Assembly: GCA_963789565.1 (NCBI GenBank)
Contig: CAWBKX010000001.1
Location: 11,004-75,003, forward strand
DNA from: an uncultured Chloroflexia bacterium
GTDB lineage: Bacteria > Chloroflexota > Chloroflexia > Thermomicrobiales > Thermomicrobiaceae
DNA: 64,000 nucleotides
Direction: 5' to 3'
Shown here: positions 1 to 64,000 of the stretch, piece after piece
How the letters are laid out: each line of letters begins with the position of its first letter
Numbering within the stretch: the first letter of the stretch is position 1
Translations under genes and position numbers: made by a program
The notes under the pieces: generated by a model
Database searches by the model: none
Told to the model about the DNA's origin: nothing
The model's input: the letters and a program-made list of their open reading frames with translations, nothing else

Positions 1-2
1 GG

Positions 3-860
3 GTGACGATCAACGAACCGTGGACTTTCGGGATGTCAGGCTATCTGGATGGAGAGGATGCACCAGGTCTGCGCCTCGACCTCGGCTCTGCCCTGCGCGT
101 CGCGCATCACGCACTCCTGGCGCATGGATCGGCGGTCGAAGTGCTGCGCGCCAACGTGCCGACTGCGGAAATCGGCATCGTGTTGGACGTGAACCATGTC
201 GAACCGGCCAGCGACAGCGACGAAGACGTGGCCGCTGCCCATCGCTACGACGGAATCCAGAATCGCATGTATCTGGACGCGCTGTTTCACGGACGCTATC
301 CCGAAGACATCATCCAGCTTGTCGGAGAAGCGGCGCCGGAGGTTGAAGTAGCCGATATGAGGCACATCAACACACCGATCGACTTCCTGGGGATCAACCT
401 GTATCGTCGCACTGTGGTCGCGGCTGGCGACGAATTGCCCCCGATCAACTACCGCAGGGTCGATCCGCCCGGGGAATATACGTTGATGGGCTGGGAGGTC
501 TCACAAAGCGCGCTGTATGACACGCTTCTAGACGTCAACCGAAGATACGCTCCGAAGGCCCTTTACGTCACAGAGAATGGCGCTGCGTTCGCCGACGTCG
601 TTTCAGGCGACGGACGTATACATGACGATCGACGCACGGATTATTTCCGTAACCATCTCTCGCAACTGCAGCGCGCCATCGCGGACGGCGTCCCGCTCAA
701 AGGCTATTTCGCCTGGAGCCTGATGGATAACTTCGAATGGGCCTATGGCTACACGACGCCGTTCGGCATCGTTCACGTCGATTTCGCCACTCAGAAACGC
801 ACGATCAAGGACAGCGGTTATTTCGTGGCCGACGTGGCCGCGCGCAACGCGCTCGATTGA
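3..860 (+). CDS. GH1 family beta-glucosidase, 5'-truncated by window start
   Basis: The ORF is open to the window edge. It has NEPW (acid/base NEP), YVTENGAAF (nucleophile ENG) and the C-terminal FAWSLMDNFEWAYGY, all typical of GH1. Confidence 0.9.
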   Translation: MTINEPWTFGMSGYLDGEDAPGLRLDLGSALRVAHHALLAHGSAVEVLRANVPTAEIGIVLDVNHVEPASDSDEDVAAAHRYDGIQNRMYLDALFHGRYPEDIIQLVGEAAPEVEVADMRHINTPIDFLGINLYRRTVVAAGDELPPINYRRVDPPGEYTLMGWEVSQSALYDTLLDVNRRYAPKALYVTENGAAFADVVSGDGRIHDDRRTDYFRNHLSQLQRAIADGVPLKGYFAWSLMDNFEWAYGYTTPFGIVHVDFATQKRTIKDSGYFVADVAARNALD

Positions 861-889
861 GCTGCCCGCGCCAGTTAGGCGCGGGCAGC
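861..889. terminator. Perfect 12-bp GC-rich hairpin between convergent genes (bidirectional terminator candidate)
   Basis: The sequence is GCTGCCCGCGCC-agtta-GGCGCGGGCAGC. It starts immediately after the beta-glucosidase stop and lies 28 nt from the stop of the minus-strand gene. There is no clear U-tract. Confidence 0.5.
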
Positions 890-916
890 GGCATCTGTCG
901 TTCGGCAGTCTTCAGG

Positions 917-2455
917 CTAATTCCGTGCGGCGCGACCGGGTTCGGCGGGGTTACTGGCGAGTGCCAGCACGGCCTGAGCCCCCACCGCCACCTCCGAGCC
1001 AATCGTCCCATCGGTATTCACCAGGACGGCCGAGGGTATTCCGGTCGCTCCGAACGCTCTCCCGGTGGTGAACCCCTGATCCAGCAGCAGCGTCGAACGC
1101 AGTCCCAATTGCTGGTTGGCCTCTACCGTCCCGGTGCTCACGATGAGCAGCTTGGGAGCATCCTTGGGTCGACGCGCCTCCCAGTCCTTGAGATCCCCCA
1201 ACATGCGTTGGCAGAACCCACAACCCGGATTCCAAAAAAGGAGGAGCGTGCGTTCCCCGCGGAAGCCGGCCAGCTTGACCGTCTCGCCCGTGAGGTCGGG
1301 TAACGCCACCTTCGGTGCCGCCGTCCCGATGCGACTGGTCGGTGGTGGCGCTGAACCGTTGCCATGGCCATTGCCATTGTTGGCTGGTCGCGGAGCGGCC
1401 ACGGGCACGGCTGGCTGCCCGCTCGTGCGCAGCACCAACTGCCGGATCTGCTCGGCGCCCATGGCCAGCGGACTCTGAATGCGTCCATCCGTCCCGATCA
1501 GGACGGCCCCCGGTGTGCCAGTCGACTGATAGGACTCGGCCACTTCGCGATCCTGCTGCAAGAGGATCTGGGTCACGCCATGCTCGGTTCCCTTGGCACG
1601 GTTCTCGTCCGCCGATCCCCGGCTGATGAGGGCCAGGGTGAATCGTCCCGCATGTTCCCGTTGCCATGTGCCGATCTCGGGCAGTAAGGCGTTACAGGGG
1701 CCACAGTGGGGATCACTGAAGAGGAGGAGGGTGGGTTTCCCGGCTGCGCGCAAGGCGTCCAGCGTGAGCGTTTCCCCGTGGAGGCCACTGAGGCGGAACG
1801 CGGGAGCCAGCGAGCCCACCGGCAGTCCCGCCGCGGGGGCGGCCGGAGCGGCCGGCCGTACAGCGACCCCATCCACTCCCGTGCCCGCTTCCAACGTCTC
1901 GACGCGGGCCAGCAAGCGACCATTCTGCTGCAAGAGATGCAGCAGCAACCAGCCTTCGCCGATGATGGCCAACGTCAGCAGCACCCCAACGACGATGCCC
2001 AGGTCTTCCATGCCCGTCCGATCTCCCATCCAGCCCACGGCACTGGTGCCCGCATCCCCATGCCCCGCCACCACCACGAACCCAGCAATCAGGGACAACA
2101 CCCCGTTGCGGGCGAGGGTGGACCAGCCGACCGGCTCGGAGTGGAGTTGGCCGAAGCAGTGACAATCAGGTGCCTGACCCCGGGCCATGGTGACGCCGAC
2201 GCCGGCGATGAAGAGGAGCAAGAGGGTCAAGGCGGCCAGACCACCCCACCAGGCCGAGGCCACTGGGATGAGGACGACCGCCGAGGCCAGCTCCGCCAGC
2301 GGGAGCAGCAAACCAAAGGGACCGGCCAGAACCGAGGGCACGCCAAAGCCAGTCATGGCCGCCCGTGATCCCGACAGATCGGCCAGTTTGGCCAGACCGG
2401 CCACCACGAAGACGACCGCCAAGATCAGCCGTGCCGCCAGTAATACCAAATCCAC
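917..2455 (-). CDS. MauE/DoxX-type membrane domain fused to two TlpA/ResA-like thioredoxin domains (thiol-disulfide oxidoreductase)
   Basis: GTG start preceded by AGGAGG. The hydrophobic N-terminal ~130 aa carry the PDCHCFG motif (MauE-type CxCFG), followed by an extra TM. Two thioredoxin folds follow, with CGPC and CGFC active sites in TlpA-like context (LLLFSDPHCGPC, LLLFWNPGCGFC). Confidence 0.75.
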   Translation of the reverse strand: MDLVLLAARLILAVVFVVAGLAKLADLSGSRAAMTGFGVPSVLAGPFGLLLPLAELASAVVLIPVASAWWGGLAALTLLLLFIAGVGVTMARGQAPDCHCFGQLHSEPVGWSTLARNGVLSLIAGFVVVAGHGDAGTSAVGWMGDRTGMEDLGIVVGVLLTLAIIGEGWLLLHLLQQNGRLLARVETLEAGTGVDGVAVRPAAPAAPAAGLPVGSLAPAFRLSGLHGETLTLDALRAAGKPTLLLFSDPHCGPCNALLPEIGTWQREHAGRFTLALISRGSADENRAKGTEHGVTQILLQQDREVAESYQSTGTPGAVLIGTDGRIQSPLAMGAEQIRQLVLRTSGQPAVPVAAPRPANNGNGHGNGSAPPPTSRIGTAAPKVALPDLTGETVKLAGFRGERTLLLFWNPGCGFCQRMLGDLKDWEARRPKDAPKLLIVSTGTVEANQQLGLRSTLLLDQGFTTGRAFGATGIPSAVLVNTDGTIGSEVAVGAQAVLALASNPAEPGRAARN

Positions 2456-2529
2456 TTAAGCCTCCTGAACGATGATTACGATGCGGTACTGTCCGCGCCG
2501 CGACGGTGTATGCCGATGCGCCGCGATTA

Positions 2530-3816
2530 CTAGCAATTGGTCAGGCATTGGCCGTAGCAACAGACACCGCTGTTTTCGCATGGAGTTCCGTTGGGTTGGA
2601 CCACACATGCTCCACCCTCACACAGGCTGCAGCTAACGACGCCGCACAGCGTCCCATCTGGAACCGAAACGCATTGCTCACCCTCGCAGAAATTGCAGAG
2701 AACGCTGCATGGTCCGCCCGAACAGGTTTCGCCCTGGCCACATTTCGTGCCGTCCGTCTGGCCGGCGCAGATCCCGCAGTTGTCCTGACAAGTACCACTA
2801 CAGCAGACCTGGCCACTCCCGCAGTCGGTGTTGTCCTGTGCGTGAACGCACGCGCCAGACGTCGGGTCGCACGTCTGACATTCGGGACAGGTGACGTTCT
2901 TACACAGGTCCTGGCAGGCGCAGGTTTCCGGGTCCTGTAACTGATCGGGTGGGCAGCTTGCCGTGCACTGACAACGGCAGATGTCGAGGCTGAAGGTCTT
3001 TCCTTGCGGACAGGTGCTGCTGACGCATTGGTCCTGACAGCAGAGTCTTGTCGGATCGGTGGCGTCGCAGGCCGCGCCGTCGATCTGGTTCTGGCAAACG
3101 TCGCACTGGCAGGTGGTCGGATCAGGCGGTTGGCCGTCTGAACATGCTGGAATGCAGGTGTTGTTGCAGCACGTGAAGTCTGGCCCGTCACAGTTCTCGC
3201 ACCCCGGGCAGCAATCGCAAGCGCCCTTCTGCGCGTCCGTGTAGGCGTTTCGTCCCGTCGCCGTCCGAGACACCGCGAGGTAGTAGAGACGGGCATCGAC
3301 GCTGATGCAGACGGTGCGCATATAGGTCTGGTACCAGCTTCTGCCGGGATAGGCTGCGGCGCATTGGGCGGACAGGTCGTTGAAGAAGTTGGTGTCGCAG
3401 GTGGACTTGGTGCTGTTGCACGTGTCGTAGCAGATGTCGTGGTTGTTGCAGGCGGGCGTGAAATCGACATTGCGCAACGGCCCGATGCGGTTGGGGATGA
3501 GGTACCGGGCGAAGCCATTCTCAGGACCGCAGCCGTTGAATGCGGGTGTATGACCAGGGTGCGGCACGCGGTTCGGGCAGAGGTCGAGGTTTGCGATGGG
3601 ATACCGCGGTTGGATCCCAGCCGGTTCACAGCATTGAGTCGTTGGATCGTAGGGCTCACCGTTACAGGTGGGAGCCGCGGCGAACGCGCCCGGTATGCGG
3701 ACCGAACGCCCAATGACCACCGTGGCGACGCCGGCCAGCAACCCCTTCATCACCTGGCGACGCGAGGTGGCACGTCCCAGAGTGCGGGTCAAGTCGTCGA
3801 AACGCCAATCTTGCAT
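2530..3816 (-). CDS. Tat-leader secreted cysteine-rich protein with group-XII-like phospholipase A2 domain
   Basis: I trimmed the start to the ATG at 3816 (GAGGA upstream), because the paralog at 6084 begins with the same MQDWRFDDLTR leader. The twin-arginine motif is TSRRQVMKGLL plus an h-region. It has NGCGPE...ACNNHDICYDTCNSTKSTCDTNF (sPLA2 HD-CY core). By hand count the C-terminal ~215 aa contain 49 Cys. Confidence 0.75.
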   Translation of the reverse strand: MQDWRFDDLTRTLGRATSRRQVMKGLLAGVATVVIGRSVRIPGAFAAAPTCNGEPYDPTTQCCEPAGIQPRYPIANLDLCPNRVPHPGHTPAFNGCGPENGFARYLIPNRIGPLRNVDFTPACNNHDICYDTCNSTKSTCDTNFFNDLSAQCAAAYPGRSWYQTYMRTVCISVDARLYYLAVSRTATGRNAYTDAQKGACDCCPGCENCDGPDFTCCNNTCIPACSDGQPPDPTTCQCDVCQNQIDGAACDATDPTRLCCQDQCVSSTCPQGKTFSLDICRCQCTASCPPDQLQDPETCACQDLCKNVTCPECQTCDPTSGACVHAQDNTDCGSGQVCCSGTCQDNCGICAGQTDGTKCGQGETCSGGPCSVLCNFCEGEQCVSVPDGTLCGVVSCSLCEGGACVVQPNGTPCENSGVCCYGQCLTNC

Positions 3817-3985
3817 GAGAGGTCCTCGCGCTATCGAACGAGACGGCCCGCGACTCACCGCCGGAACGGTCGAGTCGGTGGCGAAAACTGACGCCACGCG
3901 TACTGCGCAACGACAACGACGGTGGATACGCGGATGGCCGGAGCGATCCCGCTCGCTCCGGTCATGGCACTGTAACCGGCCGGCG

Positions 3986-4111
3986 TTACTTGGGCGTTAT
4001 AAGGCCGTTCATGGCCTGCCGCGAGCCGGGAAGATCCACCAGGTTGGCCAGATCCGGCACCGCGAAGACGACCGCCAAGTTTAGCCGCGCCGCCGGCAAG
4101 AGTACGTCCAC
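3986..4111 (-). pseudogene. Truncated remnant of a second MauE-like gene (first ~41 codons only)
   Basis: The minus-strand translation is VDVLLPAARLNLAVVFAVPDLANLVDLPGSRQAMNGLITPK*. It aligns with the N-terminus of the 917-2455 product (MDLVLLAARLILAVVFVVAGLAKLADLSGSRAAMTGFGVP). The two share a 17-nt identical run, cttggcggtcgtcttcg. It then hits a stop. Confidence 0.55.
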
Positions 4112-4251
4112 TCAACCCCCCAAACTAAGGTCTGCCTGCAACCTGGGCCAGGCGGCGCTTTCAACCGTTCGGACGTGGAACTATCGGTATCACTCATTCG
4201 GTGGACGTCGCGGAGTGCCTCCGCCGTCATCATCGCATCGCTCATATACCG

Positions 4252-6084
4252 TTAATCCGATGCTCCTCCGTGGTTTACACAGCAGGCCGCGTCGTCCTGA
4301 CTCTGCGAGCAACAGATGTAGCTTCCGTCGGCGCAGTAGGCGTAGACGAAATCGGCTGCACAGCAGGTGCCATCTGCGTCCGCATACGGGGTGTCGCAGC
4401 ACATCGACACCGTTTGCTCCGGATCGTTGGCGCACATTTGGCCGTCGGAACAACATACGTGATTGCCGTCGATGATGCAGAACTGATCCACGGAACAACA
4501 GGCTCCGCTGTCGTCGGGTGCTTGGTCGGTTGGACAGCAGACGGCAGTGCCCCCAGATGTATAGCCGCATTGTTCAGTCGCTGCGTCGCAGCAGGTATTG
4601 CCGCAGAGCGTTTGTGTTCCAACAGTGCAGCAGACACCGTTTTGGGAACCGCACAGTGTCTCGCCATTGTCGCCAGCGCAGCACGGCTCACCGTCGTAAC
4701 AACAGATTTGACTCTCGAAGAGGTCCGGAGGGCACTGCTGCCCGTTCTGGCCGGCGGAACAGGGTCCGCATTCAGCGCCAGCGGTGCAGACGCCATGACA
4801 GCAGACTTGATTCGAACCGCAGGACGTGTTGTCCGGCTCTGGATCGCACGTTCCGCCAGCTCCGCATGTCGTGCAGGTCGGACAGCTGCGCTGAGCGTCA
4901 GGTACGCATGTACCCCCATTGCACTGTCCACAGGCACCGCAGTTCTCACCGTCGACGCTGGGATCGGCCACACAACCACTATCACCCTGCAATTGACAAG
5001 GCGGGCAGCCACCTTTTCCGTTGCCATCGCCGCATTCGCATGTCCGCGGATCCTGTGCCTGACCCTCGGGACACGTGACAGGCGGACATGTGCACGTGCA
5101 ACTGTCGTAGTCGAATGTCTGATTGCCGACACATACGATCGACACGCATGCACCTGAGCAGCAGCCCAAGCCACTGCCGCACTCCGTGCCATTTGACGAC
5201 GGTGTGCATTGTCCGGATTCAGGGTCACATTCCTGGCAGGAGTCGCACTCCTTCGGGACGCACGGGCCGCTCGGGTCATTGGGACTATAAACATCGCACG
5301 GTCCGCAGATCGGATCGCAGCTCACGAGGAACGTCAGCGGGTTCACCGCACAGCGCTCGTTCGCTTGACAGCATGTTCGGTTGAACCAACTTGAACAGAT
5401 CGTCGTATCCGGCGGGCACTGGCACTCACCGTCGATACAGGACAGATCGTCGCAATCGTGCCCGCAGCGTCCACAATTCTTGGGGTCGGATTGCAGATCG
5501 GAGCAGGTGACGCTGGAGGATGGATCACTCAATCCGAACGGCAGCCCCGGACTGACGTGTCTACAACACGTATTGCCGGCAGCGCAGCACCCGTCACCGC
5601 AGCATGATTCGCCTGTCTCGCAGCAATACTGAGGCTGGCCGATCGGCAATCCAAAACCCGTGTTCGGCGGACACTGTACCCCTGATTCACAGCAGTTCGA
5701 TCCACGACAGCAATGATCGTCAAGACACTGTTCGCCGCGCGGACATTGGGCCCGGTCGCATGCCGCGAGTGCATTGAAGTAATTTCGATCCACGAGCATT
5801 TTGCATACAAAGTCGATCACCGTGCCCGTGTTGCCGCCCTCATTCTCTCCCAAATGCGATCCGCAGGCGGTCATGTTCGCGTCACGGTTTGCTTTGGCAT
5901 CCGAGTAGCATTGATCCAGCGCCGCGCTGGAGCACGTCGCGCCCACCGCGCCAGCCTCGGGCACACTGATGGAACGACCAATGACGACGGCCGCGACGCC
6001 GCCGAGCAATCCCTTCAGCACGCCGCGCCGTGAGGTCGCCGTGCCCAACGATCTAGTCAGATCGTCGAATCGCCAGTCTTGCAT
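4252..6084 (-). CDS. Tat-leader secreted hyper-cysteine-rich protein (paralog of 2530-3816, no PLA2 motif)
   Basis: ATG at 6084 with GAGGGG upstream. The leader MQDWRFDDLTRSLGTATSRRGVLKGLLGGVAAVVIGRS is near-identical to the paralog. I count about 96 Cys in ~610 aa. It shares modules with the paralog (ECGSGLGCCSGAC vs DCGSGQVCCSGTC; CPEGQAQDPRTCEC vs CPPDQLQDPETCAC). Confidence 0.8.
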   Translation of the reverse strand: MQDWRFDDLTRSLGTATSRRGVLKGLLGGVAAVVIGRSISVPEAGAVGATCSSAALDQCYSDAKANRDANMTACGSHLGENEGGNTGTVIDFVCKMLVDRNYFNALAACDRAQCPRGEQCLDDHCCRGSNCCESGVQCPPNTGFGLPIGQPQYCCETGESCCGDGCCAAGNTCCRHVSPGLPFGLSDPSSSVTCSDLQSDPKNCGRCGHDCDDLSCIDGECQCPPDTTICSSWFNRTCCQANERCAVNPLTFLVSCDPICGPCDVYSPNDPSGPCVPKECDSCQECDPESGQCTPSSNGTECGSGLGCCSGACVSIVCVGNQTFDYDSCTCTCPPVTCPEGQAQDPRTCECGDGNGKGGCPPCQLQGDSGCVADPSVDGENCGACGQCNGGTCVPDAQRSCPTCTTCGAGGTCDPEPDNTSCGSNQVCCHGVCTAGAECGPCSAGQNGQQCPPDLFESQICCYDGEPCCAGDNGETLCGSQNGVCCTVGTQTLCGNTCCDAATEQCGYTSGGTAVCCPTDQAPDDSGACCSVDQFCIIDGNHVCCSDGQMCANDPEQTVSMCCDTPYADADGTCCAADFVYAYCADGSYICCSQSQDDAACCVNHGGASD

Positions 6085-6289
6085 TCCCGTCCCCTCAGAC
6101 CACCGCCCGCGCTCAATCGAATTGCCGTCCGTGGCAAGTCGCCCACGTCGTTCCTGTGTTCCGACGTCCTGAACCGTGATCAAGCATTCCAGTAACGGTT
6201 TGCCGACCACGTAATGGACGAATCGTGTCGCGGATACGGTGGTGAAATCTTCGCGCGACCTACTCTCCCCGTTTGAGGGTACACATTGG

Positions 6290-6311
6290 GCGTTATTTGA
6301 GCGTTATTTGC
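6290..6311. repeat. Tandem direct repeat GCGTTATTTGA/GCGTTATTTGC in an AT-rich divergent intergenic region
   Basis: Two 10-11-nt copies sit head to tail (about one helical turn), ~205 bp upstream of the Cys-rich gene start. The local base composition is visibly lower in GC than the flanks. Confidence 0.4.
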
Positions 6312-6680
6312 CACGTCCATTCTCGAATTGACACATTCATGTATTTCTCGAAAAGCATTCCACTGAACGCACCAGGCACAATAAGCTGATTGTCGTTTCT
6401 GGACTGATTTTCACGTTCCGGCGCACCGGCATTTTGCTTGAGCGCCAAATGAACAAACGGCACCCAGGTATCTGCAAAATCCGACAGCACCACTAACACG
6501 AAAATAACGCTCCATTGTTATGGTGAGCAATTAGGGGCACCGACTTTCGGACTCGGTGGGCCATTTTGCCGTCAAATCAGGGAACATCGGCTTTTTACGC
6601 GTTGGCGGACCTGGAAGCAAACGCGCGTATGGCTTTCAGGTGACGGGCCGGTGAGTCTGTCGGTAAGGGATAGGGAATAC

Positions 6681-9215
6681 ATGATTCAACGCGTTGGGCG
6701 CTGGCTCGGGGTGCTTCTCCTGGTAAGCGGCCTGGTGGGTGCCGTCATGCCAGCAAATGCGCTTGCCGCCACCAGCCACTACTACACGCTCCAGGTGCTG
6801 CCGATGCCGTCGGGCACCGATGGGTGGCAAATGGGAGGCAGTATTGTCGACGACGCTGAGGACGTCGTGAGTGCCGCGACTGAGCCCGGGAATTTTCAGC
6901 ATGTGCTGATCTGGAAGAGCGGATCCAGTTCGGCTATCCAACCGGCGAGCTACGCCGAACTGGTGAACGTGACACACGGCGGAACGGTCCTCTACTGGAA
7001 TCTTTCCGACGGCCAGTTGCATCAATACGTCATTTCCACCAGTACCGACTCGCTGGCGACCAACGTGCTCCTAGGTGCGGCCGCCATGAACGCGTCTCAA
7101 GTAATGGTCGGCACGTATCTGCCGTCGAATAGTCAGATTCCTGCCGCCGGTAAGGCACCACTCGGTTCGACCAACGTGAACCAGATCACTGATCTCGGAT
7201 TCGGCATCGACTCGGGTGCCAATGACATCAACGATTCCGGTGACGTGGTCGGCTACGGATCGTGTTCAACCGCAACGCAATGTGCTTACTACTACGATCA
7301 CTCGACGCACACGGCGACGTCGCTCGGTCCAGACGGCAGCGATCAAACCGCGACCATGCAGGCGATCGCGATCAACGCATCAGGAGAAGCGGCCGGTAAC
7401 TCGTGGTTCAACTACGGCTACAACCGTCCACCCTTCAAATACACAAAAGCTGGGGGAGTCGAGTTTCTGGGTATGGGGACATCGCCCACCGGCATCGCGA
7501 ATGACATCAATTCCGCGGGCGATATCGTGGGCCAGGTCACCGGCTTGGGCGCCGTCCTCTGGCCCTCCGACTCGACCGACCCCATCGAGCTGAGCAAACA
7601 GATCGTCCTTAGCAATCTCACCGGGTGGAGCCTCGATTACGGGGAGTCAATCAACGACGATGGCGTCATCACGGCACTCGGCTCGCTGAGTGGCCAGTCG
7701 ACCACATTCGTACTTGCTCCAGCACTCGACGGGACCGCACCGAGGAGCACCGGGACAATCGTTGATGGGTCCGACACGCTTGCGACCCCGAACGGCGCGG
7801 GCTGGTACAACGACTCCACGCTGAAGCTCCGAATTCAGGTCCAGGACAACGAAGACGGATTCGGAGTCAAAAATCTGACGCTGACCGTCAACAGTAGTAC
7901 GTCAACGCTCGCCACGGGCAATAACGGCCAACCGTTCGATGCCGTTACATTCTCGGAAGGCACCAACTCAGTCAGCTACTACGGTACAGACCTCGCAGGT
8001 AACTCCGAGACTGCTCACAATCTCACTGTCAAATACGACAAGACCGCGCCAACCTTTGATTGTGTCGGGGTTCCGACAGGTTGGACCAAGGGAAATATAG
8101 ACGTCACGTGTACACCCATCGACACGGTTTCTGGCGTCGCCAGCCCAATCGGCACCTTCAATCTCTCGACAAACGTTCCGGACGGCACGGAGACGGACGC
8201 CGCGACGAGCAACTCAGTCACGGTGTGTGATGTCGCCGACAACTGTTCTGACGCGCAGCTCAGCGGATTGATGATCGACAACAAGGCACCCGACGTCAGT
8301 TGCGCTGCGACCGACGACGCATGGCACGGCAGTGACGTCGTCCTGAACTGCACGTCAACGGACTCGGGTTCCGGTCTGGCAAACGACTCGGATGCACAGT
8401 TCACCTTATCGACCAACGTCGCCAGTGGCAGCGAGACCGACACCGCCGGCACCGACAGTCGGCAGGTCTGCGACGCCGTCAACAACTGCGTCACGGTTGG
8501 ACCGTTTGGGCCGGTCAAGGTTGACAAGAAAGGTCCGGACCTCAGCGGCGCTCCGACCAGTGCCGCCAATGAAAACGGCTGGTACGACCAGTCCGTGACC
8601 ATTCACTGGACGTGCTCGGATGCCGGTTCAGGCGTCAATGCGTGCCCGGATGACAAGCAAATCACAACAGAAGGCACCGGACTGACTGCGTCAGCAAACG
8701 CCGTCGATAACGTCGGCAACCAAACCACGGCGGACAGCAGCCCAGGCGTGAACATCGATTTGACGGCGCCCACGGTGTCATATACCGGCAATCAGGGGAC
8801 ATACAGCGTTGATCAGACGGTCAACATTGCCTGCAACGCCAACGACGCGCTCTCTGGGATCGACACGTCCAATTGCCAGGACATCAACGGCCCCGCGTGG
8901 TCGTTCGCACTGGGTTCCAACGAATACCGTGCGTCGGCGATCGATAAGGCCGGCAACGTCGGCAATGGCAATGTCAGCTTCACCGTCTCGGTGACGCCGG
9001 ACAGTTTGTGCGCCTTGACCAAGCAGATGGTCCGGAACAAGACGAGCGGGACGCTTCTGTGCCAGCCCTTGATCGGCGCGAAGTTCGCCGAATCAATGCA
9101 CATTCCGTTCGTGAAGCACATGTACGTTCAGGTCTATGTCATCAAGGTCAAAATGGAGTGGAGCCTAACTCCGAGCCAGAAGTCGACGCTGATCCGGCTC
9201 GCGCGAGGTTTGTAG
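6681..9215 (+). CDS. Large secreted protein: HAF-type extracellular repeats plus about five Ig-like repeats and a helical C-terminal tail
   Basis: ATG at 6681. The signal peptide is MIQRVGRWLGVLLLVSGLVGAVMPANALA. It has repeated xINDSGDVVGYG / AINASGEAAGNS / DINSAGDIVGQV / SINDDGVITALGS units. Repeated D(K/N/L)(T/K)(A/G)P ... C(T/S)..D..SG(V/L/I) modules follow. Confidence 0.75.
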   Translation: MIQRVGRWLGVLLLVSGLVGAVMPANALAATSHYYTLQVLPMPSGTDGWQMGGSIVDDAEDVVSAATEPGNFQHVLIWKSGSSSAIQPASYAELVNVTHGGTVLYWNLSDGQLHQYVISTSTDSLATNVLLGAAAMNASQVMVGTYLPSNSQIPAAGKAPLGSTNVNQITDLGFGIDSGANDINDSGDVVGYGSCSTATQCAYYYDHSTHTATSLGPDGSDQTATMQAIAINASGEAAGNSWFNYGYNRPPFKYTKAGGVEFLGMGTSPTGIANDINSAGDIVGQVTGLGAVLWPSDSTDPIELSKQIVLSNLTGWSLDYGESINDDGVITALGSLSGQSTTFVLAPALDGTAPRSTGTIVDGSDTLATPNGAGWYNDSTLKLRIQVQDNEDGFGVKNLTLTVNSSTSTLATGNNGQPFDAVTFSEGTNSVSYYGTDLAGNSETAHNLTVKYDKTAPTFDCVGVPTGWTKGNIDVTCTPIDTVSGVASPIGTFNLSTNVPDGTETDAATSNSVTVCDVADNCSDAQLSGLMIDNKAPDVSCAATDDAWHGSDVVLNCTSTDSGSGLANDSDAQFTLSTNVASGSETDTAGTDSRQVCDAVNNCVTVGPFGPVKVDKKGPDLSGAPTSAANENGWYDQSVTIHWTCSDAGSGVNACPDDKQITTEGTGLTASANAVDNVGNQTTADSSPGVNIDLTAPTVSYTGNQGTYSVDQTVNIACNANDALSGIDTSNCQDINGPAWSFALGSNEYRASAIDKAGNVGNGNVSFTVSVTPDSLCALTKQMVRNKTSGTLLCQPLIGAKFAESMHIPFVKHMYVQVYVIKVKMEWSLTPSQKSTLIRLARGL

Positions 9216-9221
9216 GGACCA

Positions 9222-9258
9222 GGATGTGCCCGGACGACAGGTCTCTCCGGGTACATCC
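9222..9258 (+). terminator. Hairpin terminator candidate after the HAF-repeat gene
   Basis: The sequence is GGATGTGCCCGGA-11 nt-TCCGGGTACATCC. This is a 13-bp stem with one mismatch, 7 nt after the stop, followed by TCTT. Confidence 0.4.
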
Positions 9259-9476
9259 TCTTGGTGAACGGCGGCAGACGACCTATCTCGAGTTTCGTCT
9301 GTCGCCCTTTTTCACCGGAGCGTCAGCCTGAGTCGTTGCTCAGCGATCGACGCTGCCAAAACCGTCTGTTCAATACCCAATTCGATCCACCATTTCCAGG
9401 CAGCGTCGAATCGCTGTTCTCCAATCGCCGCGCACAGTCATTGCCGCGATCGAATTCTCGCTGCTCGGACTAGACG

Positions 9477-11003
9477 CTACGAATCCGCCCAGAACCGCGA
9501 GTTTCGACCCGATTGATCGTTTCCCTGGTTCTCCGACTCGCTCTGTTCCAACATACGCGCTTGCGCAAACCCAAGGATCGTGACGAAGACCACCCCCCCG
9601 ATCAGATTTCCCAGGAGTGCGGGAACGAAGTTGCCCGTGAACCAGTCTCCTATGGAGATCGGAGCGCCTAGCATCATGGCCGTGAAGATTTCCGGTGCCG
9701 AAATGACCACGTGGTTGAAGTGAGCCGCCACGATCAGGAAGCCGGTCATCCAGATGATGACCAATCGTGGTCCGAGACCGGTGGCTGCCAGAATCAACCA
9801 GGTCATGATCGTCATGAGCCATCCAGCAAAGATGGCTTTCATAAAGGCATCCCAGAACGGGTAGTTGACCTTGTCCACCGCGACCTGTTTGAGAAAATCG
9901 GCCGAAGGACCGCTCAGCACGCCAGTGCGGCTCATGAGGAATGCCGCGATGACGCTTCCCACCATGTTGAAGAACAGAACGTAGCCCCACAGCTCCAGCA
10001 GATCTCGAAGCGTGCCCCGACCGCGGATGACTCCCGTGATTGGAAACAGGAAATTCTCAGTGAAAAGCTCGCCCTTGCCCACCAGCACGATGACGAATCC
10101 GATGGGGAATACGAAGGCTGCCAACCACTGCGCGCGTTCGAATCCAAGACTCGCCATCCACGGTCCAGCGGTCCATGACATGGCGATGGCTCCGAAGCTC
10201 ACACCAAACGCTCCGAGCAGAGCGGTGATCGCGTGCGCCGGATTGAGACGTCGCAGACGTCTGGCGCCGACCTGAGCCGCAGTTTCAATGACTTCCGGAG
10301 ACTCCGCGCCGAGTGCGTTTTCGCGTTCATCCGATGCCTGCTTCTCGGTTCTCGTTTCGACTCTCGTTTGCGCGCGGTCGCGCATGCGGGCCACATCGTC
10401 GTCGATAGTGCTGAGGCGATCACGCGAGATACGAAACTGGTTTCGCGCCGAAGACGAGATCAGATCCTGCTCTTCGTCGACCAACTCTGACAGGAGCCGG
10501 CTCAGACGCTCCCCCGCGCGACCAATTTCGCCCATCAATCCGTGAAGGTCGGGAGGCCCGGCCCCGTCCTGTCGGTGGGGCGGTTTGGATCGAGACTCGT
10601 TCGCCTGGACGTCGCGCTCAATCGACAGGAGCACGAGGTGAAAGACGTCCACAACCTGCGACAGCAACACCGCGGCGAAATCAGCGGCGGAGCGATCCTT
10701 TCGCCCTGAGAATCGGGCAAATGCACGACGCACGGGAGTCAGCGTCCGAGGCTGAAGTACGGCCAGAAAGCTATTGCCGACCAGGATGTCGAGCCGATCC
10801 CACGTGATTGCGTTCTCATCGGGCAGTGAAGGGACGTTGCAGCGGATGTGAAGCTGCTGAGCATCATCCGACCACGCTAGTCCCGGCGCGATCTGCCGAT
10901 CCTGAACGTGTTCAAGGAGTGATTCGTCGATTGCGAATCGCGCGGAAAGCCGCTGAAGCTCGTCGTGGCTCGGTCGCACGAGTTCCACGAAATCGAACGG
11001 CAA
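9477..11003 (-). CDS. Formate/nitrite transporter (FNT) family channel with ~255-aa CorA-like N-terminal cytoplasmic domain
   Basis: The C-terminal half has FNT hallmarks: VGKGELFTENF, FNHVVISAPE (central His) and LLGNLIGGVVFV. The N-terminal half has a CorA-like pattern (DILVGNSFLAVLQPR ... DFAAVLLSQVVDVFHLVLLSIERDVQ and long charged helices). Confidence 0.75.
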   Translation of the reverse strand: MPFDFVELVRPSHDELQRLSARFAIDESLLEHVQDRQIAPGLAWSDDAQQLHIRCNVPSLPDENAITWDRLDILVGNSFLAVLQPRTLTPVRRAFARFSGRKDRSAADFAAVLLSQVVDVFHLVLLSIERDVQANESRSKPPHRQDGAGPPDLHGLMGEIGRAGERLSRLLSELVDEEQDLISSSARNQFRISRDRLSTIDDDVARMRDRAQTRVETRTEKQASDERENALGAESPEVIETAAQVGARRLRRLNPAHAITALLGAFGVSFGAIAMSWTAGPWMASLGFERAQWLAAFVFPIGFVIVLVGKGELFTENFLFPITGVIRGRGTLRDLLELWGYVLFFNMVGSVIAAFLMSRTGVLSGPSADFLKQVAVDKVNYPFWDAFMKAIFAGWLMTIMTWLILAATGLGPRLVIIWMTGFLIVAAHFNHVVISAPEIFTAMMLGAPISIGDWFTGNFVPALLGNLIGGVVFVTILGFAQARMLEQSESENQGNDQSGRNSRFWADS

Positions 11004-11255
11004 ATCTTCTGCTTGTTTTTCGACGGATGGAGGGATAACGCGGTCCGAGGCGTTCGTGTTGGCACCTCCTGAACGGTCCTATTCCGGGGCACCCCCACGC
11101 ATCATTTCAGCCACTTGCTGGTGAAGCACATGGGGTTGCCGGAAGCACGAGAACGCACGCGAGATGCCATGAACGGATACCTCGTCGGCATGTGAGTCTG
11201 GCGCGAACCAGCGGGAAGAATTGGGGGCATGGGGTGCGCTCGCGGCGACCCGAGG

Positions 11256-13391
11256 CTAGTTGGTACCCTCGACGAGATTCGAGATGAGCATGGCGTAATA
11301 GTTGGCGCCGACCGGACGTAGATGAATGCCGTCATCCCAGAAGAGCTCAGGGTGGTTCGCGGTGGCATCGTGCCAATTGAGGAGCGCGGCGTTCGAGTAG
11401 CGGGAAACTCCCGCCGCCAGAATGTCGTTGTTTGGGGCCTCCCAATCTCGTGAAACACGCAAGTTCACGAAGATGACCCGGCGCTTATCCCCAACGATCG
11501 ACATCAACTGATCGAACTGATCCGTCGTCATCGGACCGTTGTTGCCGATATCGACAACGACGATTTGCCGAAGGTCTCCAGCGTTGCTGCGTGCTTGCAG
11601 AATCTGAATCGCTTCAGAGACCTGCAACCCTACCTTCGCGTCGAGATCGAGATTCGGAATGTCGTTCACCAGTTCATCGGCCGCACCAAGCATCACCGAG
11701 TCGCCAACTGCCGTTACCGTCGGCGCGGAGGCATAGTCGGCACCCGCCGTCGGGGTTGGCGCGGGAGGCGGGGTCGGAACTGGTGTTGGTGTATCGGTCG
11801 GAGTCGGAGTAGGGGTGTCTGTCGGCTCCTCCGTGGCCACGGTTGCCAACGTTGGGGCCGCGGTCGGGATAGGTGTCGGCGTTGATGTCGGCGCGACGAC
11901 CGCTTGAGCCGTCGGCGTGACTCCGGGCGTTGGAGTCGGCAAGACGGTCGGGAGCGGTGGTGGCGGGCTGGACACGATATGGACTTCCTGGACGCTCAAA
12001 TACGAGGGCGGCACACCTGGATGCGCGCGCACGACGGCTACACCCAGGGTGACGGTCGAGATCGCCAGCGCCCCGCTGACACCGAGCCATCCAGCGCGCA
12101 CCACGCGCGGCTGCTCCGTACGCGACTGCGAAAACGCCCGCCAAGCGCGGCCGACGCGACCGCTGCGAAACGGTGTCTCGACGAATCTATATGAGATCTC
12201 GACGAAAGCCAGCGTTATCGCCAGGCGCAAGAGGAACAGCGGAAACCCGCTCAATGAAATGTCGAGACCAGGCCGTGTCACCATGAAGACCGGCCAGTGC
12301 CAGAGATAGATTCCGTAGGAACGCACGCCCACCCAGCGTAACGGAGGGCAGCCCAGCGCTCGCGAGAGCAGGCGCGACCGAGGATGAACCGTTGCGGCGA
12401 TCACGGCGGCGGTGGCCAACGCCACCAACAAGAATCCTCCCTGATAGAGAGTCGAATCAAATTCACCGAGGCGCCAGAACGCCAGAGCCACACCCAGCAG
12501 GCCGGCTATTCCCACGGCTTCAAGCATCACCTGCGCGCGGCGCCCCGGCCCGAGCCATGCCAACCCACGTGTCACCCATCCAATTGAGAACTTCGTCTCA
12601 CCGCCTGGCTGCCAGACGAACGCCAATGCGGCGCCCACCAGCAGTTCCGCGGCACGGGTATCTGTGCCGTAGTAGATGCGGGATGGATCGACACCAGGAC
12701 GGAAAAGGACTGCCATCAGCACGGTCGACACGCCCACGGCGCCGAGGACGCCGAGAATCACTTTGCGCTGACGCAAGCGGCTCATGCCGAGTGCAAAGAG
12801 CGGCGGCCAAATGAGATAGAACTGCTCCTCCACCGCCAGCGACCAGAGGTGCTTCAAAAGGGACAGCCGGCCCATCTCCTCGAAGTACGACCTATGCGCG
12901 AAGATCAGCCACCAATTCGTCACGTAGAAAGCCGCAGCGAGAGCGTCCGACCGAAGCTGCGTCACCTGCAGCGGCAAAAAGATCACGGAATAGGTCAAGG
13001 TGGCGATCAGCAGTAGGTAGAGCGCTGGCAGCAACCGCCGAGCTCGACGAATCCAGAAGGTCTTCAGATCGATGCGACCGGTTGAACGGAACTCGGAGAG
13101 GAGGAGCGAGGTGATGAGATACCCACTCAAGACGAAGAAGACTTCAACGCCCAGGAACCCACCCGGCAGCCAGTGAACGCTCGAGTGATACACCAGAACC
13201 GCGAGAACCGCGACGGCTCTCAGTCCGTCCAGAGCGGGAATGTATGGGAGACGGGGACCTGACTGGCGCTGGGTGGCACCAGTGACACGTTCAGCCGTGA
13301 AATAGCGATCCCAAAATGTCGCGGACGCCGCCTCATCACAGCGTGCAACCTCCGCGGCTCGGCTCATCTCTTCCCCATCTGCCATACTCAT
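11256..13391 (-). CDS. Acyltransferase-3 family membrane O-acyltransferase with C-terminal SGNH domain (OatA/OafA-like)
   Basis: It has LDGLRAVAVLAVLVYH and about 10 TM segments, then a Pro/Thr-rich linker. The C-terminal VTAVGDSVMLGAA matches SGNH block I. Confidence 0.85.
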   Translation of the reverse strand: MSMADGEEMSRAAEVARCDEAASATFWDRYFTAERVTGATQRQSGPRLPYIPALDGLRAVAVLAVLVYHSSVHWLPGGFLGVEVFFVLSGYLITSLLLSEFRSTGRIDLKTFWIRRARRLLPALYLLLIATLTYSVIFLPLQVTQLRSDALAAAFYVTNWWLIFAHRSYFEEMGRLSLLKHLWSLAVEEQFYLIWPPLFALGMSRLRQRKVILGVLGAVGVSTVLMAVLFRPGVDPSRIYYGTDTRAAELLVGAALAFVWQPGGETKFSIGWVTRGLAWLGPGRRAQVMLEAVGIAGLLGVALAFWRLGEFDSTLYQGGFLLVALATAAVIAATVHPRSRLLSRALGCPPLRWVGVRSYGIYLWHWPVFMVTRPGLDISLSGFPLFLLRLAITLAFVEISYRFVETPFRSGRVGRAWRAFSQSRTEQPRVVRAGWLGVSGALAISTVTLGVAVVRAHPGVPPSYLSVQEVHIVSSPPPPLPTVLPTPTPGVTPTAQAVVAPTSTPTPIPTAAPTLATVATEEPTDTPTPTPTDTPTPVPTPPPAPTPTAGADYASAPTVTAVGDSVMLGAADELVNDIPNLDLDAKVGLQVSEAIQILQARSNAGDLRQIVVVDIGNNGPMTTDQFDQLMSIVGDKRRVIFVNLRVSRDWEAPNNDILAAGVSRYSNAALLNWHDATANHPELFWDDGIHLRPVGANYYAMLISNLVEGTN

Positions 13392-13938
13392 CCGGACCTC
13401 GCGCTCACGACCGCGTTCTGGGCCGCTTCGGTGGTAACCACGTCTACTACCAGCCAGTCCAGATTTCTGCCCTAATCATCCACCAAAACGTCGTGCAATG
13501 TCATGGAGCAGTCCGAACAGTTGCCCCTTTCGCTCAGGACATCCCTAGTACGCACCGATTGCGAGTCAGGTTACCCCGGATTACGGATCGAGACGAGAAT
13601 AACCTCCCTAGAATCGGAGCGTCGTTTGACCGGGAACAATACCCGTTCCAGAATACCAGCATGCCGCAACTTCCGCGACTGCGAAACTGGCCTAGAGACA
13701 GTTAATGAAGTATCAACCACGGATTCACAGCGCTGGGTTTCACGTCCGGCGCGTTGTGTCGGCACCGTGCCGCTTAGTCAGCGTGAACCAAACCGGTGCT
13801 GGACGTTCGTAATATTTCGAGAAACGATGGCGCGCGCGACCGATATCGTGGATGATGAGCAGGCGAAAATACGACGACCACCACCCGAATGTGCGCGGAC
13901 CGGTGATGATCTGGAATCGTGTGTGCCCTGGAGGGACA

Positions 13939-15522
13939 ATGAAACGATTGATCCGACTCATTGCGTCGATCGCCTTCTTGCTGTCGCTCGTCGCAGCTTA
14001 CTCGATGGCTGGATCAACCGTTTCGGCGGATTCCAACTCGTCCTTTCCAAAATTTGATGCTCTTACGCCAGCGCCGTTCACCACTGTCGCGCCAGGGACG
14101 TTCTCAATCAGTGCCCACGCTCAGTCGGACGTTGCGCTGTCGGACGTAACCTTGATGCTGAACGACTCGAAGATTGCCGAAACCGGCAGCGCAACGTCCA
14201 GTTCCGTCACGATCTCACAAACACAGCTCCTTTCTGCCGGTACCTACACCGCTACGGTGACCGCGACGGATGCCGATGGCAAACAATTCAAAGCGCAATG
14301 GGATTTCGTGGTGTCAGACCACGCCAGCGAATCGGAATGGTTCGACGAGAACGGTCAGCCAAAGGCAGATCAGATCAACGCCACGATCCGTTCACTGGTC
14401 GAAGCGTTTCGATGGCATCTGTACGGGCTCTCCTGGGACGGAGCAGATCACCCGGATCTGCCGACTCATGTCGGTCTGACTGGGACAGGCTCTCCGCTGA
14501 CACCGTGGGTGACCGGGACAACCTTCGACCAGGCAAATACCGAGGCGACGCTGCGGTCGCTGGTAGAGGCGTTCCGCTGGCACTTCTGGGGCATAAGTTG
14601 GGATGGAGCCGACCACCCAGACATCCCGACGCACGCGGGTTCGATTCAAGGGCCACAGAGCATCGACCCATGGTTCGACGGCAACGGAAACCCAATTCCC
14701 GACCACATTTCTGCCACTCTCGAAAGTCTGGTCGAAGCATTCCGCTGGCACTTCTGGGGCTACTCCTGGGACGGCAGCCCGCATCCGGACATGCCTTCGC
14801 ACGCGGAGTACCTGAACGGCAGCGCGACTGAACCGACTCCGCCGACCGATGAAGGCACCCCGACCCCAACCGAGTCAACTCCATCGAGCACGCCGTCGAG
14901 CACACCTTCGACAGGACCGGATGATGGCAACCCGCTCGAGGGCGACATCGCGTATCAGTCGGCGCTGACAACCGTCTCACCGTTCTCGTCTCCGGACGGC
15001 GCCAGCGGAAGCGCGGTCGCTGACGGCTACACCGTCACCCTGCCGCCGGGAGTCGCCGACGGCGTCACAAGTGGGTCAGCGGACTTTGGCGACGCGTCGT
15101 ACAGCCTCGACATCAAGAAGCTGACATCGGACGGAAACGCCACCGGCTGCCTTGTCTACCGTGCGACTCAGACCGGTTCGAGCGGCGCGTTCTATCAGTA
15201 CTGCGTCCTCTACAGTGGCAATTCACTGGTTGGCGTTCAGGCGGTTCTTGTCACGTCAGACAATATCTCGTCTTCAACAAACGTCAGTCCGGTGGCTGGA
15301 TATCAGCTCAACACACCCGTTTCTGCACTTGATTGGCACACACTGAAGGTGATCGCCAGTGGCAACCAGTTCTGGTTCTACCTTGACGGCACGTATCAGG
15401 GAATGACGACGTACTCGGGCCCGTCGAGTGGAACGATTGGGTTCTCGGCGTTCAACCTCGACACCGATGTCACTCAGTCGTTCGAGTTCGCCAACCTCAC
15501 CGTCAAGAACCTTCAGCCGTAG
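13939..15522 (+). CDS. Secreted protein: Ig-like N-domain, three tandem ~55-aa His/Trp-rich repeats, PT linker, concanavalin/LamG-like C-domain
   Basis: ATG at 13939 with GGAGGG upstream. The signal peptide is MKRLIRLIASIAFLLSLVAAYSMAGSTVSA. The motif SLVEAFRWH(L/F)(Y/W)G(L/I/Y)SWDG..HPD.P(T/S)H occurs three times. The C-terminal WHTLKVIASGNQFWFYLDG is jelly-roll-like. Confidence 0.7.
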   Translation: MKRLIRLIASIAFLLSLVAAYSMAGSTVSADSNSSFPKFDALTPAPFTTVAPGTFSISAHAQSDVALSDVTLMLNDSKIAETGSATSSSVTISQTQLLSAGTYTATVTATDADGKQFKAQWDFVVSDHASESEWFDENGQPKADQINATIRSLVEAFRWHLYGLSWDGADHPDLPTHVGLTGTGSPLTPWVTGTTFDQANTEATLRSLVEAFRWHFWGISWDGADHPDIPTHAGSIQGPQSIDPWFDGNGNPIPDHISATLESLVEAFRWHFWGYSWDGSPHPDMPSHAEYLNGSATEPTPPTDEGTPTPTESTPSSTPSSTPSTGPDDGNPLEGDIAYQSALTTVSPFSSPDGASGSAVADGYTVTLPPGVADGVTSGSADFGDASYSLDIKKLTSDGNATGCLVYRATQTGSSGAFYQYCVLYSGNSLVGVQAVLVTSDNISSSTNVSPVAGYQLNTPVSALDWHTLKVIASGNQFWFYLDGTYQGMTTYSGPSSGTIGFSAFNLDTDVTQSFEFANLTVKNLQP

Positions 15523-15533
15523 CCGCCAATAGC

Positions 15534-15566
15534 AAGAGTCCGTGGAGTTCACCTCCACGGACTCTT
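15534..15566 (+). terminator. Rho-independent terminator
   Basis: A perfect 14-bp stem, AAGAGTCCGTGGAG-ttcac-CTCCACGGACTCTT, followed by CACTTTTG. It lies 12 nt after the stop at 15522. Confidence 0.65.
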
Positions 15567-15654
15567 CACTTTTGTAGCGGGACGCAAAAAGTCAGATGCT
15601 AACATCGGTTCATCACTACGCTGCCCGCAGTGGCGTCATTTATGGTGCCCGAGA

Positions 15655-16677
15655 TCAGCTTTCGGCGTGCCTTTCCACGTGACCGCCAAACTGGAAACGC
15701 ATGGCCGACAGGACCTTGTTGGCGAAATCGGCGTTCCCACGAGAACTGAAGCGATCGAACAGAGCGGCGCTGAGAACGTTTGCTGGAACGCCCTCTTCGA
15801 CCGCCGCCTGAATCGTCCAGCGACCCTCACCCGAATCGGACACACGCCCGGCGAAATTCTCCAGACCGGGGCTGTCGAGCAAGGCGCTGGCGGTCAAATC
15901 GAGCAGCCAGGAGCCGATGACGCTCCCTCGTCGCCAGAGTTCGGTGACGTCAGCAAGATTGAAGTCGTACTGGTAGTGCTCGGGGTTCCGCAGCGGCGCG
16001 GTTTCGGCGTCGGCCGAACGCGACTGAGATCCGGCATTTGCATTGTGCAAGATGTTGAGACCCTCGGCGTAGGCCGCCATCACGCCATACTCGATGCCGT
16101 TGTGAACCATTTTGACGAAGTGCCCGCCACCGTTGGGACCGCAATGGAGATAGCCGAATTCGGCCGTACCGCCCACATTTTCACGACCGATGGTGCGGAT
16201 CGTGGCTTCGACTCCGGGTGCCAACGAGCGGAAGATCGGATCGAGATGCTGCACAACGTCGGTTTCGCCACCGATCATCAGGCAGTAGCCGCGCTCGAGT
16301 CCCCAGACGCCGCCGCTTGTGCCGACGTCCACATAGTGGATGTTCTTGGCGCGCAACGCTGCGGCACGACGCAGATCGTCCAGATAGTAGGAGTTGCCAC
16401 CGTCGATCAGAATGTCACCTTCGGAGAGCAGCGGCAGCAATTCGTCAATCTGCTCATCGACCACGGCTGCGGGAACCATCATCCAGATAGCGCGCGGGCG
16501 CTCGAGCTTGTTGACAAACTCCTCGAGCGTTGCGGCCGCCATACCTCCGTGTTCGTGCGCGAACTCAGTGGCCCGTGCGACGGTACGATTGAAGACAACG
16601 ACGTCCTGTTCCTTGCGCAACAGTCGCTGGGCCATGAAAGCACCCATGCGACCCAAGCCAATCAGCCCTAACTGCAT
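15655..16677 (-). CDS. gnd: 6-phosphogluconate dehydrogenase, decarboxylating (short YqeC/Gnd-like type)
   Basis: I trimmed the start to the ATG at 16677 (AAAGGAG upstream), giving [12 protein letters not shown] (Rossmann). It also has [15 protein letters not shown] and [13 protein letters not shown]. Confidence 0.85.
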
Positions 16678-17017
16678 GCACCAACTCCTTTCAATCCATC
16701 GTTGTTCATGACGGCGACATCGTATGAGGCCCGTCACGAATTCGTTTCCAGCATCGACGGCCGCGACGCGTGCGTCAACCGCCACGCGATCCACACTCAG
16801 CAATCCGCGCGCAAGAGTCTCACCGAGACCGGCAGGGATGACCGGAAATGCACCTTGCGCGGAGTTTCGAACGTCTCTCTGTCGAACGTGCGTGGTACGG
16901 ACCATGCCGTACTCAAGACAGCCGATGGTACCTTTTGATTTGAACCGTCGCAGACGGATCTCGATAATCGAAGCGTGGTCCGCACCGCCTTCTCCTTGAA
17001 TCGGAGCTGACTCCCGA

Positions 17018-19465
17018 ATGATCATGGATGGCCGCGCCGTCGGCAGCTATCGAATTGAATCGTGGCTGGGTTCAGGTTCGACCGGCGCAGTCTATCGTGC
17101 CGCACGTCTCGACGGCGGCGAGTCTGACGCCGTCAAGATGATTGATGCCGATAACCTGTCGAAGTCGGAACGAGAAAAGTTCCTCAAGCGCGTCGAAGCA
17201 GCCAGATCGTTGCGTCACCCGCACATCGTCGAGATCGCCGAGACCGGAGAGGTTGGCAAGCGCATCTACGTCGCAATGGAGCTGTTCGAGCACGGCTCCG
17301 TGCGCACACTCCTCGACCGAGCGCGCGGAACGGGCCAACCGTTGCCGCTCGATTTGGGACTGGACCTGGTCAAACAGGCCGCGGATGGCATTGGGTTCGC
17401 CCACGAAAATGGTGTTATCCACGGTAATCTCAAGCCGGAAAACCTCCTGCTCAAATCGTCGACCGAGTCGCGGTCCGGTGCGTTTTGGATCGTCAAGATC
17501 GCCGACTTTGGATTCGCGTCGCACGCAAATTCGATCGATGCATCAGCCACGACGCAGACCGATTCGCGTGCCTATCAATCGCCTGAGGTTCGTTCCGGCG
17601 CGCCGCCGACTCTTCGCGACGACGTGTTCGCTCTCGGCGCAGTCCTCTACGAGATTGCAACTTCTCGCGCGCCCGCAGTGTCATCCACCAGTTCCGGTGA
17701 AGCTCGAAGCATTACTCCGCCTCGACGCCTGAATCCAGCCATACCGCTTGCACTGGAAACGGTCATTCTGCGCTGCCTTTCGACGGATCAGGCCGAACGC
17801 TTCGCCAACGGCTCCGAGCTTGCGACTGCCCTCGCATCTGTCCTGGGCAACACCACGCCGGGTAGTAGCTCGATCTCGATCGACGCGAAGAGGACCGCTG
17901 CCCTGGAGGTCGACGCGATCGAATATCGCTTGTCGCTCAACCAGGGCGGACAGGCCTCCATCGAATTGCACATCTCCAATCGCAGCGATGTCCCAATCGA
18001 CGTTCGCGTCGAGGCTGAGTCGACGGAACTGCTGGGGTTTCCGGATCTTCCACGGCTATTGCGCCTCGACGTGGAGCAACGCAAATCCATTTCGATCCAG
18101 GTTCGACTCGACACCGATCATCGTCCGCTTCCGGGTGAGTATCGTGTCCAACTACACGTGCGTCCGACGGAAGCGGGGGCCAGTGTCATCGAATTGCCGA
18201 TCGCCATCATCGTCCAACCGGAGATGACCACGCAGCTGAGTTTGCAGCAGGTCGGTCGCGAAACAAGCAGGCAAGTGGTCTTTCACGCGACGGTGACGAA
18301 CCACGGAGATCGTGTCGAGCATGTCTCGTTTCAGGGACGTGATGTGGAGCACCGACTTCGCTTTCGCTTCCGTCCCGAGATGGTCACCATCGAACCGGGA
18401 CGCTCTCGGACCATCACTCTCGAGGTGACGGATCGAGCGCGGCAACCGGGATCGGAACACGTCAGCTTCGAGGTCACGGCGCACTCATCGACGGGCCCAT
18501 CCGCGTCGGCTACTGGTGAATTCGTTCGCCAACTCCCCGAATCGGCGGGAACGCGTCGCGTGTTGGTCGGGTTTGGCGCGCTCGGCACGATGGCCGTTGT
18601 GCTTGCGGTCGTGTTGCTTGCCACCTTCATGCGAGCAGGCTCGTCTCATTCCATCACCGACGTGCCGACACCGACCGTCGCCCTTTCGCGAACCGAAACA
18701 TCGGCGTCAGTGCCGACGACTACACCATCACCGTCACCGAGCCCCACCGAACCAGCTCCGACACCAACTCCCACGGTCACGCCCACTCCGACCGTGACTC
18801 CGACGACTGACACTCCAATTGCGGTGAAACAGGTTGCGACAAGCAAAAACGTCGTGGCGCTTACCTTCTCGGTGGGCGACGATCCAACGTCGGTTGCCAA
18901 GGTGGAGACTATCCTGACACTGCTCAAAGCTCGCAACGTCGTCGCGAGCTTCGGAATATCAGGTATTTGGGCGCAGGCTCATCCGGATCTGGTTCGCCAG
19001 ATCGTCGCAGGTGGCAACCAGCTGGTCAACGAGACGTACGACCACACATCGTTCACCGGGAGCAGCGCCCCGGATTCAGCCACGTCCACCGCTGCGCGCG
19101 TGAATGAACTGACACGTGCCGACCAAATCTTCAAACAAATCACGGGCGAAACCACGGCCCCCTATTACCGACCTCCGTACGGCGACATCGATTCCGGCCC
19201 AAACTCCACCGTCGAGCGGGACGCCGCCACAGCCGGATACTCTGTCGCGGTCCTCTGGTCGATCGACACCATGAGCTGGTCGTCGACGCAAACGGTCGGG
19301 AAGATGATCGCGTCCGCCAGCAAGGCCGGGCCAGGGGACATCATCCTGTTCAGTCTAGCGCCGGCCGGAGGCGACAAAGACGTCTCGGCGCTGCCACAGG
19401 TGATCGACAATTTACGAAGTGCTGGATTCGCTTTCGCCACCGTAAAGGATCTCGTCGGGCGCTAG
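17018..19465 (+). CDS. Hanks-type Ser/Thr kinase-like protein (HRD replaced by HGN), two beta-sandwich domains, TM, PT linker, NodB-like ectodomain
   Basis: Kinase motifs: G-loop [14 protein letters not shown] lysine, [10 protein letters not shown]. The catalytic loop reads IHGNLKPEN at 17420-17428. The TM is [23 protein letters not shown]. The C-terminal region has [10 protein letters not shown] ... YRPPYG ... SIDTMSW, as in NodB. Confidence 0.8.
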
Positions 19466-19652
19466 GTGGCGGAGCCGACTATCGGGCTAATTGCCGCGAC
19501 TGATAATCCAGGCAGACGTCGCGATCATCACCCCGCCTCCCGTCGCACCAAGGTTGGCACGCTCACCGATGAAAGCCGCTCTGAGCAGATGGGCGCGACG
19601 GGCGGTTGTACAAAGACCGATGCCGCGCATCTGACTCGATCGACATGATTAC

Positions 19653-19675
19653 GGCGGGCTCTCAGTGAGCCCGCC
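19653..19675. terminator. 9-bp perfect hairpin between convergent genes
   Basis: The sequence is GGCGGGCTC-tcagt-GAGCCCGCC. It lies between the kinase-like gene stop (19465) and the M28 peptidase stop (19705). There is no U-tract. Confidence 0.45.
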
Positions 19676-19704
19676 GAATCGCTTTCCGACGTTGTGTTCA
19701 AGGA

Positions 19705-21462
19705 CTACGATGCCTTGCTCAGCGCTTCGTCGATGGCTGATTTTGCCTCACGCAGCGCTTGCCGCACCCGATTACGCTCTCGCTGGAGCTTGATCCGCAG
19801 CAGGTGTCGCTCTCCACTCTCTTCGTCCATCTGAGCCAGCTTGCCAGCCGGCCGCAGGCCCGGCACAGGTTGTGAGCCGAGCGCCAGATCCTGCTCGTAC
19901 GGACCATGCTCGGTGTAATTCACCGGAATCAGCAGACGGCTCAGGCGCATGATGCACTCGTTCAGCGCGTCGGCCTGTGCATCGTTCACGGGTCGTTCGC
20001 AGCGTTCGCGAAGTTCGTTCGCCGCTTCGAGTAGTGCGTCCGCCTCCGCCAGCACAGCGCTCATTTCGAACGCATTGCCTGCGGAAGATGCGATATCTCG
20101 CAGCGCGGAGCGGACTTCCTGGACCGCATGTGTCTGATCGAACGGCAGGATGGGGTCGGTCGCGAGACGGTAGACCGTCGCCAACAAAACGCGCGCGTCT
20201 CGCGCCAGGAACTCGGGTTCGATCTTGTCCATGAGATCGTCTTTCGTGTGCCACCACCAGGCAGTGCCGCCTCGGCGCGGTCGCCCGCCGCTGATCCCGG
20301 CCGACATGTCCGCCTGCGCGTCATCGGACGGTCCTTGCGACGAAATACCGCAGTAGAAAGAGGGAAGTCCCACACCCCAGAAGGATTGGTCTCCCAATCG
20401 ACCGATGCGCCGGTATTCGAGCTCCTGATCGGTCAATGCCTCGATCAGCTCGCGCGCCAGGCCATGCGCTTCCGCCATGGTTGGAGCTTCCGAAAGGACC
20501 GTGGCGTTGATGGCGCCCGGACCGTCGATGTTGACGTGAGCGACGCAATGGTCGTGTAGATCCGTCCAGAACTCATCGGCATACCAGGTCGACGTGCCGT
20601 ATCTGGCATGCGAGTGGCCCGACCAGAAAGCCAGATGAACGCCACGCTTGAGCATGTCACGGTGATGGCTGAGGATACGTCCAACCTCCATCATCGATGC
20701 GTTGGCACTGCCGTTGTCCATGGCGCCGTAATGCCATGAATCGACGTGGCCACTGAACATGACAAACTGATCTGACGGCGCTTCTGGGTCGATATAGGCA
20801 ACCAGCGTCGGCAGAGGTCGCCAACCGGTGTCGACTTCAGTCGTTATTTTGACGCGAGCGACACCTGCTTTCATATACTCCTTGAGCGTGTCACCCGCGG
20901 CCGCGTCGATCGAGACGTGCGGCAGCGTCGGAAGTTTGCCCACGGTTTCGGGCGTGGGGCTACCCCAAACGGGCGAGATGATCATTTCATGGACTTCAGG
21001 GCCGCTGATGCTGATCACGCCCACCGCGCCATGCGATTCTGATGGAGCGACCTTTGGCGGTCCGGCAAGTCCTTCGGTGAGGACGATCTTTCCGCGCGCA
21101 TCGATCGACGCGTAATCTTCGTCACGTCCCGCTCCGGCATACACCAATTCGGCTTCGATGCCACCGGCGCCCGTCGTCGTAGAAAAGGAGTGCGTGATGC
21201 ACGGGAGCGATTCGCCTCCGACGATTTGCAACGACGCAGGCCCCGGAAGGCTGACCAAACAGATCGGGTTGTAGCGCTCGTACTTGATGCCCCAGCTCTC
21301 GATGACGGACGCAATGTAGTCGAACGACTTTCGCTCTTCCTCACTACCGGAAAGCCTGACCCACTGAGCAATATTCTCGTTATATTCCATCAACTGGTCA
21401 GCAGAGACTTCACTCAAGAGATCGCGAAGCGCGTCACTCACAGCCGGGCTTTGACTTGGCAT
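19705..21462 (-). CDS. M28 family metallopeptidase with PA domain
   Basis: It has FSGHVDSWHYGAMDNGSANASMMEVGRIL and later HSHARYG-type zinc-ligand context. A protease-associated insert lies in the N-terminal half. Confidence 0.8.
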   Translation of the reverse strand: MPSQSPAVSDALRDLLSEVSADQLMEYNENIAQWVRLSGSEEERKSFDYIASVIESWGIKYERYNPICLVSLPGPASLQIVGGESLPCITHSFSTTTGAGGIEAELVYAGAGRDEDYASIDARGKIVLTEGLAGPPKVAPSESHGAVGVISISGPEVHEMIISPVWGSPTPETVGKLPTLPHVSIDAAAGDTLKEYMKAGVARVKITTEVDTGWRPLPTLVAYIDPEAPSDQFVMFSGHVDSWHYGAMDNGSANASMMEVGRILSHHRDMLKRGVHLAFWSGHSHARYGTSTWYADEFWTDLHDHCVAHVNIDGPGAINATVLSEAPTMAEAHGLARELIEALTDQELEYRRIGRLGDQSFWGVGLPSFYCGISSQGPSDDAQADMSAGISGGRPRRGGTAWWWHTKDDLMDKIEPEFLARDARVLLATVYRLATDPILPFDQTHAVQEVRSALRDIASSAGNAFEMSAVLAEADALLEAANELRERCERPVNDAQADALNECIMRLSRLLIPVNYTEHGPYEQDLALGSQPVPGLRPAGKLAQMDEESGERHLLRIKLQRERNRVRQALREAKSAIDEALSKAS

Positions 21463-21915
21463 GGTGTGGACCTCCCTCGACGGTGTTTAGTCGGCTCACT
21501 GCTCGTCAATTTCGTCGAGCGTCACGACAGGACGTCGCCGACGTCGAACAACGCGATCTTCGCACGTTGCGCGGAATCGGATCAATCGAACCTTGGGCGC
21601 GTTCCTTGCGGAATCAACGGTCGGAACCGTCATAGTGTCGATCTCCGAGTTTGCCGCGTTTCATTGTGGCAACGAATTGAGGCTACCCATAGCGGCAACC
21701 CTATTGCCGAAATACCACGTTTTCGTTGATAATACGAACGAATCGCGGTGCTCCCGGTCCAGAACATCAACCCCGTAATCCGGCGGTACGCTCGCGGGGC
21801 GAGTTTGAACCAATCGATAGAGATCGCGAGCCTGGAATCGCTCCGCGATCGCATGTAGCGCCAAACAGACTGGAATGCGTGGCGTGAGGGTATCTGCGAT
21901 GAGAGGCCCTGATTA

Positions 21916-24900
21916 ATGGATTCCATTTGCTTGATTTGCTCGCCTGAACAAAGACGCGCCGACATCGCATCACTGTTACGACGTTATGTCGCTGATAATT
22001 ATTTCTGCCTTTGTGTTCTTTGTGATCGTTCTCTTCCTGACTCGATTGAGGATGTCGCTGGCACGGACGACGCTTTGGTCGATGCCCTCGCACTTGATGC
22101 CGTCGCCTTTGCCAACGGCGACGATTTTCTCTCCACCTCAACAACTCAGATCGAATCGCTGTGGAGCGAGGTTGTCCGTCGGCGCGATAGCGCACGCCAC
22201 CGCGGATTTGCGGGCCTGCTGCTAACCGTCGACTTTTCAACGATCGCGTCGATGACACGAAGCCTCGACGACTTCTTCACCTCCCCCTTTGCCTCCGCCG
22301 ACGACGTCACGATTTGTTGCCTGTACGACCGCAATTCTGCAAGCCTCAACGGTCTTCCCGACAGTATTCGCGGACACCGCCTAATTATGGTGAACTCCGA
22401 GCTTCGCGAGAATCCGTTCCATTGTCGAGACGATGGCGATCACGATCTACCGTCTGACGTTGAGTCGCTCCTGGCTATGCTGGATGGCATACCATCTGAC
22501 TCGCCGGACGGCAGATCTGATTCAGCCCGCTCCAACCAGATCGCAACCAGGATATCGGTCGACCGCGCCCCACTCTTCATTCAGAACGTCGCCGACTCGC
22601 TGGTCAAGGTCGATCGGGACGGCACCATCATCGAGTCAAACTCGATCGCGGCGACCATGTGGATGCGCACATCTGACGAAATGGTCGGTCAGAACATCTG
22701 GGATTTGCATCCGGAAGCGATCGGCAGCCACACCTATCAGCAAGTTCAACGCTGTATGCGAGACAACGAGCACGCGCAATTCGAGACATACTCGACCGTT
22801 ATGGGTCGATGGATCGAAGTGACGCTCATCCCACAAGACGGCGATCTCTGGATCAGCGTGAGAGACATCAGCAAGCGAAAGCGTATTGAAGAGACGTTGA
22901 ACCAGCGGGTTCGGCAACAGGCTGCCGTGGCCGATCTCGGACAACAGGCACTGGTGTCGATCGACTTGCCGTCGTTCATGAACAGACTGGTCGAGACTGT
23001 TGGCCAGACGCTGGACGTGGGGTTCGTCGAGCTGTGGGAAATCAGTCCTGCGCGAGATGAGTTCCTTCTGGTGTCCGCGGTCGGCTGGCCGATCGAGGAC
23101 ATTGGCTCGCTCACCATCCCCGCTACGCCACAGTCAGAGGCCGGCTATACCCTTCAGGTCGGAGGGCCGGTCATCGTTCACGATTTGACCACCGAGCGAC
23201 GGTATGAGGATGCGGATCTTCTCAGCGCACGAGGCATCGTCAGTGGGATCAGTGTCTTGGTCACCGTCGGAGACAATCCGTACGGCGTGTTGAGCGTCCA
23301 CACGTCGGAGCGCACGCAATTCACTCAGGATGACGTCAACTTCGTGCAGTCGGTTGCCAATATTCTGGTCACGACAGTCGACCACGAACGTGCTGAAGAG
23401 CTTCAGCGCCATTACGCGGCCATTGTCTCCTCATCCGACGACGCGATTATTGGTGAGACGCTGAACGGTCTTATTTCCGGTTGGAACCTGGCAGCCGAGC
23501 GCATGTTCGGCTACTCCGCGGAGGAGGTCATGGGGCAGCCGGTAACCAACCTCTATCCAGACCACCTGCGCCATGAGATGCATGAGCTGCTGGAGCAGAT
23601 TTATCAGGGTCGTCGTGTCGAGCAACATGAGTCGATCCGGCGGACCAAAGATGGACGACTGATCGACGTCTCCGTGTCACTCTCTCCGATTCGCGATCGC
23701 ATGGGCCGCATCATTGGTGCTTCAAAGACGGCCCGAGACATCAGCGAACGCAAGCTGATCGAGATTGAGCGCGCTGCCGTTGACCAAAGGCTGCAGCTGG
23801 CACTTGAAGCCGGACGCATGGGCACGTGGGATTGGAATCTGGGCACCGACGAGATCATTTGGTCGCCCAACATGGAGCGCATTCATGGGCTCGAGCCGGG
23901 GACCTTCGGTGGCACGTTCGAGGAATTCAAGCGCAGCCTGCATCCGGACGATCGTGTCCGAGTTCTGGACGCCATCAACGAAACCGTCGAAAACGGTGAA
24001 GATTTCCACGTGGAATATCGCAATATCCGCCCCGATGGCGAGGTTCAATGGCTCGATGCTCGCGGTCGAGTCGTGCAGAGCGGACGCGGACGTCCCGATC
24101 ACATGACCGGTGTCTGCACCGATGTCACCGAGCAGGTGGAGAGTCGCAGGCAGATCGCGAAATTCGCCGCGGCCGCGATCGCGGAGCGAGACCGCCTGCA
24201 GCAGATCATCGACATCATCCCAGAAGGCATCGCCATCACAGATGAGAGTGGTCGCATTCTCGTGAGCAACCAGGCTGCGAGACAGATCTGGGGACAGATC
24301 CCTCCGGACAGCGACATGCACGGCTACGACGCCTTTGGAGTTGTCGATCCCGACGGCAGCCCCTGGCCATGGGATCAACTTCCAACCTCTCGTTCGCTCC
24401 TGAATGGCGAGCGCACCGTTGGCAAACAACTCACGTTGCGCAACGCAACCTCTGGAGAATTGGTTCCGCTCTTGGTCAATAGCGCCCCAATCGTCGATGA
24501 GCAGGGCACAGTCACGGGTGCGGTGACCACGTTCCAGGACATCACCTCGTTCAAGGAGTTCGAGCGTCAAAAGGACGAGTTCCTGCAGACGTTGTCTCAC
24601 GACCTCAAGAACCCACTCACGTCGGTGAAAGGCAACGCGCAATTCCTTCGTCGCCGCGCGCAGGCGGCAAACCCGGATCTCCTACCGATCGTCGACCGCA
24701 TCGAAAATTCGGCAGTCCAGGCGGTCGAGCTCATCGACGAACTTCTTGATCTAACACGCTTGCAGATGGGACGGCCGGTCGAACTGGTGCGCAGCCGCAC
24801 TGATTTGAACCAAGTGGTTCGACAAGTGGCCGACCAGCAGGCGGCTACATCACGCTTCCATCGCATTCGCGTGGAGACCGAAGATTCGTCGCTCATCGGA

Positions 24901-25275
24901 CATTTCGACGAGATGCGGCTCTCACGTGTTCTGTCGAATCTCATCAACAACGCCATCAAGTACAGCCCAGACAACACCGAGATCGTCATCCGGATCGAAC
25001 ATTCTCAGGACGACCGGCTTTGGGCACAAATCCACATTGTCGATCATGGCATCGGCATTCCGGCCACCGACCTGCCACGGCTCTTCGAGCGCTTCCGGCG
25101 CGGATCAAACGTCGAAGGGCAGATTCGAGGGTCCGGCCTCGGATTGGCCAGCTCGAAACAGATCGTGGAGCAGCACGGGGGTCGTATCGAGGTCAAGAGC
25201 GTCGAAGGTGACGGCTCGACCTTCACCGTCTACCTGCCGCTGGACGACGTGCCATTGGTCCGTCACACATCCTGA
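21916..25275 (+). CDS. Multi-sensor histidine kinase (MEDS-like N-domain, PAS, GAF, three further PAS, HisKA, HATPase_c)
   Basis: The H-box is LSHDLKNPLTSVKGNAQFL. The N-box is NLINNAIKYS. G-box residues are DHGIGIP and GSGLGLA. There are several PAS-like blocks and a GAF-like block. Confidence 0.85.
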   Translation: MDSICLICSPEQRRADIASLLRRYVADNYFCLCVLCDRSLPDSIEDVAGTDDALVDALALDAVAFANGDDFLSTSTTQIESLWSEVVRRRDSARHRGFAGLLLTVDFSTIASMTRSLDDFFTSPFASADDVTICCLYDRNSASLNGLPDSIRGHRLIMVNSELRENPFHCRDDGDHDLPSDVESLLAMLDGIPSDSPDGRSDSARSNQIATRISVDRAPLFIQNVADSLVKVDRDGTIIESNSIAATMWMRTSDEMVGQNIWDLHPEAIGSHTYQQVQRCMRDNEHAQFETYSTVMGRWIEVTLIPQDGDLWISVRDISKRKRIEETLNQRVRQQAAVADLGQQALVSIDLPSFMNRLVETVGQTLDVGFVELWEISPARDEFLLVSAVGWPIEDIGSLTIPATPQSEAGYTLQVGGPVIVHDLTTERRYEDADLLSARGIVSGISVLVTVGDNPYGVLSVHTSERTQFTQDDVNFVQSVANILVTTVDHERAEELQRHYAAIVSSSDDAIIGETLNGLISGWNLAAERMFGYSAEEVMGQPVTNLYPDHLRHEMHELLEQIYQGRRVEQHESIRRTKDGRLIDVSVSLSPIRDRMGRIIGASKTARDISERKLIEIERAAVDQRLQLALEAGRMGTWDWNLGTDEIIWSPNMERIHGLEPGTFGGTFEEFKRSLHPDDRVRVLDAINETVENGEDFHVEYRNIRPDGEVQWLDARGRVVQSGRGRPDHMTGVCTDVTEQVESRRQIAKFAAAAIAERDRLQQIIDIIPEGIAITDESGRILVSNQAARQIWGQIPPDSDMHGYDAFGVVDPDGSPWPWDQLPTSRSLLNGERTVGKQLTLRNATSGELVPLLVNSAPIVDEQGTVTGAVTTFQDITSFKEFERQKDEFLQTLSHDLKNPLTSVKGNAQFLRRRAQAANPDLLPIVDRIENSAVQAVELIDELLDLTRLQMGRPVELVRSRTDLNQVVRQVADQQAATSRFHRIRVETEDSSLIGHFDEMRLSRVLSNLINNAIKYSPDNTEIVIRIEHSQDDRLWAQIHIVDHGIGIPATDLPRLFERFRRGSNVEGQIRGSGLGLASSKQIVEQHGGRIEVKSVEGDGSTFTVYLPLDDVPLVRHTS

Positions 25276-25353
25276 CCGATTCCAGAAACAGCGAGTCCGG
25301 CTCACAGCGATGAATGCATGCTGGGCCGGACTCAGCTTTGGGCCTTCTGTGCG

Positions 25354-26733
25354 CTATGACGTCATCGCGCCGATGAACGTAAGCATGGCGGCTCCGGTCT
25401 TGATCCCATTGATAAACCGATCCAATTCCATGTTCTCGTTCGGCGCGTGGTTGGCCTCATCGGGATTGGCGTAGGGCACTCCGAACGCGGGCATGTTGAG
25501 CACTTTCGTGAAGACGTAGTTGGGAAGACTCCCGCCCGCGGACGGCTCCAGGATCGGCGGTTCGCCCTGTACCGACTCGAGTGCCCTGCTGATCGGCGCG
25601 ACAAACTCGGAATCAAGCGGTGTCTTGGACGGATCCATCGAGCCCTGGCGAATGATGGTGACGTTGGGCGCGTGCCGGCGGACATGCTTCTCTATCTTGG
25701 CGAAAACCTCGTCGGCAGTCTGTGATTCAACCAGCCGCACGTCGCACTTGACGAATGCCTCATGTGGTAGCACCGTCTTTGATCCAGGTCCGCCATAGCC
25801 ACCATGAAATCCGTTGATGGTGAACGTGGGCCAGGCCATCAATCGCTCGAAAAAACCTCGATCGAGCGGTTGGTCGAGCTCGTCGAGATTCAGCGACCGC
25901 TTGACGCCGTCAATGTCGACTTCCAGCTTTTGCAGTGCCTCGCGTTCCAGCTCAGAGAGCGGCTCAACGTTGTCGTAGAACCCGTCGATAGTGACTTCGC
26001 CTTTGTCGTTCTTCATGGTTTGAAGCAGGTGAATCAGTGTCCAGATCGGATTTGGCACGACACCGCCCCAGTTTCCGGAGTGGAGATCACGATTCGCGCC
26101 GATGGCGCGCAATTCGAAGCTCAGTACTCCGCGGTTTCCAAAGTTGACAACTGATCGGCCTGTCTCGGATACCGGCCCATCGCTGGTGATGACCAGATCC
26201 GCCGCCAAGAGATCCCGATGCTGAGCGATGAATCCGGGCATCTGCGGACTACCAACCTCTTCTTCGCCTTCCAACAGCACCTTGACGTTGCAGGGCAATG
26301 TGTTTTGCACCGCGAGCAGCGCCTCGATCCCCAGAATTTGCGCGAAGTGCTGTCCCTTGTTGTCTCCCACGCCGCGTGCATACAGTCGGCCATCTCGAAT
26401 GGTCGGCTCGAATGGAGGCGAGACCCACTCCTCGAGCGGATCGGGCGGTTGCACGTCGTAGTGCCCGTAAAGCAGGACGGTCGGGACGCCATCGGCCTTG
26501 TGCCGTTCGGCGAAGACCATCGGCCAGCCCGACGTCGGCATTACCCGAGCCTCTAAACCGATGCCGTTCATTACGCGTGAGATAAAGTCCGCGACTTCGG
26601 CGATGCCGACGCCATGCGCGCTGATGCTTGGACGGCGAACGTAATCGATCAATCGGTCGATGTACGCTTCGCGGTTTCCGTCGATGTACTCGAAAACCTG
26701 ATTCAGCGACGAAGCGGTCGTGGAATTCTCCAT
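25354..26733 (-). CDS. M20 family dipeptidase/peptidase
   Basis: ATG at 26733 (GGAAGAGGA upstream). It has LLYGHYDVQPPDPLEEWVSPPFEPTIRDGRLYARGVGDNKGQ and LLEGEEEVGS. Confidence 0.85.
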   Translation of the reverse strand: MENSTTASSLNQVFEYIDGNREAYIDRLIDYVRRPSISAHGVGIAEVADFISRVMNGIGLEARVMPTSGWPMVFAERHKADGVPTVLLYGHYDVQPPDPLEEWVSPPFEPTIRDGRLYARGVGDNKGQHFAQILGIEALLAVQNTLPCNVKVLLEGEEEVGSPQMPGFIAQHRDLLAADLVITSDGPVSETGRSVVNFGNRGVLSFELRAIGANRDLHSGNWGGVVPNPIWTLIHLLQTMKNDKGEVTIDGFYDNVEPLSELEREALQKLEVDIDGVKRSLNLDELDQPLDRGFFERLMAWPTFTINGFHGGYGGPGSKTVLPHEAFVKCDVRLVESQTADEVFAKIEKHVRRHAPNVTIIRQGSMDPSKTPLDSEFVAPISRALESVQGEPPILEPSAGGSLPNYVFTKVLNMPAFGVPYANPDEANHAPNENMELDRFINGIKTGAAMLTFIGAMTS

Positions 26734-26839
26734 GCTTGAAATCCTCTTCCCTGTCTGGACCAACTGGGGCCCTCCCGCTCGACGGCGGTCCACTCGCCAG
26801 TCTGGAAGTTCGAGTCGGGCTTGTCAATTCAGTGGGCAC

Positions 26840-27694
26840 TCAGGGCTGTGAGGAGTCTGTTTGATCCTGTGCTGGCATGGGGTCGACGACGGTACGGATG
26901 ACGGCGTCGTCGGCATATATCACGGGGTCCGAAGGAGTGATATCGTCCGTGTAGTTGCCAACTCCGAAGTGCGTGTTATCCGCGATGGCGGTCTGTACCT
27001 GATCGACATCAAAGAGCAGATCGCTCCCCTGCCAGACCGTGATACGTCCGGTTTTGTCCGTTGCCCGGCGAAAAAAGACCTTCACCTGAAACCAGGAATT
27101 GAGCGGCAAATCGACGTGGTGCAACGGTGAATAAGACGTGTTGGTGAGGCCGTCCCAGAGGTAAAAGTACATGGAGCCATCCGGACGGTTGCCGACATTC
27201 AACACCCACGTTGGAACGTTATCAGTGGCGGATTGCGATTTGAATTGCAGCACGTTCCACCATTCCGCGGGGTGGTAGACCTGCGGGAAGTCGAACCAGA
27301 CGCTGTAATAGCCTGCCACCGGCGTGTCATGCCAGCGGAGGATGCGAGCGGCTTGGGTCACGCCAGAGGCGCCCGCAATACTCAGCTTGAGAGAATAGGA
27401 TCCGCTACGGGCTACGTCGGTGCTTGCCTCAACCGAACCGGTACCCGTATTGAAGACCGCTTCGTCAAACTGTCCCATGGCCCATTGTGAGACGTCGCCC
27501 GTCTCAGTATCCGCGGCCCATACGACCGGACCGCCGGGAGGCGGCGGATTAGAAGGCGCCACACGCGGCGAAATCTGCGCGCTCATCAGCACCGCCATGA
27601 TGAGAGACGCGGCGAGCAGGCCGATGCCGATGGGGAAGATGCGCCTGCCCCGAGTCCTTCGGCGTGTTTCTCTCTTCTCGCCAGTCACAGACAT
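26840..27694 (-). CDS. Signal-anchored secreted protein, concanavalin-like / polysaccharide-lyase-like fold (tentative)
   Basis: An Arg-rich n-region is followed by the TM IFPIGIGLLAASLIMAVLM. The remainder is rich in beta-strands, with W/Y-rich motifs (YYSVWFDFPQVY, WWNVLQFK, MYFYLWDG). The family assignment is pattern recognition only. Confidence 0.45.
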   Translation of the reverse strand: MSVTGEKRETRRRTRGRRIFPIGIGLLAASLIMAVLMSAQISPRVAPSNPPPPGGPVVWAADTETGDVSQWAMGQFDEAVFNTGTGSVEASTDVARSGSYSLKLSIAGASGVTQAARILRWHDTPVAGYYSVWFDFPQVYHPAEWWNVLQFKSQSATDNVPTWVLNVGNRPDGSMYFYLWDGLTNTSYSPLHHVDLPLNSWFQVKVFFRRATDKTGRITVWQGSDLLFDVDQVQTAIADNTHFGVGNYTDDITPSDPVIYADDAVIRTVVDPMPAQDQTDSSQP

Positions 27695-27838
27695 CCCCTG
27701 AGGATCGATACGGTGCAGGACACATTTCACGAGACCGCACGAGCGGTTGCACAGCTTGATGGTGAACTCGGTCGTGACGCTCGACCATGGGTCATTCGAA
27801 CCAAATGGCTCCCCACTGTGTCATCGCACCTCGCCAAA

Positions 27839-28465
27839 TCAGATGGCTATCGCTCTGCTCAGTATCTCTTGCAGATGGGTGAAGTCCTCGACCTGTGTCG
27901 CGAACGGACGATGGATCTGGGCTCGTGGACTTGGGTGGTACATGGGAACGAGCACACGACTCGCCCACCGCAGTTCGTGCCCGACATCATGGCGCAACGT
28001 CGCCGAATGCGGCGAGATCTGATTGAGGGCTTCGAGCGCGATTGCTCCAAGCGTGACGACCACGACCGGATTCACCAAGTCGATGGTTCGTTCGAGGTAT
28101 GCGACGCAGCGGCGAAGCTCCGCTCTCGACGGGGCGGCATTGCGACCGCGCGAATCGAGCGGATTGCACAACACGGCATTGGTGACAAAGACGTCTTCAC
28201 GCGCAAGGCCCGCCGCGGCGAGAAGTCGCTCGAAGTTGCGGCCCGACTGATCTCCGCTGAGTGGCACACCGGTTCTGGCGGCGCCCAAACGGCCGGGTGC
28301 CTCCGCGACGAACATTATCTGGGCATGGAGTGGGCCGTTTCGCTCGCTGAGCACGGCCGGACCCGCCATGCGCGGACACCACCTGCAGCCCGACGCCTCG
28401 ACAAGCAACTCTTCGAACGCGGACACTCGAATGCCGATCGATGGGCGATTGGTTGACTGAGCCAA
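27839..28465 (-). CDS. Uracil-DNA glycosylase superfamily protein (family 4/5-like hybrid motifs)
   Basis: It has CRWCPRM, then MFVAEAPGRLGAARTGVPLSGDQSG, and HPSP near the C-terminus. Confidence 0.7.
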   Translation of the reverse strand: MAQSTNRPSIGIRVSAFEELLVEASGCRWCPRMAGPAVLSERNGPLHAQIMFVAEAPGRLGAARTGVPLSGDQSGRNFERLLAAAGLAREDVFVTNAVLCNPLDSRGRNAAPSRAELRRCVAYLERTIDLVNPVVVVTLGAIALEALNQISPHSATLRHDVGHELRWASRVLVPMYHPSPRAQIHRPFATQVEDFTHLQEILSRAIAI

Positions 28466-28481
28466 GGTTTACCGGCCGGTG

Positions 28482-31073
28482 CTAGGACGGTCGTTCCGCC
28501 CAGGTAATCAGCCCGGGAAGAAACGGCGATACGAGATCGTCATGGCGCGGAAGGATCCGCACTGTGAACCCCTTCGCGCCGCTCGTACGGTCAACATCCA
28601 AACGAGCGCTGAAGACTGGATGACCATCGTCATCGTGCCGAACGATGGTCATCGGAACAGATTTTCCCGAGAATATCTCCTCGTCGTCGCTCACGGCGCC
28701 GACATAGAGTTGCACGTTGACGTCCTCGGGTGCCAGATCGCCAGTCTGAACGTGCGCCGTGACCTCGATAGACGCTCCCGGCGACACCGTTTCCGGCGAA
28801 TCCGATTCAACCTCCAGCACGCGCACGGAGCCCCAATGCTCTCGCACCCGCTTCTTCCAACTGGCGAGATCTCGACTGACGGCGAGATCGTCTCGCGAGC
28901 GACGTTCGAGCCGGTGAGATGAGGGCAGATAGAAATGCTGGTAGTACTGCCAGACCATGCGGTGAGTGTTGAATACTCCGGTCAGCTGGCTCACGGAGGA
29001 GCGCATTTGCGCGATCCAGTCATGCGGTAGGCCATCGGCGCCACGTCGAAAAAAGGTCGGGACCACATGCTCTTCCAAAATTTCATACAGGTCGAGTGAG
29101 TCTGCCTGATCCTGAATCTCGAGCGACGGGAATGGCTCGCTACGACCGATCGACCAACCGATCGCCGGACAGTCGGGAGCCGCGTCGTTCCAGGCTTCGG
29201 CCCACCAGCCGTCGATGGTACTCATGTTGAGTCCGCCATTCGCGGCGGCCTTCATCCCGCTGGTACCGCTGGCCTCCATTGGCCGTCGCGGAGTGTTCAG
29301 CCAGACGTCGGCCCCCTGGACCATCTGCGACGCCACGTGGATGTCATAGTCCTCGATGAAGACGATATGGTCGCGAAACGGTGCTTCATGCGCCAGCGAG
29401 ACGATCTGGCGGATGAGTTCCTTGCCCTGATCGTCACGCGGGTGCGCCTTGCCAGCAATGATGATCTGAACCGGCCGACTCTCGTCAGTCAGCAAGCGCT
29501 CCAGCCGGGCAGGATCGCGGAAAAGAAGTGTGGCTCGCTTGTAGGCCGCAAAGCGCCTGCCGAACCCAATGGTCAACGCGTCGGGCCGCAAGACGTTGCG
29601 CGCGCTTTCGATCTGCAAGCGTGATGCGCCTCGTCGAACGTATTGCGTGGTGAGACGCGCTCGAGCGAACTCGACGAGTCGGCGTCGACAGGCTTCATGC
29701 GTGCTCCAGAGCGATTCCTCGGGGATCTGATTGACCCGACCCCAGACGTCGTGGTTCGCGGGTTCGTGTCGCCATTCTTCACCTATGTATCGGTCGTAGA
29801 GCGAGCCCATCTCTGGCGATACCCACGAGTTGAGGTGAATCCCGTTCGTCACGTGACCGATCGGCACCTCTTCGACCGGGACTCCAGGCCAAATGCCATT
29901 CCACATGGCGCGAGTGACGTCGCCGTGGAGATCGCTCACTCCGTTACTGTACGACGCCAATCGCAGCGCCAGAATCGTCATGCAGAACGCTTCACCATCG
30001 TTGTCTGCGTTTTGACGTCCGAGTGCGAGGAAGTCGTGCGCGGAGAGGCCGAGAGATTCCGGATACGCGTGGAAGTAGCGATCGACGAGGTCCGGCGCGA
30101 AGTAGTCGTGACCGGCGGGCACCGGCGTGTGGCTTGTATACACAAGCCCTGCCGAGGCCGTTTCTCGCGCGTCCGCAAACCCGACCCCATATTTGCCCAT
30201 GATCTCGCGAACCCGTTCGAGACCAAGAAAGGCCGAATGACCCTCGTTCATGTGATAGATCGATGGCTGCAGATTCATGGCCTGCAACGCTCGATAGCCA
30301 CCAATGCCGAGAACGATCTCCTGCTGGATGCGGGTTTCGATGTCGCCACCGTAGAGCTTGTCGGTGATGCCACGATCGTTCGGCTCGTTGTGCGGGACGT
30401 TGGTGTCGAGTAGGAAGAGTGGAACCCGGCCGATCTGCGCGCGCCACACGCAGGCGTAGACGCTTCGCCCAGGGAATGCGATCTCCACGCAAACTGGCTG
30501 TCCGTCATCATCCTGGACGAGCTCCAACGGCATGCGCTGGAAGTCGTTCTGCCGGTACATCTCCTGCTGCCAGCCAGCTTCGTTGAGGAACTGATGGAAG
30601 TAGCCTTGCTGGTAGAGGAGACCCACACCAACCAGAGGAAGTCCAAGGTCACTCGCCGACTTGAGGTGGTCTCCGGCCAAAACGCCGAGACCACCGGCGA
30701 AGATCGACATGCACTCGGTCACTCCGAATTCGGCTGAGAAATAAGCTACCAACGGCTCATCCCGGCCTCGTTCGGTACGGCTATACCAGGTCGACGTCCC
30801 TTGCATGTAGCGCTCGAGCTCGTGACTGATTGATTCGACACGACGGACGAACGTTTCGTCGGACGCGGCGGCATCCAGCTTGTCCTGATCGATCGACGAG
30901 AGGAGCAACATCGGGTTGTGCCGCGTTCGGTCCCACAACTCGGGATCAAGCTCGACAAAGAGCGCTCGCGCGTGGTGATGCCAAACCCACCAGAGGTTCA
31001 TGCTGATGTCCCTGAGCGGCGCAAGCGCTTCGGGAAGAATCGGAGTCACACGAAATGTTCGTAAGGCTTTCAT
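28482..31073 (-). CDS. glgP: Alpha-glucan phosphorylase (GT35, GlgP with DUF3417-type N-terminus)
   Basis: The start MKALRTFRVTPILPEALAPLRDISMNLWWVWHH is the typical family N-terminus. It has EASGTSGMKAAANGG (PLP lysine region). Confidence 0.9.
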   Translation of the reverse strand: MKALRTFRVTPILPEALAPLRDISMNLWWVWHHHARALFVELDPELWDRTRHNPMLLLSSIDQDKLDAAASDETFVRRVESISHELERYMQGTSTWYSRTERGRDEPLVAYFSAEFGVTECMSIFAGGLGVLAGDHLKSASDLGLPLVGVGLLYQQGYFHQFLNEAGWQQEMYRQNDFQRMPLELVQDDDGQPVCVEIAFPGRSVYACVWRAQIGRVPLFLLDTNVPHNEPNDRGITDKLYGGDIETRIQQEIVLGIGGYRALQAMNLQPSIYHMNEGHSAFLGLERVREIMGKYGVGFADARETASAGLVYTSHTPVPAGHDYFAPDLVDRYFHAYPESLGLSAHDFLALGRQNADNDGEAFCMTILALRLASYSNGVSDLHGDVTRAMWNGIWPGVPVEEVPIGHVTNGIHLNSWVSPEMGSLYDRYIGEEWRHEPANHDVWGRVNQIPEESLWSTHEACRRRLVEFARARLTTQYVRRGASRLQIESARNVLRPDALTIGFGRRFAAYKRATLLFRDPARLERLLTDESRPVQIIIAGKAHPRDDQGKELIRQIVSLAHEAPFRDHIVFIEDYDIHVASQMVQGADVWLNTPRRPMEASGTSGMKAAANGGLNMSTIDGWWAEAWNDAAPDCPAIGWSIGRSEPFPSLEIQDQADSLDLYEILEEHVVPTFFRRGADGLPHDWIAQMRSSVSQLTGVFNTHRMVWQYYQHFYLPSSHRLERRSRDDLAVSRDLASWKKRVREHWGSVRVLEVESDSPETVSPGASIEVTAHVQTGDLAPEDVNVQLYVGAVSDDEEIFSGKSVPMTIVRHDDDGHPVFSARLDVDRTSGAKGFTVRILPRHDDLVSPFLPGLITWAERPS

Positions 31074-31332
31074 CGTGCTGACGAATTTCCAATCACAGGT
31101 TTGTTCCACCCGTTCATTCAGAAGCACGCATTGACCTTAGCGGTCAACTTTCGTGTTCCAGCCTGACACATACATCGACTAGCATAACAATTACGGCCTT
31201 GCCTGAACGAGCAAGACGTCGGAGAGGTACAAATGGACCGACCACTCCGCGCTGGGTGAGTGATGCGCTGCGCCGTTGCCACATCCGTGGCAGAATCTCA
31301 GCACGGGATAGACGGACGGGAGTGCATTCGTA

Positions 31333-32091
31333 ATGGTTTGCAGATCCGAACTGGTCGAATTTTGCGCGTCGATACTCGATGCTGCTCGATTTCGTGACGC
31401 GGGATTGAACGGGCTGCAAGTCGAGGGCAGGCGCGAGATTGCACGACTGGCGACCGCGGTGAGTGTCAGTGAGTGGACGATTCGGCAGGCCATCGATTGG
31501 AATGCCGATATGCTGCTGGTGCACCACGGTCTCTTTTGGGGCGAGCAATCCGGCCCGATCGTTGGTCACCTTCGCGCGCGACTGCGGCTCCTGCTACTCA
31601 ACGACCTGAACCTGGTCGGATTTCATCTCCCACTTGATGCACACCCCGAAATTGGCAACAACGCGCTCCTCATTCGAGAGCTTGGCTTGAAGATTGACCG
31701 GCCGTTCTCGGAGGTCGCCGGTCAGCCAATCGGGTTCATTGGCACCGCCAGGTCCGAGATTACCGCGACAGAGCTTGCCCAACGACTTCAGACGATGACG
31801 AGCCACGAACCTACAGTGCTGGCTGGCGGGCCGGAGGCGACCGGTCGAGTCGCCGTGGTCAGCGGCTCGGGCTACTCCGCGCTCGAAGAAGCCGTACACC
31901 TTGGCTGTGGAGCGTTGATAACCGGTGACGTGCGCGAACCTACCATGGCGATCGCGCGCGAGCTCGGAATCACCGTCATCGCGGGCGGACACGAGGCGAC
32001 CGAGCGCTTGGGTATTCAAGCTCTAGCCAACTTGGTGACCGATACGTTCGACATCGAGACGCGCTTCTTTGCCGACCCAAATCCGATTTAG
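31333..32091 (+). CDS. Nif3-like dinuclear metal centre protein
   Basis: It has GLQVEG, LLVHHGLFW, FHLPLDAHPEIGNN and a C-terminal GGHEATE. Confidence 0.85.
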   Translation: MVCRSELVEFCASILDAARFRDAGLNGLQVEGRREIARLATAVSVSEWTIRQAIDWNADMLLVHHGLFWGEQSGPIVGHLRARLRLLLLNDLNLVGFHLPLDAHPEIGNNALLIRELGLKIDRPFSEVAGQPIGFIGTARSEITATELAQRLQTMTSHEPTVLAGGPEATGRVAVVSGSGYSALEEAVHLGCGALITGDVREPTMAIARELGITVIAGGHEATERLGIQALANLVTDTFDIETRFFADPNPI

Positions 32092-32158
32092 ATTCGCCAG
32101 GGTCGTCGATTAAGGCAACGAGGGCCGTTCGCGACAGATTGCACGACGGAGGGAAACG

Positions 32159-33505
32159 ATGGCGTCTACGGCTGACCTGTTCAAAGCGTACGACGTGCGC
32201 GGTGTATACCCGGATGAGCTGAATCCTGAGCTTGCATACGCCATTGGGCGCGCCTTCGTCACCTATCTCAAGCCTCAACAGGTGGTCGTCGGGCGCGACA
32301 TGCGCATCTCGTCTCCCGTACTGGCGAGCGCGTTGATTGACGGTATCCGGGATGAAGGTGCGGATGTCTGCGACATCGGACTGGTCAGCAGCGACAGCCT
32401 CTATTTCGCAGTTGGAAAATACGGCTTCGAAGCCGGAGTGATGGTCACGGCGTCGCACAACCCGGCCGAGTACAACGGCTTCAAGTTCTGTCGGGCCGAG
32501 GCACGGCCGCTGAGCATGGACGAGGGGATCGGCGAGATTCGCGATCTCGTCCTGAGTGGAGCTTTTGGCGCGCCCAAGAGCCGTGGCAAGCTGCACAGCA
32601 AGAACATCCTTCCGGGTTTCTCGGCGCACGTCCTGTCGATGATCAACACGGCGTCAGTCAAGCCGATGACGATCGTCATCGACGCGGGTAACGGGATGGC
32701 GGGAAAGATCGCTCCAGCCGTCTTCAAGCATCTGCCAGTCACCATCATCCCGCTCTACTTCGAGCTCGACGGCCGCTTTCCCAACCACCCTGCCAACCCC
32801 ATCGAGCCCGAGAACACGCTCGATCTCAAGCGAACAATCGTGGAGAAGGGCGCCGACTTCGGGATCGCATTCGATGGCGACGCCGACCGCATGTTCATCC
32901 TCGACGAGCACGGAACGTTCGTTGGTGGAGACATGGTCACGGCTCTGGCGGCCAAATCGTTGCTCCGCAAACATCCCGGCAGTGCCATCGTCTACAACCT
33001 CATCTGCTCCAGAGCCGTGCCGGAGACGATCGAACGTGAAGGCGGACGAGGAATCCGGTCTCGCGTGGGTCATTCCTTCATCAAGGCACTCATGCGTGAA
33101 AACGACGCGGTCTTCGGCGGAGAACACTCAGGCCACTTCTACTTTCGAGACAACTGGTACGCCGACTCCGGCATCATCGCCGCGCTGACCATCATCGAGC
33201 TCCTCTCGGTCGAAGGCGTGAGCATCAGCGAGGCGCTCAAGCCGCTCGACCACTACGTGCGCTCGGGAGAGATCAATTCCGAGGTGGTCGACCAGCAGAG
33301 CGTGCTCGAAAAGCTTGAGGCGGTCTACGCTGACGCGGACCTTGATCATCTGGATGGGCTGACAATTGGCTACCCGACCTGGTGGTGTAACGTGCGAGCG
33401 TCCAACACCCAGCCACTACTGCGACTCAACGTCGAAGCCGACAGTCTCGAGCTTTTGCACGAGAAAACGGCCGAACTGCTACGAGTCGTCCGGACTGAGG
33501 CATGA
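32159..33505 (+). CDS. Phosphomannomutase/phosphoglucomutase
   Basis: It has GVMVTASHNPAEYNGFKF (active-site Ser), FDGDADR (Mg site) and GGEHSGH. Confidence 0.9.
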   Translation: MASTADLFKAYDVRGVYPDELNPELAYAIGRAFVTYLKPQQVVVGRDMRISSPVLASALIDGIRDEGADVCDIGLVSSDSLYFAVGKYGFEAGVMVTASHNPAEYNGFKFCRAEARPLSMDEGIGEIRDLVLSGAFGAPKSRGKLHSKNILPGFSAHVLSMINTASVKPMTIVIDAGNGMAGKIAPAVFKHLPVTIIPLYFELDGRFPNHPANPIEPENTLDLKRTIVEKGADFGIAFDGDADRMFILDEHGTFVGGDMVTALAAKSLLRKHPGSAIVYNLICSRAVPETIEREGGRGIRSRVGHSFIKALMRENDAVFGGEHSGHFYFRDNWYADSGIIAALTIIELLSVEGVSISEALKPLDHYVRSGEINSEVVDQQSVLEKLEAVYADADLDHLDGLTIGYPTWWCNVRASNTQPLLRLNVEADSLELLHEKTAELLRVVRTEA

Positions 33506-34023
33506 CCCAGGCTCGTCGATCGGATCAAAAGCCGCCACGCCCGGGAACCCCGGTAACGATCGTCAAACTGAAACCCGATGGATCGGAGGCCATCCGCTAT
33601 CCGGGAGAGGTCATCGCGTCCCCGCGTGAGTGGGTGGCGGCTCGCGCTCCGTGGGAACAACGTCGGGTCGACCTTGGCTATCTGATCTTCGAGCCCGACG
33701 ACGTTTTCTTGGAGTACTTCTCGCTCGATCGACCATTCAATGCCTTCTCGATCTTCACGTCCGAAGGCCAGCTCAAGGGCTGGTATTGCAACGTCACCCA
33801 CCCCTCATGGACAGAAGCGGCGACGATCTACTGGCACGACCTGTACATCGACGTCATCGCATACCCGGACGGCCGCACGCTGGTTCTGGACGAAGACGAG
33901 CTGTCCGAGTCTGGATTGGCGCACACTGAGCCAGCGCTCCACGCTCTGATCCTCAAGACCAGAGACGACTTGCTGAGCATGATCGCCGCTGCCGAGTACC
34001 CCTTCAATCGGACCCGAATGTAG
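33502..34023 (+). CDS. DUF402 (FomD-like nucleoside di/triphosphatase) family protein
   Basis: It has GWYCNVTHP ... DLYIDVIAYPDG ... LDEDEL. The start overlaps the upstream stop by 4 nt. Confidence 0.7.
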   Translation: MTQARRSDQKPPRPGTPVTIVKLKPDGSEAIRYPGEVIASPREWVAARAPWEQRRVDLGYLIFEPDDVFLEYFSLDRPFNAFSIFTSEGQLKGWYCNVTHPSWTEAATIYWHDLYIDVIAYPDGRTLVLDEDELSESGLAHTEPALHALILKTRDDLLSMIAAAEYPFNRTRM

Positions 34024-34126
34024 CCGCGTTCAATCTCCACGTCCGTTAACGTTTCTTGCGAACGTATAGATCAAATGTTCTGCTACAATGGATCTCGCAG
34101 TTTGGCGTGCGGAGAGGATCGAGCAG

Positions 34127-35344
34127 ATGACCGTGCGGATCTCCATGGACGAGGCCAGAGCGCTGGCTGTCATTGCGCAGGGACTCGACGAGCCCGCCTC
34201 TGGACCTCCGTCCAAGAGCGCCATCATGGAGACGATCCGACGGATTGGCTGCTTGCAGATCGACACGATCTCGGTCGTGGCTCGCAGTCACTACCTCGTG
34301 CTCTGGAGCCGCCTCGGACAATATGATCCCGCGCTCGTTGATGAACTGCACCATCCCGATCGCCTCCTCTTTGAATACTGGGGGCACGCTGCTTCACTCC
34401 TTCCGTCCGATCTTTTCCCGTATTTCCGCCGCAGGATGCAGCAGCGCCGCATCAAGTTCATGGATGGCGAGGAGACGTGGGCAGTCGAGAACGAGGAACT
34501 GATCACGCAGGTCCTCACCGCCGTGCGAGAACACGGTCCGATCAGCTCGAGCCACTTCGAGCGGCTCGACTCCAGCGAACCTATTGAGGCGTGGTCCTGG
34601 TGGGGAGGCAAGCCCGAAAACCAGGCGCTCGATCTGCTCTGGACGACCGGAGCCCTGGCCATACATCGCCGAGTCAACTTCCAACGCCACTATGACTTGA
34701 CCGAACGCGTCTTCCCGGAGCATGCCAGCACCGATCTCCCGCGTGAATCAGAGGAGAACCGGGTTCTCGCCAATCGAGCGCTGGACGCGATGGGCGTCGC
34801 GTTTCCAGCAGGGATAAACGACTACTTCCGCACGAAGTGGGGCGCACGCACGCGTCGCATCCTCGCCGAGCTCGAACACGACGGCGAGATCTTCCCGGTT
34901 GAGATTGAAGAGTTGGGAACGGCGTACGTCACGCAGAGCAACAAGTTGCTCTTCGATGAGGTGCGAGCTGGGCGGCGACCGACCCGCACGACGCTCCTCT
35001 CACCGTTCGACAACCTGATTTGGGAACGACATCGAACTGAGAAGCTGTTCGGCTTCGAGTATCGCCTCGAGTGCTACACCCCTGCTCCGAAGCGGAAATA
35101 CGGATACTACAACCTGCCGATTCTCGACCGAGGAAGGCTCATCGGACGACTCGACCCGAAAGTCGATCGCCGCGAGCGCGTGCTCTACCTACGCTCGGTG
35201 CACATCGAGCCGGGAATCACGTTTGACGACGAAATTTCGCGGCGGCTCCAGGAGACGTTGCGCGACTTCGCAGCCTTCAACGAAGCCGACACCATTGTGG
35301 TGCAGGCCGGACCGAAAAGGCTGCCGCGTCAATTCGACGTGTAA
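34127..35344 (+). CDS. YcaQ-family winged-helix DNA glycosylase (interstrand crosslink repair type)
   Basis: ATG at 34127 after GGAGAGGA. It has LQIDTISVVARSHYLVLWSRLG, LFEYWGHAAS and YYNLPIL. Confidence 0.75.
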   Translation: MTVRISMDEARALAVIAQGLDEPASGPPSKSAIMETIRRIGCLQIDTISVVARSHYLVLWSRLGQYDPALVDELHHPDRLLFEYWGHAASLLPSDLFPYFRRRMQQRRIKFMDGEETWAVENEELITQVLTAVREHGPISSSHFERLDSSEPIEAWSWWGGKPENQALDLLWTTGALAIHRRVNFQRHYDLTERVFPEHASTDLPRESEENRVLANRALDAMGVAFPAGINDYFRTKWGARTRRILAELEHDGEIFPVEIEELGTAYVTQSNKLLFDEVRAGRRPTRTTLLSPFDNLIWERHRTEKLFGFEYRLECYTPAPKRKYGYYNLPILDRGRLIGRLDPKVDRRERVLYLRSVHIEPGITFDDEISRRLQETLRDFAAFNEADTIVVQAGPKRLPRQFDV

Positions 35345-35387
35345 GGAGCCACGGGCGAGCGGTGCTCGATCGCCAGCGTATGAAGCC

Positions 35388-35606
35388 TTAGCGGAATCGA
35401 TAGGTGATTCGACCTCGCTGGAGGTCGTATGGGGAGAGTTCCAACCGAACCTTGTCGCCGATGATGATGCGGATGAAATTCTTACGCATCTTGCCTGACG
35501 CGTGCGCGAGAACGTGGTGGCCGTTTTCCAGCTCAACGGTGAACATTGCGTTCGGAAGCGCCTCAACCACCGAGCCTTCCGCCTGAATCATGTCAGATCT
35601 TGCCAA
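35388..35606 (-). CDS. infA: Translation initiation factor IF-1
   Basis: It has [60 protein letters not shown] at 35606, 8 nt after AAGGAG, gives the canonical 72 aa. The longer ATG ORF would add an atypical extension. Confidence 0.9.
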
Positions 35607-35776
35607 TCGTTCGTCTCCTTTGTTTCTTGCTGCTGATAGGTCGTGCAGTCGGCATGTCCGACGGGCATTTTTTTGCAATCACATGATGCCACGCACAGAG
35701 CTGCTTGCGCTCCGTCAGTGGGCCAAGTACCATCATACCAAGATTTGCTTAGATTTTGCCACCACTGAGGACCGCG

Positions 35777-36433
35777 ATGTCGGACGATTCGCTGCACGAA
35801 TCTGACGCTCAAGTCAATTCAGGCAATTGGCTCTCCATCGACGCAGCCTGTCAAATGTTGGGCGTCGATCAATCGACGTTGCGCCGCTGGAGCGATTCCG
35901 GCAAGGTTCCAGTCTTCCGCACACCGGGAGGTCATCGCCGCTATAACGAAGAGGACATCAAGGCACTGCTGCATGGAGAGAGTCGACCCCGACGTCGTAT
36001 GAGCCGTCAGGTCTTGACCGACCTCTCTTTTTCCGGTTACGAAAGCGACTTCATCCGCCAGGTCCGCTCACGAGCCTGGTATCGCGCCTACAGCGCGGGA
36101 CAGGTCGAAGAACTACGCTCTCTCGGTCGAAGACTGGTCGACCTCGCCATCCGCTCGATTAGCGGACGGTCAGACCAGCGCCTGATCATCGAAGAAGGAC
36201 AAGCGATCGGACGTCGCTATGGTTCGATGAGTGCCGAAGCCGGCCTCTCGGTGAACGATGCGGTCGAGGCGTTCCTCTTCTTCCGCTACCCCGTGATTCA
36301 GGCCATGACGCGCTTCATCGAAGAAGAAAGCGTCCCGGCCAAGCGCTCGGGACGCATCTACGTCGAGATCAGCCAGTTTCTCGATCAAGTGTTGCTGGCG
36401 ACCGTTTCGGCCCACGCACAAACGGCGCTTTAG
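35777..36433 (+). CDS. Helix-turn-helix (MerR/excisionase-type) DNA-binding protein with helical C-terminal domain
   Basis: ATG at 35777 (GAGGA upstream). It has WLSIDAACQMLGVDQSTLRRWSDSGKVPVFRTPGGHRRY. Confidence 0.6.
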   Translation: MSDDSLHESDAQVNSGNWLSIDAACQMLGVDQSTLRRWSDSGKVPVFRTPGGHRRYNEEDIKALLHGESRPRRRMSRQVLTDLSFSGYESDFIRQVRSRAWYRAYSAGQVEELRSLGRRLVDLAIRSISGRSDQRLIIEEGQAIGRRYGSMSAEAGLSVNDAVEAFLFFRYPVIQAMTRFIEEESVPAKRSGRIYVEISQFLDQVLLATVSAHAQTAL

Positions 36434-37530
36434 CGCACTTTCCCTCGCGCGATCACATCCCAGCAGCCGGTCACTTCACCGTCACGCACGACGAACATCT
36501 CGTCTTGCAGGTTCACTGTCGGGCAGACGTGATTGGGGATGATCTCGATACGATCACCGACTTTGAGGTCGCGCGCGTTTTCCGGCAGTTCGATGACGCC
36601 GTGCTCCTCGCTCACGCGCACGATCGTCGCATCCGGATATTCGACGACGTAGCCGTAGCCTATTTTGGAGGGCGACGGGTCCATAGCCAATGTCTTGGAA
36701 CCGGCGTCGACCACAGCACGGTCTGGCGACGGGCGGCTCACCACCGTGGCAAGAATGCGCAAGGCGCAGCGCTCGGGCGTGATGCGTCCAAAGCGGAAGG
36801 CGGTATTGTCATTGAAGACGTAGGTGCCTGGGCGCATCTCGGTAATGCCTTCGATGGTGGTCGTGGCGAACGCGGCCGGGGTCGAGCCGACGCTGACCAC
36901 GTCGATATCGAAGCCGTTCTCGCGCAGGAGCGTGGCCGTCGAGACCAGGTTTTTCCCCGCCTCGCGCGCGATTTCGCCGAGATCTTCAGCATCCTTCGCC
37001 GCGGCTACATGACCCTCATGCGTCATGATGCCGCGGATGCGCAGGCCGCGCATCTCCCCGACCCGCTCGGCGAGATCGAGCACTTCTTCGCCTGGTCTCA
37101 ATCCGGCGCGGTTCAGACCGGTGTTGACTTCGAGCAGCACGTCCAGTCGCTTTCCCTCTTGTTCACAGGCGTCCGAGAGGCGTTGCGCCGCGTCAACTCC
37201 ATCAACCGCGACCATCATGTGGGCGCGATCCATGAGTGACAAGAGCCGTCGGATCTTCTGCTCTCCAACGATCTCGTTGGCGACCAGGACGTCACCGAGC
37301 GCTCCGGACTCGATCAGTACCTCTGCTTCGCCCAGCTTGGCGCACGTCCCACCGATCGCGCCTGCTTCGATCTGCATGCGCGCGATTTCGGCCGTCTTGT
37401 GCGTCTTCTGATGGGGTCGGACCTTGATTCCGCGCTGTCCGGCATACTCCGCCATCTCGGCCACGTTTTGCTCGAGAATCTCCTGATGCACCACGAGACA
37501 CGGAGTATCCAACGCCTCTTTGAAACTCAT
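36430..37530 (-). CDS. PLP-dependent D-serine dehydratase-like / D-threonine aldolase family enzyme (alanine-racemase N-terminal fold)
   Basis: It has KVRPHQKTHKTAEIA (PLP lysine context) and the C-terminal EEHGVI ... IIPNHVC. Confidence 0.75.
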   Translation of the reverse strand: MSFKEALDTPCLVVHQEILEQNVAEMAEYAGQRGIKVRPHQKTHKTAEIARMQIEAGAIGGTCAKLGEAEVLIESGALGDVLVANEIVGEQKIRRLLSLMDRAHMMVAVDGVDAAQRLSDACEQEGKRLDVLLEVNTGLNRAGLRPGEEVLDLAERVGEMRGLRIRGIMTHEGHVAAAKDAEDLGEIAREAGKNLVSTATLLRENGFDIDVVSVGSTPAAFATTTIEGITEMRPGTYVFNDNTAFRFGRITPERCALRILATVVSRPSPDRAVVDAGSKTLAMDPSPSKIGYGYVVEYPDATIVRVSEEHGVIELPENARDLKVGDRIEIIPNHVCPTVNLQDEMFVVRDGEVTGCWDVIARGKVR

Positions 37531-37551
37531 TTCTCGCCCCTTCGCCTGCTG

Positions 37552-38604
37552 CTATACCGGCCACTTCTTGCCGCTGGTGTCGATCCAGCGTGCGAGCTCC
37601 TGACTCTTTGCCGCACCGTCGACGATCTCCTGGACCTTCATGCCATCTTCGAACGACGGTGCGCGCGGTATTCCGCTCAAGATCCCGTTGGCCCAATCGT
37701 AAGCGAGCTGAGTGAATGGGCCAACACGCTGGTCGACTGTCTTCGGCAGATCGAATGTCAGATCGTCTGGAATCGCGAGCTCGGAGATCGACTGTTGACC
37801 GCGTTTGGTTCCAAAGATCTTACCGTCATTACGCACCGCCAGAACGCCATCTGTCCCGACGGCTACCATCTCGTCACCAAGGTCAACGGGAGACGAAGAA
37901 CAGGCGTGGATGGTGGCAATCGCTCCAGATCCAAACTGGAGGAGGATCGAGAAGTTGGAGTCCGCTTGCTCTGCATCGACGTCGGCGAGCGCAGGGGTCG
38001 TGCGTGCGCCGGCCACCGCGTGTACGTCGCCGAACCACCAGCGCAGTGTGTCAACGTAGTCGTATCCCAGCTGCTGAATGAGGCTGAGCCGGGGTTCGAG
38101 CGGCATCATCGAGCGGCGTCGAACGTAGGGCGAGCGGAACGCTGTCACGCTTACCGACTGAAGTTCGCCTATATAGCCGCCGTCGATGAGCTGTTTGGCG
38201 CGCATGCGGGCCGGGACGAAGCGCGACGGGAAGACGATCGATCCCTGCACCTGGCCATCTCGCGCCACCCGATGCATGTCGCGCGCTTCGGCACCGGTGC
38301 GCGCCATGGGCGAATCACACAGGATGTGAAGTCCACTTTCGACGGCGGCAACGACGAGACCATGATGGAGCTCGGTCGGAGCAGCGATGGTGATGGCGTC
38401 AAGCCCTGCCCGCCGATACATGACCCGGTAGTCGTCGAAATAATTCGGAATCTGGTAGCGCGCGGCAATCGACGAGACAGGGCTTCCATCCGCCGGCGCG
38501 ACGGCAACCAGTTCGATGTGCGGGACCTGCCGCAGACCTGGAATGTGAATGGCGGCGCCTTCCGCCGTTCCTACGACTCCCACGCGGAGCGGTTTGGTAT
38601 GCAC
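37552..38604 (-). CDS. Gfo/Idh/MocA family oxidoreductase
   Basis: The N-terminal LRVGVVGTAEGAAIH is a Rossmann fold. It also has an EL.H. region (APTELHHGLV). Confidence 0.8.
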   Translation of the reverse strand: MHTKPLRVGVVGTAEGAAIHIPGLRQVPHIELVAVAPADGSPVSSIAARYQIPNYFDDYRVMYRRAGLDAITIAAPTELHHGLVVAAVESGLHILCDSPMARTGAEARDMHRVARDGQVQGSIVFPSRFVPARMRAKQLIDGGYIGELQSVSVTAFRSPYVRRRSMMPLEPRLSLIQQLGYDYVDTLRWWFGDVHAVAGARTTPALADVDAEQADSNFSILLQFGSGAIATIHACSSSPVDLGDEMVAVGTDGVLAVRNDGKIFGTKRGQQSISELAIPDDLTFDLPKTVDQRVGPFTQLAYDWANGILSGIPRAPSFEDGMKVQEIVDGAAKSQELARWIDTSGKKWPV

Positions 38605-38680
38605 GAAGCGAGTGTCCCTCCAGAGCGACGAGAATTTTCGATCAAGTATGTTCAGACGCTACGCGCGGTGCAACGTACGG

Positions 38681-39334
38681 TCACTCACCGGGCAAAATCC
38701 GTACACGACGGCCTTCCAACCGGAGTCGATCGTCACAGAAGAGTCGCACGGCCTGCGGATAGAGCTCGCATTCGCGTTGAAAGACGCGCGCACCGAGCGT
38801 TTCAGGATCATCATCTTCGAGCACCGGCACGCACGACTGCACAATGATCGGTCCGGCGTCGTAGTTCTCGTCCACGAAATGCACAGTGCAGCCTGAAACC
38901 TTCATTCCCGATGCCAGGACGTTCTCATGCACTGTATTGCCGAAGTTTCCCCGACCGCCAAAGAGCGGAAGTAGGGCTGGATGAATGTTCATGACCCGTC
39001 CGAGATACTGGTCCGGAATCTCGATCTTGGAGAGGAAACCAGCCATCAGCACCAGGTCCGGTCGCTCCTGACGCAGGATCTCGTGCACGTCATCACTGAA
39101 GGCTTGCCATGTAGCGAAGGATCGGCGTGCAACGATTGACAGCGGGACGTCCGCTTCTCGAGCTACGTCGACGCCGCGAACACGCGCTCGGCTGCTGATC
39201 ACTCGCGTGAAGTCAACGTCGATGCGTCCTTCGTGATTCGCGCGGATCAGGTTCTCCAGCGTCCGACCGGATCCCGACAGCAAGACGACGACACGTTTGC
39301 GCGCGGACTCACGTTCATCCGAACCGGATTTCAT
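38681..39334 (-). CDS. purN: Phosphoribosylglycinamide formyltransferase
   Basis: It has VVVLLSGSGRTLENL, LVLMAGFLSKI, MNIHPALLPLFGG and a DAGPII block. Confidence 0.9.
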   Translation of the reverse strand: MKSGSDERESARKRVVVLLSGSGRTLENLIRANHEGRIDVDFTRVISSRARVRGVDVAREADVPLSIVARRSFATWQAFSDDVHEILRQERPDLVLMAGFLSKIEIPDQYLGRVMNIHPALLPLFGGRGNFGNTVHENVLASGMKVSGCTVHFVDENYDAGPIIVQSCVPVLEDDDPETLGARVFQRECELYPQAVRLFCDDRLRLEGRRVRILPGE

Positions 39335-39462
39335 TGGTCAGTCCACCTCCCGCGGCGATGATACACGGTTCCACCGACGGACATCGGAGAGCGGGAATCA
39401 CGCGGTAGAATAGGGGCACATTTGATCTGTCCGCTTTCAGCGCTCGAAGGCAAGGAGCTCAA

Positions 39463-41082
39463 TTGCAGACCGAGCAGAATTCGACCAGACGCTCCAACGA
39501 TGACATCGTGCCGGACGAACCGTCTACCGGTTCGATGGGCCTGGACGAGTCGGTCGACGCGGTGGTCGCGCTTGATTTTGGAGCGCAGTACGCGCAACTG
39601 ATCACCCGGCGGGTGCGCGAGGCCAACGTCTATTGCGAGATGTTGCCGCATGACGTGACATGGGAAGAGGTCGAACACCTGCACCCACGCGGAGTGATCC
39701 TCTCGGGCGGGCCCATGAGCGTTTACGCTCCGGGCGCGCCGAAAATGCCGGACTGGGTGCTGGAGCGCGAACTGCCCGTGTTGGGAATCTGTTACGGCAT
39801 GCAATTGCTGGCCGACGCCCTGGGCGGTAAGGTCGCCGAGGCGACCGATCGCGAATTCGGTCCCGCGAGTATTCGCGTCACCCATAACGAGGGCATCTTC
39901 AAGGATTTGCCGGAAAACGTTGATGTCTGGATGAGCCATGGCGATCGTATCGACGCTCTTCCGGACGGCTTCGTATCGCTGGCGGAGACGACCAACTCGC
40001 CCTTCGCCGCGATGAGCCGCGGCAACCTGGTTGGTCTGCAATTTCACCCGGAGGTCGCTCACACGCCGCTCGGCGGCGCCATGCTGCGCAATTTTCTGTA
40101 CGACGTCTGCGGCTGCACCGGCAATTGGAGCTCCGAATCTTTCGTCCACACGGCCATTGAGGCCATCCGCGCGGAGGTCGGCTCGGAGCGGGTACTGCTG
40201 GCCCTTTCCGGAGGCGTCGATTCGTCGGTCGTGGCAGCGCTGATCCATCGGGCCATCGGCGACCAACTGACACCCGTCTTCGTCAACACTGGAATGCTGC
40301 GCGAAGGCGAAGCCGAGACGGTGCGCGAAGTCTTTGGCCGCCATTTCCACATGAACCTGGTCTACGTCGACGCGACCGAGCGCTTCCTCGAGCGACTCTC
40401 CGGAGTCATCGATCCCGAGGAGAAGCGCAAAATCATCGGCGACGAGTTCGTGCGGGTCTTCGAGCGCGCAGCGGAAGAGCATGGGCCTTTCAAGTATCTG
40501 GCGCAGGGCACGCTCTATCCGGACGTGATCGAGAGCGCTACGAAGATCTCCAAGACGGCCGACAAAATCAAGACGCACCACAACGTCGGCGGGTTACCCG
40601 AAGACTTGAAGTTTGAGCTGATCGAGCCGTTGCGTCTTCTCTTCAAGGATGAGGTGCGCACCGCGGGTAAGCTGCTCGGCCTACCGGACGAAATCGTCAA
40701 TCGGCAGCCGTTTCCTGGGCCGGGACTGGCAGTCCGAATCCTCGGCCCGGTTCGAGAGGAATCCCTGGCGATCTTGCGGCGCGCCGACGCCATTGTTCGC
40801 CAGGAGATTGAAGCGGCGGGGCTTGCCGACGAGATCTGGCAGTTCTTTGCCGTTCTCCTGCCGGTGCAATCGACCGGAGTCATGGGGGACAGCCGCACCT
40901 ACGCGCAGGTCTGCGCCATCCGCGCGGTTAACAGCGAAGATGCCATGACGGCCGATTGGGCTCGATTGCCGTACGATCTGCTTGCACGCATGAGCAACCG
41001 CATCGTCAATGAAGTGCGCGGCATCAACCGCGTGGTCTACGATATCTCGAGCAAGCCGCCATCCACCATCGAGTGGGAGTAA
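39463..41082 (+). CDS. guaA: GMP synthase (glutamine-hydrolysing)
   Basis: TTG start 5 nt after AAGGAG. It has [32 protein letters not shown] (P-loop) and a C-terminal STIEWE. Confidence 0.92.
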
Positions 41083-41088
41083 CCAAGC

Positions 41089-42369
41089 GTGTCGAAAAGG
41101 GTTCTGGTCGTCGGAAGCGGCGCCCGAGAGCATGCACTTGTCTGGAAGTTGGCGCAGTCGCCTCAGGTCGAGGCGATTTTCGTCGCTCCAGGCAATGCGG
41201 GCACGTCACGGATCGCGACCAACCTTCCAATCGCAGCGACAGACACCAACGCATTGTTGTCCGCGGTAAAGCGCGAGCGCATCGATTTCACCGTAGTTGG
41301 ACCTGAAGATCCGCTTGCAGATGGGCTGGCCGACGCCTTCATCGCTCACGATCTTGCGGTCTTCGGACCCGTAGCCGACGCGGCTCGTATCGAAAGCAGC
41401 AAGACCTGGGCAAAAGAGCTCATGCAGATTGCGGGCGTTCCCACCGCGCGCTCACAGCGCTTCACTGATCTCAATGAGGCTCTTGACGCGGTCTTCGACG
41501 TCGAGTTGCCGGTTGTGATCAAGGCGGATGGGTTGGCCGCCGGAAAGGGAGTCATCGTCGCCGAGACGCGAGCTGATGCCGAGCAGGCAGTTCGCTCGAT
41601 GCTCGGTGAAGGCGCGTTCGGATCCGCGGGCCAGGAGATCCTCATTGAGGACTACATGGTCGGACGCGAAGTCTCCGTGCTGGCACTGACCGACGGAGAG
41701 ACCACCTATCCACTCCTTCCGGCATGCGACTATAAGCGCGCACTGGACGACGATCAAGGCCTCAACACGGGGGGAATGGGCGCCTACGCACCGGTACCAG
41801 CGGCGGATGAGGCGCTGCAGCGACGAGTATTGGATGAAATCATCAGTCCGACAATTGCCGAGCTCCACAAACGCGGCATCACCTATCGCGGAGTGCTCTA
41901 TGCCGGTTTGATGCTCACTGACAGCGGTCCGATGGTGATCGAATTCAACTGTCGTTTTGGTGACCCTGAGACCGAGGTTGTCTTGCCAATGCTGCGTGAG
42001 GACTTGCTGCCATATCTGATCGCGTGCGCCGACGGAACGCTTGGATCGCTCCCCGCACCCACCTGGTACGACGGCGCGTGTGTTTCCGTGGTGCTGGCCT
42101 CCGGTGGTTATCCGCTCGGCTACCACAAAGGCTACGAGATCAGCGGCTTGAGTCAGTTCCACGACGACGTCGTCGCGTTCCACGCGGGAACCTCGCTCGA
42201 TGCTGCTGGTCGCGTCGTGACCAGCGGCGGCCGTGTGCTGGCGATCACCGCACGGGGCGTCTCGATGGAGTCAGCCCGCTCCCGAGCCTACCAAGCCGTC
42301 GACCAGGTTGCGTTCCAGGATCTCCACTTTCGTCACGACATCGCCCTGCGCGAAGTCGCCAAATCGTAG
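41089..42369 (+). CDS. purD: Phosphoribosylamine--glycine ligase
   Basis: GTG start. It has RVLVVGSGAREHALVWKL, ATP-grasp blocks (VIKADGLAAGKGV, VIEFNCRFGDPE) and GGRVL. Confidence 0.92.
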   Translation: MSKRVLVVGSGAREHALVWKLAQSPQVEAIFVAPGNAGTSRIATNLPIAATDTNALLSAVKRERIDFTVVGPEDPLADGLADAFIAHDLAVFGPVADAARIESSKTWAKELMQIAGVPTARSQRFTDLNEALDAVFDVELPVVIKADGLAAGKGVIVAETRADAEQAVRSMLGEGAFGSAGQEILIEDYMVGREVSVLALTDGETTYPLLPACDYKRALDDDQGLNTGGMGAYAPVPAADEALQRRVLDEIISPTIAELHKRGITYRGVLYAGLMLTDSGPMVIEFNCRFGDPETEVVLPMLREDLLPYLIACADGTLGSLPAPTWYDGACVSVVLASGGYPLGYHKGYEISGLSQFHDDVVAFHAGTSLDAAGRVVTSGGRVLAITARGVSMESARSRAYQAVDQVAFQDLHFRHDIALREVAKS

Positions 42370-42700
42370 CCACGTCGCGCTTCCGTCTGTGCGGGCGACG
42401 CATGCGTTGCTCACCTCGCCGTAATGCCTCGTCCTTGACCATCGCTCTGTGAGCGCCCCAACGGTTGGGGGCGAAGGCAAGCTTCGTCAACGATGAATTG
42501 TTCGACCCCGGAGCGATCGATCAATACTCGCCCCTACCTGTACGGCAATATGAGTGGCCCATATGTCGGTCAAGCCGCGAGCAAGCGGTGGGCGACGCAT
42601 ACGTCGCCCGTACACGCGAAAGCCGCACGTTCCGTAGAAATGGAGCTTTGGCGCGCGGAGATCAGACCGAACTCATCCGAGAATCGCGCGTTAAAGACGT

Positions 42701-42724
42701 TCCGGAGAGCCGCAGCCCTCCGGA
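42701..42724 (-). terminator. Hairpin terminator candidate downstream of the response regulator
   Basis: On the minus strand the sequence is UCCGGAG-10 nt-CUCCGGA followed by ACGUCUUUAA. It lies ~38 nt after the stop at 42762. Confidence 0.35.
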
Positions 42725-42761
42725 GACGCCAAGTGGGGATGGAAGGAGACCGGTAAATTCG

Positions 42762-43496
42762 TCAGGCAGTTGCCGGTGGCCCGATGGCGATCCAGCCGTT
42801 CCGCACGGCACAGAGCACCGCTTGAACGCGATCGTTGACATCCAGCTTGCGGAGCACCGACGTCATATGATTCTTGACCGTCTGCTCGGTAATAAAGAGC
42901 TCATCGGCGATCTCTTTGTTGGAAAGGCCCTGCGCGACGCAGTCAAGCACTTCAATCTCGCGAACCGAGAGCGGAAGCTTGGGACTCGATGGAAGGATGC
43001 TCTCGGACTCGGATTCTTCGCCGTCGCCGGTTAGCTGACGGAACTCGGTCAGCACTCGCCAGGCCAGCTCCGGTCGCGACAACACCGCCGTGTTGATGAT
43101 CTGCTCGCCGCGAATGACACGCTCAAGCGAATTTGTCAGCTCGGACGCTTCAATGTCTTTGGTAAGGAAGGCTGAAGCACCTGCGCGAACGGCTTCAAAT
43201 AGGCGTTCGTCGTCAATGTGCATCGAAAGAATCACGACGTGCATGGATGGGTGCTGCTTCTTGAGGATGCGTGCGACGTTGAGTCCGGTGATGCCCGGAA
43301 GCTGCACGTCGATCAGCGCGAGGTTGGGTCGATGAATGTCCGCTTCGCGAATCGCCTCGTGTCCATTGGCCGCCTCCGCCACCACGGTAAAGGCGCCACC
43401 TTCCGCAATAAGTCGTTTCAAACCTTGGCGGAAGAGTGGGTGATCGTCCACGATGAGTACGCGCTTTTCCGCGGAAGCCTGTCGTCGCCGTTCCAT
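42762..43496 (-). CDS. NarL/FixJ (LuxR-type HTH) response regulator
   Basis: ATG at 43496 (GGGGGA upstream). The receiver domain has RVLIVDDHPLFRQGL ... IDVQLPG. The HTH is LSVREIEVLDCVAQGLSNKEIADELFITEQTVKNHM. Confidence 0.85.
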   Translation of the reverse strand: MERRRQASAEKRVLIVDDHPLFRQGLKRLIAEGGAFTVVAEAANGHEAIREADIHRPNLALIDVQLPGITGLNVARILKKQHPSMHVVILSMHIDDERLFEAVRAGASAFLTKDIEASELTNSLERVIRGEQIINTAVLSRPELAWRVLTEFRQLTGDGEESESESILPSSPKLPLSVREIEVLDCVAQGLSNKEIADELFITEQTVKNHMTSVLRKLDVNDRVQAVLCAVRNGWIAIGPPATA

Positions 43497-43836
43497 TGCG
43501 TCCCCCGTAATCGCGTCAGCGCTCAAGGCGCCTTCCAACCCCAGTGCATCTCCCCCTTGCAGGGCCGTCCCCCCTGCTCGTTTCCTGTCTTCTACTCTAG
43601 GTGAGGTGCTGTCCAACCCACATAGGCGAAAGTGGCCGACCGGGGGAGGCCGCAAGTACTAGTCTGGTCGGTAAACCTTGTGACTTGACCCGACGACACA
43701 CGTTTGTATTGGCCAAAATCTGTGCCGCTCAGTCATCGTACCATGTGTACGTACACTCTGTAAATACAGAGCGATGTGAGTACCGATGGGGGAGGAATGT
43801 GCGAATTTCCGGGACTGCGTTGGGACTTTAGTCTGG

Positions 43837-44367
43837 CTAAAGCCCAGTTCCGAGCCACGCGAGCAACCCGATGATGGTCTTCGAGTCGACGATCTCACCG
43901 GACTTGATCTTGTCGGTGACAGATTCGACCTGTACGGTCACAACCTGAAGGTCCTCGTCTGCCTCCGTCTCGGCCGCTCCAGAATTGAGACCAGTAGCGA
44001 CGAAAATAATGACTTCTTCATCTGCCCATCCCGGACTAACGTAGAAGCGAACGAGCTCACGCACCTCGTCGGCGCGGTAACCCGTCTCTTCACGTAGCTC
44101 GCGAATCGCGGTTTGAAGCGCTGGTTCATTCGGTTCACGAGTTCCGGCGGGAAGCTCGAGCGTCTCGCGGCCGATGGGATGGCGGTATTGCTGCACGAGA
44201 ACCAGATCACCATTCGGCAGTACTGGCACAAGGGCCACAGCCCCGGGATGTTCCACAACTTCGCGACGATGCTCGCTGCCATCCTCCATCCGCACCGTGT
44301 CGACTCGCACGTTGATCAACCGCCCGTCGAAAGCTCGCTGACTTGCGACCACCGTCTCGCCCGCCAT
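43837..44367 (-). CDS. NUDIX hydrolase (ADP-ribose pyrophosphatase-like)
   Basis: ATG at 44367 after GGAGGG. The Nudix box is GTREPNEPALQTAIRELREETGY. The longer tracked ORF runs through the tRNA gene, so I trimmed it. Confidence 0.8.
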   Translation of the reverse strand: MAGETVVASQRAFDGRLINVRVDTVRMEDGSEHRREVVEHPGAVALVPVLPNGDLVLVQQYRHPIGRETLELPAGTREPNEPALQTAIRELREETGYRADEVRELVRFYVSPGWADEEVIIFVATGLNSGAAETEADEDLQVVTVQVESVTDKIKSGEIVDSKTIIGLLAWLGTGL

Positions 44368-44446
44368 TCCGCCCTCCATTTCACGAGATCCGAGAGACCA
44401 GATCGCACAAAACAAAAAACGGCAGCGACCGAATGGTCCTGCCGGG

Positions 44447-44517
44447 AGGCGCCGGGCGGATTCGAACCGCCGATCAGAGTTTTGCAGACTCCTGCCTTGC
44501 CGCTTGGCTACGGCGCC
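44447..44517 (-). tRNA. tRNA-Cys (GCA)
   Basis: The minus-strand sequence is GGCGCCGTAGCCAAGCGGCAAGGCAGGAGTCTGCAAAACTCTGATCGGCGGTTCGAATCCGCCCGGCGCCT. It has a 7-bp acceptor stem, a GGCGG/CCGCC T-stem with a TTCGAAT loop, and an anticodon loop CT-GCA-AA. CCA is not encoded. Confidence 0.85.
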
Positions 44518-44765
44518 AGATTCTCTTGTGGACCGCGATTGTAGCACGGGGTTGTTTGATGGGGCCAGCCAATAACAACAACAAGCTTGCTCAACCTGTT
44601 CTCGAAGTCAGCGAATTATGGTCGCCCCTTTGAAATCGCCGCAAATCCTATCAAGTACTAGCCCATTCTTCCCTTTCGGATGGAATGTGCCGGGAGTACG
44701 ATGAGAATGCATTTGGTGACGTTCGTGGAATGTATCAAGCGACGATTCCGGTCGGAGGTAGTAGC

Positions 44766-45386
44766 ATGGACGCGACGCTCTTTGGTCTTGTCCATCGGCT
44801 CCCAGGTTCCTTCCAGACGTTGAGTTTGGAGCAGTTCATGAACGTCGTCGAAGTGCAACCCCTCACCCTCTCTGACGGCTCCGTCATTCCGTCACGCTTC
44901 ATTCGGCCATCGGATGCCGAAGCATTGCAACGTTTTCACCGCAGGCTGAGCGACAGCACGATCTATTCACGCCACTTCGGGTTCGTGCCAGAGCTGTCGG
45001 ACGCTCAGGCGCACTATTTCACCAACGTGGATGGCGTCGATAGATGTGCCCTGGTCGCGCTCGACCCCGAGCGTCCGCATGAGATCGTCGCCGTCGTGCG
45101 CTATGACCGAGATCCAAGCGGCAAAACCGCTGAATACGCGGCGCTGGTTGAGGATCGCTGGCAAGGTCGCGGCGTCGGAGTAGGGCTCACTCGAGTGCTC
45201 ATCCGGACCGCGCGACAAAATGGCGTCCGAAATCTGTATGCGCTCGTTCTCGCGGGAAACGTGCGCATGATCCGGCTGCTGCACTCGCTCGGATTGCCCA
45301 CCACGACCAAATTCGTCGACGGCACGGATCGCGTGGAGGTAACGCTCGAGGAGCCGCAAGCGGCCTCGGACGGATTCGGTCTCTAA
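44766..45386 (+). CDS. GNAT family N-acetyltransferase
   Basis: It has the acetyl-CoA motif WQGRGVGVGLTRVLIRTARQNG. The start is uncertain: ATG 44766 follows GGAGG, and ATG 44838 is an alternative. Confidence 0.7.
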   Translation: MDATLFGLVHRLPGSFQTLSLEQFMNVVEVQPLTLSDGSVIPSRFIRPSDAEALQRFHRRLSDSTIYSRHFGFVPELSDAQAHYFTNVDGVDRCALVALDPERPHEIVAVVRYDRDPSGKTAEYAALVEDRWQGRGVGVGLTRVLIRTARQNGVRNLYALVLAGNVRMIRLLHSLGLPTTTKFVDGTDRVEVTLEEPQAASDGFGL

Positions 45387-45398
45387 CCACAGTCGCTG

Positions 45399-45989
45399 TC
45401 AGTGGGATGAGCCAGCTTTTCTGAGGTCGTCGACGAGTTGCTGGTACTTTTCGTCGCGATCACGGAACGGCCGTAGCAGATAGGCCGGGTGATACGTCGT
45501 CAGCACGCGTGTGCCCTCTGGTCCCTCAACCCATTGCCCGCGTTCCTTGCTGATCTTGACGGAACGCCCCAAAACAGCTGAGGCTGCCGTGGCGCCCAGG
45601 CAAACGACCGATCGAGGCTCAATGATGCCGAGCTCGTCGTCCAGAAATCGACGAAAGGCTTTCCGCTCTTCAGTCGAGGGTGGTCGATTTCTTCGGCGTC
45701 CATTGGCGCCCGGCTCGGTTGGTCGGATCTTGACCACGTTGGTGATCCAGACCTTGTCGCGATCCAACCCTGCCTCTTCGAGCGCCTGATCCAACAGCTT
45801 GCCTGCGCGCCCGACGAACGGTTTGCCCTGGCGTTCTTCATCGGCACCGGGTGCTTCCCCTACCAGCACCACGTCTGATTCCGGATTCCCAGTTCCGAAA
45901 ACCAGTCGACACTCACCGCGAACGGCCGATACGTCAGCGGAATCCTCGATGCGTTTCGCCAGGCGATTCAGTGCTTCACGATTCGTCAT
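45399..45989 (-). CDS. Uracil-DNA glycosylase, family 4
   Basis: It has [30 protein letters not shown] and YHPAYLLR. The ATG at 45989 avoids overlap with the upstream adenine deaminase gene. Confidence 0.8.
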
Positions 45990-46014
45990 GAACGTCTCAA
46001 ATCGAGTTGACCAA

Positions 46015-47697
46015 TCAGTCGAAGGTAACGAGGCCGCGATCGGTGACACGTGCCTCAGGAATCACCGAGAGCGCCATGAATGAAAGGAGGCCGAACGGCG
46101 CGGGAACCGCGCTTCCAAAGGACCGAGCGATCTCTTCCAAATGCTCGTAGCGCTCGGTCACCACTTCAAGCGGCTCGGGCGAAAGAATTCCCGCGATCGG
46201 CAATGCGAGCCGGCCAAGCACCTCGCCACTCCGCGCGGCCGCCAAGCCACCTTGCATCTCAGCCACGGCTTCGATCGCCTTCAAGATATCCGCATCTGTC
46301 ACGCCCACGGCCACGATATTGTGCGCGTCGTGCGCGATCGATGAGGCCAACGCCCCCTCGTTCAACCCAAACCCATTCACGAGTCCCACACCAACGCGTC
46401 CGGTGGCATGGTGGCGTTCAACCACCACCAACTTGAGCAGGTCACGCTCCACGTCGGAGACGAGGCGGCCGTCTTCCGACTTCGGAATCACTTCCAGTTT
46501 GCGCGTCACGATCTGTCCTGGGATCGCGCCCACGGCGATCATGTGCGACTCGGCGCATGGTCTCAGATCGTCCATATCCAGCGGAGCCATGTTCATGGTG
46601 TGCAGCAATGTCTCAGGTACATCGGCATTGGATTCGAACAGTGCGGTTCCATCCCGTGCGACGGTCGCGCCGTCAAACATCACCAGTCTCGGTCGCACGT
46701 CGTCCAGCCGATCGAATACGACCAGATTGGCGCGATACCCGGGAGCGACCTGTCCGATCCAGGGCAGCCGCCAGTATTCGGCGGTCGCCAACGTCGCCAT
46801 GCGGATCGCGCGGATCGGGTCGAGCCCAGCGCTGATCGCTTTGCGCAGCACCGCGTCCATGTGTCCGTCGTGGAGCAGTGTGGCGCAATCGCGATCGTCG
46901 CTGGCGAAGCAGCAGCGTGGATAGGTAGCGTCGGTGACGAGCGGCAGCAATTCAAGAAGATTGTGCTCGGTCGAACCTTCACGAATCATGATCATCATGC
47001 CGCGGCGCAGCTTTTCGCGCGCCTCTTCCAGCTCAGTCGACTCATGGTCGGAGCTCATCCCCGATCCGGCGTACGCGTTCACCGCCACGCCACGCAATCC
47101 GGGAGCGTGGCCGTCGCGTCTCGGAAACGGCAGTATAAGCTTGTCGTAGATCGCCTCATCACCGTTGAGCACACCCGGGAAATTCATCATCTCACCAAGG
47201 CCGACAACGTTCGGCAGTTCCATCGCGTGCTTGATCACCTCTGTGGTCATTTCGGCGCCGGAGCTCTCCATGTGGCTTGCAGGAACGCAGGACGGGATCG
47301 TGAAGAAGAGGTCGACAGACAGGCCGCGTGCCGCGTTCATCAGCGCCTCAATCCCGTCGAGTCCCGCCACGTTGGCGATCTCGTGAGGATCGGTGACGAC
47401 GGCCCCAGTGCCTCGCGGTACGACCGCGCGCGCGAATTGATCGACCCACAGGAGTGAGCTTTCCACATGCACGTGGCCGTCGATGAACGACGGCGCCAGA
47501 TAGCTCCCGGCCAGATCGACAACTTCGTCCGCGTCCTGATAGTCACCCACGCCCGCGATCTTGCCGTCGCAAATGGCCACGTTGACGCTTTCGATCTCGC
47601 CTGAGGCGACGTTCACCAGTCGCGCATCCCGCAGCACCAGATCAGCTGCGGCCTGCTGCTGAGCAACAGAGAGGAAACGACGCCAGCGGTCGACCAT
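46015..47697 (-). CDS. ade: Adenine deaminase
   Basis: It has [24 protein letters not shown] and the typical two-domain length (~560 aa). Confidence 0.88.
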
Positions 47698-47733
47698 TCA
47701 ATGCTTCCTTTCCTTCTCGCGGACGGATTCGGG

Positions 47734-48216
47734 CTAGTCGACGAGGCGACGTTCGATGAGGGCGATCGCGTCGTTGAGGATGATGAGCTGTTGTCGCGCG
47801 ATGTCGCCGATCTGTTCGCGCAACGCAAAGGGCAGTTCGTGATGAACGCGCACACCGACACCGTGGTCGTTTTCGTCCCACCAGGCTTCTTCGGTTCTAC
47901 TCAGAAGCCCGCGCGCGACCGCTGGTAGTGACACTCGCGCCAGTCGTTCCAGTCCTTCGCGCCGTCGCTCATCCTCTTCTTCCCAGAAGAGTCCGGGAGA
48001 TATGTCCCACACATCAAGGTCAAAGCCATCGGCGCCGACGCGCACATCGATGCGCCCCATGTCCGTGTCGGACGCCACCGTCCAGCGGCTCTGTTCGTCG
48101 ACCGTCATATACGCGTAGAGTCCCATGCCACGCAGCACCTCGATGACCGGCCGGAGCGCATCGCGGTCAGTTGATCGATTGACGATGTCGTCACGGCCTT
48201 CCGAGTTGAGCGACAA
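47734..48216 (-). CDS. Hypothetical acidic protein, co-oriented downstream of the MerR gene
   Basis: A 160-aa ORF with a 22-nt gap to the upstream MerR gene and a 36-nt gap to ade. I recognise no motif. Confidence 0.5.
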   Translation of the reverse strand: MSLNSEGRDDIVNRSTDRDALRPVIEVLRGMGLYAYMTVDEQSRWTVASDTDMGRIDVRVGADGFDLDVWDISPGLFWEEEDERRREGLERLARVSLPAVARGLLSRTEEAWWDENDHGVGVRVHHELPFALREQIGDIARQQLIILNDAIALIERRLVD

Positions 48217-48238
48217 AAGGATCCTCCGAGATTGACGT

Positions 48239-48652
48239 TCAGCGTTCTGGGTGGTCCGAAACGAAGAGCTGACGGCCGGTATTCAACAGTACTCTCGCGA
48301 GGTTGATCGCCTCCGGCTCGAGGTTGGCGCGCACATGCAGTTCGACACCAGGTGTGATCTCCCAGCGTTGCCAGGTCTCGAACTCGCGCCCGAGATTTTC
48401 CGCACCGGGGCGAGGTTCTCCCAGCCGTCGCCGTATCTGATCGAGCCCGACGTTGGCATCACGTAATGCCTGAATCTGGCGCACGCGATCGAGATGCAGT
48501 CGGTCATAGTGCGCAGCGCGGCCACGACCGTGCGGCGCTGCCAGCAAGCCCTCCGCCACGAAGTGTCGAATACGGCGAACCGGCACCCCGGAATGCTCGG
48601 AAAGCTGGTGAATCGTCATTGCGGCTGGTGCGGATGGCTGTCGTTCGTTCAC
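48239..48652 (-). CDS. MerR family transcriptional regulator (no Cys, so not a CueR/MerR-type thiolate metal sensor)
   Basis: It has MTIHQLSEHSGVPVRRIRHFVAEGLL ... YDRLHLDRVRQIQALRDANVGLDQIRRRL. Confidence 0.8.
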   Translation of the reverse strand: MNERQPSAPAAMTIHQLSEHSGVPVRRIRHFVAEGLLAAPHGRGRAAHYDRLHLDRVRQIQALRDANVGLDQIRRRLGEPRPGAENLGREFETWQRWEITPGVELHVRANLEPEAINLARVLLNTGRQLFVSDHPER

Positions 48653-48666
48653 GCCACTCCTGACAA

Positions 48667-48697
48667 TTGACGCGCGGAATGGGCCATGCGCTAATAA
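48667..48697 (+). promoter_or_regulatory. MerR-type promoter candidate: TTGACG - 19 nt - TAATAA facing the BON-domain gene
   Basis: The -35-like TTGACG is at 48667-48672. The -10-like TAATAA(T) is at 48692-48697. The spacer is exactly 19 nt by count. It sits in the divergent merR/BON intergenic region. Confidence 0.4.
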
Positions 48698-48767
48698 TAA
48701 CTGTACATATCAAGAGCCCGACGCCGATCACGACCCAGATCGCGATGTGGCTGAGGAGGTTTGTAGC

Positions 48768-49505
48768 ATGCCGACTACTGACAAAACACGCGAGCAACAG
48801 ATCCGCGAACTGCTGGACGAAGCCGGGATCCCCGTGGCAGTCGAGGTCGACAACCGGGTGGCACGGCTGATCGGTCCGGTTGATTCGGAGCGACTCCGCG
48901 AAGCTGCCATTGACCTGGCCTCATCCGTCGATGGCATCCGACGTGTCGACGACGAGATGAGCTACGAAGTCGTCTCGCCTGACATGGTGACCGAGCCGAA
49001 CGATGATGACGAAGAGTTTGGCTATGCCGACGCGCAGTCTCTCGAAGACGACGTTTCCGATGAAGAGGACGACTTCGCCGGCCCCGTCGGCACGACCGAC
49101 CAGATTCAGGCGATTGAAGAGGGCGAAACCTACTTCGCGCCCATTGATCCGGTCGTGGAACCGTCGCGGAGAGGCCGCGGTCTCGAGGTCGTCGGCGGCT
49201 TTCAGACTGAGGCGACCGACGATACCGATGAGGAAGAGGAAGACGCCTTTGAGGGATCGATCGCATTCGATGCGGAGACCCGCGTCATCGATCGTGATGA
49301 TGACGACATTCAGGAGGACGTCCTGAGAGAGCTCCGCGAGGATGCGGAAACGACCACGTTGAACCTCGACGTGCGAGTCGTCCGCGGCGTCGTCTTCCTG
49401 CACGGCAAAGTCCAGTCGATTGACGACGCCGAGAACGCTGAATCGGTCGCGTCGCGCATCCCAGGCGTGGTGAGCGTCGAGGATCGCACCGACGTGGTCG
49501 AATAG
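48768..49505 (+). CDS. Protein with two BON domains joined by a long acidic linker
   Basis: ATG at 48768, 8 nt after GAGGAGG. The BON-like ends are VEVDNRVARLIGPVDSERLREAAIDLASSVDGIRRVDDE and VRVVRGVVFLHGKVQSIDDAENAESVASRIPGVVSVEDR. Confidence 0.7.
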   Translation: MPTTDKTREQQIRELLDEAGIPVAVEVDNRVARLIGPVDSERLREAAIDLASSVDGIRRVDDEMSYEVVSPDMVTEPNDDDEEFGYADAQSLEDDVSDEEDDFAGPVGTTDQIQAIEEGETYFAPIDPVVEPSRRGRGLEVVGGFQTEATDDTDEEEEDAFEGSIAFDAETRVIDRDDDDIQEDVLRELREDAETTTLNLDVRVVRGVVFLHGKVQSIDDAENAESVASRIPGVVSVEDRTDVVE

Positions 49506-49513
49506 TTCCGACC

Positions 49514-50335
49514 TTGTCGAGTCCGCTCGCACCTGAGCCGCGTCCAGGGACGCCGCTGGTCGGTGTCGTCCATCTGGCCGCCCTACCGGGCTCGCCGTTG
49601 AACACGCTCAGATTCGAACAAATTCGTGAACGGGCTCTCGCCGACGCCGCCAGCTATGAGCTTGGCGGCACTGCCGCGCTCATCCTCGAGAACTTTGGCG
49701 ACGTCCCCTACGCGAAAGGCAGCGTCGCTCCCCACGTTGTCGCCGCAATAACGACGATTGTCGACCGACTCAAATCACTGACGAATCTCCCCATCGGCGT
49801 CAATCTTCTGCGCAACGATGCGCGAGCAGCACTCGGCGTGGCCGCCGCGACCGGTGCTCAATTCATTCGGGTCAACGTGCACACGGGGGCCATGGTCACG
49901 GATCAGGGGATCATCGAGGGCGAAGCGCATCAAACGCTGCGATACCGTCAGTTCTTAGGAGCGACCACCGAGATCTGGGCCGATGTGCACGTCAAACACG
50001 GCGCGCCGCTCGGTAGTGAAACGATCAAACAGGCGGCCGAGGACGCGGTTTTACGCGGGCTGGCCGATGCCGTCATCGTCAGCGGCTCGGGAACCGGCCA
50101 CGCCACCGACCCACGCGACGTGCGACGCGTGCGCGCACAACTGCCTGAAACGCGCATCTTCATTGGCAGCGGCGTCTCACCCGAGACGATCCCGACGCTA
50201 TACCCATTCGCGTCAGGATTCATTGTAGGTACCTGGGCTAAAGAGGATGGAGACGTCCGCCGTCCTGTCGATCCGCAACGCGTGGCGCGCCTGATCGAGG
50301 CGATACGGATTGCGGGCTCAGCGCACTCAGGATAA
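49514..50335 (+). CDS. BtpA/SgcQ family TIM-barrel protein
   Basis: It has GVVHLAALPGSP ... LILENFGDVPY ... NLLRNDA ... FIRVNVH. The start is TTG. Confidence 0.7.
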   Translation: MSSPLAPEPRPGTPLVGVVHLAALPGSPLNTLRFEQIRERALADAASYELGGTAALILENFGDVPYAKGSVAPHVVAAITTIVDRLKSLTNLPIGVNLLRNDARAALGVAAATGAQFIRVNVHTGAMVTDQGIIEGEAHQTLRYRQFLGATTEIWADVHVKHGAPLGSETIKQAAEDAVLRGLADAVIVSGSGTGHATDPRDVRRVRAQLPETRIFIGSGVSPETIPTLYPFASGFIVGTWAKEDGDVRRPVDPQRVARLIEAIRIAGSAHSG

Positions 50336-50358
50336 TCGCCAACGGCGCGCTTCGCGCG

Positions 50359-52068
50359 TTATGGAATGCGGTAATCGAGCACTTCCATCGACGCCTGATT
50401 GCGGCCGTTCCAGGAGTCGAGCTTGAGTTCAAAGACCAAGTCCATCGACTGTCGCGTGAAGAATTGCGGCACGTCCTCCGCACCGTTGAAGAAGATGGCG
50501 CGCGCACTCACGCCGCTGGCCGTTTCCACTTGAAACTGAAGATGTTTGCCATTTTTCGTCAACTTGGGCGAACTGACTCGAACTGAGCGGACCAGCAGAC
50601 GCGGCGACGGATTCCCTTGCCCGAACGGCTCCAACTGCGTTATTTGACCTGCGGTGTCGACCGTCAACTCGCGCCCATACAGCTCGGCGTCGATTTCCAA
50701 CGTCGGGGCCGGTGGCTGAGCGCCAAAGGTTCGGTCGGAGAGCTCGATCAGACGCGCCTCAAGTTCGACGAGGTTGCGCGTCTGAATCGTCAGGCCGGCT
50801 GCCTGGCTATGTCCACCATGTTCGACGAGGATGTCCTCACACGCGGCCAGCGCCTCGACAATGTTGAAGCCCTGGATGCTGCGCGCTGATCCGCGACTGA
50901 CATCCGATCCCATGCTGAACGCCAGCGACGGGCGATTGAAGCGCTCCGTGAGCTTGCCCGCAACCAACCCAACCAGCCCCACACTCCAGTCGTGACCGCC
51001 CACAACGAGCAGCGGCGCCATGTCTCCAGACCCCATCGCTTTGGCCTCAGCGACGTCGAGCATTTGTTGCACTTTGCGTTGTCGCTCGGTGTTGAGCCTC
51101 CCAAGCTCGAATGCCAGCCGGTCCGCGGTCGACTCGTCATCGGTCAGCAACATCTCGAGCGCCGTTGTCGGATCGGCCATGCGCCCCGCGGCGTTGATCC
51201 GTGGACCCAACACAAAGCCGCAATGCCGGCTGGTGATCGCGCTTGGGTCGAGTCCTGAGCTCAATGCCAGCGATCGCAGTCCGACAGGACCAGATGCAGC
51301 CAAGCGCTTCAGTCCCTCGAACGTCAGAATTCGATTGTCACCAGTCAGTGGAACCACGTCCGCCACGGTGCCGAGGGCGACGAGCGGTAGGAATTCCCTG
51401 GCGGCATCATCCCCAAGGAGCGCCCGCACCAGATGGTACGTGACGCCCACGGCGGCGAGATCCCGGAACGGATAACGAGATTCCGCGCGCTGCGGCGACA
51501 CGAACGCGGTATCTGGGAGCGATGCATTTCCCACGTGGTGGTGATCGACGACGATCGTCGTGAGGCTGAGACTGTGTGCGTGTTCAAGCTCTGCCTCATC
51601 GCTCGTGCCGCAATCGAGCGCGATTAGGAGAGAGGCACCCGTTTGGGCGATCTCATCGATCGCCGCAACGTTCAGCCCGTAGCCGTCCCGCTCACGATGT
51701 GGCAGCCGGGTGATGCTGCGAGCGCCCATGCGATCGAGGGCGCGTTTGAGCGTCGCCGTGGACGTGATGCCGTCGACGTCGTAATCGCCGAAGATCGCGA
51801 TGAGTTCTCCGGATTGGATGGCGTGTCGGATCCGATCGACGGCCAGATCCATCTCTGGCAACAAGAAGGGGTCGGACAGGCGGCTCAAATCCGGCGCCAG
51901 GAACGCATCCACGTCGGACGCGGCAGTCAGACCGCGATGAGCAAGTATGGAACTGATCAACGGAGAATCGGTGATGTTCCAGTGTTCGTCGGCACATGCG
52001 GTCGGCTCGACCCAGCGATAGCGAGTCACCAGGAGCTTCTTCGACTGAGACTGAAGGTGAACGTACAC
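50359..52068 (-). CDS. recJ: Single-stranded-DNA-specific exonuclease RecJ
   Basis: It has IFGDYDVDGITSTA, LIALDCG, IVVDHH and a GGH motif (EHGGHSQAAG). Confidence 0.88.
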   Translation of the reverse strand: MYVHLQSQSKKLLVTRYRWVEPTACADEHWNITDSPLISSILAHRGLTAASDVDAFLAPDLSRLSDPFLLPEMDLAVDRIRHAIQSGELIAIFGDYDVDGITSTATLKRALDRMGARSITRLPHRERDGYGLNVAAIDEIAQTGASLLIALDCGTSDEAELEHAHSLSLTTIVVDHHHVGNASLPDTAFVSPQRAESRYPFRDLAAVGVTYHLVRALLGDDAAREFLPLVALGTVADVVPLTGDNRILTFEGLKRLAASGPVGLRSLALSSGLDPSAITSRHCGFVLGPRINAAGRMADPTTALEMLLTDDESTADRLAFELGRLNTERQRKVQQMLDVAEAKAMGSGDMAPLLVVGGHDWSVGLVGLVAGKLTERFNRPSLAFSMGSDVSRGSARSIQGFNIVEALAACEDILVEHGGHSQAAGLTIQTRNLVELEARLIELSDRTFGAQPPAPTLEIDAELYGRELTVDTAGQITQLEPFGQGNPSPRLLVRSVRVSSPKLTKNGKHLQFQVETASGVSARAIFFNGAEDVPQFFTRQSMDLVFELKLDSWNGRNQASMEVLDYRIP

Positions 52069-52123
52069 ATATCGTCGATCTTAGCAGATCCTGGCGGGAG
52101 AGGCAGGGGGACCATTAGCCGGT

Positions 52124-52930
52124 TCACGGCTCCTGGCGTCGCACGTGGACGGCGTTGGCCAGCTCACGTCCGATGATGTGCTCTTCACCGAGCACCCGAA
52201 TCCGAAGCGGACCTCCAAAGGGGAATCGTTCGACCAATTCGACCAACGCGTTGGGATACAAACCAAGTCCGCCCAAGTAGCGCAGCATCTCCGCGTCGCG
52301 GTCCCACACCCGCTCCACGGTGGCCTCGTCGCCCATCTTCAGGTCCGCCAGCAGCAATTGCGTCGTAGGTTGGATATCGCCTTCAGCCGACGGGATCGGA
52401 TCGCCATGCGGGTCAGTCGTTGGATAGCCAAGCACGCGGTCGATGCGCGCCTCAAACTCCTCGGAAATACTGTGCTCGAGTTGTTCAGCCTCGGCATGCA
52501 CTTCGTCCCACGAGTATCCGAGGGCGTCGGCAAGGTAAAGTTCTAGCAGGCGATGATGCCGGACGACTTCGAGTGCCGCACGCTCGCCGGTCAACGTCAG
52601 CAGTACGCCGCGATATGGAGTGTGTTCGACCAAATTCATGTCCGCCAGGCGCTTGATCATATTCGTCACGGACGGGCTCTGAACCTTGAGTCGTTCGGCG
52701 ATCGCCTGCGTCGTTACCTTCTCACTCTCGGATTGCAGGCTGTAAATGACCTTGAGGTAATCCTCCATGGCATGGGTGATGACGTCGTCTTTACGTGCGG
52801 TGCTGGAAGCGGTCGTTTCGTCGGCCAAAACGTAGGTCCATTCGCGTAGGTGGGGCAATCTGAAGTGCAAGCCGTCGCTGCGGTCCCCGGTGTTTGATGC
52901 GTCGATGCGGTTTCTTAGAGTATACGTCAT
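52124..52930 (-). CDS. DtxR/MntR family metal-dependent transcriptional regulator with C-terminal FeoA/SH3-like domain
   Basis: It has MEDYLKVIYSLQSE..KVTTQAIAERLKVQSPSVTNMIKRLA and HHRLLELYL. The start is uncertain: the conserved core begins at ATG 52768, and I list the upstream ATG 52930. Confidence 0.75.
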   Translation of the reverse strand: MTYTLRNRIDASNTGDRSDGLHFRLPHLREWTYVLADETTASSTARKDDVITHAMEDYLKVIYSLQSESEKVTTQAIAERLKVQSPSVTNMIKRLADMNLVEHTPYRGVLLTLTGERAALEVVRHHRLLELYLADALGYSWDEVHAEAEQLEHSISEEFEARIDRVLGYPTTDPHGDPIPSAEGDIQPTTQLLLADLKMGDEATVERVWDRDAEMLRYLGGLGLYPNALVELVERFPFGGPLRIRVLGEEHIIGRELANAVHVRRQEP

Positions 52931-53007
52931 AGTGTGCCCGGGATTCCGTAGCGCGATGGGATCGCGCCGACGGTTGGTCGGGCAAATTCGGACCACCACG
53001 CGACACA

Positions 53008-53991
53008 ATGAGAGAATCAATTTCGCGAGACGCGGTGCGGGCTTCGGGCAACGCTCGCGCCGCTTCGGAGGATAATTTGCTGGGTCGACTTACTCGAGCT
53101 TCAATCGGTCTCATTGCCGCCGCGGGCGTGTCGGCACTCGCCTACTCAGCGGAGGTGGAGCCGCGTACGCTACGCCTCAGGCAGTTCCGCACCTGGATTC
53201 CCAATTTGCCAGATCAGCTCGAGGGACTTCGCGTCGCCTATCTCAGCGACTTCCACGTGGGTGGACCCGGATTCGGTGCCGAGCTGACCCGACAGGCATT
53301 CGAGACGATCGCCCAGGAGCAGCCGGACCTGGTGTTGCTTGGCGGAGATTATGTTGATCGCGGACATTGGGACGATTCATCGCCGGCATACGACGGATTG
53401 AAACAGTTCCCGAACGTGGTTGGCGTGCTCGGGAACCACGACTACCGTGGGGGCGAACCGGTAGTGGAAGCGATCCGCTCAGGGCTCGCCAGACGTGGTG
53501 TGGTGATTCTCCGCAACGAATCAATCAGCCTGCGCATGCGCGATGTGGACGTAACGATCACGGGCGTCGACGATCCCTACACGCGGCACGACGACTTCAA
53601 AACGGCGCTCTCAACCGGCACGTGGCCGCTGATTTTGCTGGCGCACGCTCCGGTCATTGAGGACCAACTTCGTCCCGGCATGGCCGGAATGATCCTATGC
53701 GGGCACACACACGGCGGGCAGATCCGCATCTCACCATGGCGAACACTCACCCCACTCGACTACACCTTTTATCTCGATCACGTTGTCGGTCGTCCGGTCT
53801 CTCGCTATCAGCGCGGGTTTCACTGGGCCAAAGGCAACCTGCTGTACGTGAGCAACGGAATCGGGACCACGCGCTGGCCGTTGAGATTCATGGCTCCGCC
53901 GGAGATCGCCATTTTCCATCTCAGTAAGACCGCGCCCCATCCGGACGAGCCATGCGACGATCCCAGTCGCTACATCGAAGACATTGGCTAG
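53008..53991 (+). CDS. Calcineurin-like metallophosphoesterase (YaeI-like, N-terminal TM)
   Basis: It has LSDFHVG, LGGDYVD, GNHDY and CGHTHGGQ. Confidence 0.8.
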   Translation: MRESISRDAVRASGNARAASEDNLLGRLTRASIGLIAAAGVSALAYSAEVEPRTLRLRQFRTWIPNLPDQLEGLRVAYLSDFHVGGPGFGAELTRQAFETIAQEQPDLVLLGGDYVDRGHWDDSSPAYDGLKQFPNVVGVLGNHDYRGGEPVVEAIRSGLARRGVVILRNESISLRMRDVDVTITGVDDPYTRHDDFKTALSTGTWPLILLAHAPVIEDQLRPGMAGMILCGHTHGGQIRISPWRTLTPLDYTFYLDHVVGRPVSRYQRGFHWAKGNLLYVSNGIGTTRWPLRFMAPPEIAIFHLSKTAPHPDEPCDDPSRYIEDIG

Positions 53992-54006
53992 CGAGCGTCG
54001 AAGACC

Positions 54007-55110
54007 ATGCAGGAGGTACCCGTGAAGCTGTCGGAGCCCATCCGTATACTGGCCATCGACGTCGGGGCCGGAACGCAAGACATCCTCGTCTACGAGAGCG
54101 ATAAACGTATCGAGAACTGCACCAAGCTCATCCTGCCGTCGCAGACGCAGGTCGTGGGGCGTCGTATTCGCGACGCGACCGCGCGTGGGGTTCCCATTTT
54201 TCTGGCAGGGTCGCTCATGGGCGGTGGTGAAAGTAGCGGTGCCATCGAAGCACACCTGGACGCCGGATTACCGGTCTTTGCGGCGGAGGGTCCCGCACGT
54301 ACTGTCCACAACGACCTCCAGCGCGTGGCCGATCGAGGTTTGAAGATTTGCACAGAGCCGCCCGCGGGTGCCGAGGTCGTGTGGCTGGACGACGTCGATC
54401 TGGACGGCATTCGGCTCACACTCGAGCGCTTCGGCGTGCTACTGCCGTCCCTGTTTGCCATCGCCGTGCAAGATCACGGGTACTTGCCCGGTGCCGGCGG
54501 ACGGGAGTTCCGGTACGAGTTTCTCCAAATGTTGCTGGAGCAAGGCGGCGATCTGCGCTCGATGCTCTTTCGTGAGGTGCCCGAGTACATGACGCGCATG
54601 TGGGCCATCAAGCAACGCATTCCCGGCGCCGCTGTGATGGATACCGGCGCCGCAGCAGTGTTGGGGATCATGGGCGATCCGTTGGTCGCCAAATCGGTAG
54701 CTGACGACGGCGCGATTCTCGTCAACATCGGCAACATGCACACATTCGCTATCGCGGTCCGTGCGGGACGAGTCTACGGGATCGTCGAGCACCACACCGG
54801 CGGCATAACGCCGACGACGTTGCGGCATCTGGTGGAACGGCTTTCGAGCGGAGCTTTGACGCATGACGAGGTCGTTTCCAATGGCGGTCACGGCGCGGCC
54901 TTTGTGCCCGACTATCCTGACTCAGGTCCGTTCGGCTTGGTCGCGATCACCGGTCCGAACCGGGCGATTGCACGTGAGCTTGGCTACTACCAGGCTGTTC
55001 CACATGGCGACATGATGCTGGCCGGGCCTTACGGCCTGGTCGAGGGAATGCTGCGTTTGCTGGAGCGCGAGGGCCACGACGTTCCACACACCCTCGTTGC
55101 GCATGTCTAG
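54007..55110 (+). CDS. ASKHA (actin/hexokinase-like ATPase) fold protein of unknown function (DUF1786-like, tentative)
   Basis: The N-terminal ILAIDVGAGTQDILVY resembles the phosphate-1 motif. There is a second Gly-rich block, AVMDTGAAAVLG. Confidence 0.5.
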   Translation: MQEVPVKLSEPIRILAIDVGAGTQDILVYESDKRIENCTKLILPSQTQVVGRRIRDATARGVPIFLAGSLMGGGESSGAIEAHLDAGLPVFAAEGPARTVHNDLQRVADRGLKICTEPPAGAEVVWLDDVDLDGIRLTLERFGVLLPSLFAIAVQDHGYLPGAGGREFRYEFLQMLLEQGGDLRSMLFREVPEYMTRMWAIKQRIPGAAVMDTGAAAVLGIMGDPLVAKSVADDGAILVNIGNMHTFAIAVRAGRVYGIVEHHTGGITPTTLRHLVERLSSGALTHDEVVSNGGHGAAFVPDYPDSGPFGLVAITGPNRAIARELGYYQAVPHGDMMLAGPYGLVEGMLRLLEREGHDVPHTLVAHV

Positions 55111-55283
55111 GGCGCGTTGCAATACGATGGTCCGACCTTTTCGTCTCACTCGGTAGAAACGACAATTGTGGCGCCTGTGTTGACCATCGACCGACGGTCT
55201 TGTGCGCCACAAATGTCGCCCAAACAGGCAATGACGAAACACGTCAATCCTGTTACAACCTGCGCTGGAAGGCCTGTGTGGGG

Positions 55284-56378
55284 TCAGAAAGCGCGACGAG
55301 AGAGCTGATCAAGTAGGGCAAGTAGTGCTTGACGACCATCGTTGTCCTCAGCGTCTCGCTCGAGGATTTCACGCGCTTCATCGTGATAGCGCGCGACGAC
55401 GTCTTCCAGTTGATCTTGAATCTCGTAATGACCGAGGAGTTCCACGATCCAATCCACATCCGGCTCGTCGATTGACTGCCGCTCGTAGGTGTCCTTCAAT
55501 CGAGCTCTTTCGTCCGGAGCCGCTGCCGCGGCCAACGTGATGATCGGCAGCGACTTCTTGCGGCGGCGAATGTCGTCGGCTTTGCGTTTGCCGGTGACGC
55601 TGGTCTCGCCCCAGATACCCAACACGTCGTCACGGACTTGAAACCCGAGTCCGAGTGCCCCACCAAACGCACGGAAGCGTTCAACCCGCTCCTCATCCGC
55701 GCCGCCGATCAGCGCTCCCGCGCCCGCTGCGTAGGACAGGATAGCGGCAGTCTTGCCGCGTATCATCTCCACGTAATGATCCACGCTGATATCCCAACGC
55801 TCTTCAAAGCCCAGATCGAGAACCTGGCCCTCGACGATGCGCAATGTCACCACGTTGTATCCGCGAATCAGGCGTTCGAGTCGGTCAGGCGGCACTCCAC
55901 GCTCGGCACTGCGAATCAGCGCCAGCTGACCCAGGGCGAAGAGCGCGTCTCCAGTGTTGATCGCCTGGCTTGAGCCCCACAATGACCAGACCGTCGGTCG
56001 GTGGCGTCGTGTGTCGCTCTGATCCTGAATGTCGTCGTGGACGAGGGTGAAGTTGTGGAGGAATTCAATGGCCGCGCCCGCCGGAACCGCTCGCTCGACT
56101 TCACCACCGACGGCGGCGCATGCGTACATGCACAGCAGTGGTCGAATGCGCTTGCCAGCGTCAGATTGGGCGGGCTGGAAGGATGAGTCGGACCAACCAA
56201 GATGGTAGCGTGCCATGCCATAGAGCGAGAGATCGTGCTTATCCAGGACGTGAGTGGTTGGCTGCTCAGCTGACGCAACCACGTCCTTCATCATGTCTTC
56301 GACGGCGTGAATGAGGTCCGTCACGATCTCGTTTCCGAATGGCTCCAACACGGGCACGCTCGATTGTCGAAGGCCCAA
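55284..56378 (-). CDS. Polyprenyl diphosphate synthase (trans-isoprenyl, GGPP/longer)
   Basis: The first motif, LVHDDIQDQSDTRRHRPT, and the second, FQVRDDVLG, are the Asp-rich motifs. The start is TTG. Confidence 0.85.
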   Translation of the reverse strand: MGLRQSSVPVLEPFGNEIVTDLIHAVEDMMKDVVASAEQPTTHVLDKHDLSLYGMARYHLGWSDSSFQPAQSDAGKRIRPLLCMYACAAVGGEVERAVPAGAAIEFLHNFTLVHDDIQDQSDTRRHRPTVWSLWGSSQAINTGDALFALGQLALIRSAERGVPPDRLERLIRGYNVVTLRIVEGQVLDLGFEERWDISVDHYVEMIRGKTAAILSYAAGAGALIGGADEERVERFRAFGGALGLGFQVRDDVLGIWGETSVTGKRKADDIRRRKKSLPIITLAAAAAPDERARLKDTYERQSIDEPDVDWIVELLGHYEIQDQLEDVVARYHDEAREILERDAEDNDGRQALLALLDQLSRRAF

Positions 56379-56538
56379 AATTTGGGCATACTATAGCATG
56401 ATTGACACTTCAGAGGCGTGCATCTCGATGGCTGACACGGGCCAAATCTCATCCACCGGACGCCTCGAAAGCACCCCAATCCGCGCCTCAAATCGTGATG
56501 CGCGCAACTAGGCTAACGCGAAAGCGTAGGTGCTCCAC

Positions 56539-57228
56539 ATGATATTCGACTCAACCTACTTTCTGTTCATCATCCCACCGATGATCTTCCTGCTGTACGC
56601 GCAGTGGCGGGTCAAGTCGACCTTCACCAAATACAGCAAGGTGCCGAACCAGCGCGGCATGAGCGGTGCCGAGGTCGCACGGGCGCTCCTCGATGCCAAC
56701 GGACTGCGAGACATCCCGGTCGAGATGATCAATGGCGATTTGACTGACCACTACGACCCGCGCTCGCGCACGATGCGGCTGTCAAAGGCCGTATTCATGA
56801 GCCGTTCGGTTGCTGCGGTTGGCATTGCCGCGCACGAGACCGGCCACGCGATCCAACAGCAACACGGATATGCGCCGTTGCAGATCCGCTCGGCGCTGGC
56901 ACCGGTGGCGTCGATCGGTTCGAACATTGGCTGGGTGATGATCGTCGGAGGGATCCTGATCTCCATAACGCAGCTAGCCTGGCTTGGGATCGCCTTCTTC
57001 GCGGCAGGCACGCTCTTTGCCCTGATCACGCTGCCGGTGGAGTTCAATGCCAGTCATCGCGCCATGGCGTTAATGACCACGATGGGCATCGTCGATCGCA
57101 CCGAGGCGCAACAGAACCGCGAGGTTCTCAACGCCGCCGCGTTGACGTACGTTGCCGGATTCGTGGCGGCGCTGATGCAGCTCCTGTATTGGCTCAGCAT
57201 CGTGAGTGGCATGAACCGACGGTCATAG
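56539..57228 (+). CDS. Membrane zinc metallopeptidase (YugP-like)
   Basis: It has the AAHETGHAIQ zinc motif between N- and C-terminal TM segments. The family-typical N-terminus is MIFDSTYFLFIIP. Confidence 0.8.
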   Translation: MIFDSTYFLFIIPPMIFLLYAQWRVKSTFTKYSKVPNQRGMSGAEVARALLDANGLRDIPVEMINGDLTDHYDPRSRTMRLSKAVFMSRSVAAVGIAAHETGHAIQQQHGYAPLQIRSALAPVASIGSNIGWVMIVGGILISITQLAWLGIAFFAAGTLFALITLPVEFNASHRAMALMTTMGIVDRTEAQQNREVLNAAALTYVAGFVAALMQLLYWLSIVSGMNRRS

Positions 57229-57377
57229 GGATGTTAGCGGCCCTCATCCCTGACCTCTTCTCCCGCCGAGCAGGAGATCGGGGACAATGCTCAACGTTTG
57301 CACCTCGTTTCCCATCTCCCGTTCGCGTGGGAGAGGGGCTGATTGTGAGGGCTGCTCGCGACATCCAAGTCGAAGCG

Positions 57378-58760
57378 TCAATCTGCAGTCAAGCCGTAAC
57401 CGCGCGCCAGAAACTTGCCGCTGCCGCGTTCACCCAAAACAGCCGGACCATCCTCGAAAGTGTAGACCGTGTTGCCTCGAATGATCGTGCGCACGACGCG
57501 TCCGAGGATCTCGCGTCCATCCATCGGTGTCCATTTGTTGCGGTGCAGCATTTCGTCGCCGCGAACTTCCCACAGTTGGTTGGGATCGTAGATGGCGATG
57601 TCCGCGTCGGCTCCCAGCTCGAGTGACCCTTTGCGCGGAAAGAGGCTGAAGATCCTTGCGGGATTCCCGGCGGTGAGCCGCACAAAGTCCTCAATCTCGA
57701 GCCCGCGTTTGTTGAGCATCTCGTCGAATATCGACGGATACATCGTCTGCACGCCGGCCAGGCCCAGCGGTGCCTCCCAAATGTCGTCTAGACCCGCCTC
57801 TTTGCTCTCGATGGTGTATCCACAATGGTCGGACGAGATGACATCCACAGTGCCGTCCGAGACGAAATCCCACAGCATCTCAACCTGATCGCGATTGCGA
57901 ATTGCCGGGGCACAGCGCGCGAATGGTCCGCGTTGGATGAGATCGTCTTCATCCATGACGAGGTATTGCGGGCACGTCTCGCCGTAGACCAGAGATCCGC
58001 GAGCCTGAGCCTCGCGAATGAGTTCAAAACCTCCGGCCGTGCTGACGTGGCAAATGTAGGCGATGCCGCCGGTCTGCTCGGCGAAGAAGATGGCGCGGTT
58101 GATGGCCTCTACCTCGACAATCGGAGGACGCGACTCGGCGTGCGCCAATGGGTCCTTTCGGCCGGCCGCCTTCATGCGCGCAATACCCGCCTGCAAAAGC
58201 TGATCGTTTTCGGCGTGCAGCCCGTAAGGGATACCGGTCGTCGCCAAGCGCTCGAAGACGGACAAAAGCGTGTCGTCGGTCGCCGCCGGGAAGCCGGGGC
58301 TCGACCCCGCCATGAACGACTTGATGGCGACAACCCCCTCGTCGATCATCTCGTCGATCTTGTCGAGATCCTGATTGATGGCCGCCCCCCACAATGCAAA
58401 ATCGACAATCGACTCGCCTGACGCCACCCGAATCTTCTCGCGGATGTGCTCGCCCTCGCTCGAGGTCGGCGTGGCCTGTGGCATCTCGACTACTGTCCCA
58501 ATACCTCCAGCAATGGCTCCCATGCTGCCGGTGTAGAAGCCCTCGGTCTGCACGGCGTTCGGCTCACGGAAGTGTGTGTGGACATCGACGCCCGCCGGAA
58601 CAACGAATTTCCCTGACGCGTCGATAACTTCATCCGCTTCCAGCTCGCTGGCGTCCGTCATAATAGCGGCAATCTGCTCGCCTTCGATGACCAGATCGAC
58701 ACGCACACCCCCACTCTCGATTCCCAGCACGCCGCCCTGAATAACCGTTCGTTTCGCCAC
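57378..58760 (-). CDS. Cyclic amidohydrolase (allantoinase / dihydropyrimidinase / dihydroorotase family)
   Basis: GTG at 58760 after GGAAGGGG. It has GVDVHTHFREP, AIKSFMAG (carboxylated Lys region), HAEN and SDHC. Confidence 0.8.
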   Translation of the reverse strand: MAKRTVIQGGVLGIESGGVRVDLVIEGEQIAAIMTDASELEADEVIDASGKFVVPAGVDVHTHFREPNAVQTEGFYTGSMGAIAGGIGTVVEMPQATPTSSEGEHIREKIRVASGESIVDFALWGAAINQDLDKIDEMIDEGVVAIKSFMAGSSPGFPAATDDTLLSVFERLATTGIPYGLHAENDQLLQAGIARMKAAGRKDPLAHAESRPPIVEVEAINRAIFFAEQTGGIAYICHVSTAGGFELIREAQARGSLVYGETCPQYLVMDEDDLIQRGPFARCAPAIRNRDQVEMLWDFVSDGTVDVISSDHCGYTIESKEAGLDDIWEAPLGLAGVQTMYPSIFDEMLNKRGLEIEDFVRLTAGNPARIFSLFPRKGSLELGADADIAIYDPNQLWEVRGDEMLHRNKWTPMDGREILGRVVRTIIRGNTVYTFEDGPAVLGERGSGKFLARGYGLTAD

Positions 58761-58847
58761 GTCACCACCCCTTCCTGAATCAAGCGGTCGCCGATTGCAC
58801 TGATGCCGCGCACCCGTCACACGTCATGCACGAGCCCTGCAACTTAA

Positions 58848-59894
58848 CTATCCCTCGTCATCCTCTTCGTTACTGACATCTTCGTCATAGGGCGGGAATC
58901 GAAAGCGCATCTCGCGATCGAGCAATCCGCCATATCCGAACCGATCGATTGCCCCCTCAGTGAGATGCTCACCGGTCATCACGAGGGGCAGAATCAGGTC
59001 GGCAAACGTCACCGATGAATACATCGAGCAGGACGCCAAATTGATAACCGGTACGTCTCCTATCTCCGCTACCCAGAACATGCTGCCAGGATGCGACGGT
59101 GCTCCGAAATGGACCATCTGGCCGCCAGCTTCACCGAGGGCCAACAGCGTCGGGTCAAGTGGATCGAGCGTGTTGCCGCCAGCCATGAGTATGACGTCGT
59201 TGGCTGGAACCAGCTCGCGCAACGTGTCGGCGACCGCGTGAGAATCTGACGAGACGAATCTGACATCGGTCAACCGCGATCCGTACCAGCCAATCTTCTG
59301 ATCGATGCTGGCTCTGAAGCGATCACGCAGCTTCTCGGAGAGCCCCTCTGTGGCGACAGCCGCAACCCGTTTAGGCTCAAACGGCATCACCCGAATCAGC
59401 GCGTCGCGATTCTCTCTCGCCACACACTCAGCCCGGTCGAGATCCTGCTCCGGCACGGCCAGCGGGGTGATCTTGACCCCGGCCACGATCTTGCCTGGGA
59501 GAACCGTCTGTCGATCGAGGTGCGTGAACACCGACAGCCCCGGAATCTGGTTGATGGCGAAGATGAGCTCCGGATCAATGCGAAGCACGCCCTTGACGCT
59601 CGCGATGAGGTTGTAGCGGCTCAAAGCCGGTCCCTTGACGCGGATTCCGTCGCCCGCCAGCGCGTGCGAGAGACGAAGCCCCGCCTCATCTTCGTGAACG
59701 TCGTGAGGTCCGGGCTCGACGACGTGAATCAAGCTCTCGTCGGCATTCTTTAGCGCTTGAATAGCTTCAGTGTCGAGGATGGCACCTTTCTTGATGATTC
59801 GCCTGCCTTGACACGAGCGCACGTCCTGGGCGACGATCCAGCCTTCTTTGCCTAGTTCGATGAGCTGTGTGGCCGTCATACTGTGGGCCTGCAA
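58848..59894 (-). CDS. Molybdopterin-binding (MoCF-biosynthesis-type) domain protein
   Basis: TTG start 5 nt after GGAGG. The C-terminal half has DVILMAGGNTLDPLDP, typical of MoaB/MogA/CinA-like folds. The assignment is tentative. Confidence 0.5.
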   Translation of the reverse strand: MQAHSMTATQLIELGKEGWIVAQDVRSCQGRRIIKKGAILDTEAIQALKNADESLIHVVEPGPHDVHEDEAGLRLSHALAGDGIRVKGPALSRYNLIASVKGVLRIDPELIFAINQIPGLSVFTHLDRQTVLPGKIVAGVKITPLAVPEQDLDRAECVARENRDALIRVMPFEPKRVAAVATEGLSEKLRDRFRASIDQKIGWYGSRLTDVRFVSSDSHAVADTLRELVPANDVILMAGGNTLDPLDPTLLALGEAGGQMVHFGAPSHPGSMFWVAEIGDVPVINLASCSMYSSVTFADLILPLVMTGEHLTEGAIDRFGYGGLLDREMRFRFPPYDEDVSNEEDDEG

Positions 59895-60044
59895 CGAGAC
59901 CTCCGATCACCGTCGTTGTTTACACTGACAAGTCTAACGCAGCCCGACGGAGTCTATTCACACCGACATCTGTCTCGTGTCAGAAGAGACGGTCGAATCG
60001 AAACGTGCGGCAATGGCGCGCACGAATGGAAAGGTGAGCAGGCG

Positions 60045-60479
60045 ATGGCAGTCAGTACCCAGGAGCGACTCGATATTCTGCAGGACATTTCGAAATCGTG
60101 GCTGGAACTGGTGAAGGCAATCAGAGGGTTAAGCGATGAGCAAATCGTCAAACCAACGACGGTGGACCAGTGGTCTGTGAAGGACATCATGGCCCATATC
60201 ACCTTCTGGGAAAGTCGTCTGATCCACAATATCGGGCTTTTGGAGCGGGGCGAGCAGCCTCCGGAGTCGAGCGACTACGAGTCGATCAACCAGGAGGAAG
60301 CGTCCAGGAGCCGTGATGCCAGTCTGGACGACGTGCGGGCGCAGTTTGACGCCATGCACGACCAGGTGATGGGCATGCTTGAAGGAACAAGCCACCTCTC
60401 GCGCGAGATGGTCGCAGGCAACACCTACGAGCATTACGACGAGCACATGGCCGACATCCGTACTGCGTTCAAGAAGTAA
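60045..60479 (+). CDS. DinB/ClbS-like four-helix-bundle protein
   Basis: ATG at 60045. It has WSVKDIMAHITFWE and a C-terminal YEHYDEH block. Confidence 0.55.
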   Translation: MAVSTQERLDILQDISKSWLELVKAIRGLSDEQIVKPTTVDQWSVKDIMAHITFWESRLIHNIGLLERGEQPPESSDYESINQEEASRSRDASLDDVRAQFDAMHDQVMGMLEGTSHLSREMVAGNTYEHYDEHMADIRTAFKK

Positions 60480-60743
60480 CGCAAGTCGCGAAGCGAAGTT
60501 CAGGTTCCTGTCCACTCCGGGGGTAGTGATGCTGCAGGTTCCGGGAGGACAACACCCGCGTCCCGTGACCCTGCCTCCCCTGCAAGATGGGCAAAAACCC
60601 GATGGGTGGAGGAGAACCTTGTGTCTTCCCCGCAATGAGCAATGACTGTCGGAAATCAAGCCCATCGCTCGAACGACGCGACGAAATGGGCGGCCAACTC
60701 GGCCGCCCATCGTTCATTCACGAATTGAATCCATGAGTTCGGG

Positions 60744-62006
<1,263 letters not shown>

Positions 62007-62029
62007 CCCGTATCTCCCCGTACCGTTGA

Positions 62030-62683
62030 CTATTGCGCGGTGACGAGCTTCGGTGATTCGAGCACGTGATCGACGATCCCGTACTCCTTCGCCTCCTGCG
62101 CAGACATGAAGTAATCGCGCTCGGTGTCACGCTTCACTCGCTCGAACGATTGTCCGGTGTGAAACGCCATCAATTCGGTCAGCTTGGTGGTGAGATTGAT
62201 GGTCTCGCGCGCCTGAATCTCGATGTCCGGAACCGACCCGCGGAACCCGGACGAGCCCTGATGAATGAGGACTCGCGAGTGAGGCAAAGCAAAGCGCTTG
62301 TCCTTTGACCCGGCAGCCAGCAGCACCGCGGCCATACTCGCTCCCAAGCCAACGCACGTCGTTGCCACATCAGATTGAATCATCTGCATCGTATCATAGA
62401 TGGCCAGCCCGGCGTAAACGAGGCCACCGGGGCTGTTGATGTACAGACGGATGTCCTGCTCCGGGTTTTCGTGCGCCAAAAACAGCAACTGTGCCACGAT
62501 GGCATTGGCAACCTGATCGTCAACCGGCGTACCCAGGAAGATGATGCGGTCGCGCAATAGCCGCGAATAGATGTCGTAGGCACGCTCGCCACGATTGGTG
62601 GATTCGACCACCATCGGAATCAAATTCTGAGGCTGAAGATAGTCGGTCTTCGAATAGAAATACGGCGAACCGTTGAGATCCAT
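62030..62683 (-). CDS. clpP: ATP-dependent Clp protease proteolytic subunit ClpP
   Basis: It has [19 protein letters not shown], the GLGASMAA Ser site and LIHQGS. ATG 62683 is preferred over the upstream TTG. Confidence 0.93.
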
Positions 62684-62722
62684 GGGGTGCGCGTCCTTCC
62701 TGGGCAACGTCGTGTTTCGCGC

Positions 62723-64000
62723 TTACGTGCCCGCGGATTCTTCCTCGTCTTCGGTGTCATCTGAATCGTCGTCAGCGTCGACCTCGGCCGTCGCTTTTAT
62801 CGGTTCCGCAGCGGCTTCCGCGCTCACTTCGCCAGCTTCGTCCGCTGCATCGTCGGCCTCAGCGACCTCGGCTGTTGCCTCGGCATCAGCGTTTTCCTCG
62901 TCGGCGTCGGTCTCCTCAGCCTCTTCCGACTCGCCAACCACTTCGGAGGTCTCCGCGGTCGGCTCCTCGAGGGCGGTAGCCCCTTCACCAGTCACAGCCC
63001 CAACACCTTCGGTCACGAGCTCAATCAGGCGATCGGCAACTTTCCGGTTGGCAAGCTCGTCGCGGATCATCTGCGAAAAATAAGGGCTCTTGTAGATCTC
63101 TTTCATCCGCTCGGACTCTTCAGACTGGCCGGTCAGACGCTCGATCTCATCGAACAGATCGTCCTCGCTGACTTCGAGCCCTTCGGACTTGGAGAAGGCT
63201 TCCAGTACCAGTGAGTTCCGCAGACGCTTCTCGGCATCGGGCCGGATTTCTGCTCGATAGTCGTCATCCGACTTACCACCGAAACGCAAGAACTCTTCGA
63301 ACGACATGTTCTCGCGGTTCAGCTCCTGCCGCAGGCGCTGAATGTCATCGTCGACCTGCCGGTCAACCATGGCGGAGGGAATCTCGAGAATGGCCTGCTC
63401 GGCCATAGCCTCGATGGCGCTGTTCACAACTTCGGTGCGGGCCTGGACCGAGCGACTGCGTAGCAAATCTTTGCGTAGTTCAGACTTCAGAGCGTCGAGC
63501 GTCTCATGCTCACCGAGGGTCTTGGCCAACTCGTCGTCGAGCTCGGGCATCTCGCGCTCTTTGACGTCTTTCAGCGTGATGTTGTAATGCAGGGTCTTGC
63601 CAAGCAGATCCGGATTAGTGGAGTCGTTTTCTTCGGCGAAGGTAATGTCGAATTCAGCCTGTTCGCCCGGCTTAAGTTGTTTGACGGCCTCTTCGATCTC
63701 CGGGAAGAGTCTGCCTTCGCCGATCTCGAAATCGGCGTCATTCACCGGATCCTGAAAGGGCTCGCCATCTTCATACGCCTGGAGGTCGATGATGACCTGA
63801 TCGCCATCTGTTGGCTTGCGAGGCGTTTCCGGCTCTTTCCAAACGCTGTTCTGTTTACGCAGATTCTCGAGGACCTCGTCGACGTCTTCGTCGACGACGT
63901 TGACCTCTCGCGGGTCGACGCGAACGCCGGAATATTCGTTGAGATCCACGGTGGGATAAATCTGCACTTCAACGCGGAAACCGACCGGCTCGTCTTGATA
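62723..64000 (-). CDS. tig: Trigger factor, 5'-truncated by window end, with ~95-aa acidic C-terminal extension
   Basis: The reading frame stays open to position 64000. The visible sequence includes an FKBP-type middle region and a C-terminal chaperone arm region. Gene order tig-clpP-clpX is canonical. Confidence 0.9.
   Translation of the reverse strand, partial: YQDEPVGFRVEVQIYPTVDLNEYSGVRVDPREVNVVDEDVDEVLENLRKQNSVWKEPETPRKPTDGDQVIIDLQAYEDGEPFQDPVNDADFEIGEGRLFPEIEEAVKQLKPGEQAEFDITFAEENDSTNPDLLGKTLHYNITLKDVKEREMPELDDELAKTLGEHETLDALKSELRKDLLRSRSVQARTEVVNSAIEAMAEQAILEIPSAMVDRQVDDDIQRLRQELNRENMSFEEFLRFGGKSDDDYRAEIRPDAEKRLRNSLVLEAFSKSEGLEVSEDDLFDEIERLTGQSEESERMKEIYKSPYFSQMIRDELANRKVADRLIELVTEGVGAVTGEGATALEEPTAETSEVVGESEEAEETDADEENADAEATAEVAEADDAADEAGEVSAEAAAEPIKATAEVDADDDSDDTEDEEESAGT

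Follow-up and report, generated by a model that had tools for sequence, protein, structure and literature searches.

Four elements lie head to tail on the minus strand of the window (the whole 64-kb stretch of DNA that was analyzed), exactly where a preliminary description had placed them: Cys-rich cargo gene 2 (Cys2), a MauE remnant, Cys-rich cargo gene 1 (Cys1) and a MauE-thioredoxin-thioredoxin fusion (Table 1). The gaps reported there, 74 nt between Cys1 and the fusion and 435 nt between Cys2 and Cys1, are both exact, and the hand counts of about 60 and about 96 cysteines proved to be the precise numbers. All three genes show pN/pS values of 0.21-0.22 against orthologues (0.22 for Cys1 against L005 and 0.22 for Cys2 against L017), and the Cys2 orthologue in L017 conserves 96 of 96 cysteines at a non-Cys identity of 71%; Cys1, Cys2 and the fusion are thus real genes. 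Judged from the sequences, a cysteine content of 14-16% over 400-600 aa, kept across dozens of homologues, is far beyond chance.

Table 1. Features of the locus, in window coordinates
Feature	Position	Strand	Details
MauE-thioredoxin-thioredoxin fusion	917..2455	-	512 aa; GTG start; AGGAGG 6-11 nt upstream
Thioredoxin-like domain 2	971..1342	-	CGFC at 412; TlpA/ResA/AhpC-TSA type
Thioredoxin-like domain 1	1451..1813	-	CGPC at 251
Fifth transmembrane helix, residues 154-172	1940..1996	-	MauD-type anchor (hydropathy)
MauE membrane domain (Pfam PF07291)	2051..2455	-	residues 1-128; 88.4 bits vs cutoff 27; four hydrophobic helices
Active-site loop PDCHCFG (C98, C100)	2156-2164	-	between helices 3 and 4 of MauE domain
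Cys1-fusion spacer	2456..2529	-	74 nt; AGGAGG at 2461-2466; terminator-like site not found
Cys1	2530..3816	-	428 aa, 60 Cys (14.0%), 30 predicted disulfides
Cys-rich C-terminal modules of Cys1	2533..3201	-	20% Cys; module CP.GQ.QDP.TC.C...CG.GQVCCSG.C (alignment)
Phospholipase-A2-like domain of Cys1 (predicted; residues ~48-205)	3202..3675	-	NGCGPENG loop; CNNHDICYDTC with H126/D127
Cys1 leader, 46 aa	3679..3816	-	same type as Cys2 leader
Terminator-like hairpin and T-run, between relic and Cys1	3892..3912	-	significance uncertain
Relic of second MauE-fusion gene	4001..4121	-	RBS and ~36 codons; 41-codon ORF at 3986-4111
Cys2	4252..6084	-	610 aa, 96 Cys (15.7%), 48 predicted disulfides
Cys2 leader, 46 aa	5947..6084	-	n-region MQDWRFDDLTR, TSRRGVLK, Gly/Ala/Val h-region, basic c-region R37, cleavage-type site PEAGA

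The MauE-like remnant noticed earlier represents the decayed start of a MauE-fusion gene: it aligns with fusion residues 1-41 in tblastn (58.5% identity over 41 aa, E=1.6e-7) and in blastn at the DNA level (81.6% identity over 87 nt, E=3e-17), and the 121-nt local alignment with the fusion gene also spans the ribosome-binding site. The fusion itself has a strong ribosome-binding site, no terminator-like site was found in the short gap that precedes it, and Cys1 and the fusion are probably co-transcribed as an operon. The hairpin upstream of Cys1 does not rise above chance, as the region contains three terminator-like sites where chance alone would give 3.8.

Cargo proteins and their common leader

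No Pfam or NCBIfam domain was matched in Cys2. The head of Cys1, which the preliminary description had overlooked, is, by profile and predicted fold, a phospholipase-A2-like domain, so that the cargo is partly identifiable. The isolated head matches PF06951 (PLA2G12; E=4.9e-10, 40.1 bits, cutoff 34) and PF09056 (E=7.9e-5), precomputed PF06951/PF09056 matches are present in Cys1 homologues, and Foldseek returned the PLA2 structures 4aup and 1faz as the top PDB matches of the predicted head, with weak E-values (0.07). Analogously to secreted PLA2 groups XII and XIV, to which these families and structures belong, the head shows a CxxHDxCY His-Asp dyad, a Gly-rich loop and a matching predicted fold; unlike them, it carries a special leader and continues into a 220-aa hyper-Cys tail, and its activity is putative. 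By alignment, the C-terminal modules of Cys1 are partly common to Cys2 and other leader-family members, and Stig1 and CXCXC Pfam matches occur in homologues. The residues ILVFMW make up 12-14% of the cargo and just 12.4% of mature Cys2.

One leader, MQDWRFDDLTRxLGxATSRRxVxKGLLxGVAxVVIGRS, is indeed common to Cys1 and Cys2, as first proposed. That of Cys2 matches the leader HMM at E=8e-20, and AlphaFold2 predicts a helix at Cys1 leader residues 3-16. The family defined by this leader (FDDLTR…SRR) comprises ~4,900 clusters at 50% identity, and its cargo ranges from 30-aa knottins up to proteins of >1,000 aa. Small members end with C-x6-C-x6-CC-x3-4-C-x5-C, a six-Cys pattern like that of inhibitor cystine knot peptides, and two of them match the omega-atracotoxin model PF06357; unlike other knottins, those of the leader family come from bacteria (Ktedonobacteria and further Chloroflexota), begin with an FDELT(K/R)-SRR leader and have MauE-Trx-Trx, TatA and TatC genes as neighbors. 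Cysteine numbers are even in 34 of 36 full-length leader proteins (p=2e-8), in 61 of 69 Cys1 homologues (p=3e-11) and in 106 of the 126 library representatives of the leader family (p=2e-15). These even counts, together with the PLA2-like and knottin patterns, predict that the cargo is disulfide-bonded, and on sequence grounds the FDDLTR…SRR leader is a mark of disulfide-rich cargo.

Long conserved Tat n-regions are bound by dedicated chaperones in hydrogenase small subunits and TorA/TorD (PMC3316669). The present leader similarly places a conserved, probably helical n-region, under strong protein-level selection, before a twin-arginine signal. In contrast to those systems, the module lacks a chaperone gene, the cargo lacks a cofactor and the second Arg is not kept family-wide.

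The fusion protein and its association with cargo genes

Profile matches and PDB relatives agree with the earlier reading of the fusion as a MauE-type domain joined to two thioredoxins, and resolve it into MauE, a MauD-like anchor and thioredoxin, and a second, TlpA/ResA-like thioredoxin. The MauD model TIGR02661 aligns with residues 155-328 (score 83 vs cutoff 189), both thioredoxin domains match AhpC-TSA/Redoxin/Thioredoxin-like models, and the PDB relatives of domain 2 are 2yp6, 4hqz and 4nmu. Residues K23, E55, C98, C100, F101 and G102 each reach 97% conservation or more among 211 homologues. As regards the topology, which the preliminary description had proposed to check, hydropathy indicates two helices between the CHC loop and the thioredoxins, so both are predicted to lie on the same membrane side, the thioredoxin domains being held there by the fifth-helix anchor. 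The family is large (>3,900 matches at E<1e-10), with two to four thioredoxins in tandem. The thioredoxin domains resemble TlpA/ResA proteins, which are often reductases; SdbA, M. tuberculosis DsbE and FetE share this fold and act as oxidases.

Neighborhood enrichment of fusion and cargo genes, by which the preliminary description had itself proposed to be judged, is favorable in both directions. Around fusion homologues chosen regardless of their neighbors, hyper-Cys ORFs are 14-fold enriched within 1 kb, their density being 4.42 per 10 kb close to the fusion and 0.31 per 10 kb beyond 2.5 kb. In counts that are not fully independent, because many loci come from related metagenome-assembled genomes, 23 of the 34 two-thioredoxin clusters that were informative have a hyper-Cys ORF within 1 kb, usually 0-400 bp away on the same strand, and a fusion lies within 2.5 kb in 11 of 31 leader-selected loci. 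A fusion in cis is not a requirement, since 20 of the 31, including that of the closest Cys1 homologue, have none within 10 kb. No cargo was found near the three-/four-thioredoxin fusions of L033-L035 or the two-thioredoxin fusion L036, and the three-/four-thioredoxin paralogues occupy a conserved, housekeeping-like RsgA/FtsH/MerR/BON/BtpA context; the difference in cargo pairing between two-thioredoxin and three-or-more-thioredoxin clusters is marginal (Fisher p=0.057). A single 3.6-Mb chromosome carries at least two different two-thioredoxin copies, each adjoining a cargo gene (L009 and L017), the fusion is present twice in L022, and in the window one copy is accompanied by the relic, which suggests duplication of the fusion together with its cargo. 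Collectively, these gene arrangements support the fusion and cargo as a candidate functional module.

Proposed mechanism and alternatives

The locus probably encodes a substrate-linked, extracytoplasmic oxidative-folding module, a reading held with reasonable though far from full confidence, and the earlier interpretation is, overall, partly supported. Cargo precursors would carry an extended leader, consisting of the FDDLTR helix followed by the SRR-type twin-arginine signal. The mature cargo, hydrophilic and almost without a hydrophobic core, would be largely unstructured while reduced; in this state it would be exported, most likely by Tat, and then oxidized at the membrane's outer face by the fusion protein encoded directly downstream of Cys1. 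The four-helix MauE domain may act in a DsbB-like manner, its CHC-FG loop passing electrons from the tethered thioredoxins to the membrane quinone; this direction of flow is suggested by the published ability of other MauE proteins to complement DsbB. The CGPC and CGFC domains, anchored by the fifth helix on the CHC-loop side, would introduce 30 and 48 disulfides and probably also reshuffle them, presumably with some division of labor between the two. In this scheme Cys1 is predicted to be a Cys-rich stalk bearing a phospholipase-A2-like head, and Cys2 is Cys-rich throughout.

Sec export, with the leader as an extended Sec-type signal peptide and SRR incidental, appears somewhat doubtful; disulfides would then form ordinarily on the unfolded chain, and the Tat puzzle would disappear. 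Of the good twin-arginine consensus originally claimed, the fit to S-R-R-x-V-[LM]-K stands, but the Tat signal HMMs remain just under threshold on the cargo leaders (TIGR01409, 15.5 vs 16.7; PF10518, 15.3 vs 22.7) and the second Arg is often Gly family-wide: SRG replaces SRR in about half of the best library matches, and leaders with SRG, SRS, SRW or the like are frequent and have AxA cleavage sites and h-regions of 20 aa rather than 16. The size of the cargo and its expected lack of folding while reduced also speak for Sec; Tat tolerates unstructured hydrophilic chains, in E. coli up to ~100-120 aa (PMC6708511), far under the size of Cys1 and Cys2. The window contains no tat gene, and none was found within 10 kb in L001-L036, its closest relatives. 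Against Sec, 13 loci or clusters have TatA, or TatA and TatC, next to a homologous fusion and cargo, where ~0.1% would be expected by chance; TatA_B_E genes directly flank the fusion in 11 of 52 clusters, and two Ktedonobacteria-type loci, L117 and L118, show the order cargo-fusion-TatA-TatC. These tat genes give unexpected support to the suggested coupling to Tat, the boldest proposal of the preliminary description. Of the 10 loci whose cargo is SRG-type, 5 have TatA. Moreover, in the window's own leader class the amino acids are near-invariant and RR essentially so, although synonymous sites are saturated; the h-region of this class is weakly hydrophobic, and its c-region contains a basic residue. 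Tat dependence is considered most likely. Export of disulfide-dependent proteins via Tat is an old puzzle, made testable by this pairing and the attached Tat genes. A cargo that binds metal or clusters (metallothionein-like or Fe-S) and folds in the cytoplasm, the thioredoxins being unrelated to its disulfides, would supply the classical reason for Tat export. The very high Cys content, the Tat-like leader and the many CxxC and CC spacings would fit; this is nonetheless very improbable given the overwhelmingly even Cys numbers, a PLA2-like domain typical of disulfide-bonded secreted enzymes, the six-Cys knottin pattern, the conserved disulfide oxidoreductase partner and profile searches of the cargo that matched no Fe-S or metallothionein family.

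A housekeeping role, in which the fusion would serve as a general disulfide oxidase for the whole secretome with Cys-rich genes merely nearby, is unlikely. The size of its family, the cargo-free context of its three-/four-thioredoxin members, the leader loci that lack it and the proposal of MauE as a generalist (bioRxiv 10.64898/2026.03.05.709764) would suit such a role, whereas the recurrent same-strand adjacency, the local enrichment and the additional copies, paired with cargo in L009/L017, argue for a dedicated partnership. Quite improbable is a fusion that provides reducing power, as an isomerase/reductase or peroxiredoxin-like antioxidant keeping or repairing cargo whose disulfides are made by another system. 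CGPC is the classic thioredoxin motif, the models and PDB entries matched are of AhpC-TSA, Redoxin and ResA/TlpA type, proteins with 30-48 disulfides need isomerization, and an earlier report, as cited in part of the MauE literature, considered MauE a possible reductase. However, MauE from two phyla restores DsbB-dependent phenotypes via its CXC motif (bioRxiv 10.64898/2026.03.05.709764), this motif and the Lys/Glu pair are conserved in the fusion, MauE lacks DsbD/CcdA-like features, and oxidases exist among TlpA-fold proteins.

The oxidative-folding module can be set beside several known systems. VKOR-thioredoxin fusions and DsbB/DsbA couple a quinone-linked membrane oxidase to a thioredoxin-fold carrier, and DsbL/DsbI with AssT is a substrate-dedicated Dsb pair encoded next to its substrate; the present locus also combines a predicted membrane oxidase and carrier beside a putative substrate, but the membrane families are unrelated. 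No oxidase is known to be paired with cargo that contains tens of disulfides and bears a leader specific to its family. In mau clusters, the disulfide-dense secreted MauA has a twin-arginine-type leader, and MauE and a MauD-type anchored thioredoxin are both needed for its maturation. Here, too, leader-bearing, predicted disulfide-dense cargo adjoins MauE (Pfam) and a MauD-like alignment. In contrast to mau, the cargo matches neither MauA nor another methylamine dehydrogenase family, MauE and MauD are fused and joined by a second thioredoxin, and 30-48 disulfides are predicted rather than six; mauA, mauB and mauG are absent from the adjacent genes examined. The MauA/MauE/MauD analogy drawn at the outset was nevertheless apt, and later work showed that MauE can take the place of DsbB (bioRxiv 10.64898/2026.03.05.709764).

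MauE as a DsbB-like oxidase is already published in that 2026 preprint; the cargo, the leader and the Tat linkage appear undescribed. Its text contains neither "Tat", "twin-arginine" nor "Chloroflex", and tandem thioredoxins and a cargo/tat pairing are likewise unmentioned. It describes MauE as four helices with CXC-FG in the helix 3/4 loop and Lys and Glu residues shown or proposed to be functional, with 8.2% of MauE entries fused with thioredoxin-superfamily domains. K23, E55 and C98-x-C100-F-G of the fusion belong to the same residue classes. In contrast to published MauE, the X of CXC is His, not Gly or Ala, the thioredoxins are two in tandem, and the paralogues have hyper-Cys cargo genes as neighbors and, in relatives, tatA/tatC as well.

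Gene organization of the module and the remnant

Reading of the open reading frames at 917-6084 on the minus strand gives exactly the layout claimed in the preliminary description: two genes for Cys-rich cargo proteins (Cys1 and Cys2), a MauE-like remnant between them, and a MauE-thioredoxin-thioredoxin (MauE-Trx-Trx) gene 3' of Cys1, referred to below as the fusion. The gap between Cys1 and the fusion comprises 74 nt and contains AGGAGG, a strong ribosome-binding site; a terminator scan found no terminator-like site within it, and we infer that the genes are co-transcribed. Across the region, promoter and terminator scans performed no better than on shuffled sequences, so a hairpin at 3892-3912 is not claimed as a terminator. 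An Rfam scan of window positions 1-12000 gave no matches, and neither Cys1 (P0001) nor the nearest homologue of the fusion (P0071) had a record in exact-sequence look-ups.

Features of the Cys-rich protein and MauE-thioredoxin module
Feature	Position	Strand	Size and composition
Cys2	4252-6084	minus	610 aa, 96 Cys
MauE-like remnant ORF	3986-4111	minus	41 codons
Cys1	2530-3816	minus	428 aa, 60 Cys
MauE-thioredoxin-thioredoxin fusion	917-2455	minus	512 aa

The MauE-like remnant proposed earlier is confirmed: over 41 aa it is 58.5% identical to the fusion by tblastn, and the two also match as DNA (blastn, 81.6% over 87 nt, E = 3e-17). A 121-nt DNA alignment to the fusion extends over the ribosome-binding site, which excludes a chance ORF. 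Taken together, these alignments therefore indicate that Cys2 once had a second fusion gene after it; in the homologous locus L017, the Cys2 orthologue still has a fusion directly after it. Values of pN/pS of 0.21-0.22 for Cys1, Cys2 and the fusion reveal purifying selection on all three, and all 96 Cys of Cys2 are kept in its orthologue, the remaining residues being 71% identical.

Two further genes lie close to the module. The one at window 6651-9215 (plus strand), divergent from Cys2, encodes 854 aa, probably a secreted or surface protein, with weak matches to OmpL47-type beta-barrel and HAF-repeat models. The other, at 9477-11003 (minus strand), encodes an unusual fusion protein of 508 aa, in which a CorA-like N-terminal region (TIGR00383, E = 1.5e-7) is combined with a formate/nitrite transporter channel (TIGR00790, E = 9e-33).

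Cargo proteins and their shared leader

The head of Cys1 is predicted to be phospholipase-A2-like, of the group XII-like type (PF06951). When residues 48-203 are scanned alone, this model scores 40.1 bits against a cutoff of 34 (E = 4.9e-10), and the segment carries a His-Asp dyad of the CxxHDxCY type (C123-N-N-H126-D127-I-C129-Y) together with an N-G-C-G-P-E-N-G loop. The 69 relatives of Cys1 all fall in Chloroflexia, Thermomicrobiales or Nitrolancea-type assemblies, and several have precomputed PLA2 (PF06951, PF09056), Stig1 or CXCXC matches. The AlphaFold2 model of Cys1 has a mean pLDDT of 75.9, reaching at least 90 over the PLA2-like domain; its best PDB matches are fungal and Streptomyces PLA2 structures (4aup, probability 1.0, TMt 0.51-0.56, and 1faz), with weak E-values of 0.07-1.7. 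Cys-rich modules that recur as a mosaic in paralogues make up the rest of Cys1 and the whole of Cys2.

The residues ILVFMW make up 12-14% of mature Cys1 and Cys2, versus 25-29% of neighbouring proteins, a composition with which the mature chains would have no hydrophobic core without disulfides. The number of cysteines is even in 34 of 36 full-length family members, in 61 of 69 Cys1 homologues and in 106 of 126 library representatives (p-values from 2e-8 to 2e-15). Such even counts point to fully disulfide-bonded cargo and count against binding of a metal or cluster, which is also opposed by the PLA2-like domain and by a knottin pattern. The latter, with six Cys, is found at the end of the short members of the leader family (precursors of about 75-81 aa), two of which match the omega-atracotoxin model.

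The leader shared by Cys1 and Cys2 (FDDLTR...SRR) is near-invariant over its first ~35 residues across very different cargos. Since synonymous sites are saturated, selection acts on the leader peptide, and recent gene conversion or an RNA element is ruled out as the origin of the identity. Leader patterns alone led to 31 loci, where the leader-bearing ORFs are hyper-Cys-rich with few exceptions (e.g. L032) and many occur as tandem pairs or arrays. Of 1.84 billion cluster representatives, a leader profile retrieved 4,883 at E ≤ 1e-3; in these, the motif is always N-terminal or nearly so, with a median Cys content of 15.6% downstream. Two classes are distinguished. Class 1, the type of the window, reads xRFD(D/E)LT(R/K)xLAxxTSRRQxLK, with RR essentially fixed; class 2 reads SFDELA(K/R)GLASGxLSR(G/R/x)KALRL, with the second Arg usually replaced by Gly (SRG) and a longer h-region. 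Class-2 leaders of the form LSRGKALRL or LSRGQVLK, with an AWA-type cleavage site, were noted on cargo at L044, L075, L076, L079, L081, L086, L091, L097 and L104 (proteins P0310-P0447).

Pfam and NCBIfam hold no model describing the leader, and literature searches found nothing on it, nor anything relevant on Cys-rich Tat proteins in Chloroflexi, bacterial knottins or a MauE-TatA link. The leader marks a large unannotated family of about 4,900 clusters of bacterial disulfide-rich proteins, knottin-like peptides and a PLA2-like enzyme included, which could matter for natural-product discovery and for the production of disulfide-rich biologics.

The family also shows arrays and decay. At L028 (10013-16591), one strand carries at least five leader-bearing Cys-rich genes in tandem, and there is no fusion within 10 kb. 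Frameshifted or leader-only copies occur at L004 (11818-13287), L019, L021 (9998-11214), L012 (2903-3124), L013 (2305-2625) and L022 (4021-4320), and at L010 (10001-12976) the fusion is broken into three frames; these decayed copies point to rapid gene turnover or else to errors of long-read assembly in the metagenome-assembled genomes. Three more leader-only fragments lent the module no support: L119 ends at a contig end, and L120 and L121, with no fusion nearby, look like relics or truncated gene calls.

The fusion protein and its pairing with cargo

The MauE assignment of the fusion is borne out by PF07291 (88.4 bits versus a cutoff of 27, residues 1-128), and the motifs CHCFG, CGPC and CGFC named in the preliminary description are all present. 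The MauE hallmarks are C98-H-C100-F-G, in the loop that joins helices 3 and 4, the helix-1 Lys (K23) and the helix-2 Glu (E55); conservation of K23, E55, C98, C100, F101 and G102 is at least 97% among 211 homologues of the fusion. According to a preprint of March 2026 (bioRxiv 10.64898/2026.03.05.709764), MauE proteins of two phyla can stand in for DsbB in E. coli, an activity for which the CXC motif of the periplasmic loop joining helices 3 and 4 is indispensable; a predicted quinone site is lined by conserved Lys and Glu, and thioredoxin-superfamily domains are fused to 8.2% of MauE entries. By analogy, this pathway would supply the enzyme chemistry of the fusion.

The two TlpA-like thioredoxin domains were likewise recovered: the models AhpC-TSA (81 bits) and Redoxin (59 bits; PF00578/PF08534) both match two stretches, and CGPC and CGFC are present; PDB relatives are 2yp6, 4hqz and 4nmu. 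The MauD equivalog TIGR02661 aligns to residues 155-328, comprising the anchor helix and thioredoxin 1, at 83.4 bits, below its cutoff of 188.6; this part is therefore predicted to be MauD-like, not MauD. The second thioredoxin is of the TlpA/ResA/AhpC-TSA type. This likeness leaves the redox direction unfixed, because SdbA, M. tuberculosis DsbE and FetE are oxidases with the TlpA/ResA fold. Hydropathy yields five helices, the CHC loop following helix 3; two more helices precede the thioredoxins, and loop and thioredoxins are therefore predicted to lie on the same side of the membrane.

The closest system to the module is mauA-mauE-mauD, and VKOR-thioredoxin fusions offer a parallel in architecture. 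Identity with a mau cluster was rejected: in full-length scans Cys1 and Cys2 gave no MauA-type match and no Pfam or NCBIfam family match beyond a weak Tat signal, the genes flanking the module (a GH1 glycosidase fragment and a surface protein) are neither mauA nor mauB, and the MauD score is below cutoff.

The fusion family is very large, with two-, three- and four-thioredoxin members. At the leader-selected loci, a fusion lies within 2.5 kb in 11 of 31, downstream or upstream on the same strand or divergent; the other 20, the closest Cys1 relative among them, have no fusion within 10 kb. The converse selection comprised 80 metagenome loci at 50-67% identity and four look-ups, clustered at 85% identity. 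The expected enrichment is evident here: a hyper-Cys ORF lies within 1 kb in 23 of 34 informative two-thioredoxin clusters, nearly always on the same strand at 0-400 bp, and most hyper-Cys ORFs near fusions bear the leader. Their density is 4.42 per 10 kb up to 1 kb from the fusion and 0.31 per 10 kb beyond 2.5 kb. The pairing is not exclusive to two-thioredoxin fusions, since the 1-kb interval also holds a hyper-Cys ORF in 5 of the 14 clusters that have at least three thioredoxins (Fisher p = 0.057 for the difference between the two groups). No cargo accompanies the three- and four-thioredoxin fusions at L033-L035, which lie in a conserved RsgA/FtsH/MerR/BON/BtpA context, or the two-thioredoxin fusion at L036. 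These counts and exceptions therefore describe an association that is strong and conserved without being obligatory, in a fusion family that also has housekeeping-like members. Some genomes hold several two-thioredoxin copies with cargo next to each: L009 and L017 share a chromosome, and L022 and the window (a copy and a relic) are further examples. This suggests joint duplication of cargo and oxidase.

In fusions beside class-2 cargo (L044-L047, L062-L067, L072-L091, L103-L114), the inter-thioredoxin linker contains one more motif, CP(N/K/D)C, which is absent from the window's fusion.

The Tat link and a possible route of export and oxidation

The Tat leader claimed for Cys1 and Cys2 stands as a motif, TSRRQVMK and TSRRGVLK fitting (S/T)-R-R-x-F-L-K, and falls under the thresholds of curated models: Cys1 scores 15.5 against 16.7 for TIGR01409 and 15.3 against 22.7 for PF10518, and Cys2 matches none of the curated Tat signal models. 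RR is invariant in this leader class, and a moderately to weakly hydrophobic h-region of ~12 Gly/Ala/Val residues precedes a basic c-region residue, R37. Because of the TSRR-x-V-(L/M)-K motif, the weak h-region with its basic c-region and the behaviour of homologous modules, the leaders are probably of the Tat type, a prediction from sequence.

No tat genes occur in the window or in the available DNA of its closest relatives, L001-L036. The homologous modules at L117 (8001-11520) and L118 (8001-11139), one of them on a farmland contig and the other in a Ktedonobacteraceae genome, were reached only via small leader-bearing knottin precursors and run from knottin precursor(s) through MauE-Trx-Trx and TatA to TatC on one strand with short gaps. 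Their precursors, of 78-81 aa, combine an FDELT(R/K)-SRR leader with a six-Cys knottin pattern at the end; bacterial knottin-like peptides with this leader seem to be undescribed. Among all collected loci, a TatA_B_E gene (36-62 bits versus a cutoff of 21) directly adjoins the fusion in 11 of 52 informative clusters. For a genome of a few megabases with one to three tatA genes, chance adjacency would be of the order of 0.1%. The presence of TatA at every locus with SRG-type cargo was rejected on recount, which placed it beside the fusion at 5 of 10. Two cases of a second TatA/B-like ORF after the module's TatA were counted among the TatA_B_E-bearing loci; it may be a TatB-like partner.

Tat is defined by the export of folded proteins, and disulfide-dependent proteins are the textbook cargo that it refuses unless they are oxidised beforehand. 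Here, Tat-type leaders stand on core-less proteins needing 30-48 disulfides, whose genes are linked to a fusion of the DsbB/DsbA kind and, among relatives, to tatA and tatC. The precursors may cross the membrane reduced and largely unstructured, probably through Tat; the membrane-tethered thioredoxins would then oxidise and reshuffle the exported cargo, and the MauE CHC loop and a quinone would re-oxidise the thioredoxins, a direction of electron flow and a division of roles between the two domains that we infer. Hydrophilic unstructured chains do pass Tat, only up to ~100-120 aa in E. coli tests (PMC6708511).

It is a tentative and rather doubtful proposal that Chloroflexota have a specialised export-and-oxidation route for proteins folding by disulfides only, in which an FDxLT(R/K)-SRR/SRG leader engages Tat components, the reduced core-less cargo passes proofreading, and MauE-Trx-Trx receives it at the exit site. 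In such a leader, SRR, or SRG in a large subclass, would come after an FDxLT(R/K) helix, and some lineages may use dedicated TatA, TatB-like and TatC copies encoded in the module. If true, cargo that depends on disulfides and is still unfolded, up to 1,000 aa or more in length, would have a natural Tat pathway, and there might also be a natural Tat signal without the second arginine. The module is a natural system in which to probe the cue behind Tat proofreading and the coupling of export to oxidative folding, and it offers the MauE pathway its first candidate dedicated substrates. Four features appear to be new: hyper-disulfide cargo paired with a MauE-Trx-Trx paralogue, an extended leader specific to the family, a cargo range including knottin-like peptides and a PLA2-like enzyme, and the recurrence of tat genes in the module.

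Some further details were noted around the tat-bearing modules. Two Rce1-like/CPBP intramembrane protease genes (3462-4394 and 6778-7674) lie just upstream of the knottin precursors in L117, and none in L118. A second, weaker TatA/B-family ORF directly after the module TatA is located at L075 (5895-6161), L086 (3021-3407) and L091 (6980-7363; 36.5 bits in Pfam for this copy). Directly after the cargo-fusion-TatA-TatB-like block of L091, the translations at 7395-10090 on the opposite (minus) strand read as two large ORFs, one of them resembling a family-A DNA polymerase, and the module may adjoin a mobile element there.

Follow-up and report, generated by a model that had tools for sequence, protein, structure and literature searches.

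Does a bacterium of the class Chloroflexia export a phospholipase A2 (PLA2) of the animal group XII type, and against which membranes would such an enzyme act? The question arises from a gene in a 64,000-nucleotide stretch of DNA from an uncultured soil member of this class (in the following the window), which had been read from its letters alone as encoding a group-XII-like secretory PLA2 (sPLA2) core in a Tat-exported, Cys-rich protein. Group XII is the least understood group of sPLA2s and its physiological role is debated. Nevalainen et al. are said to have reported pfam06951 in bacteria in 2012, and a literature search returned no biochemical data for any bacterial group-XII-type protein. 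From the analysis described below we consider it probable that the product is an exported, Ca2+-dependent sPLA2 of group XII (PLA2G12, PF06951) whose most likely role is the attack on foreign membranes.

The gene and its precursor protein

The gene (Table 1) starts with ATG, carries a Shine-Dalgarno-like GAGGA box approximately 7 nt 5' of the start, and is translated into 428 aa. The precursor consists of a Tat-like signal, followed by the PLA2G12-type domain (aa 48-206) and a Cys-rich tail. Promoter and terminator scans at the locus yielded nothing that exceeded the shuffled expectation, and the GC profile of the window contained no island. An exact look-up of the protein in public assemblies gave no match; orthologues of 85-57% identity were found in Chloroflexia MAGs (loci L001-L005).

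The numbering of the sequence-only reading held throughout: its domain span of 3301-3669 corresponds to residues 50-172, the quoted peptide was exact, and the claimed His-Asp dyad is encoded by CAC (His126, 3439-3441) and GAC (Asp127, 3436-3438). The fused module, given as about 215 aa with 49 Cys, contains 45 Cys in 222 aa when counted from aa 207, and 49 with the four that the CDCCPGC junction contributes. The earlier figures are acceptable, since the difference lies within the choice of the tail boundary.

Table 1. Positions in the window of the PLA2G12-type gene, its parts and the adjacent genes.
Feature	Position	Strand	Remarks
PLA2G12-type gene	2530..3816	minus	428-aa precursor, 60 Cys; stop codon 2530-2532
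Signal region	3679..3816	minus	aa 1-46: n-region MQDWRFDDLTRTLG, twin Arg, h-region GLLAGVATVVIG, basic c-region (RSVR)
Twin-arginine pair R19-R20	3757..3762	minus	within T-S-R-R-Q-V-M-K
N-terminal subdomain, bacterial members only	3580..3675	minus	aa 48-79, C-x-G-x-PYDP-x-TQCC ... PI-x-x-L; predicted beta-hairpins, pLDDT >90
Catalytic core common with animal group XIIA sPLA2	3205..3579	minus	aa 80-204, CPNRV ... AQKGACDCCP; four predicted helices
N94-G95-C96-G97	3526..3537	minus	presumed Ca2+-binding loop motif, by homology; NGCGS in insect XIIA
His126-Asp127 dyad in C-N-N-H-D-I-C-Y	3436..3441	minus	aligns with HD of 4aup, 1faz, 7ygk, 8k1w
Asp141 in C-D-x-x-F	3394..3396	minus	nearly invariant column D96 of A2; opposite 'ID' of 1faz
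Cys-rich tail	2533..3198	minus	aa 207-428, 222 aa, 45 Cys
MauE + two thioredoxin-fold fusion gene (MauE-Trx)	917..2455	minus	74 bp downstream of PLA2G12-type gene, same strand
MauE-Trx C98-H-C100-F-G	2156-2164	minus	CxC-FG active-site motif
MauE-Trx CGPC	1694-1705	minus	thioredoxin-fold active site
MauE-Trx CGFC	1211-1222	minus	thioredoxin-fold active site
Paralogous gene upstream	4252..6084	minus	610 aa, 96 Cys

The n-region of the signal is conserved, and the family follows the consensus FDxLAR...[ST]RRx[AV]LK. The residues around the twin-arginine pair agree with the Tat consensus S/T-R-R-x-F-L-K, and cleavage is predicted at an AxA site, between AFA and AAP, after aa 46. Two profiles of Tat signals scored below their cut-offs (Pfam TAT_signal PF10518 with 15.3 bits, E 0.02, cut-off 22.7; TIGR01409 with 15.5 bits, cut-off 16.7), and RR-type signals were present in 80 of the best 150 relatives. 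Judged from these motifs, Tat export of the window protein is only plausible, and for a protein that needs 30 disulfides it would be counter-intuitive.

Homology of the head domain to PLA2 families

We compared the excised domain with the known PLA2 families. The segment aa 46-207 matched the group XII family PF06951 (PLA2G12) with 40.0 bits (gathering score 34; E 5.4e-10; positions 98-177 of the 184 in the profile), and the shorter segment aa 50-172 scored 37.4 bits. When the full-length protein was scanned with Pfam the PF06951 match was not reported; in this protein the Cys-rich tail masks it. All of the 36 sampled relatives also matched PF06951. For PF09056, the prokaryotic and fungal PLA2 family (groups XIII/XIV), the excised domain reached 23.5 bits and the shorter segment 17 bits, below the gathering score of 29.4. 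This pattern, PF06951 above and PF09056 below its gathering score, bears out the claim that the core is not of the Streptomyces/fungal type. NCBIfam contained no model for the PLA2G12-type domain.

In a database of 5.8 billion proteins, a profile search recovered sPLA2s from animals that are named as group XIIA, with E values of 1e-17 to 1e-19; those of Coccinella, Bactrocera and Amyelois carry the name themselves, while the matches from Halocaridina and Menopon are labelled group XIIA by UniRef. BLASTP of the domain against the Coccinella XIIA protein gave 35% identity over 127 aa (E 2e-13). Alignment of the family profile to a profile of animal XIIA proteins using hhalign resulted in a probability of 99.7% (E 5.6e-26, 116 columns). 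The alignment begins at CPNRV and leaves aa 48-79 (approximately 32 aa) without an animal counterpart. A profile search against PLA2 families, which the sequence-only reading had named as a check, thus provides significant matches from both Pfam and hhalign, and the comparisons largely support a genuine kinship of the head with the animal group XII sPLA2s.

The likeness to the animal group XIIA proteins (PLA2G12A) covers a core of about 120 aa that runs from C-P-x... via NGCG to Y-x-D/S-A/S-Q-K-x-AC-x-C-x-P and contains C-C/A-N-x-HD-I-CY-x-TC-N-x-x-K-x-x-CD-x-x-F. The proposed signature HD-x-CY-x-TC-x3-K-x2-CD-x2-F is in fact common to the insect XIIA enzymes, and the helical layout is alike as well. 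Of the 14 Cys in aa 51-203, ten occupy Cys columns of the core that are common with the insect XIIA proteins; the mature human group XIIA enzyme contains 14 Cys in 7 disulfides. The bacterial protein differs from the animal proteins by its additional N-terminal beta-hairpin subdomain and Cys-rich tail, by a Tat-like instead of a eukaryotic signal peptide, and by an Ala for the first Cys of the CC pair, which is kept in some bacterial members. Insect XIIA proteins possess a long N-terminal helical, propeptide-like region that the bacterial protein lacks.

Searching the PDB with the family profile returned the solved PLA2s 4aup (E 3e-9) and 1faz (E 1e-7). A profile was needed for these matches, because single-sequence phmmer provided at best an E value of 0.18. 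An AF2 model of the domain based on 60 sequences had a pLDDT of 89.9 and a pTM of 0.84; an earlier model from 8 sequences had a pLDDT of 61, with the N-terminal half unmodelled and fold-search E values of at least 0.5. Using the 60-sequence model, Foldseek ranked the Tuber PLA2 first (4aup_A and 4aup_B, probability 0.99, TM 0.55 and 0.49, E 0.05), followed by 1faz (TM 0.34), while all other matches had probabilities of 0.20 or below. The best fold matches were thus microbial PLA2 structures only, and neither the profile search nor the Foldseek search returned a group XII chain in the PDB. The similarity of the predicted structure to solved sPLA2s is moderate (TM 0.55).

The two matched structures, Tuber borchii TbSP1 (4AUP) and Streptomyces violaceoruber PLA2 (1FAZ/1LWB), represent PF09056 and belong to the same superfamily. 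The profile aligns their GC loop, the C-x2-HD motif and the two next helices. They differ from the window protein in having HD-F-G-Y and few disulfides, where the latter has HD-I-C-Y-x-T-C and about 7 disulfides expected in the domain. From the profiles the relation to the PF09056 enzymes is at the superfamily level only.

Active-site motifs

His126, Asp127, Tyr130 and Asp141 are all present, in nearly invariant columns. The motifs NGCG (in alignments A2, A3 and A4), C-x2-HD-x-CY and CD are likewise nearly invariant across the family alignments; the GCG(P/S) loop-like element described earlier is found ahead of the dyad as N94-G-C-G-P. C-x2-H-D is kept in 148 of the 150 top relatives, and the motif C-x2-H-D-x-C-[YWF] occurs a single time in the six frames of the 64-kb window. 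Going by the 1FAZ/1LWB and bovine structures, we take Asp141 to be the second catalytic Asp (Asp85 in the Streptomyces PLA2 and Asp99 in the pancreatic PLA2).

Family breadth and toxin contexts

The profile search matched 6,605 protein clusters, more than 150 of them better than E 1e-26, and in most of the best-matching clusters the architecture is the same as in the window protein. Members were found in Chloroflexia, Holophagales, Phycisphaera, cyanobacteria and Gammaproteobacteria; their loci were gathered with a single-protein query. The window protein is not rare and belongs to a large bacterial family. The term 'animal' used in the earlier reading overstates the oddity for this reason, and some relatives are already labelled PLA2G12 by JGI. 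InterPro counts assign 96% of the PLA2G12 domains to eukaryotes (PMC11297309) and probably give too low a figure for bacteria. With its compact core of approximately 160 aa and thousands of sequences, the bacterial family offers material for structures, covariation and the evolutionary origin of group XII.

In some relatives the domain is part of toxin-like proteins. In a Phycisphaera MAG (L007) it follows directly after an Rhs core (TIGR03696, 50 bits) and forms the C-terminal tip, and giant proteins with LRR or Ig domains contain it as well, either internally or at the C-terminus. A PLA2G12-type domain is furthermore listed in ML_1, a predicted candidate for an eCIS toxin; of the prokaryotic candidates that carry the domain it is the only one to have been tested, and it was non-toxic to yeast (PMC11297309). 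The window protein differs in architecture from Rhs and polymorphic toxins: only a signal peptide stands ahead of the domain, and delivery parts (Rhs, PAAR, CDI or eCIS) are absent. Immunity, Rhs, T6SS or eCIS genes were not seen near the PLA2G12-type gene in the window.

Cys-rich tail and upstream paralogue

The tail contains at least 4 copies of a unit of about 30 aa, C-x2-C-...-[DN]G-x-x-C-...-CC-x-G-x-C, and scanning it in three pieces with Pfam gave no match. Compared with the orthologues its amino acid identity is 37-65%, that of the PLA2 domain 85-94%; the tail evolves fast. The paralogue encoded upstream has the same signal as the PLA2 protein (67% identity over 57 aa) and one Cys unit in common with it. 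The paralogue has another head, about 75 aa long, and neither this head nor the paralogue scanned as three pieces matched any Pfam family. Its tail and that of the PLA2 protein at L005 have 61% identity over 281 aa. When the loci L001-L005 were compared, heads and tails were found shuffled among paralogues, a property in common with Rhs and polymorphic toxins.

A MauE-thioredoxin fusion next to the gene

The gene directly downstream encodes the MauE membrane domain (PF07291, 88 bits) together with Thioredoxin_2 and AhpC-TSA/Redoxin matches as well as MauD-like and ResA-like matches. The MauE domain, the CxC followed by FG and the Trx-fold CxxC that define a MauE-type disulfide-forming protein were all found. 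A 2026 study described MauE as a generator of disulfides that resembles DsbB and has a CxC-FG active site; in E. coli it substitutes for DsbB via the CxC site (bioRxiv 10.64898/2026.03.05.709764). The fusion protein is likely to be a dedicated disulfide-forming oxidoreductase of the DsbB/DsbA-like kind.

The pairing of a PLA2G12-type gene with a MauE-Trx fusion gene is new in this analysis. It recurs in five unrelated loci elsewhere, among them L019, L055, L071 and L098. At L019 a MauE-Trx orthologue of 43% identity lies directly downstream of another PLA2G12 gene, and its CxC-FG, CGPC and CGFC motifs are identical to those of the window. As in the window, the PLA2G12 gene is located upstream of the fusion at L019, L055 and L071, and downstream at L098. 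Cys-rich ORFs (150 aa or longer, with 10% Cys or more) adjoin the MauE-Trx fusion at 25 of 80 loci, and 16 of those have a Tat-like N-terminus. These 25 loci were counted within 180 kb of near flank, compared to 1 ORF in 256 kb of farther flank. A sister protein with another lytic head, a peptidase M15 cell-wall hydrolase, is encoded beside the fusion at L033. In the five closest orthologues (L001-L005) none of the neighbours MauE-Trx, GH1 and the 854-aa protein was present up to a distance of 8 kb, and MauE-Trx was also absent from four other contexts examined. The pairing is thus recurrent and not an obligatory operon. Its recurrence makes MauE-Trx a likely catalyst of the disulfides of the window protein.

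Proposed function and alternatives

Taken together, the following sequence of events may be proposed. The precursor would be exported by its twin-arginine-type signal and cut after AFA46. Its 60 Cys would be oxidised to up to 30 disulfides, with the MauE-Trx-Trx fusion as likely catalyst. By homology the head should hydrolyse the sn-2 ester of glycerophospholipids, where His126 would act as general base, Asp141 would hold His126, and Asp127 and the N94-G97 loop would hold Ca2+. The fast-evolving, shuffled Cys-knot tail could, speculatively, provide stability or targeting. The most likely role would be an attack on foreign membranes, those of competitors or prey, or in the course of lytic feeding. 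Both the Rhs-tip use in a relative and the disulfide-forming enzyme next door agree with the sequence-only description of a secreted lipolytic effector or toxin that bears a disulfide-knotted module.

The same enzyme could also serve as a secreted digestive or scavenging phospholipase or in lipid remodelling of the cell's own envelope rather than as a weapon, which we consider unlikely overall. Such a role would suit the lack of immunity, Rhs, T6SS and eCIS genes nearby in the window, a general-export signal without a contact-dependent delivery domain, and neighbours that look housekeeping (GH1 beta-glucosidase, transporters, acyltransferase). The use of the domain as an Rhs toxin tip argues against it, however, as do the sisters beside MauE-Trx that bear other lytic heads such as the peptidase M15, and the rapidly diversifying, shuffled tails, which are more typical of conflict proteins.

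It is quite improbable that the head is a catalytically dead, PLA2-like binding scaffold comparable to the vertebrate PLA2G12B, which lacks the catalytic His. Inactive members do exist, since in the relative P0107 a Gln replaces this His (CCNTQDCCY), but the window protein retains His126, Asp127, Asp141, Tyr130 and NGCG, the catalytic columns are nearly invariant in the family, and the dN/dS of the PLA2 domain is 0.04-0.07 (about 0.05), which indicates purifying selection. A chance resemblance due to Cys-rich sequence of low complexity, or the recent acquisition of the gene from an animal, to which the loss of the PF06951 match in the full-length scan and the eukaryotic majority in InterPro might point, was rejected with next to no probability left, given high significance in four independent tests, matched columns with many non-Cys residues (N, G, H, D, Y, T, F, Q), the number and taxonomic spread of the bacterial clusters, the frequent RR-type signals, the bacterial domain combinations, and a GC content of 0.60-0.64 equal to that of the neighbouring genes.

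MauE-Trx and its candidate clients

Beyond the preferred reading of an exported sPLA2 that attacks foreign membranes, we tentatively put forward a wider proposal, which we hold to be possible though rather less than even in likelihood: MauE-Trx-Trx oxidases and very Cys-rich exoproteins (10-20% Cys), many of them Tat-type, may form a module in which the lytic heads can be exchanged (group-XII-type PLA2, peptidase M15 and others), and animal group XII may descend from the bacterial family. If true, Chloroflexota and other soil bacteria would possess a dedicated and previously undescribed system by which disulfide-knotted antimicrobial enzymes are exported and folded oxidatively. From the gene neighbourhoods, the MauE pathway seems to have natural and very demanding clients, with up to 30 disulfides, and the question of MauE targets outside methylamine metabolism is now directly testable.

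A related arrangement is known from the methylamine dehydrogenase small subunit MauA, which is also a small, disulfide-dense exported protein beside MauE and a Trx-fold MauD-like partner. MauA carries a twin-arginine leader as well. Unlike in the mau system, MauE and two Trx folds form one polypeptide here and the window contains no other mau genes. The clients differ too: there a quinoprotein subunit, here, as candidates, hydrolase-headed Cys-rich exoproteins.

Gene and protein layout

The phospholipase A2 (PLA2) gene is intact, with 428 codons from an ATG start and a GAGGA box ~7 nt 5' of the start codon. The product consists of a signal region, a PLA2G12-type (group XII secretory phospholipase A2, sPLA2) domain and a Cys-rich tail (see the table). 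The sequence-only reading had placed an animal group-XII-like sPLA2 core at 3301-3669, in a Tat-exported protein. This span encodes residues 50-172, the peptide quoted there is exact and the catalytic pair lies where it was claimed, with His126 encoded by CAC at 3439-3441 and Asp127 by GAC at 3436-3438. The observation on this product was thus confirmed. Across all six frames of the whole window the motif C-x2-HD-x-C-[YWF] occurs a single time. The tail contains at least four copies of a ~30-residue unit, C-x2-C...[DN]G-x2-C...CC-x-G-x-C.

Features of the PLA2 gene, its product and related loci
Feature	Position	Strand	Description
PLA2 gene	2530-3816	(-)	428 codons
Signal region	aa 1-46 of PLA2 protein	(-)	MQDWRFDDLTRTLGRATS-RR-QVMKGLLAGVATVVIGRSVRIPGAFA
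PLA2G12-type domain	aa 48-206 of PLA2 protein	(-)	15 Cys
Cys-rich tail	aa 207-428 of PLA2 protein	(-)	45 Cys
MauE-Trx gene	917-2455	(-)	74 bp 3' of PLA2 gene, same strand
Upstream paralogous exoprotein	4252-6084	(-)	610 aa, 96 Cys, signal peptide as in PLA2 protein
Small ORFs overlapping tail-less PLA2G12 genes	L017 6816-7073; L018 1705-1962; L021 5889-6068; L022 1887-2066		

Tat export of the protein is plausible from its N-terminus: T-S-R-R-Q-V-M-K agrees with the Tat consensus, and 29 relatives with an FDxLxR...RR pattern provided the consensus FD-x-L-A-R ... [ST]-R-R-x-[AV]-L-K, with an h-region and A-W-A after it. The scores of two curated Tat models were both slightly under the cut-off.

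Family assignment

The PLA2 protein is a new member of a known family that is very large in bacteria and probably under-annotated by standard full-length scans. Searching the domain against PLA2 families gave a significant match to PF06951 (PLA2G12; aa 46-207, 40.0 bits, E 5.4e-10, profile positions 98-177 of 184). In a Pfam scan the excised segment aa 50-172 also passed the PF06951 gathering score (37.4 bits). For aa 46-207 the prokaryotic PLA2 family PF09056 stayed at 23.5 bits, under its cut-off of 29.4.

A word-seeded search returned 7 relatives only; when 1.84 billion cluster representatives were searched exhaustively with a profile, 6,605 proteins matched at E <= 1e-3 and 2,164 at E <= 1e-10. 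All 36 of the 36 relatives sampled matched PF06951. The relatives' profile recovered animal proteins named 'group XIIA secretory phospholipase A2' by NCBI (Coccinella, Bactrocera, Amyelois) as well as Halocaridina and Menopon proteins that are group XIIA by UniRef label, with E-values of 1e-17 to 1e-19 for a database of 5.8 billion sequences. In BLASTP the Coccinella protein was 35% identical to the window domain over 127 aa (E 2e-13). Aligning the bacterial with the animal profile by hhalign gave a probability of 99.7% (E 5.6e-26) over 116 columns, from C-P-N-R-V through A-C-D-C-C-P. The group-XII-type assignment of the earlier reading is borne out by the PF06951 score, the profile search, BLASTP and hhalign, and at the sequence level membership of the group XII sPLA2 family is supported.

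For the full-length protein the Pfam scan reported a weak Tat signal alone and no PF06951, which surfaces only after domain excision. Probably the Cys-rich tail triggered the HMMER bias filter. Since the family is missed in the full-length scan, bacterial members may be systematically under-annotated.

Some relatives carry the JGI pipeline label 'Group XII secretory phospholipase A2 precursor', and pfam06951 was reportedly noted in bacteria already by Nevalainen et al. 2012. Danov et al. 2024 included a Halogeometricum protein with a PLA2G12 domain among their predicted eCIS toxin candidates; it was negative for yeast toxicity. They gave 96% of the InterPro occurrences of PLA2G12 as eukaryotic (PMC11297309). 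Our literature search turned up no bacterial group-XII-type member that had been characterised biochemically.

Catalytic residues, selection and predicted fold

Invariant or near-invariant columns of the family are N94-G95-C96-G97, C123, H126, D127, C129, Y130, C133, C140-D141, C152 and C170; Q196...C200-x-C202-C203 is also conserved in the C-terminal part of the domain. The bacterial profile matched the solved microbial PLA2s 4aup (3e-9), 1faz (1e-7), 7ygk and 8k1w with the HD aligned. D141 was aligned to the 'ID' of 1faz; the Asp there is Asp85, which pairs with the catalytic His and is equivalent to Asp99 of pancreatic PLA2. Among the best 150 of the 6,605 cluster representatives, C-x2-HD is kept in 148. 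One exception is truncated; in the other, P0107, Gln replaces the catalytic His (CCNTQDCCY) with the remaining domain intact. Vertebrate PLA2G12B is inactive, and judging by its sequence P0107 may be a naturally inactive bacterial counterpart. Against five orthologues, the PLA2 domain has a dN/dS of 0.04-0.07 and an amino acid identity of 85-94%, whereas the identity of the tail is 37-65%.

With 8 sequences AlphaFold provided a poor model of the domain (pLDDT 61), and with 60 sequences a model with pLDDT 89.9 and pTM 0.84, in which two short beta-hairpins (protein aa 48-79) are followed by four helices. Foldseek against the PDB ranked the Tuber borchii PLA2 4aup first (probability 0.99, TM 0.55, rmsd 4.2 Å, 110 columns) and the Streptomyces PLA2 1faz second (probability 0.30), with remaining matches at <= 0.20. 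A group XII chain was absent from the results of both PDB searches (profile and Foldseek). The predicted fold is supportive but moderate evidence for a PLA2, because 4aup came first yet with a TM of 0.55, and 1faz reached a probability of 0.30 only.

Distribution and architectures

The closest loci, with 84-94% identity in the domain, stem from uncultured Chloroflexia MAGs, and the window probably belongs to a related genome. Remoter copies were found in FCPU426, Phycisphaera, Holophagales, cyanobacteria (Mastigocoleus, Rivularia) and several Gammaproteobacteria. Among the 150 best representatives, 80 have an RR pair within the first 60 residues and 85 carry a tail of 40 aa or more, with at least 8% Cys in 67 of these 85 tails; the architecture of the window protein is therefore the commonest of the family. 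The domain lies at the extreme C-terminus in 53 of the 150. It also occurs in giant proteins of 1,281-2,778 aa, alongside LRR, Big_5, Glucodextran_B and PKD domains. A polymorphic toxin in a Phycisphaera MAG (L007 3-515 (+)) has the domain as its toxic tip, immediately behind the Rhs-associated core (TIGR03696, 50.3 bits, cut-off 32.5).

At L017, L018, L021 and L022 (see the table) the stop codon of a tail-less PLA2G12 gene is overlapped by ~10 nt by a small ORF encoding either 85 or 59 aa. These ORFs could be partner or immunity genes that are coupled in translation. The window has no counterpart of these ORFs.

The adjacent MauE-Trx gene

The product of the gene 3' of the PLA2 gene is a fusion (MauE-Trx) of a MauE membrane domain (PF07291, 88 bits) and two thioredoxin/redoxin folds, with the motifs C98-H-C100-F-G, CGPC and CGFC. 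No terminator-like site was found between the two genes. According to a 2026 preprint, MauE can replace DsbB in E. coli, its active site is a CxC followed by a conserved F-G, and thioredoxin-fold fusions make up 8.2% of MauE proteins (bioRxiv 10.64898/2026.03.05.709764).

Evidence that the adjacency is meaningful is mixed. The five closest orthologues have no MauE-Trx within 8 kb, and it is missing from four other contexts. At locus L019 the gene of an orthologous MauE-Trx (43% identity over 488 aa) lies directly 3' of that of a distant PLA2G12 protein, P0161. Using MauE-Trx as query we obtained 80 metagenomic loci, three more of which have an adjacent PF06951 gene (L055, L071 and L098; 45-56 bits). 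In 25 of the 80 a same-strand Cys-rich ORF (>= 150 aa, >= 10% Cys) lies within 1 kb, 16 of these 25 with an FDxLxR..RR N-terminus. The density of such ORFs was 25 per 180 kb in the near flank versus 1 per 256 kb farther out. The less expected outcome is a recurrent pairing of the MauE-thioredoxin fusion with Cys-rich exoproteins, many with a Tat-like N-terminus, which may be natural clients of the MauE disulfide pathway.

An 879-aa protein with 122 Cys and a signal of the PLA2 protein's type adjoins MauE-Trx at L033 (7836-10487 (+)). Its head is a Peptidase_M15_4, a D-Ala-D-Ala carboxypeptidase-like cell-wall hydrolase, and behind the head come numerous C-x-[DN]-L-x-[TS]-D-x-x-[NH]-CG-x-CG repeats. 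In L019 the PLA2G12 and MauE-Trx pair is preceded, at a distance of 1.4 kb, by the gene of a different PLA2-like protein (3273-4550 (+), 425 aa, C-terminal CNLHDAGYGGY, faint PF09056 match), and the locus therefore holds two phospholipase types.

Proposed mechanism and role

The precursor would leave the cytoplasm via its Tat-type signal and be cut after AFA46. Outside, up to 30 disulfides would form with help from the MauE-Trx fusion, as the gene neighbourhood suggests. Such assisted oxidation would be similar to that of the methylamine dehydrogenase small subunit, a disulfide-dense protein with an RR leader and MauE/MauD-dependent maturation. By homology, His126, Asp127 and Asp141 together with the NGCG loop would carry out Ca2+-dependent sn-2 hydrolysis; the variable Cys-knot tail could, speculatively, serve stability or targeting. 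Among possible roles, an attack on foreign membranes is the most likely, as suggested by the links of the domain to Rhs and eCIS and by the lytic heads that sister proteins carry. Alternatively, the protein may act in scavenging.

Other genes in the window

No Pfam family matched the head (~75 aa) of the upstream paralogous exoprotein. The tail of this exoprotein shares 61% identity over 281 aa with the one attached to PLA2 at L005, one of the closest orthologue loci, so that heads and tails are shuffled between genes. Divergent from this Cys-rich gene pair and upstream of it, 6651-9215 (+) encodes an apparently secreted, Ser/Thr/Asp/Gly-rich protein of 854 aa with no Pfam match. In the single 508-aa ORF at 9477-11003 (-), the N-terminal aa 4-213 resemble the cytoplasmic region of CorA-like Mg2+ transporters and aa 237-477 form a formate/nitrite transporter domain; provided that the ORF is real, such a fusion is unusual. 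In the 815-aa product of 17018-19465 (+), aa 11-261 are a Ser/Thr protein kinase domain and aa 607-742, towards the C-terminus, a polysaccharide deacetylase domain.

Follow-up and report, generated by a model that had tools for sequence, protein, structure and literature searches.

We found that one gene in the 64,000-nucleotide stretch of DNA analysed here (the window) encodes a CorA-type cytoplasmic domain fused to a complete formate/nitrite transporter (FNT) channel. On balance, we lean towards an FNT homopentamer whose funnel, derived from CorA, serves regulation or docking by acting on the N-terminal helix of the FNT. The fused funnel probably gives the FNT channel a built-in pentameric module for control or docking. 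The fusion architecture is rare, and a literature search for a CorA-funnel/FNT fusion found no paper describing it, which agrees with the earlier note on this DNA, whose author knew of no characterised example. The gene and its parts are located as follows (positions in the window).

9477..11003, minus strand: the whole fusion gene, 508 codons and a stop codon, with a TTG start at 11003 (open reading frame list, translation, Pfam)

10359..11003, minus strand: the CorA-type cytoplasmic domain, residues ~1-215 (Pfam, AF2, Foldseek, hhalign, dN/dS)

10296..10358, minus strand: the acidic linker, residues ~216-236, at the position where CorA TM1 starts (AF2 pLDDT below 50 at residues 220-243)

10248..10310, minus strand: the FNT N-terminal amphipathic helix, residues 232-252, from the conserved GAESPEV motif (invariant columns, HMM, AF2)

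9573..10295, minus strand: the FNT channel core, residues 237-477 (PF01226, PDB sequence matches, Foldseek, pore mapping)

The open reading frame list and the translation gave one unbroken 508-aa frame. All five motifs quoted in the earlier note were located in it, at residues 72 (DILVGNSFLAVLQ), 108 (DFAAVLLSQVVDVFHLVLLSIERDVQ), 309 (GKGELFTEN), 429 (FNHVVIS), and 465 (GNLIGGVVFV). The first beta-strand has the conserved sequence LPFxYxEL, whose initial L is encoded by the TTG codon; further upstream, the frame contains no other canonical start. Any other in-frame start would lose part of this strand, so that the TTG gives the best gene model. In the database, the gene (P0002) starts at a GTG (10988); this start is mis-set and removes five residues of the strand.

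Both halves of the protein exceeded the curated Pfam cut-offs, far beyond chance. For the N-terminal half, residues 4-213 matched positions 5-217 of the 292 in the CorA profile (PF01544) with 43.7 bits against a cut-off of 27 (E 2.9e-11). The AF2 model of this domain was confident (pLDDT 91.8, pTM 0.87), with an alpha/beta part at residues 1-98 followed by helices at 106-137, 153-176, and 184 to ~215. When the model was compared with the PDB by Foldseek, the best 50 matches all belonged to the CorA superfamily (TmCorA, MjCorA, ZntB, CmaX), with E-values down to 6e-10 and TM-scores of 0.65-0.81 over 204-239 columns. Here the MIT superfamily comprises CorA, ZntB, CmaX, and Mrs2 (PF01544, TIGR00383). 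The N-domain family profile recovered TmCorA from the PDB sequences (E 6e-9), and its comparison with the profile of 120 canonical CorAs by hhalign gave a probability of 99.9% (E 2.7e-33). These results bear out the reading of residues 1-255 as CorA-like that had been made from the letters. When the N-domain was compared pairwise with PDB sequences, no match was returned; the kinship with CorA was seen only by family profile and fold search. A homologue search restricted to this region returned only four close relatives, a number limited by the sensitivity of the word-index search.

The N-domain shares the fold and the order of secondary-structure elements with CorA of Thermotoga maritima (TmCorA; PDB 2BBJ, 2IUB, 4I0U, 3JCF-3JCH), and it keeps the D256/H257-type motif and an Arg in alpha6. 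Unlike CorA, the fusion lacks the axial cation pore together with TM1-loop-TM2 and the GMN motif. The Pfam match stops at position 217 of 292, and beyond the stalk a charged linker leads into the FNT domain, in place of TM1 and TM2. No GMN, GVN, or GIN motif was found in the window protein, and GMN was found in 0/22 aligned fusion proteins. Six positions of the N-domain (H/Q32, Q34, R54, W68, R70, and D72) are conserved specifically in the fusion family.

The C-terminal half, in which the earlier note had recognised FNT motifs with the central His, proved to be a complete FNT channel. Residues 237-477 matched positions 1-237 of the 240 in the FNT profile (PF01226; TCDB 1.A.16) with 179.5 bits (E 9.5e-53). 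Its sequence matches in the PDB were LCIA, HSC, PfFNT, FocA, and NirC, and Foldseek aligned the six-helix fold to PfFNT, LCIA, FocA, and HSC with target-normalised TM-scores of 0.71-0.82. In the N-terminal helix, the E234, E237, G246, and R249 columns are invariant and P236 is found in at least 90% of the proteins; the AF2 helix spans residues 237-251. Stand-alone relatives align to the family FNT HMM starting at position 1.

We mapped the pore residues of the window protein as F299, F303, L313, F314, T315, E316, K378, G394, M397, I424, N430, H431, I434, S435, and E438. FocA numbering was taken from a MAFFT alignment and direct counting, as hmmalign misplaces FocA around the S-loop insertion. 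The central S-loop His (FocA H209) corresponds to H431 and is kept in 25/26 fusion proteins. The Omega-loop Thr (T91) corresponds to T315 (24/26), Leu-89 to L313 (26/26), and the vestibular Lys-156 (FocA K156) to K378, with K in 24/26. In the dielectric-slide model, Lys-156 is needed for anion attraction and protonation. The retained Lys-156 equivalent and R249 lead us to infer a probable substrate among small monovalent anions or weak acids; this assignment is uncertain because the vestibule also has two Glu residues of the YfdC type.

Compared with FocA of E. coli, Salmonella, and Vibrio (PDB 3KCU, 3Q7K, 3KLY, 9G49), the fusion shows the common FNT fold, the central His, the Omega-loop Thr, and the Lys-156 equivalent, as well as the two hydrophobic constrictions and the N-terminal amphipathic helix at the cytoplasmic face. 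However, the identity is only ~23%, and there are substitutions at L79F, N172G, F202I, A212I, E208N, N213S, S92E, and M216E. In addition, a CorA domain of 230 residues stands before the N-terminal helix of the fusion, where FocA has ~10 free residues. This helix of FocA is dynamic and binds PflB, and its residues Y25, K26, T28, and K29 are required for translocation (PMC12559229).

The best E. coli match to the family FNT HMM was YfdC (E 2.8e-32), compared with 5.5e-15 for FocA and 8.3e-13 for NirC, and the scores for the NCBIfam equivalogs of FocA and NirC were far under their cut-offs. YfdC and the fusion have in common the LFTEN motif, Gly 172 (G394 in the fusion), Phe 79, Ile/Val at 202 and 212, and vestibular Glu at 3KCU positions 92 and 216 (E316 and E438). 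The YfdC-alpha and YfdC-beta subgroups are those of Mukherjee et al. 2017 (PMC5525234). The fusion FNTs do not belong to YfdC-alpha: they keep K378 whereas the YfdC clade has no Lys-156, they have Phe and not Tyr at position 75, and in the tree they branch separately, as a clade sister to that of YfdC. Position 249 is Arg, not Glu as in the YfdC type. By its sequence, the FNT half belongs to an uncharacterised subgroup related to YfdC. For this reason, the anionic nature of its substrate, as assumed in the earlier note, is presumptive. The nearest solved FNT structure by sequence is LCIA, a bicarbonate-related FNT of Chlamydomonas (PDB 9V2A; E 6.8e-23, 31% identity), and HSC of C. difficile is also among the nearest (E 8e-16). 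In contrast to the fusion, both lack an additional cytoplasmic domain, and their S-loop carries the canonical (L/F)EHSVAN motif.

We measured the spacing at the junction of the two halves. The conserved Asp equivalent to TmCorA D256 is followed by the FNT motif after 32-39 residues (median 33) in the fusions, and by TM1 after 35 residues in 110/120 canonical CorAs. The FNT domain is inserted at the point expected for the start of CorA TM1, and the length of the stalk up to the membrane boundary is preserved. While the CorA stalk continues as the pore helix, the fusion stalk ends in a flexible acidic linker of ~20 residues, the least conserved part of the fusion protein, with prolines in several members. 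Because the linker is poorly conserved, contains prolines, and has pLDDT below 50, a rigid lever like the continuous stalk-TM1 helix of CorA is unlikely. The coupling of funnel to pore may be weak.

Fusion proteins are present in two phyla: we found at least 26, in Thermomicrobiales (Chloroflexota) and Myxococcaceae. A collection of 5.8 billion proteins contained ~23 clusters with both domains. Four further divergent representatives were found, and the fusion occurs in 12 species-representative genomes, including cultured Archangium minus and Pyxidicoccus fallax. The same continuous open reading frame was recovered in independent assemblies and in raw-read assemblies. With a continuous frame and homologous fusions in two phyla, the survey of domain architectures upholds the fusion reported in the earlier note as genuine. 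The FNT domains of all 26 fusions group in a single clade (SH-aLRT 99). Six stand-alone FNTs are nested inside it, at least one of which is genuine and has no N-domain DNA upstream, suggesting that the channel is able to work without the funnel. Among 80+ related loci, we found no N-domain DNA that was unfused or in a split-gene (trans) version. There was no third architecture either: the nearest relatives of the N-domain were CorA in 142/145 and FNT fusions in 4, and no other Pfam family appeared. Purifying selection acts on both halves (dN/dS 0.11-0.13 in the N-domain, 0.02 in the FNT domain), and the rate of evolution of the N-domain is about five times that of the channel.

CorA and FNT channels are both obligate homopentamers with cytoplasmic N-termini. 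In CorA, five stalks converge on one axial pore; FNT channels have five separate pores. Since both parent families assemble in this way, the fusion would probably form a pentamer, with a CorA-like funnel hanging beneath five FNT pores. In the fusion, a complete CorA cytoplasmic domain (the alpha/beta part with the long 'willow' and stalk helices) has lost both TM helices and the GMN pore motif, and at the former membrane boundary the acidic linker joins it to the amphipathic helix of a six-helix FNT. In the mechanism that we favour, the funnel would serve as a sensor or docking module, and the tether may relay its state (symmetric or asymmetric, as in CorA) to the N-terminal helices of the FNT. 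The effector would be other than Mg2+ at the canonical CorA M1/M2 sites, and its action may involve the conserved H/Q32, Q34, R54, W68, R70, and D72. We know of no precedent for the gating geometry of a CorA ring over five FNT pores.

A narrower form of this proposal, which we put forward only tentatively, is a ligand-gated pentameric channel. Here the metal site would be lost, and a new inter-subunit site (H/Q32, Q34, R54, R70, D72) would sense a cytoplasmic metabolite, possibly the transported anion, and control the five parallel FNT pores at once through the N-terminal helices. If this reading is true, the symmetric-to-asymmetric switch of CorA has been reused for a non-axial, multi-pore channel. 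The CRISPR-associated CorA of Bacteroides fragilis is a receptor of SAM-AMP (PMC10600005). This effector shows the modularity of the CorA superfamily, in which a non-metal ligand bound at a cytoplasmic inter-subunit interface can control a CorA-type pentamer. It is the reciprocal chimera of the fusion: the CorA transmembrane part is kept, and the soluble domain has a different fold.

It is somewhat unlikely that the CorA ring senses no small ligand and acts as a scaffold or docking platform, which stabilises the pentamer or provides a landing place for a cytoplasmic enzyme that channels substrate to or from the pores. The loss of the canonical Mg2+ site, the flexible linker, and the nested stand-alone FNTs that work without the N-domain are all consistent with such a role. 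The faster evolution of the N-domain would also fit, as interaction surfaces often evolve in this way, and FocA provides a precedent by binding PflB through its N-terminus (PMC12559229). However, FNT pentamers are stable alone, so the need for a scaffold is not obvious, and no neighbouring gene is conserved across phyla as a candidate partner. A cluster of polar and charged residues under strict conservation (H/Q32, Q34, R54, R70, D72) also resembles a binding site more than it does a general scaffold. If the domain were merely a scaffold, the fusion would be a curiosity of domain shuffling.

The earlier note had suggested that the funnel could gate the channel by a divalent cation or another ligand. 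A different ligand is possible. In the divalent-cation reading, the funnel would sense Mg2+, Co2+, or Zn2+ and open or close the FNT pores according to the cytoplasmic metal level, as in CorA. We compared the Mg2+-sensor positions with those of TmCorA, and the two codons of sensor site M1 are as follows.

10908..10910, minus strand: codon for H32, the equivalent of TmCorA D89 (hhalign alignment, column counts)

10428..10430, minus strand: codon for I192, the equivalent of TmCorA D253 (HMM alignment to the TmCorA D253K/R mutant chains, hhalign, counts)

The D89-equivalent column is H or Q in 22/22 fusion proteins, and the D253-equivalent column is A, V, I, G, L, T, or S and never acidic in 22/22. 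The D175 equivalent is S115 in the hhalign alignment of the window protein. The three columns are acidic in ~80-90% of the 120 canonical CorAs: D89 is D in 89/120 (74%; acidic in 79%), D253 is D or E in 96/120 (80%; D in 70%), and D175 is D in 100/120 (83%). Because these sensor residues are replaced, CorA-type divalent-cation gating of the fusion is unlikely, and this part of the suggestion is disfavoured. A canonical CorA with the ED, YDH, and GMN (YGMNF) motifs is also encoded separately in the same genome. A metal sensor would be in keeping with the entire sensor-domain fold being retained, with D195/R196 (TmCorA D256/H257) and R162 (a conserved Arg of CorA), and with H/Q32, which could in principle bind a transition metal. 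Weighing both sides, we regard sensing of divalent cations as improbable.

Effectively refuted is the reading of the gene as an artefact, with two genes joined by a frameshift or in assembly, or as decaying, with an FNT gene behind what is left of a pseudogenised CorA. The fusion recurs intact 26 times across two phyla, also in complete genomes from cultured strains; the frame is continuous in the window and in the independent and raw-read assemblies; the N-domain dN/dS is far below 1; and the fold model is of high confidence. In favour of this reading, one relative (L012/P0012) ends inside the FNT domain, another (P0010) has no alpha/beta part, and the database start of the window gene is mis-set.

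To our knowledge, studies of CorA-superfamily members have so far always treated the soluble domain and its axial pore as a single unit, and CorA gating is thought to run along the continuous stalk-TM1 helix. In the fusion, evolution has detached this domain and grafted it on an unrelated pentameric channel with five separate pores. If the domain still regulates, the CorA funnel would be a portable pentameric sensor module, and the fusion a natural system for how a ring-shaped cytoplasmic domain controls off-axis pores. The fusion also opens a way to study the YfdC-like FNTs with their so far uncharacterised substrates, and adds to the evidence for FNT N-termini as regulatory hot spots (FocA-PflB). 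Its presence in cultured, genetically tractable myxobacteria (Archangium, Pyxidicoccus) makes direct testing feasible.

We also looked at the genomic context of the fusion gene. No gene conserved beside it across phyla was found, i.e. no conserved operon partner, and pflB was absent from its neighbours. The 5' region of the window gene had no Rfam match to a riboswitch or leader RNA at E<=1, an Rfam search of 11 homologous loci returned only tRNAs, and a sigma-70 promoter scan found nothing. Neither the neighbouring genes nor the RNA search gave a pointer to a ligand or substrate. Long upstream extensions of the open reading frame at two GC-rich myxobacterial loci (L014, L017) were rejected as spurious and have no Pfam domains. 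A glyoxalase/VOC domain adjoins the fusion at two unrelated loci (L013, L011), from a family too common to carry weight. The Acyl_transf_3 gene upstream of the fusion reflects ordinary synteny within Thermomicrobiales.

The window holds the CorA-FNT fusion as a single uninterrupted reading frame, and every motif quoted in the earlier note was found at its place in the protein:

9477..11003, minus strand, CorA-FNT fusion ORF, 508 codons with a TTG start (ORF list, translation)

Pfam assigned PF01544 (CorA) to residues 4-213 (profile positions 5-217 of 292; 43.7 bits against a cut-off of 27), a match to the soluble part of CorA only, and PF01226 (Form_Nir_trans) to residues 237-477 (profile positions 1-237 of 240; 179.5 bits, above the curated cut-off). 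NCBIfam agreed on both domains, and the protein fell far under its equivalog cut-offs for FocA, NirC and CorA. The TTG codes for the Leu of the conserved first beta-strand, LPFxYxEL, and no ATG, GTG or TTG is present from there back to the in-frame upstream stop. Since this start keeps the conserved strand and has no canonical start upstream of it, 9477..11003 is the best model for the gene; P0002, the 503-aa model in the database, cuts into the strand. The same Leu is CTG or CTT in more distant orthologues, whose start sits 20-33 codons further upstream. We also observed a strong Shine-Dalgarno-like sequence, AGGAGGTG (11064-11071, minus strand), within the open frame; it precedes the TTG at 11003 by ~60 nt. 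No canonical start follows it, an ACG lies downstream at suitable spacing, and orthologues have 20-45 additional N-terminal residues. Translation may in truth begin a little further upstream, from a non-canonical start.

The proposed resemblance of the N-terminal half to the CorA soluble domain was borne out by fold search, profile search and profile-profile alignment. The N-domain modelled alone, with the family alignment as input, reached a pLDDT of 91.8 and a pTM of 0.87, and follows the CorA order of an alpha/beta start and then three long helices. All 50 of the best Foldseek matches in PDB belong to the CorA superfamily (T. maritima CorA (TmCorA), M. jannaschii CorA, ZntB, CmaX), with E down to 6e-10 and query TM-scores of 0.65-0.81 over 204-239 columns. 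A profile from 20 N-domains matched TmCorA at E 6e-9, and a profile-profile alignment with 120 canonical CorAs, spanning all 223 columns, had a probability of 99.9% (E 2.7e-33). Searching 1.84 billion representatives returned 883 matches at E<1e-3, in which the fusion family (E<1e-26) was directly followed by ordinary CorAs of ~320 aa (E 4e-14 and weaker). Among the best 145 matches, PF01544 was present in 142, PF01226 in 4 and other families in none, and FNT was the sole alternative membrane partner seen for the domain.

The GMN motif and the two CorA transmembrane helices are absent from all fusion proteins. In 110 of the 120 canonical CorAs, the 'YDH' Asp (TmCorA D256) stands exactly 35 residues ahead of TM1; in the fusions its equivalent (D195 in the window protein) is followed after 32-39 residues (median 33) by the FNT motif GAESPEV. 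The distances match, so the FNT module takes the place of CorA's membrane part just where CorA would enter the membrane. The GAESPEV helix is counted as part of the FNT module, since it is also present in stand-alone relatives. The linker (~216-236) is acidic and poorly conserved, has prolines in several members, and is modelled with pLDDT below 50. These features make the connection a tether, unlike CorA's continuous stalk-TM1 helix, and weaken a rigid-lever gating model.

CorA and FNT proteins are both homopentamers with cytoplasmic N-termini, and the CorA funnel switches between symmetric and asymmetric states (PDB 3JCF-3JCH). We lean, with modest confidence, towards a reading in which the FNT pentamer would carry a CorA-derived ring. 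Acting on the five FNT N-terminal helices, this ring would serve as sensor or regulator, and its effector would be something other than Mg2+. The N-terminal helix of FocA is dynamic and binds PflB, and FocA Y25, K26, T28 and K29 are needed for translocation (PMC12559229). Alternatively, the CorA-derived domain would be a scaffold or docking platform, which we regard as rather unlikely.

The earlier note had proposed gating by a divalent cation or another ligand, which would make the funnel a possible divalent-cation sensor. We compared the sensor columns in T. maritima CorA numbering, anchored on the D253K/R mutant chains. The D89 column holds Asp in 89/120 canonical CorAs and His or Gln in 22/22 fusions, and the D253 column holds Asp or Glu in 96/120 and Ala, Val, Ile, Gly, Leu, Thr or Ser in 22/22. 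The D175 column (Asp in 100/120) was read for the window protein alone, as S115. The host genome also retains a separate canonical CorA with ED, YDH and YGMNF motifs:

C1:85746-86612, the genome's only canonical CorA (locus L002), on the same contig ~10.7 kb past the window's end

With these residues replaced and a canonical CorA kept, CorA-type gating by divalent cations appears improbable. The shared contig is small (~92 kb) and lies apart from the genome's 3.3-Mb contig. Invariant residues specific to the fusion family are H/Q32, Q34, G41, R54, P58, R70 and D72, listed alongside W68, R162, D195 and R196. From strand register and secondary structure, R54 and D72 would be cross-strand neighbours, with W68, R70 and D72 on one sheet face.

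In a collection of 5.8 billion proteins, ~23 clusters of 475-546 aa carry both Pfam domains at 38-88% identity, and four further, more divergent fusion representatives came from an exhaustive profile search that used the N-domain only. Full-length fusions occur in 12 species-representative genomes: eight Thermomicrobiales/Chloroflexia MAGs (one labelled Nitrolancea sp.), Archangium minus Cbm 6 (complete genome), Pyxidicoccus fallax DSM 14698 and two Myxococcaceae MAGs. The fusion is rare among species representatives (~12 of 185,579, which a pattern-based scan gives as a lower bound). No split version of the N-domain was found in the 80+ related loci fetched, where its coding sequence is always fused. 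An independent read-level assembly also contains the identical window protein. Purifying selection acts on both domains: dN/dS against the nearest orthologues is 0.11-0.13 in the N-domain and ~0.02 in the FNT domain, and the N-domain evolves ~five times faster. Recurrent intact homologues, the independent assembly and selection on both halves make an artefact or pseudogene very hard to credit. In a Chloroflexia MAG, P0012 (L012:5980-7263) has an early stop inside the FNT domain and similarity runs on to L012:7471, so the premature end is a frameshift or long-read indel. Another relative, P0010 (382 aa), is missing the alpha/beta portion of its CorA domain. Both are possibly decaying or mis-assembled copies.

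The C-terminal half, read earlier as an FNT channel, proved to be a complete FNT by Pfam, PDB sequence matches and fold search. Among solved structures, its sequence is closest to those of Chlamydomonas LCIA (E 6.8e-23), C. difficile HSC, PfFNT, VcFocA, NirC and EcFocA, and the fold search agrees. Pore positions, in 3KCU numbering as defined by PMC5525234, were aligned as follows:

Central constriction: FocA F75/F202/H209/A212, window protein F299/I424/H431/I434
Cytoplasmic slit: FocA L79/L89/T91/V175, window protein F303/L313/T315/M397
Other pore positions: FocA N172, E208 and N213, window protein G394, N430 and S435
FocA K156: kept as K378, Lys in 24/26 fusions

Against E. coli, the fusion-family FNT HMM scored YfdC (2.8e-32) far ahead of FocA (5.5e-15) and NirC (8.3e-13). 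All 26 fusion proteins fall in one clade of the ML tree (SH-aLRT 99), adjoined by a 38-member stand-alone FNT clade and the clade containing EcYfdC, in no fixed order. Judged by sequence, the FNT half belongs to an uncharacterised subgroup. Fusions share with YfdC a vestibular Glu pair (E316 and E438 in the window protein), to which an MD study attributes the failure of EcYfdC to conduct anions (bioRxiv 10.1101/637116). Unlike the YfdC clade, they keep Lys-156 and have Arg rather than Glu at position 249. Despite the Glu pair, these residues make an anionic or weak-acid substrate likely but not certain.

Six stand-alone FNTs are nested within the fusion clade, and for at least one of them, P0025 (locus L033), N-domain DNA is missing upstream. 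Some lineages have probably lost the N-domain secondarily, the tree not settling the base of the clade. The Myxococcaceae fusions form one sub-clade (SH-aLRT 96). Going by labelled members and loci, half of the fusions seem to come from Thermomicrobiales, as does the stand-alone sister clade. An origin in Chloroflexota and later transfer would fit this pattern, most sequences being without a taxon label.

As the earlier note had supposed, our literature search found no paper describing a CorA-FNT fusion, and the main FNT phylogeny paper mentions neither fusions nor CorA. Automated JGI annotation registers both domains in one protein (the name of P0019). The CRISPR-associated CorA is the reciprocal chimera, in which the CorA membrane part is joined to another kind of soluble domain, one that binds SAM-AMP (PMC10600005), so the CorA superfamily is modular. 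The CorA-FNT fusion is experimentally accessible.

The fusion gene appears monocistronic, with a 252-bp gap upstream, after the Acyl_transf_3 gene. No Rfam element was found upstream, and no neighbour is conserved across phyla among the fusion loci compared. Two unrelated genomes encode a glyoxalase/VOC-superfamily domain right beside the fusion: Archangium minus, 12 bp downstream of it (L013:7479-7892), and a Thermomicrobiaceae MAG, upstream of it (L011:3446-5842). This could hint at a methylglyoxal/lactate-type substrate, in a family too common to carry weight. The neighbours in the window are:

11256-13391, minus strand, Acyl_transf_3 (OafA-like) membrane acyltransferase, 711 aa, directly upstream
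13852-15522, plus strand, secreted protein, 556 aa, with a Big_7 Ig-like domain
6651-9215, plus strand, large secreted repeat protein, 854 aa, with a signal peptide, downstream and convergent

In the acyltransferase, the linker is long and Pro/Thr-rich and the C-terminal domain is extracytoplasmic; its adjacency to the fusion is kept in Thermomicrobiales relatives to ~55-60% identity (L007, L009, L012), not in Myxococcota. The 556-aa protein carries three tandem copies of a ~45-aa conserved block, SLVEAFRWH[FL][WY]G.SWDG..HPD.P[ST]H, which no Pfam family matches. The 854-aa protein has many 'SG(V/L)' and 'TAPT' Ig-like repeat modules and only a sub-threshold HYR match, and is probably a cell-surface protein.
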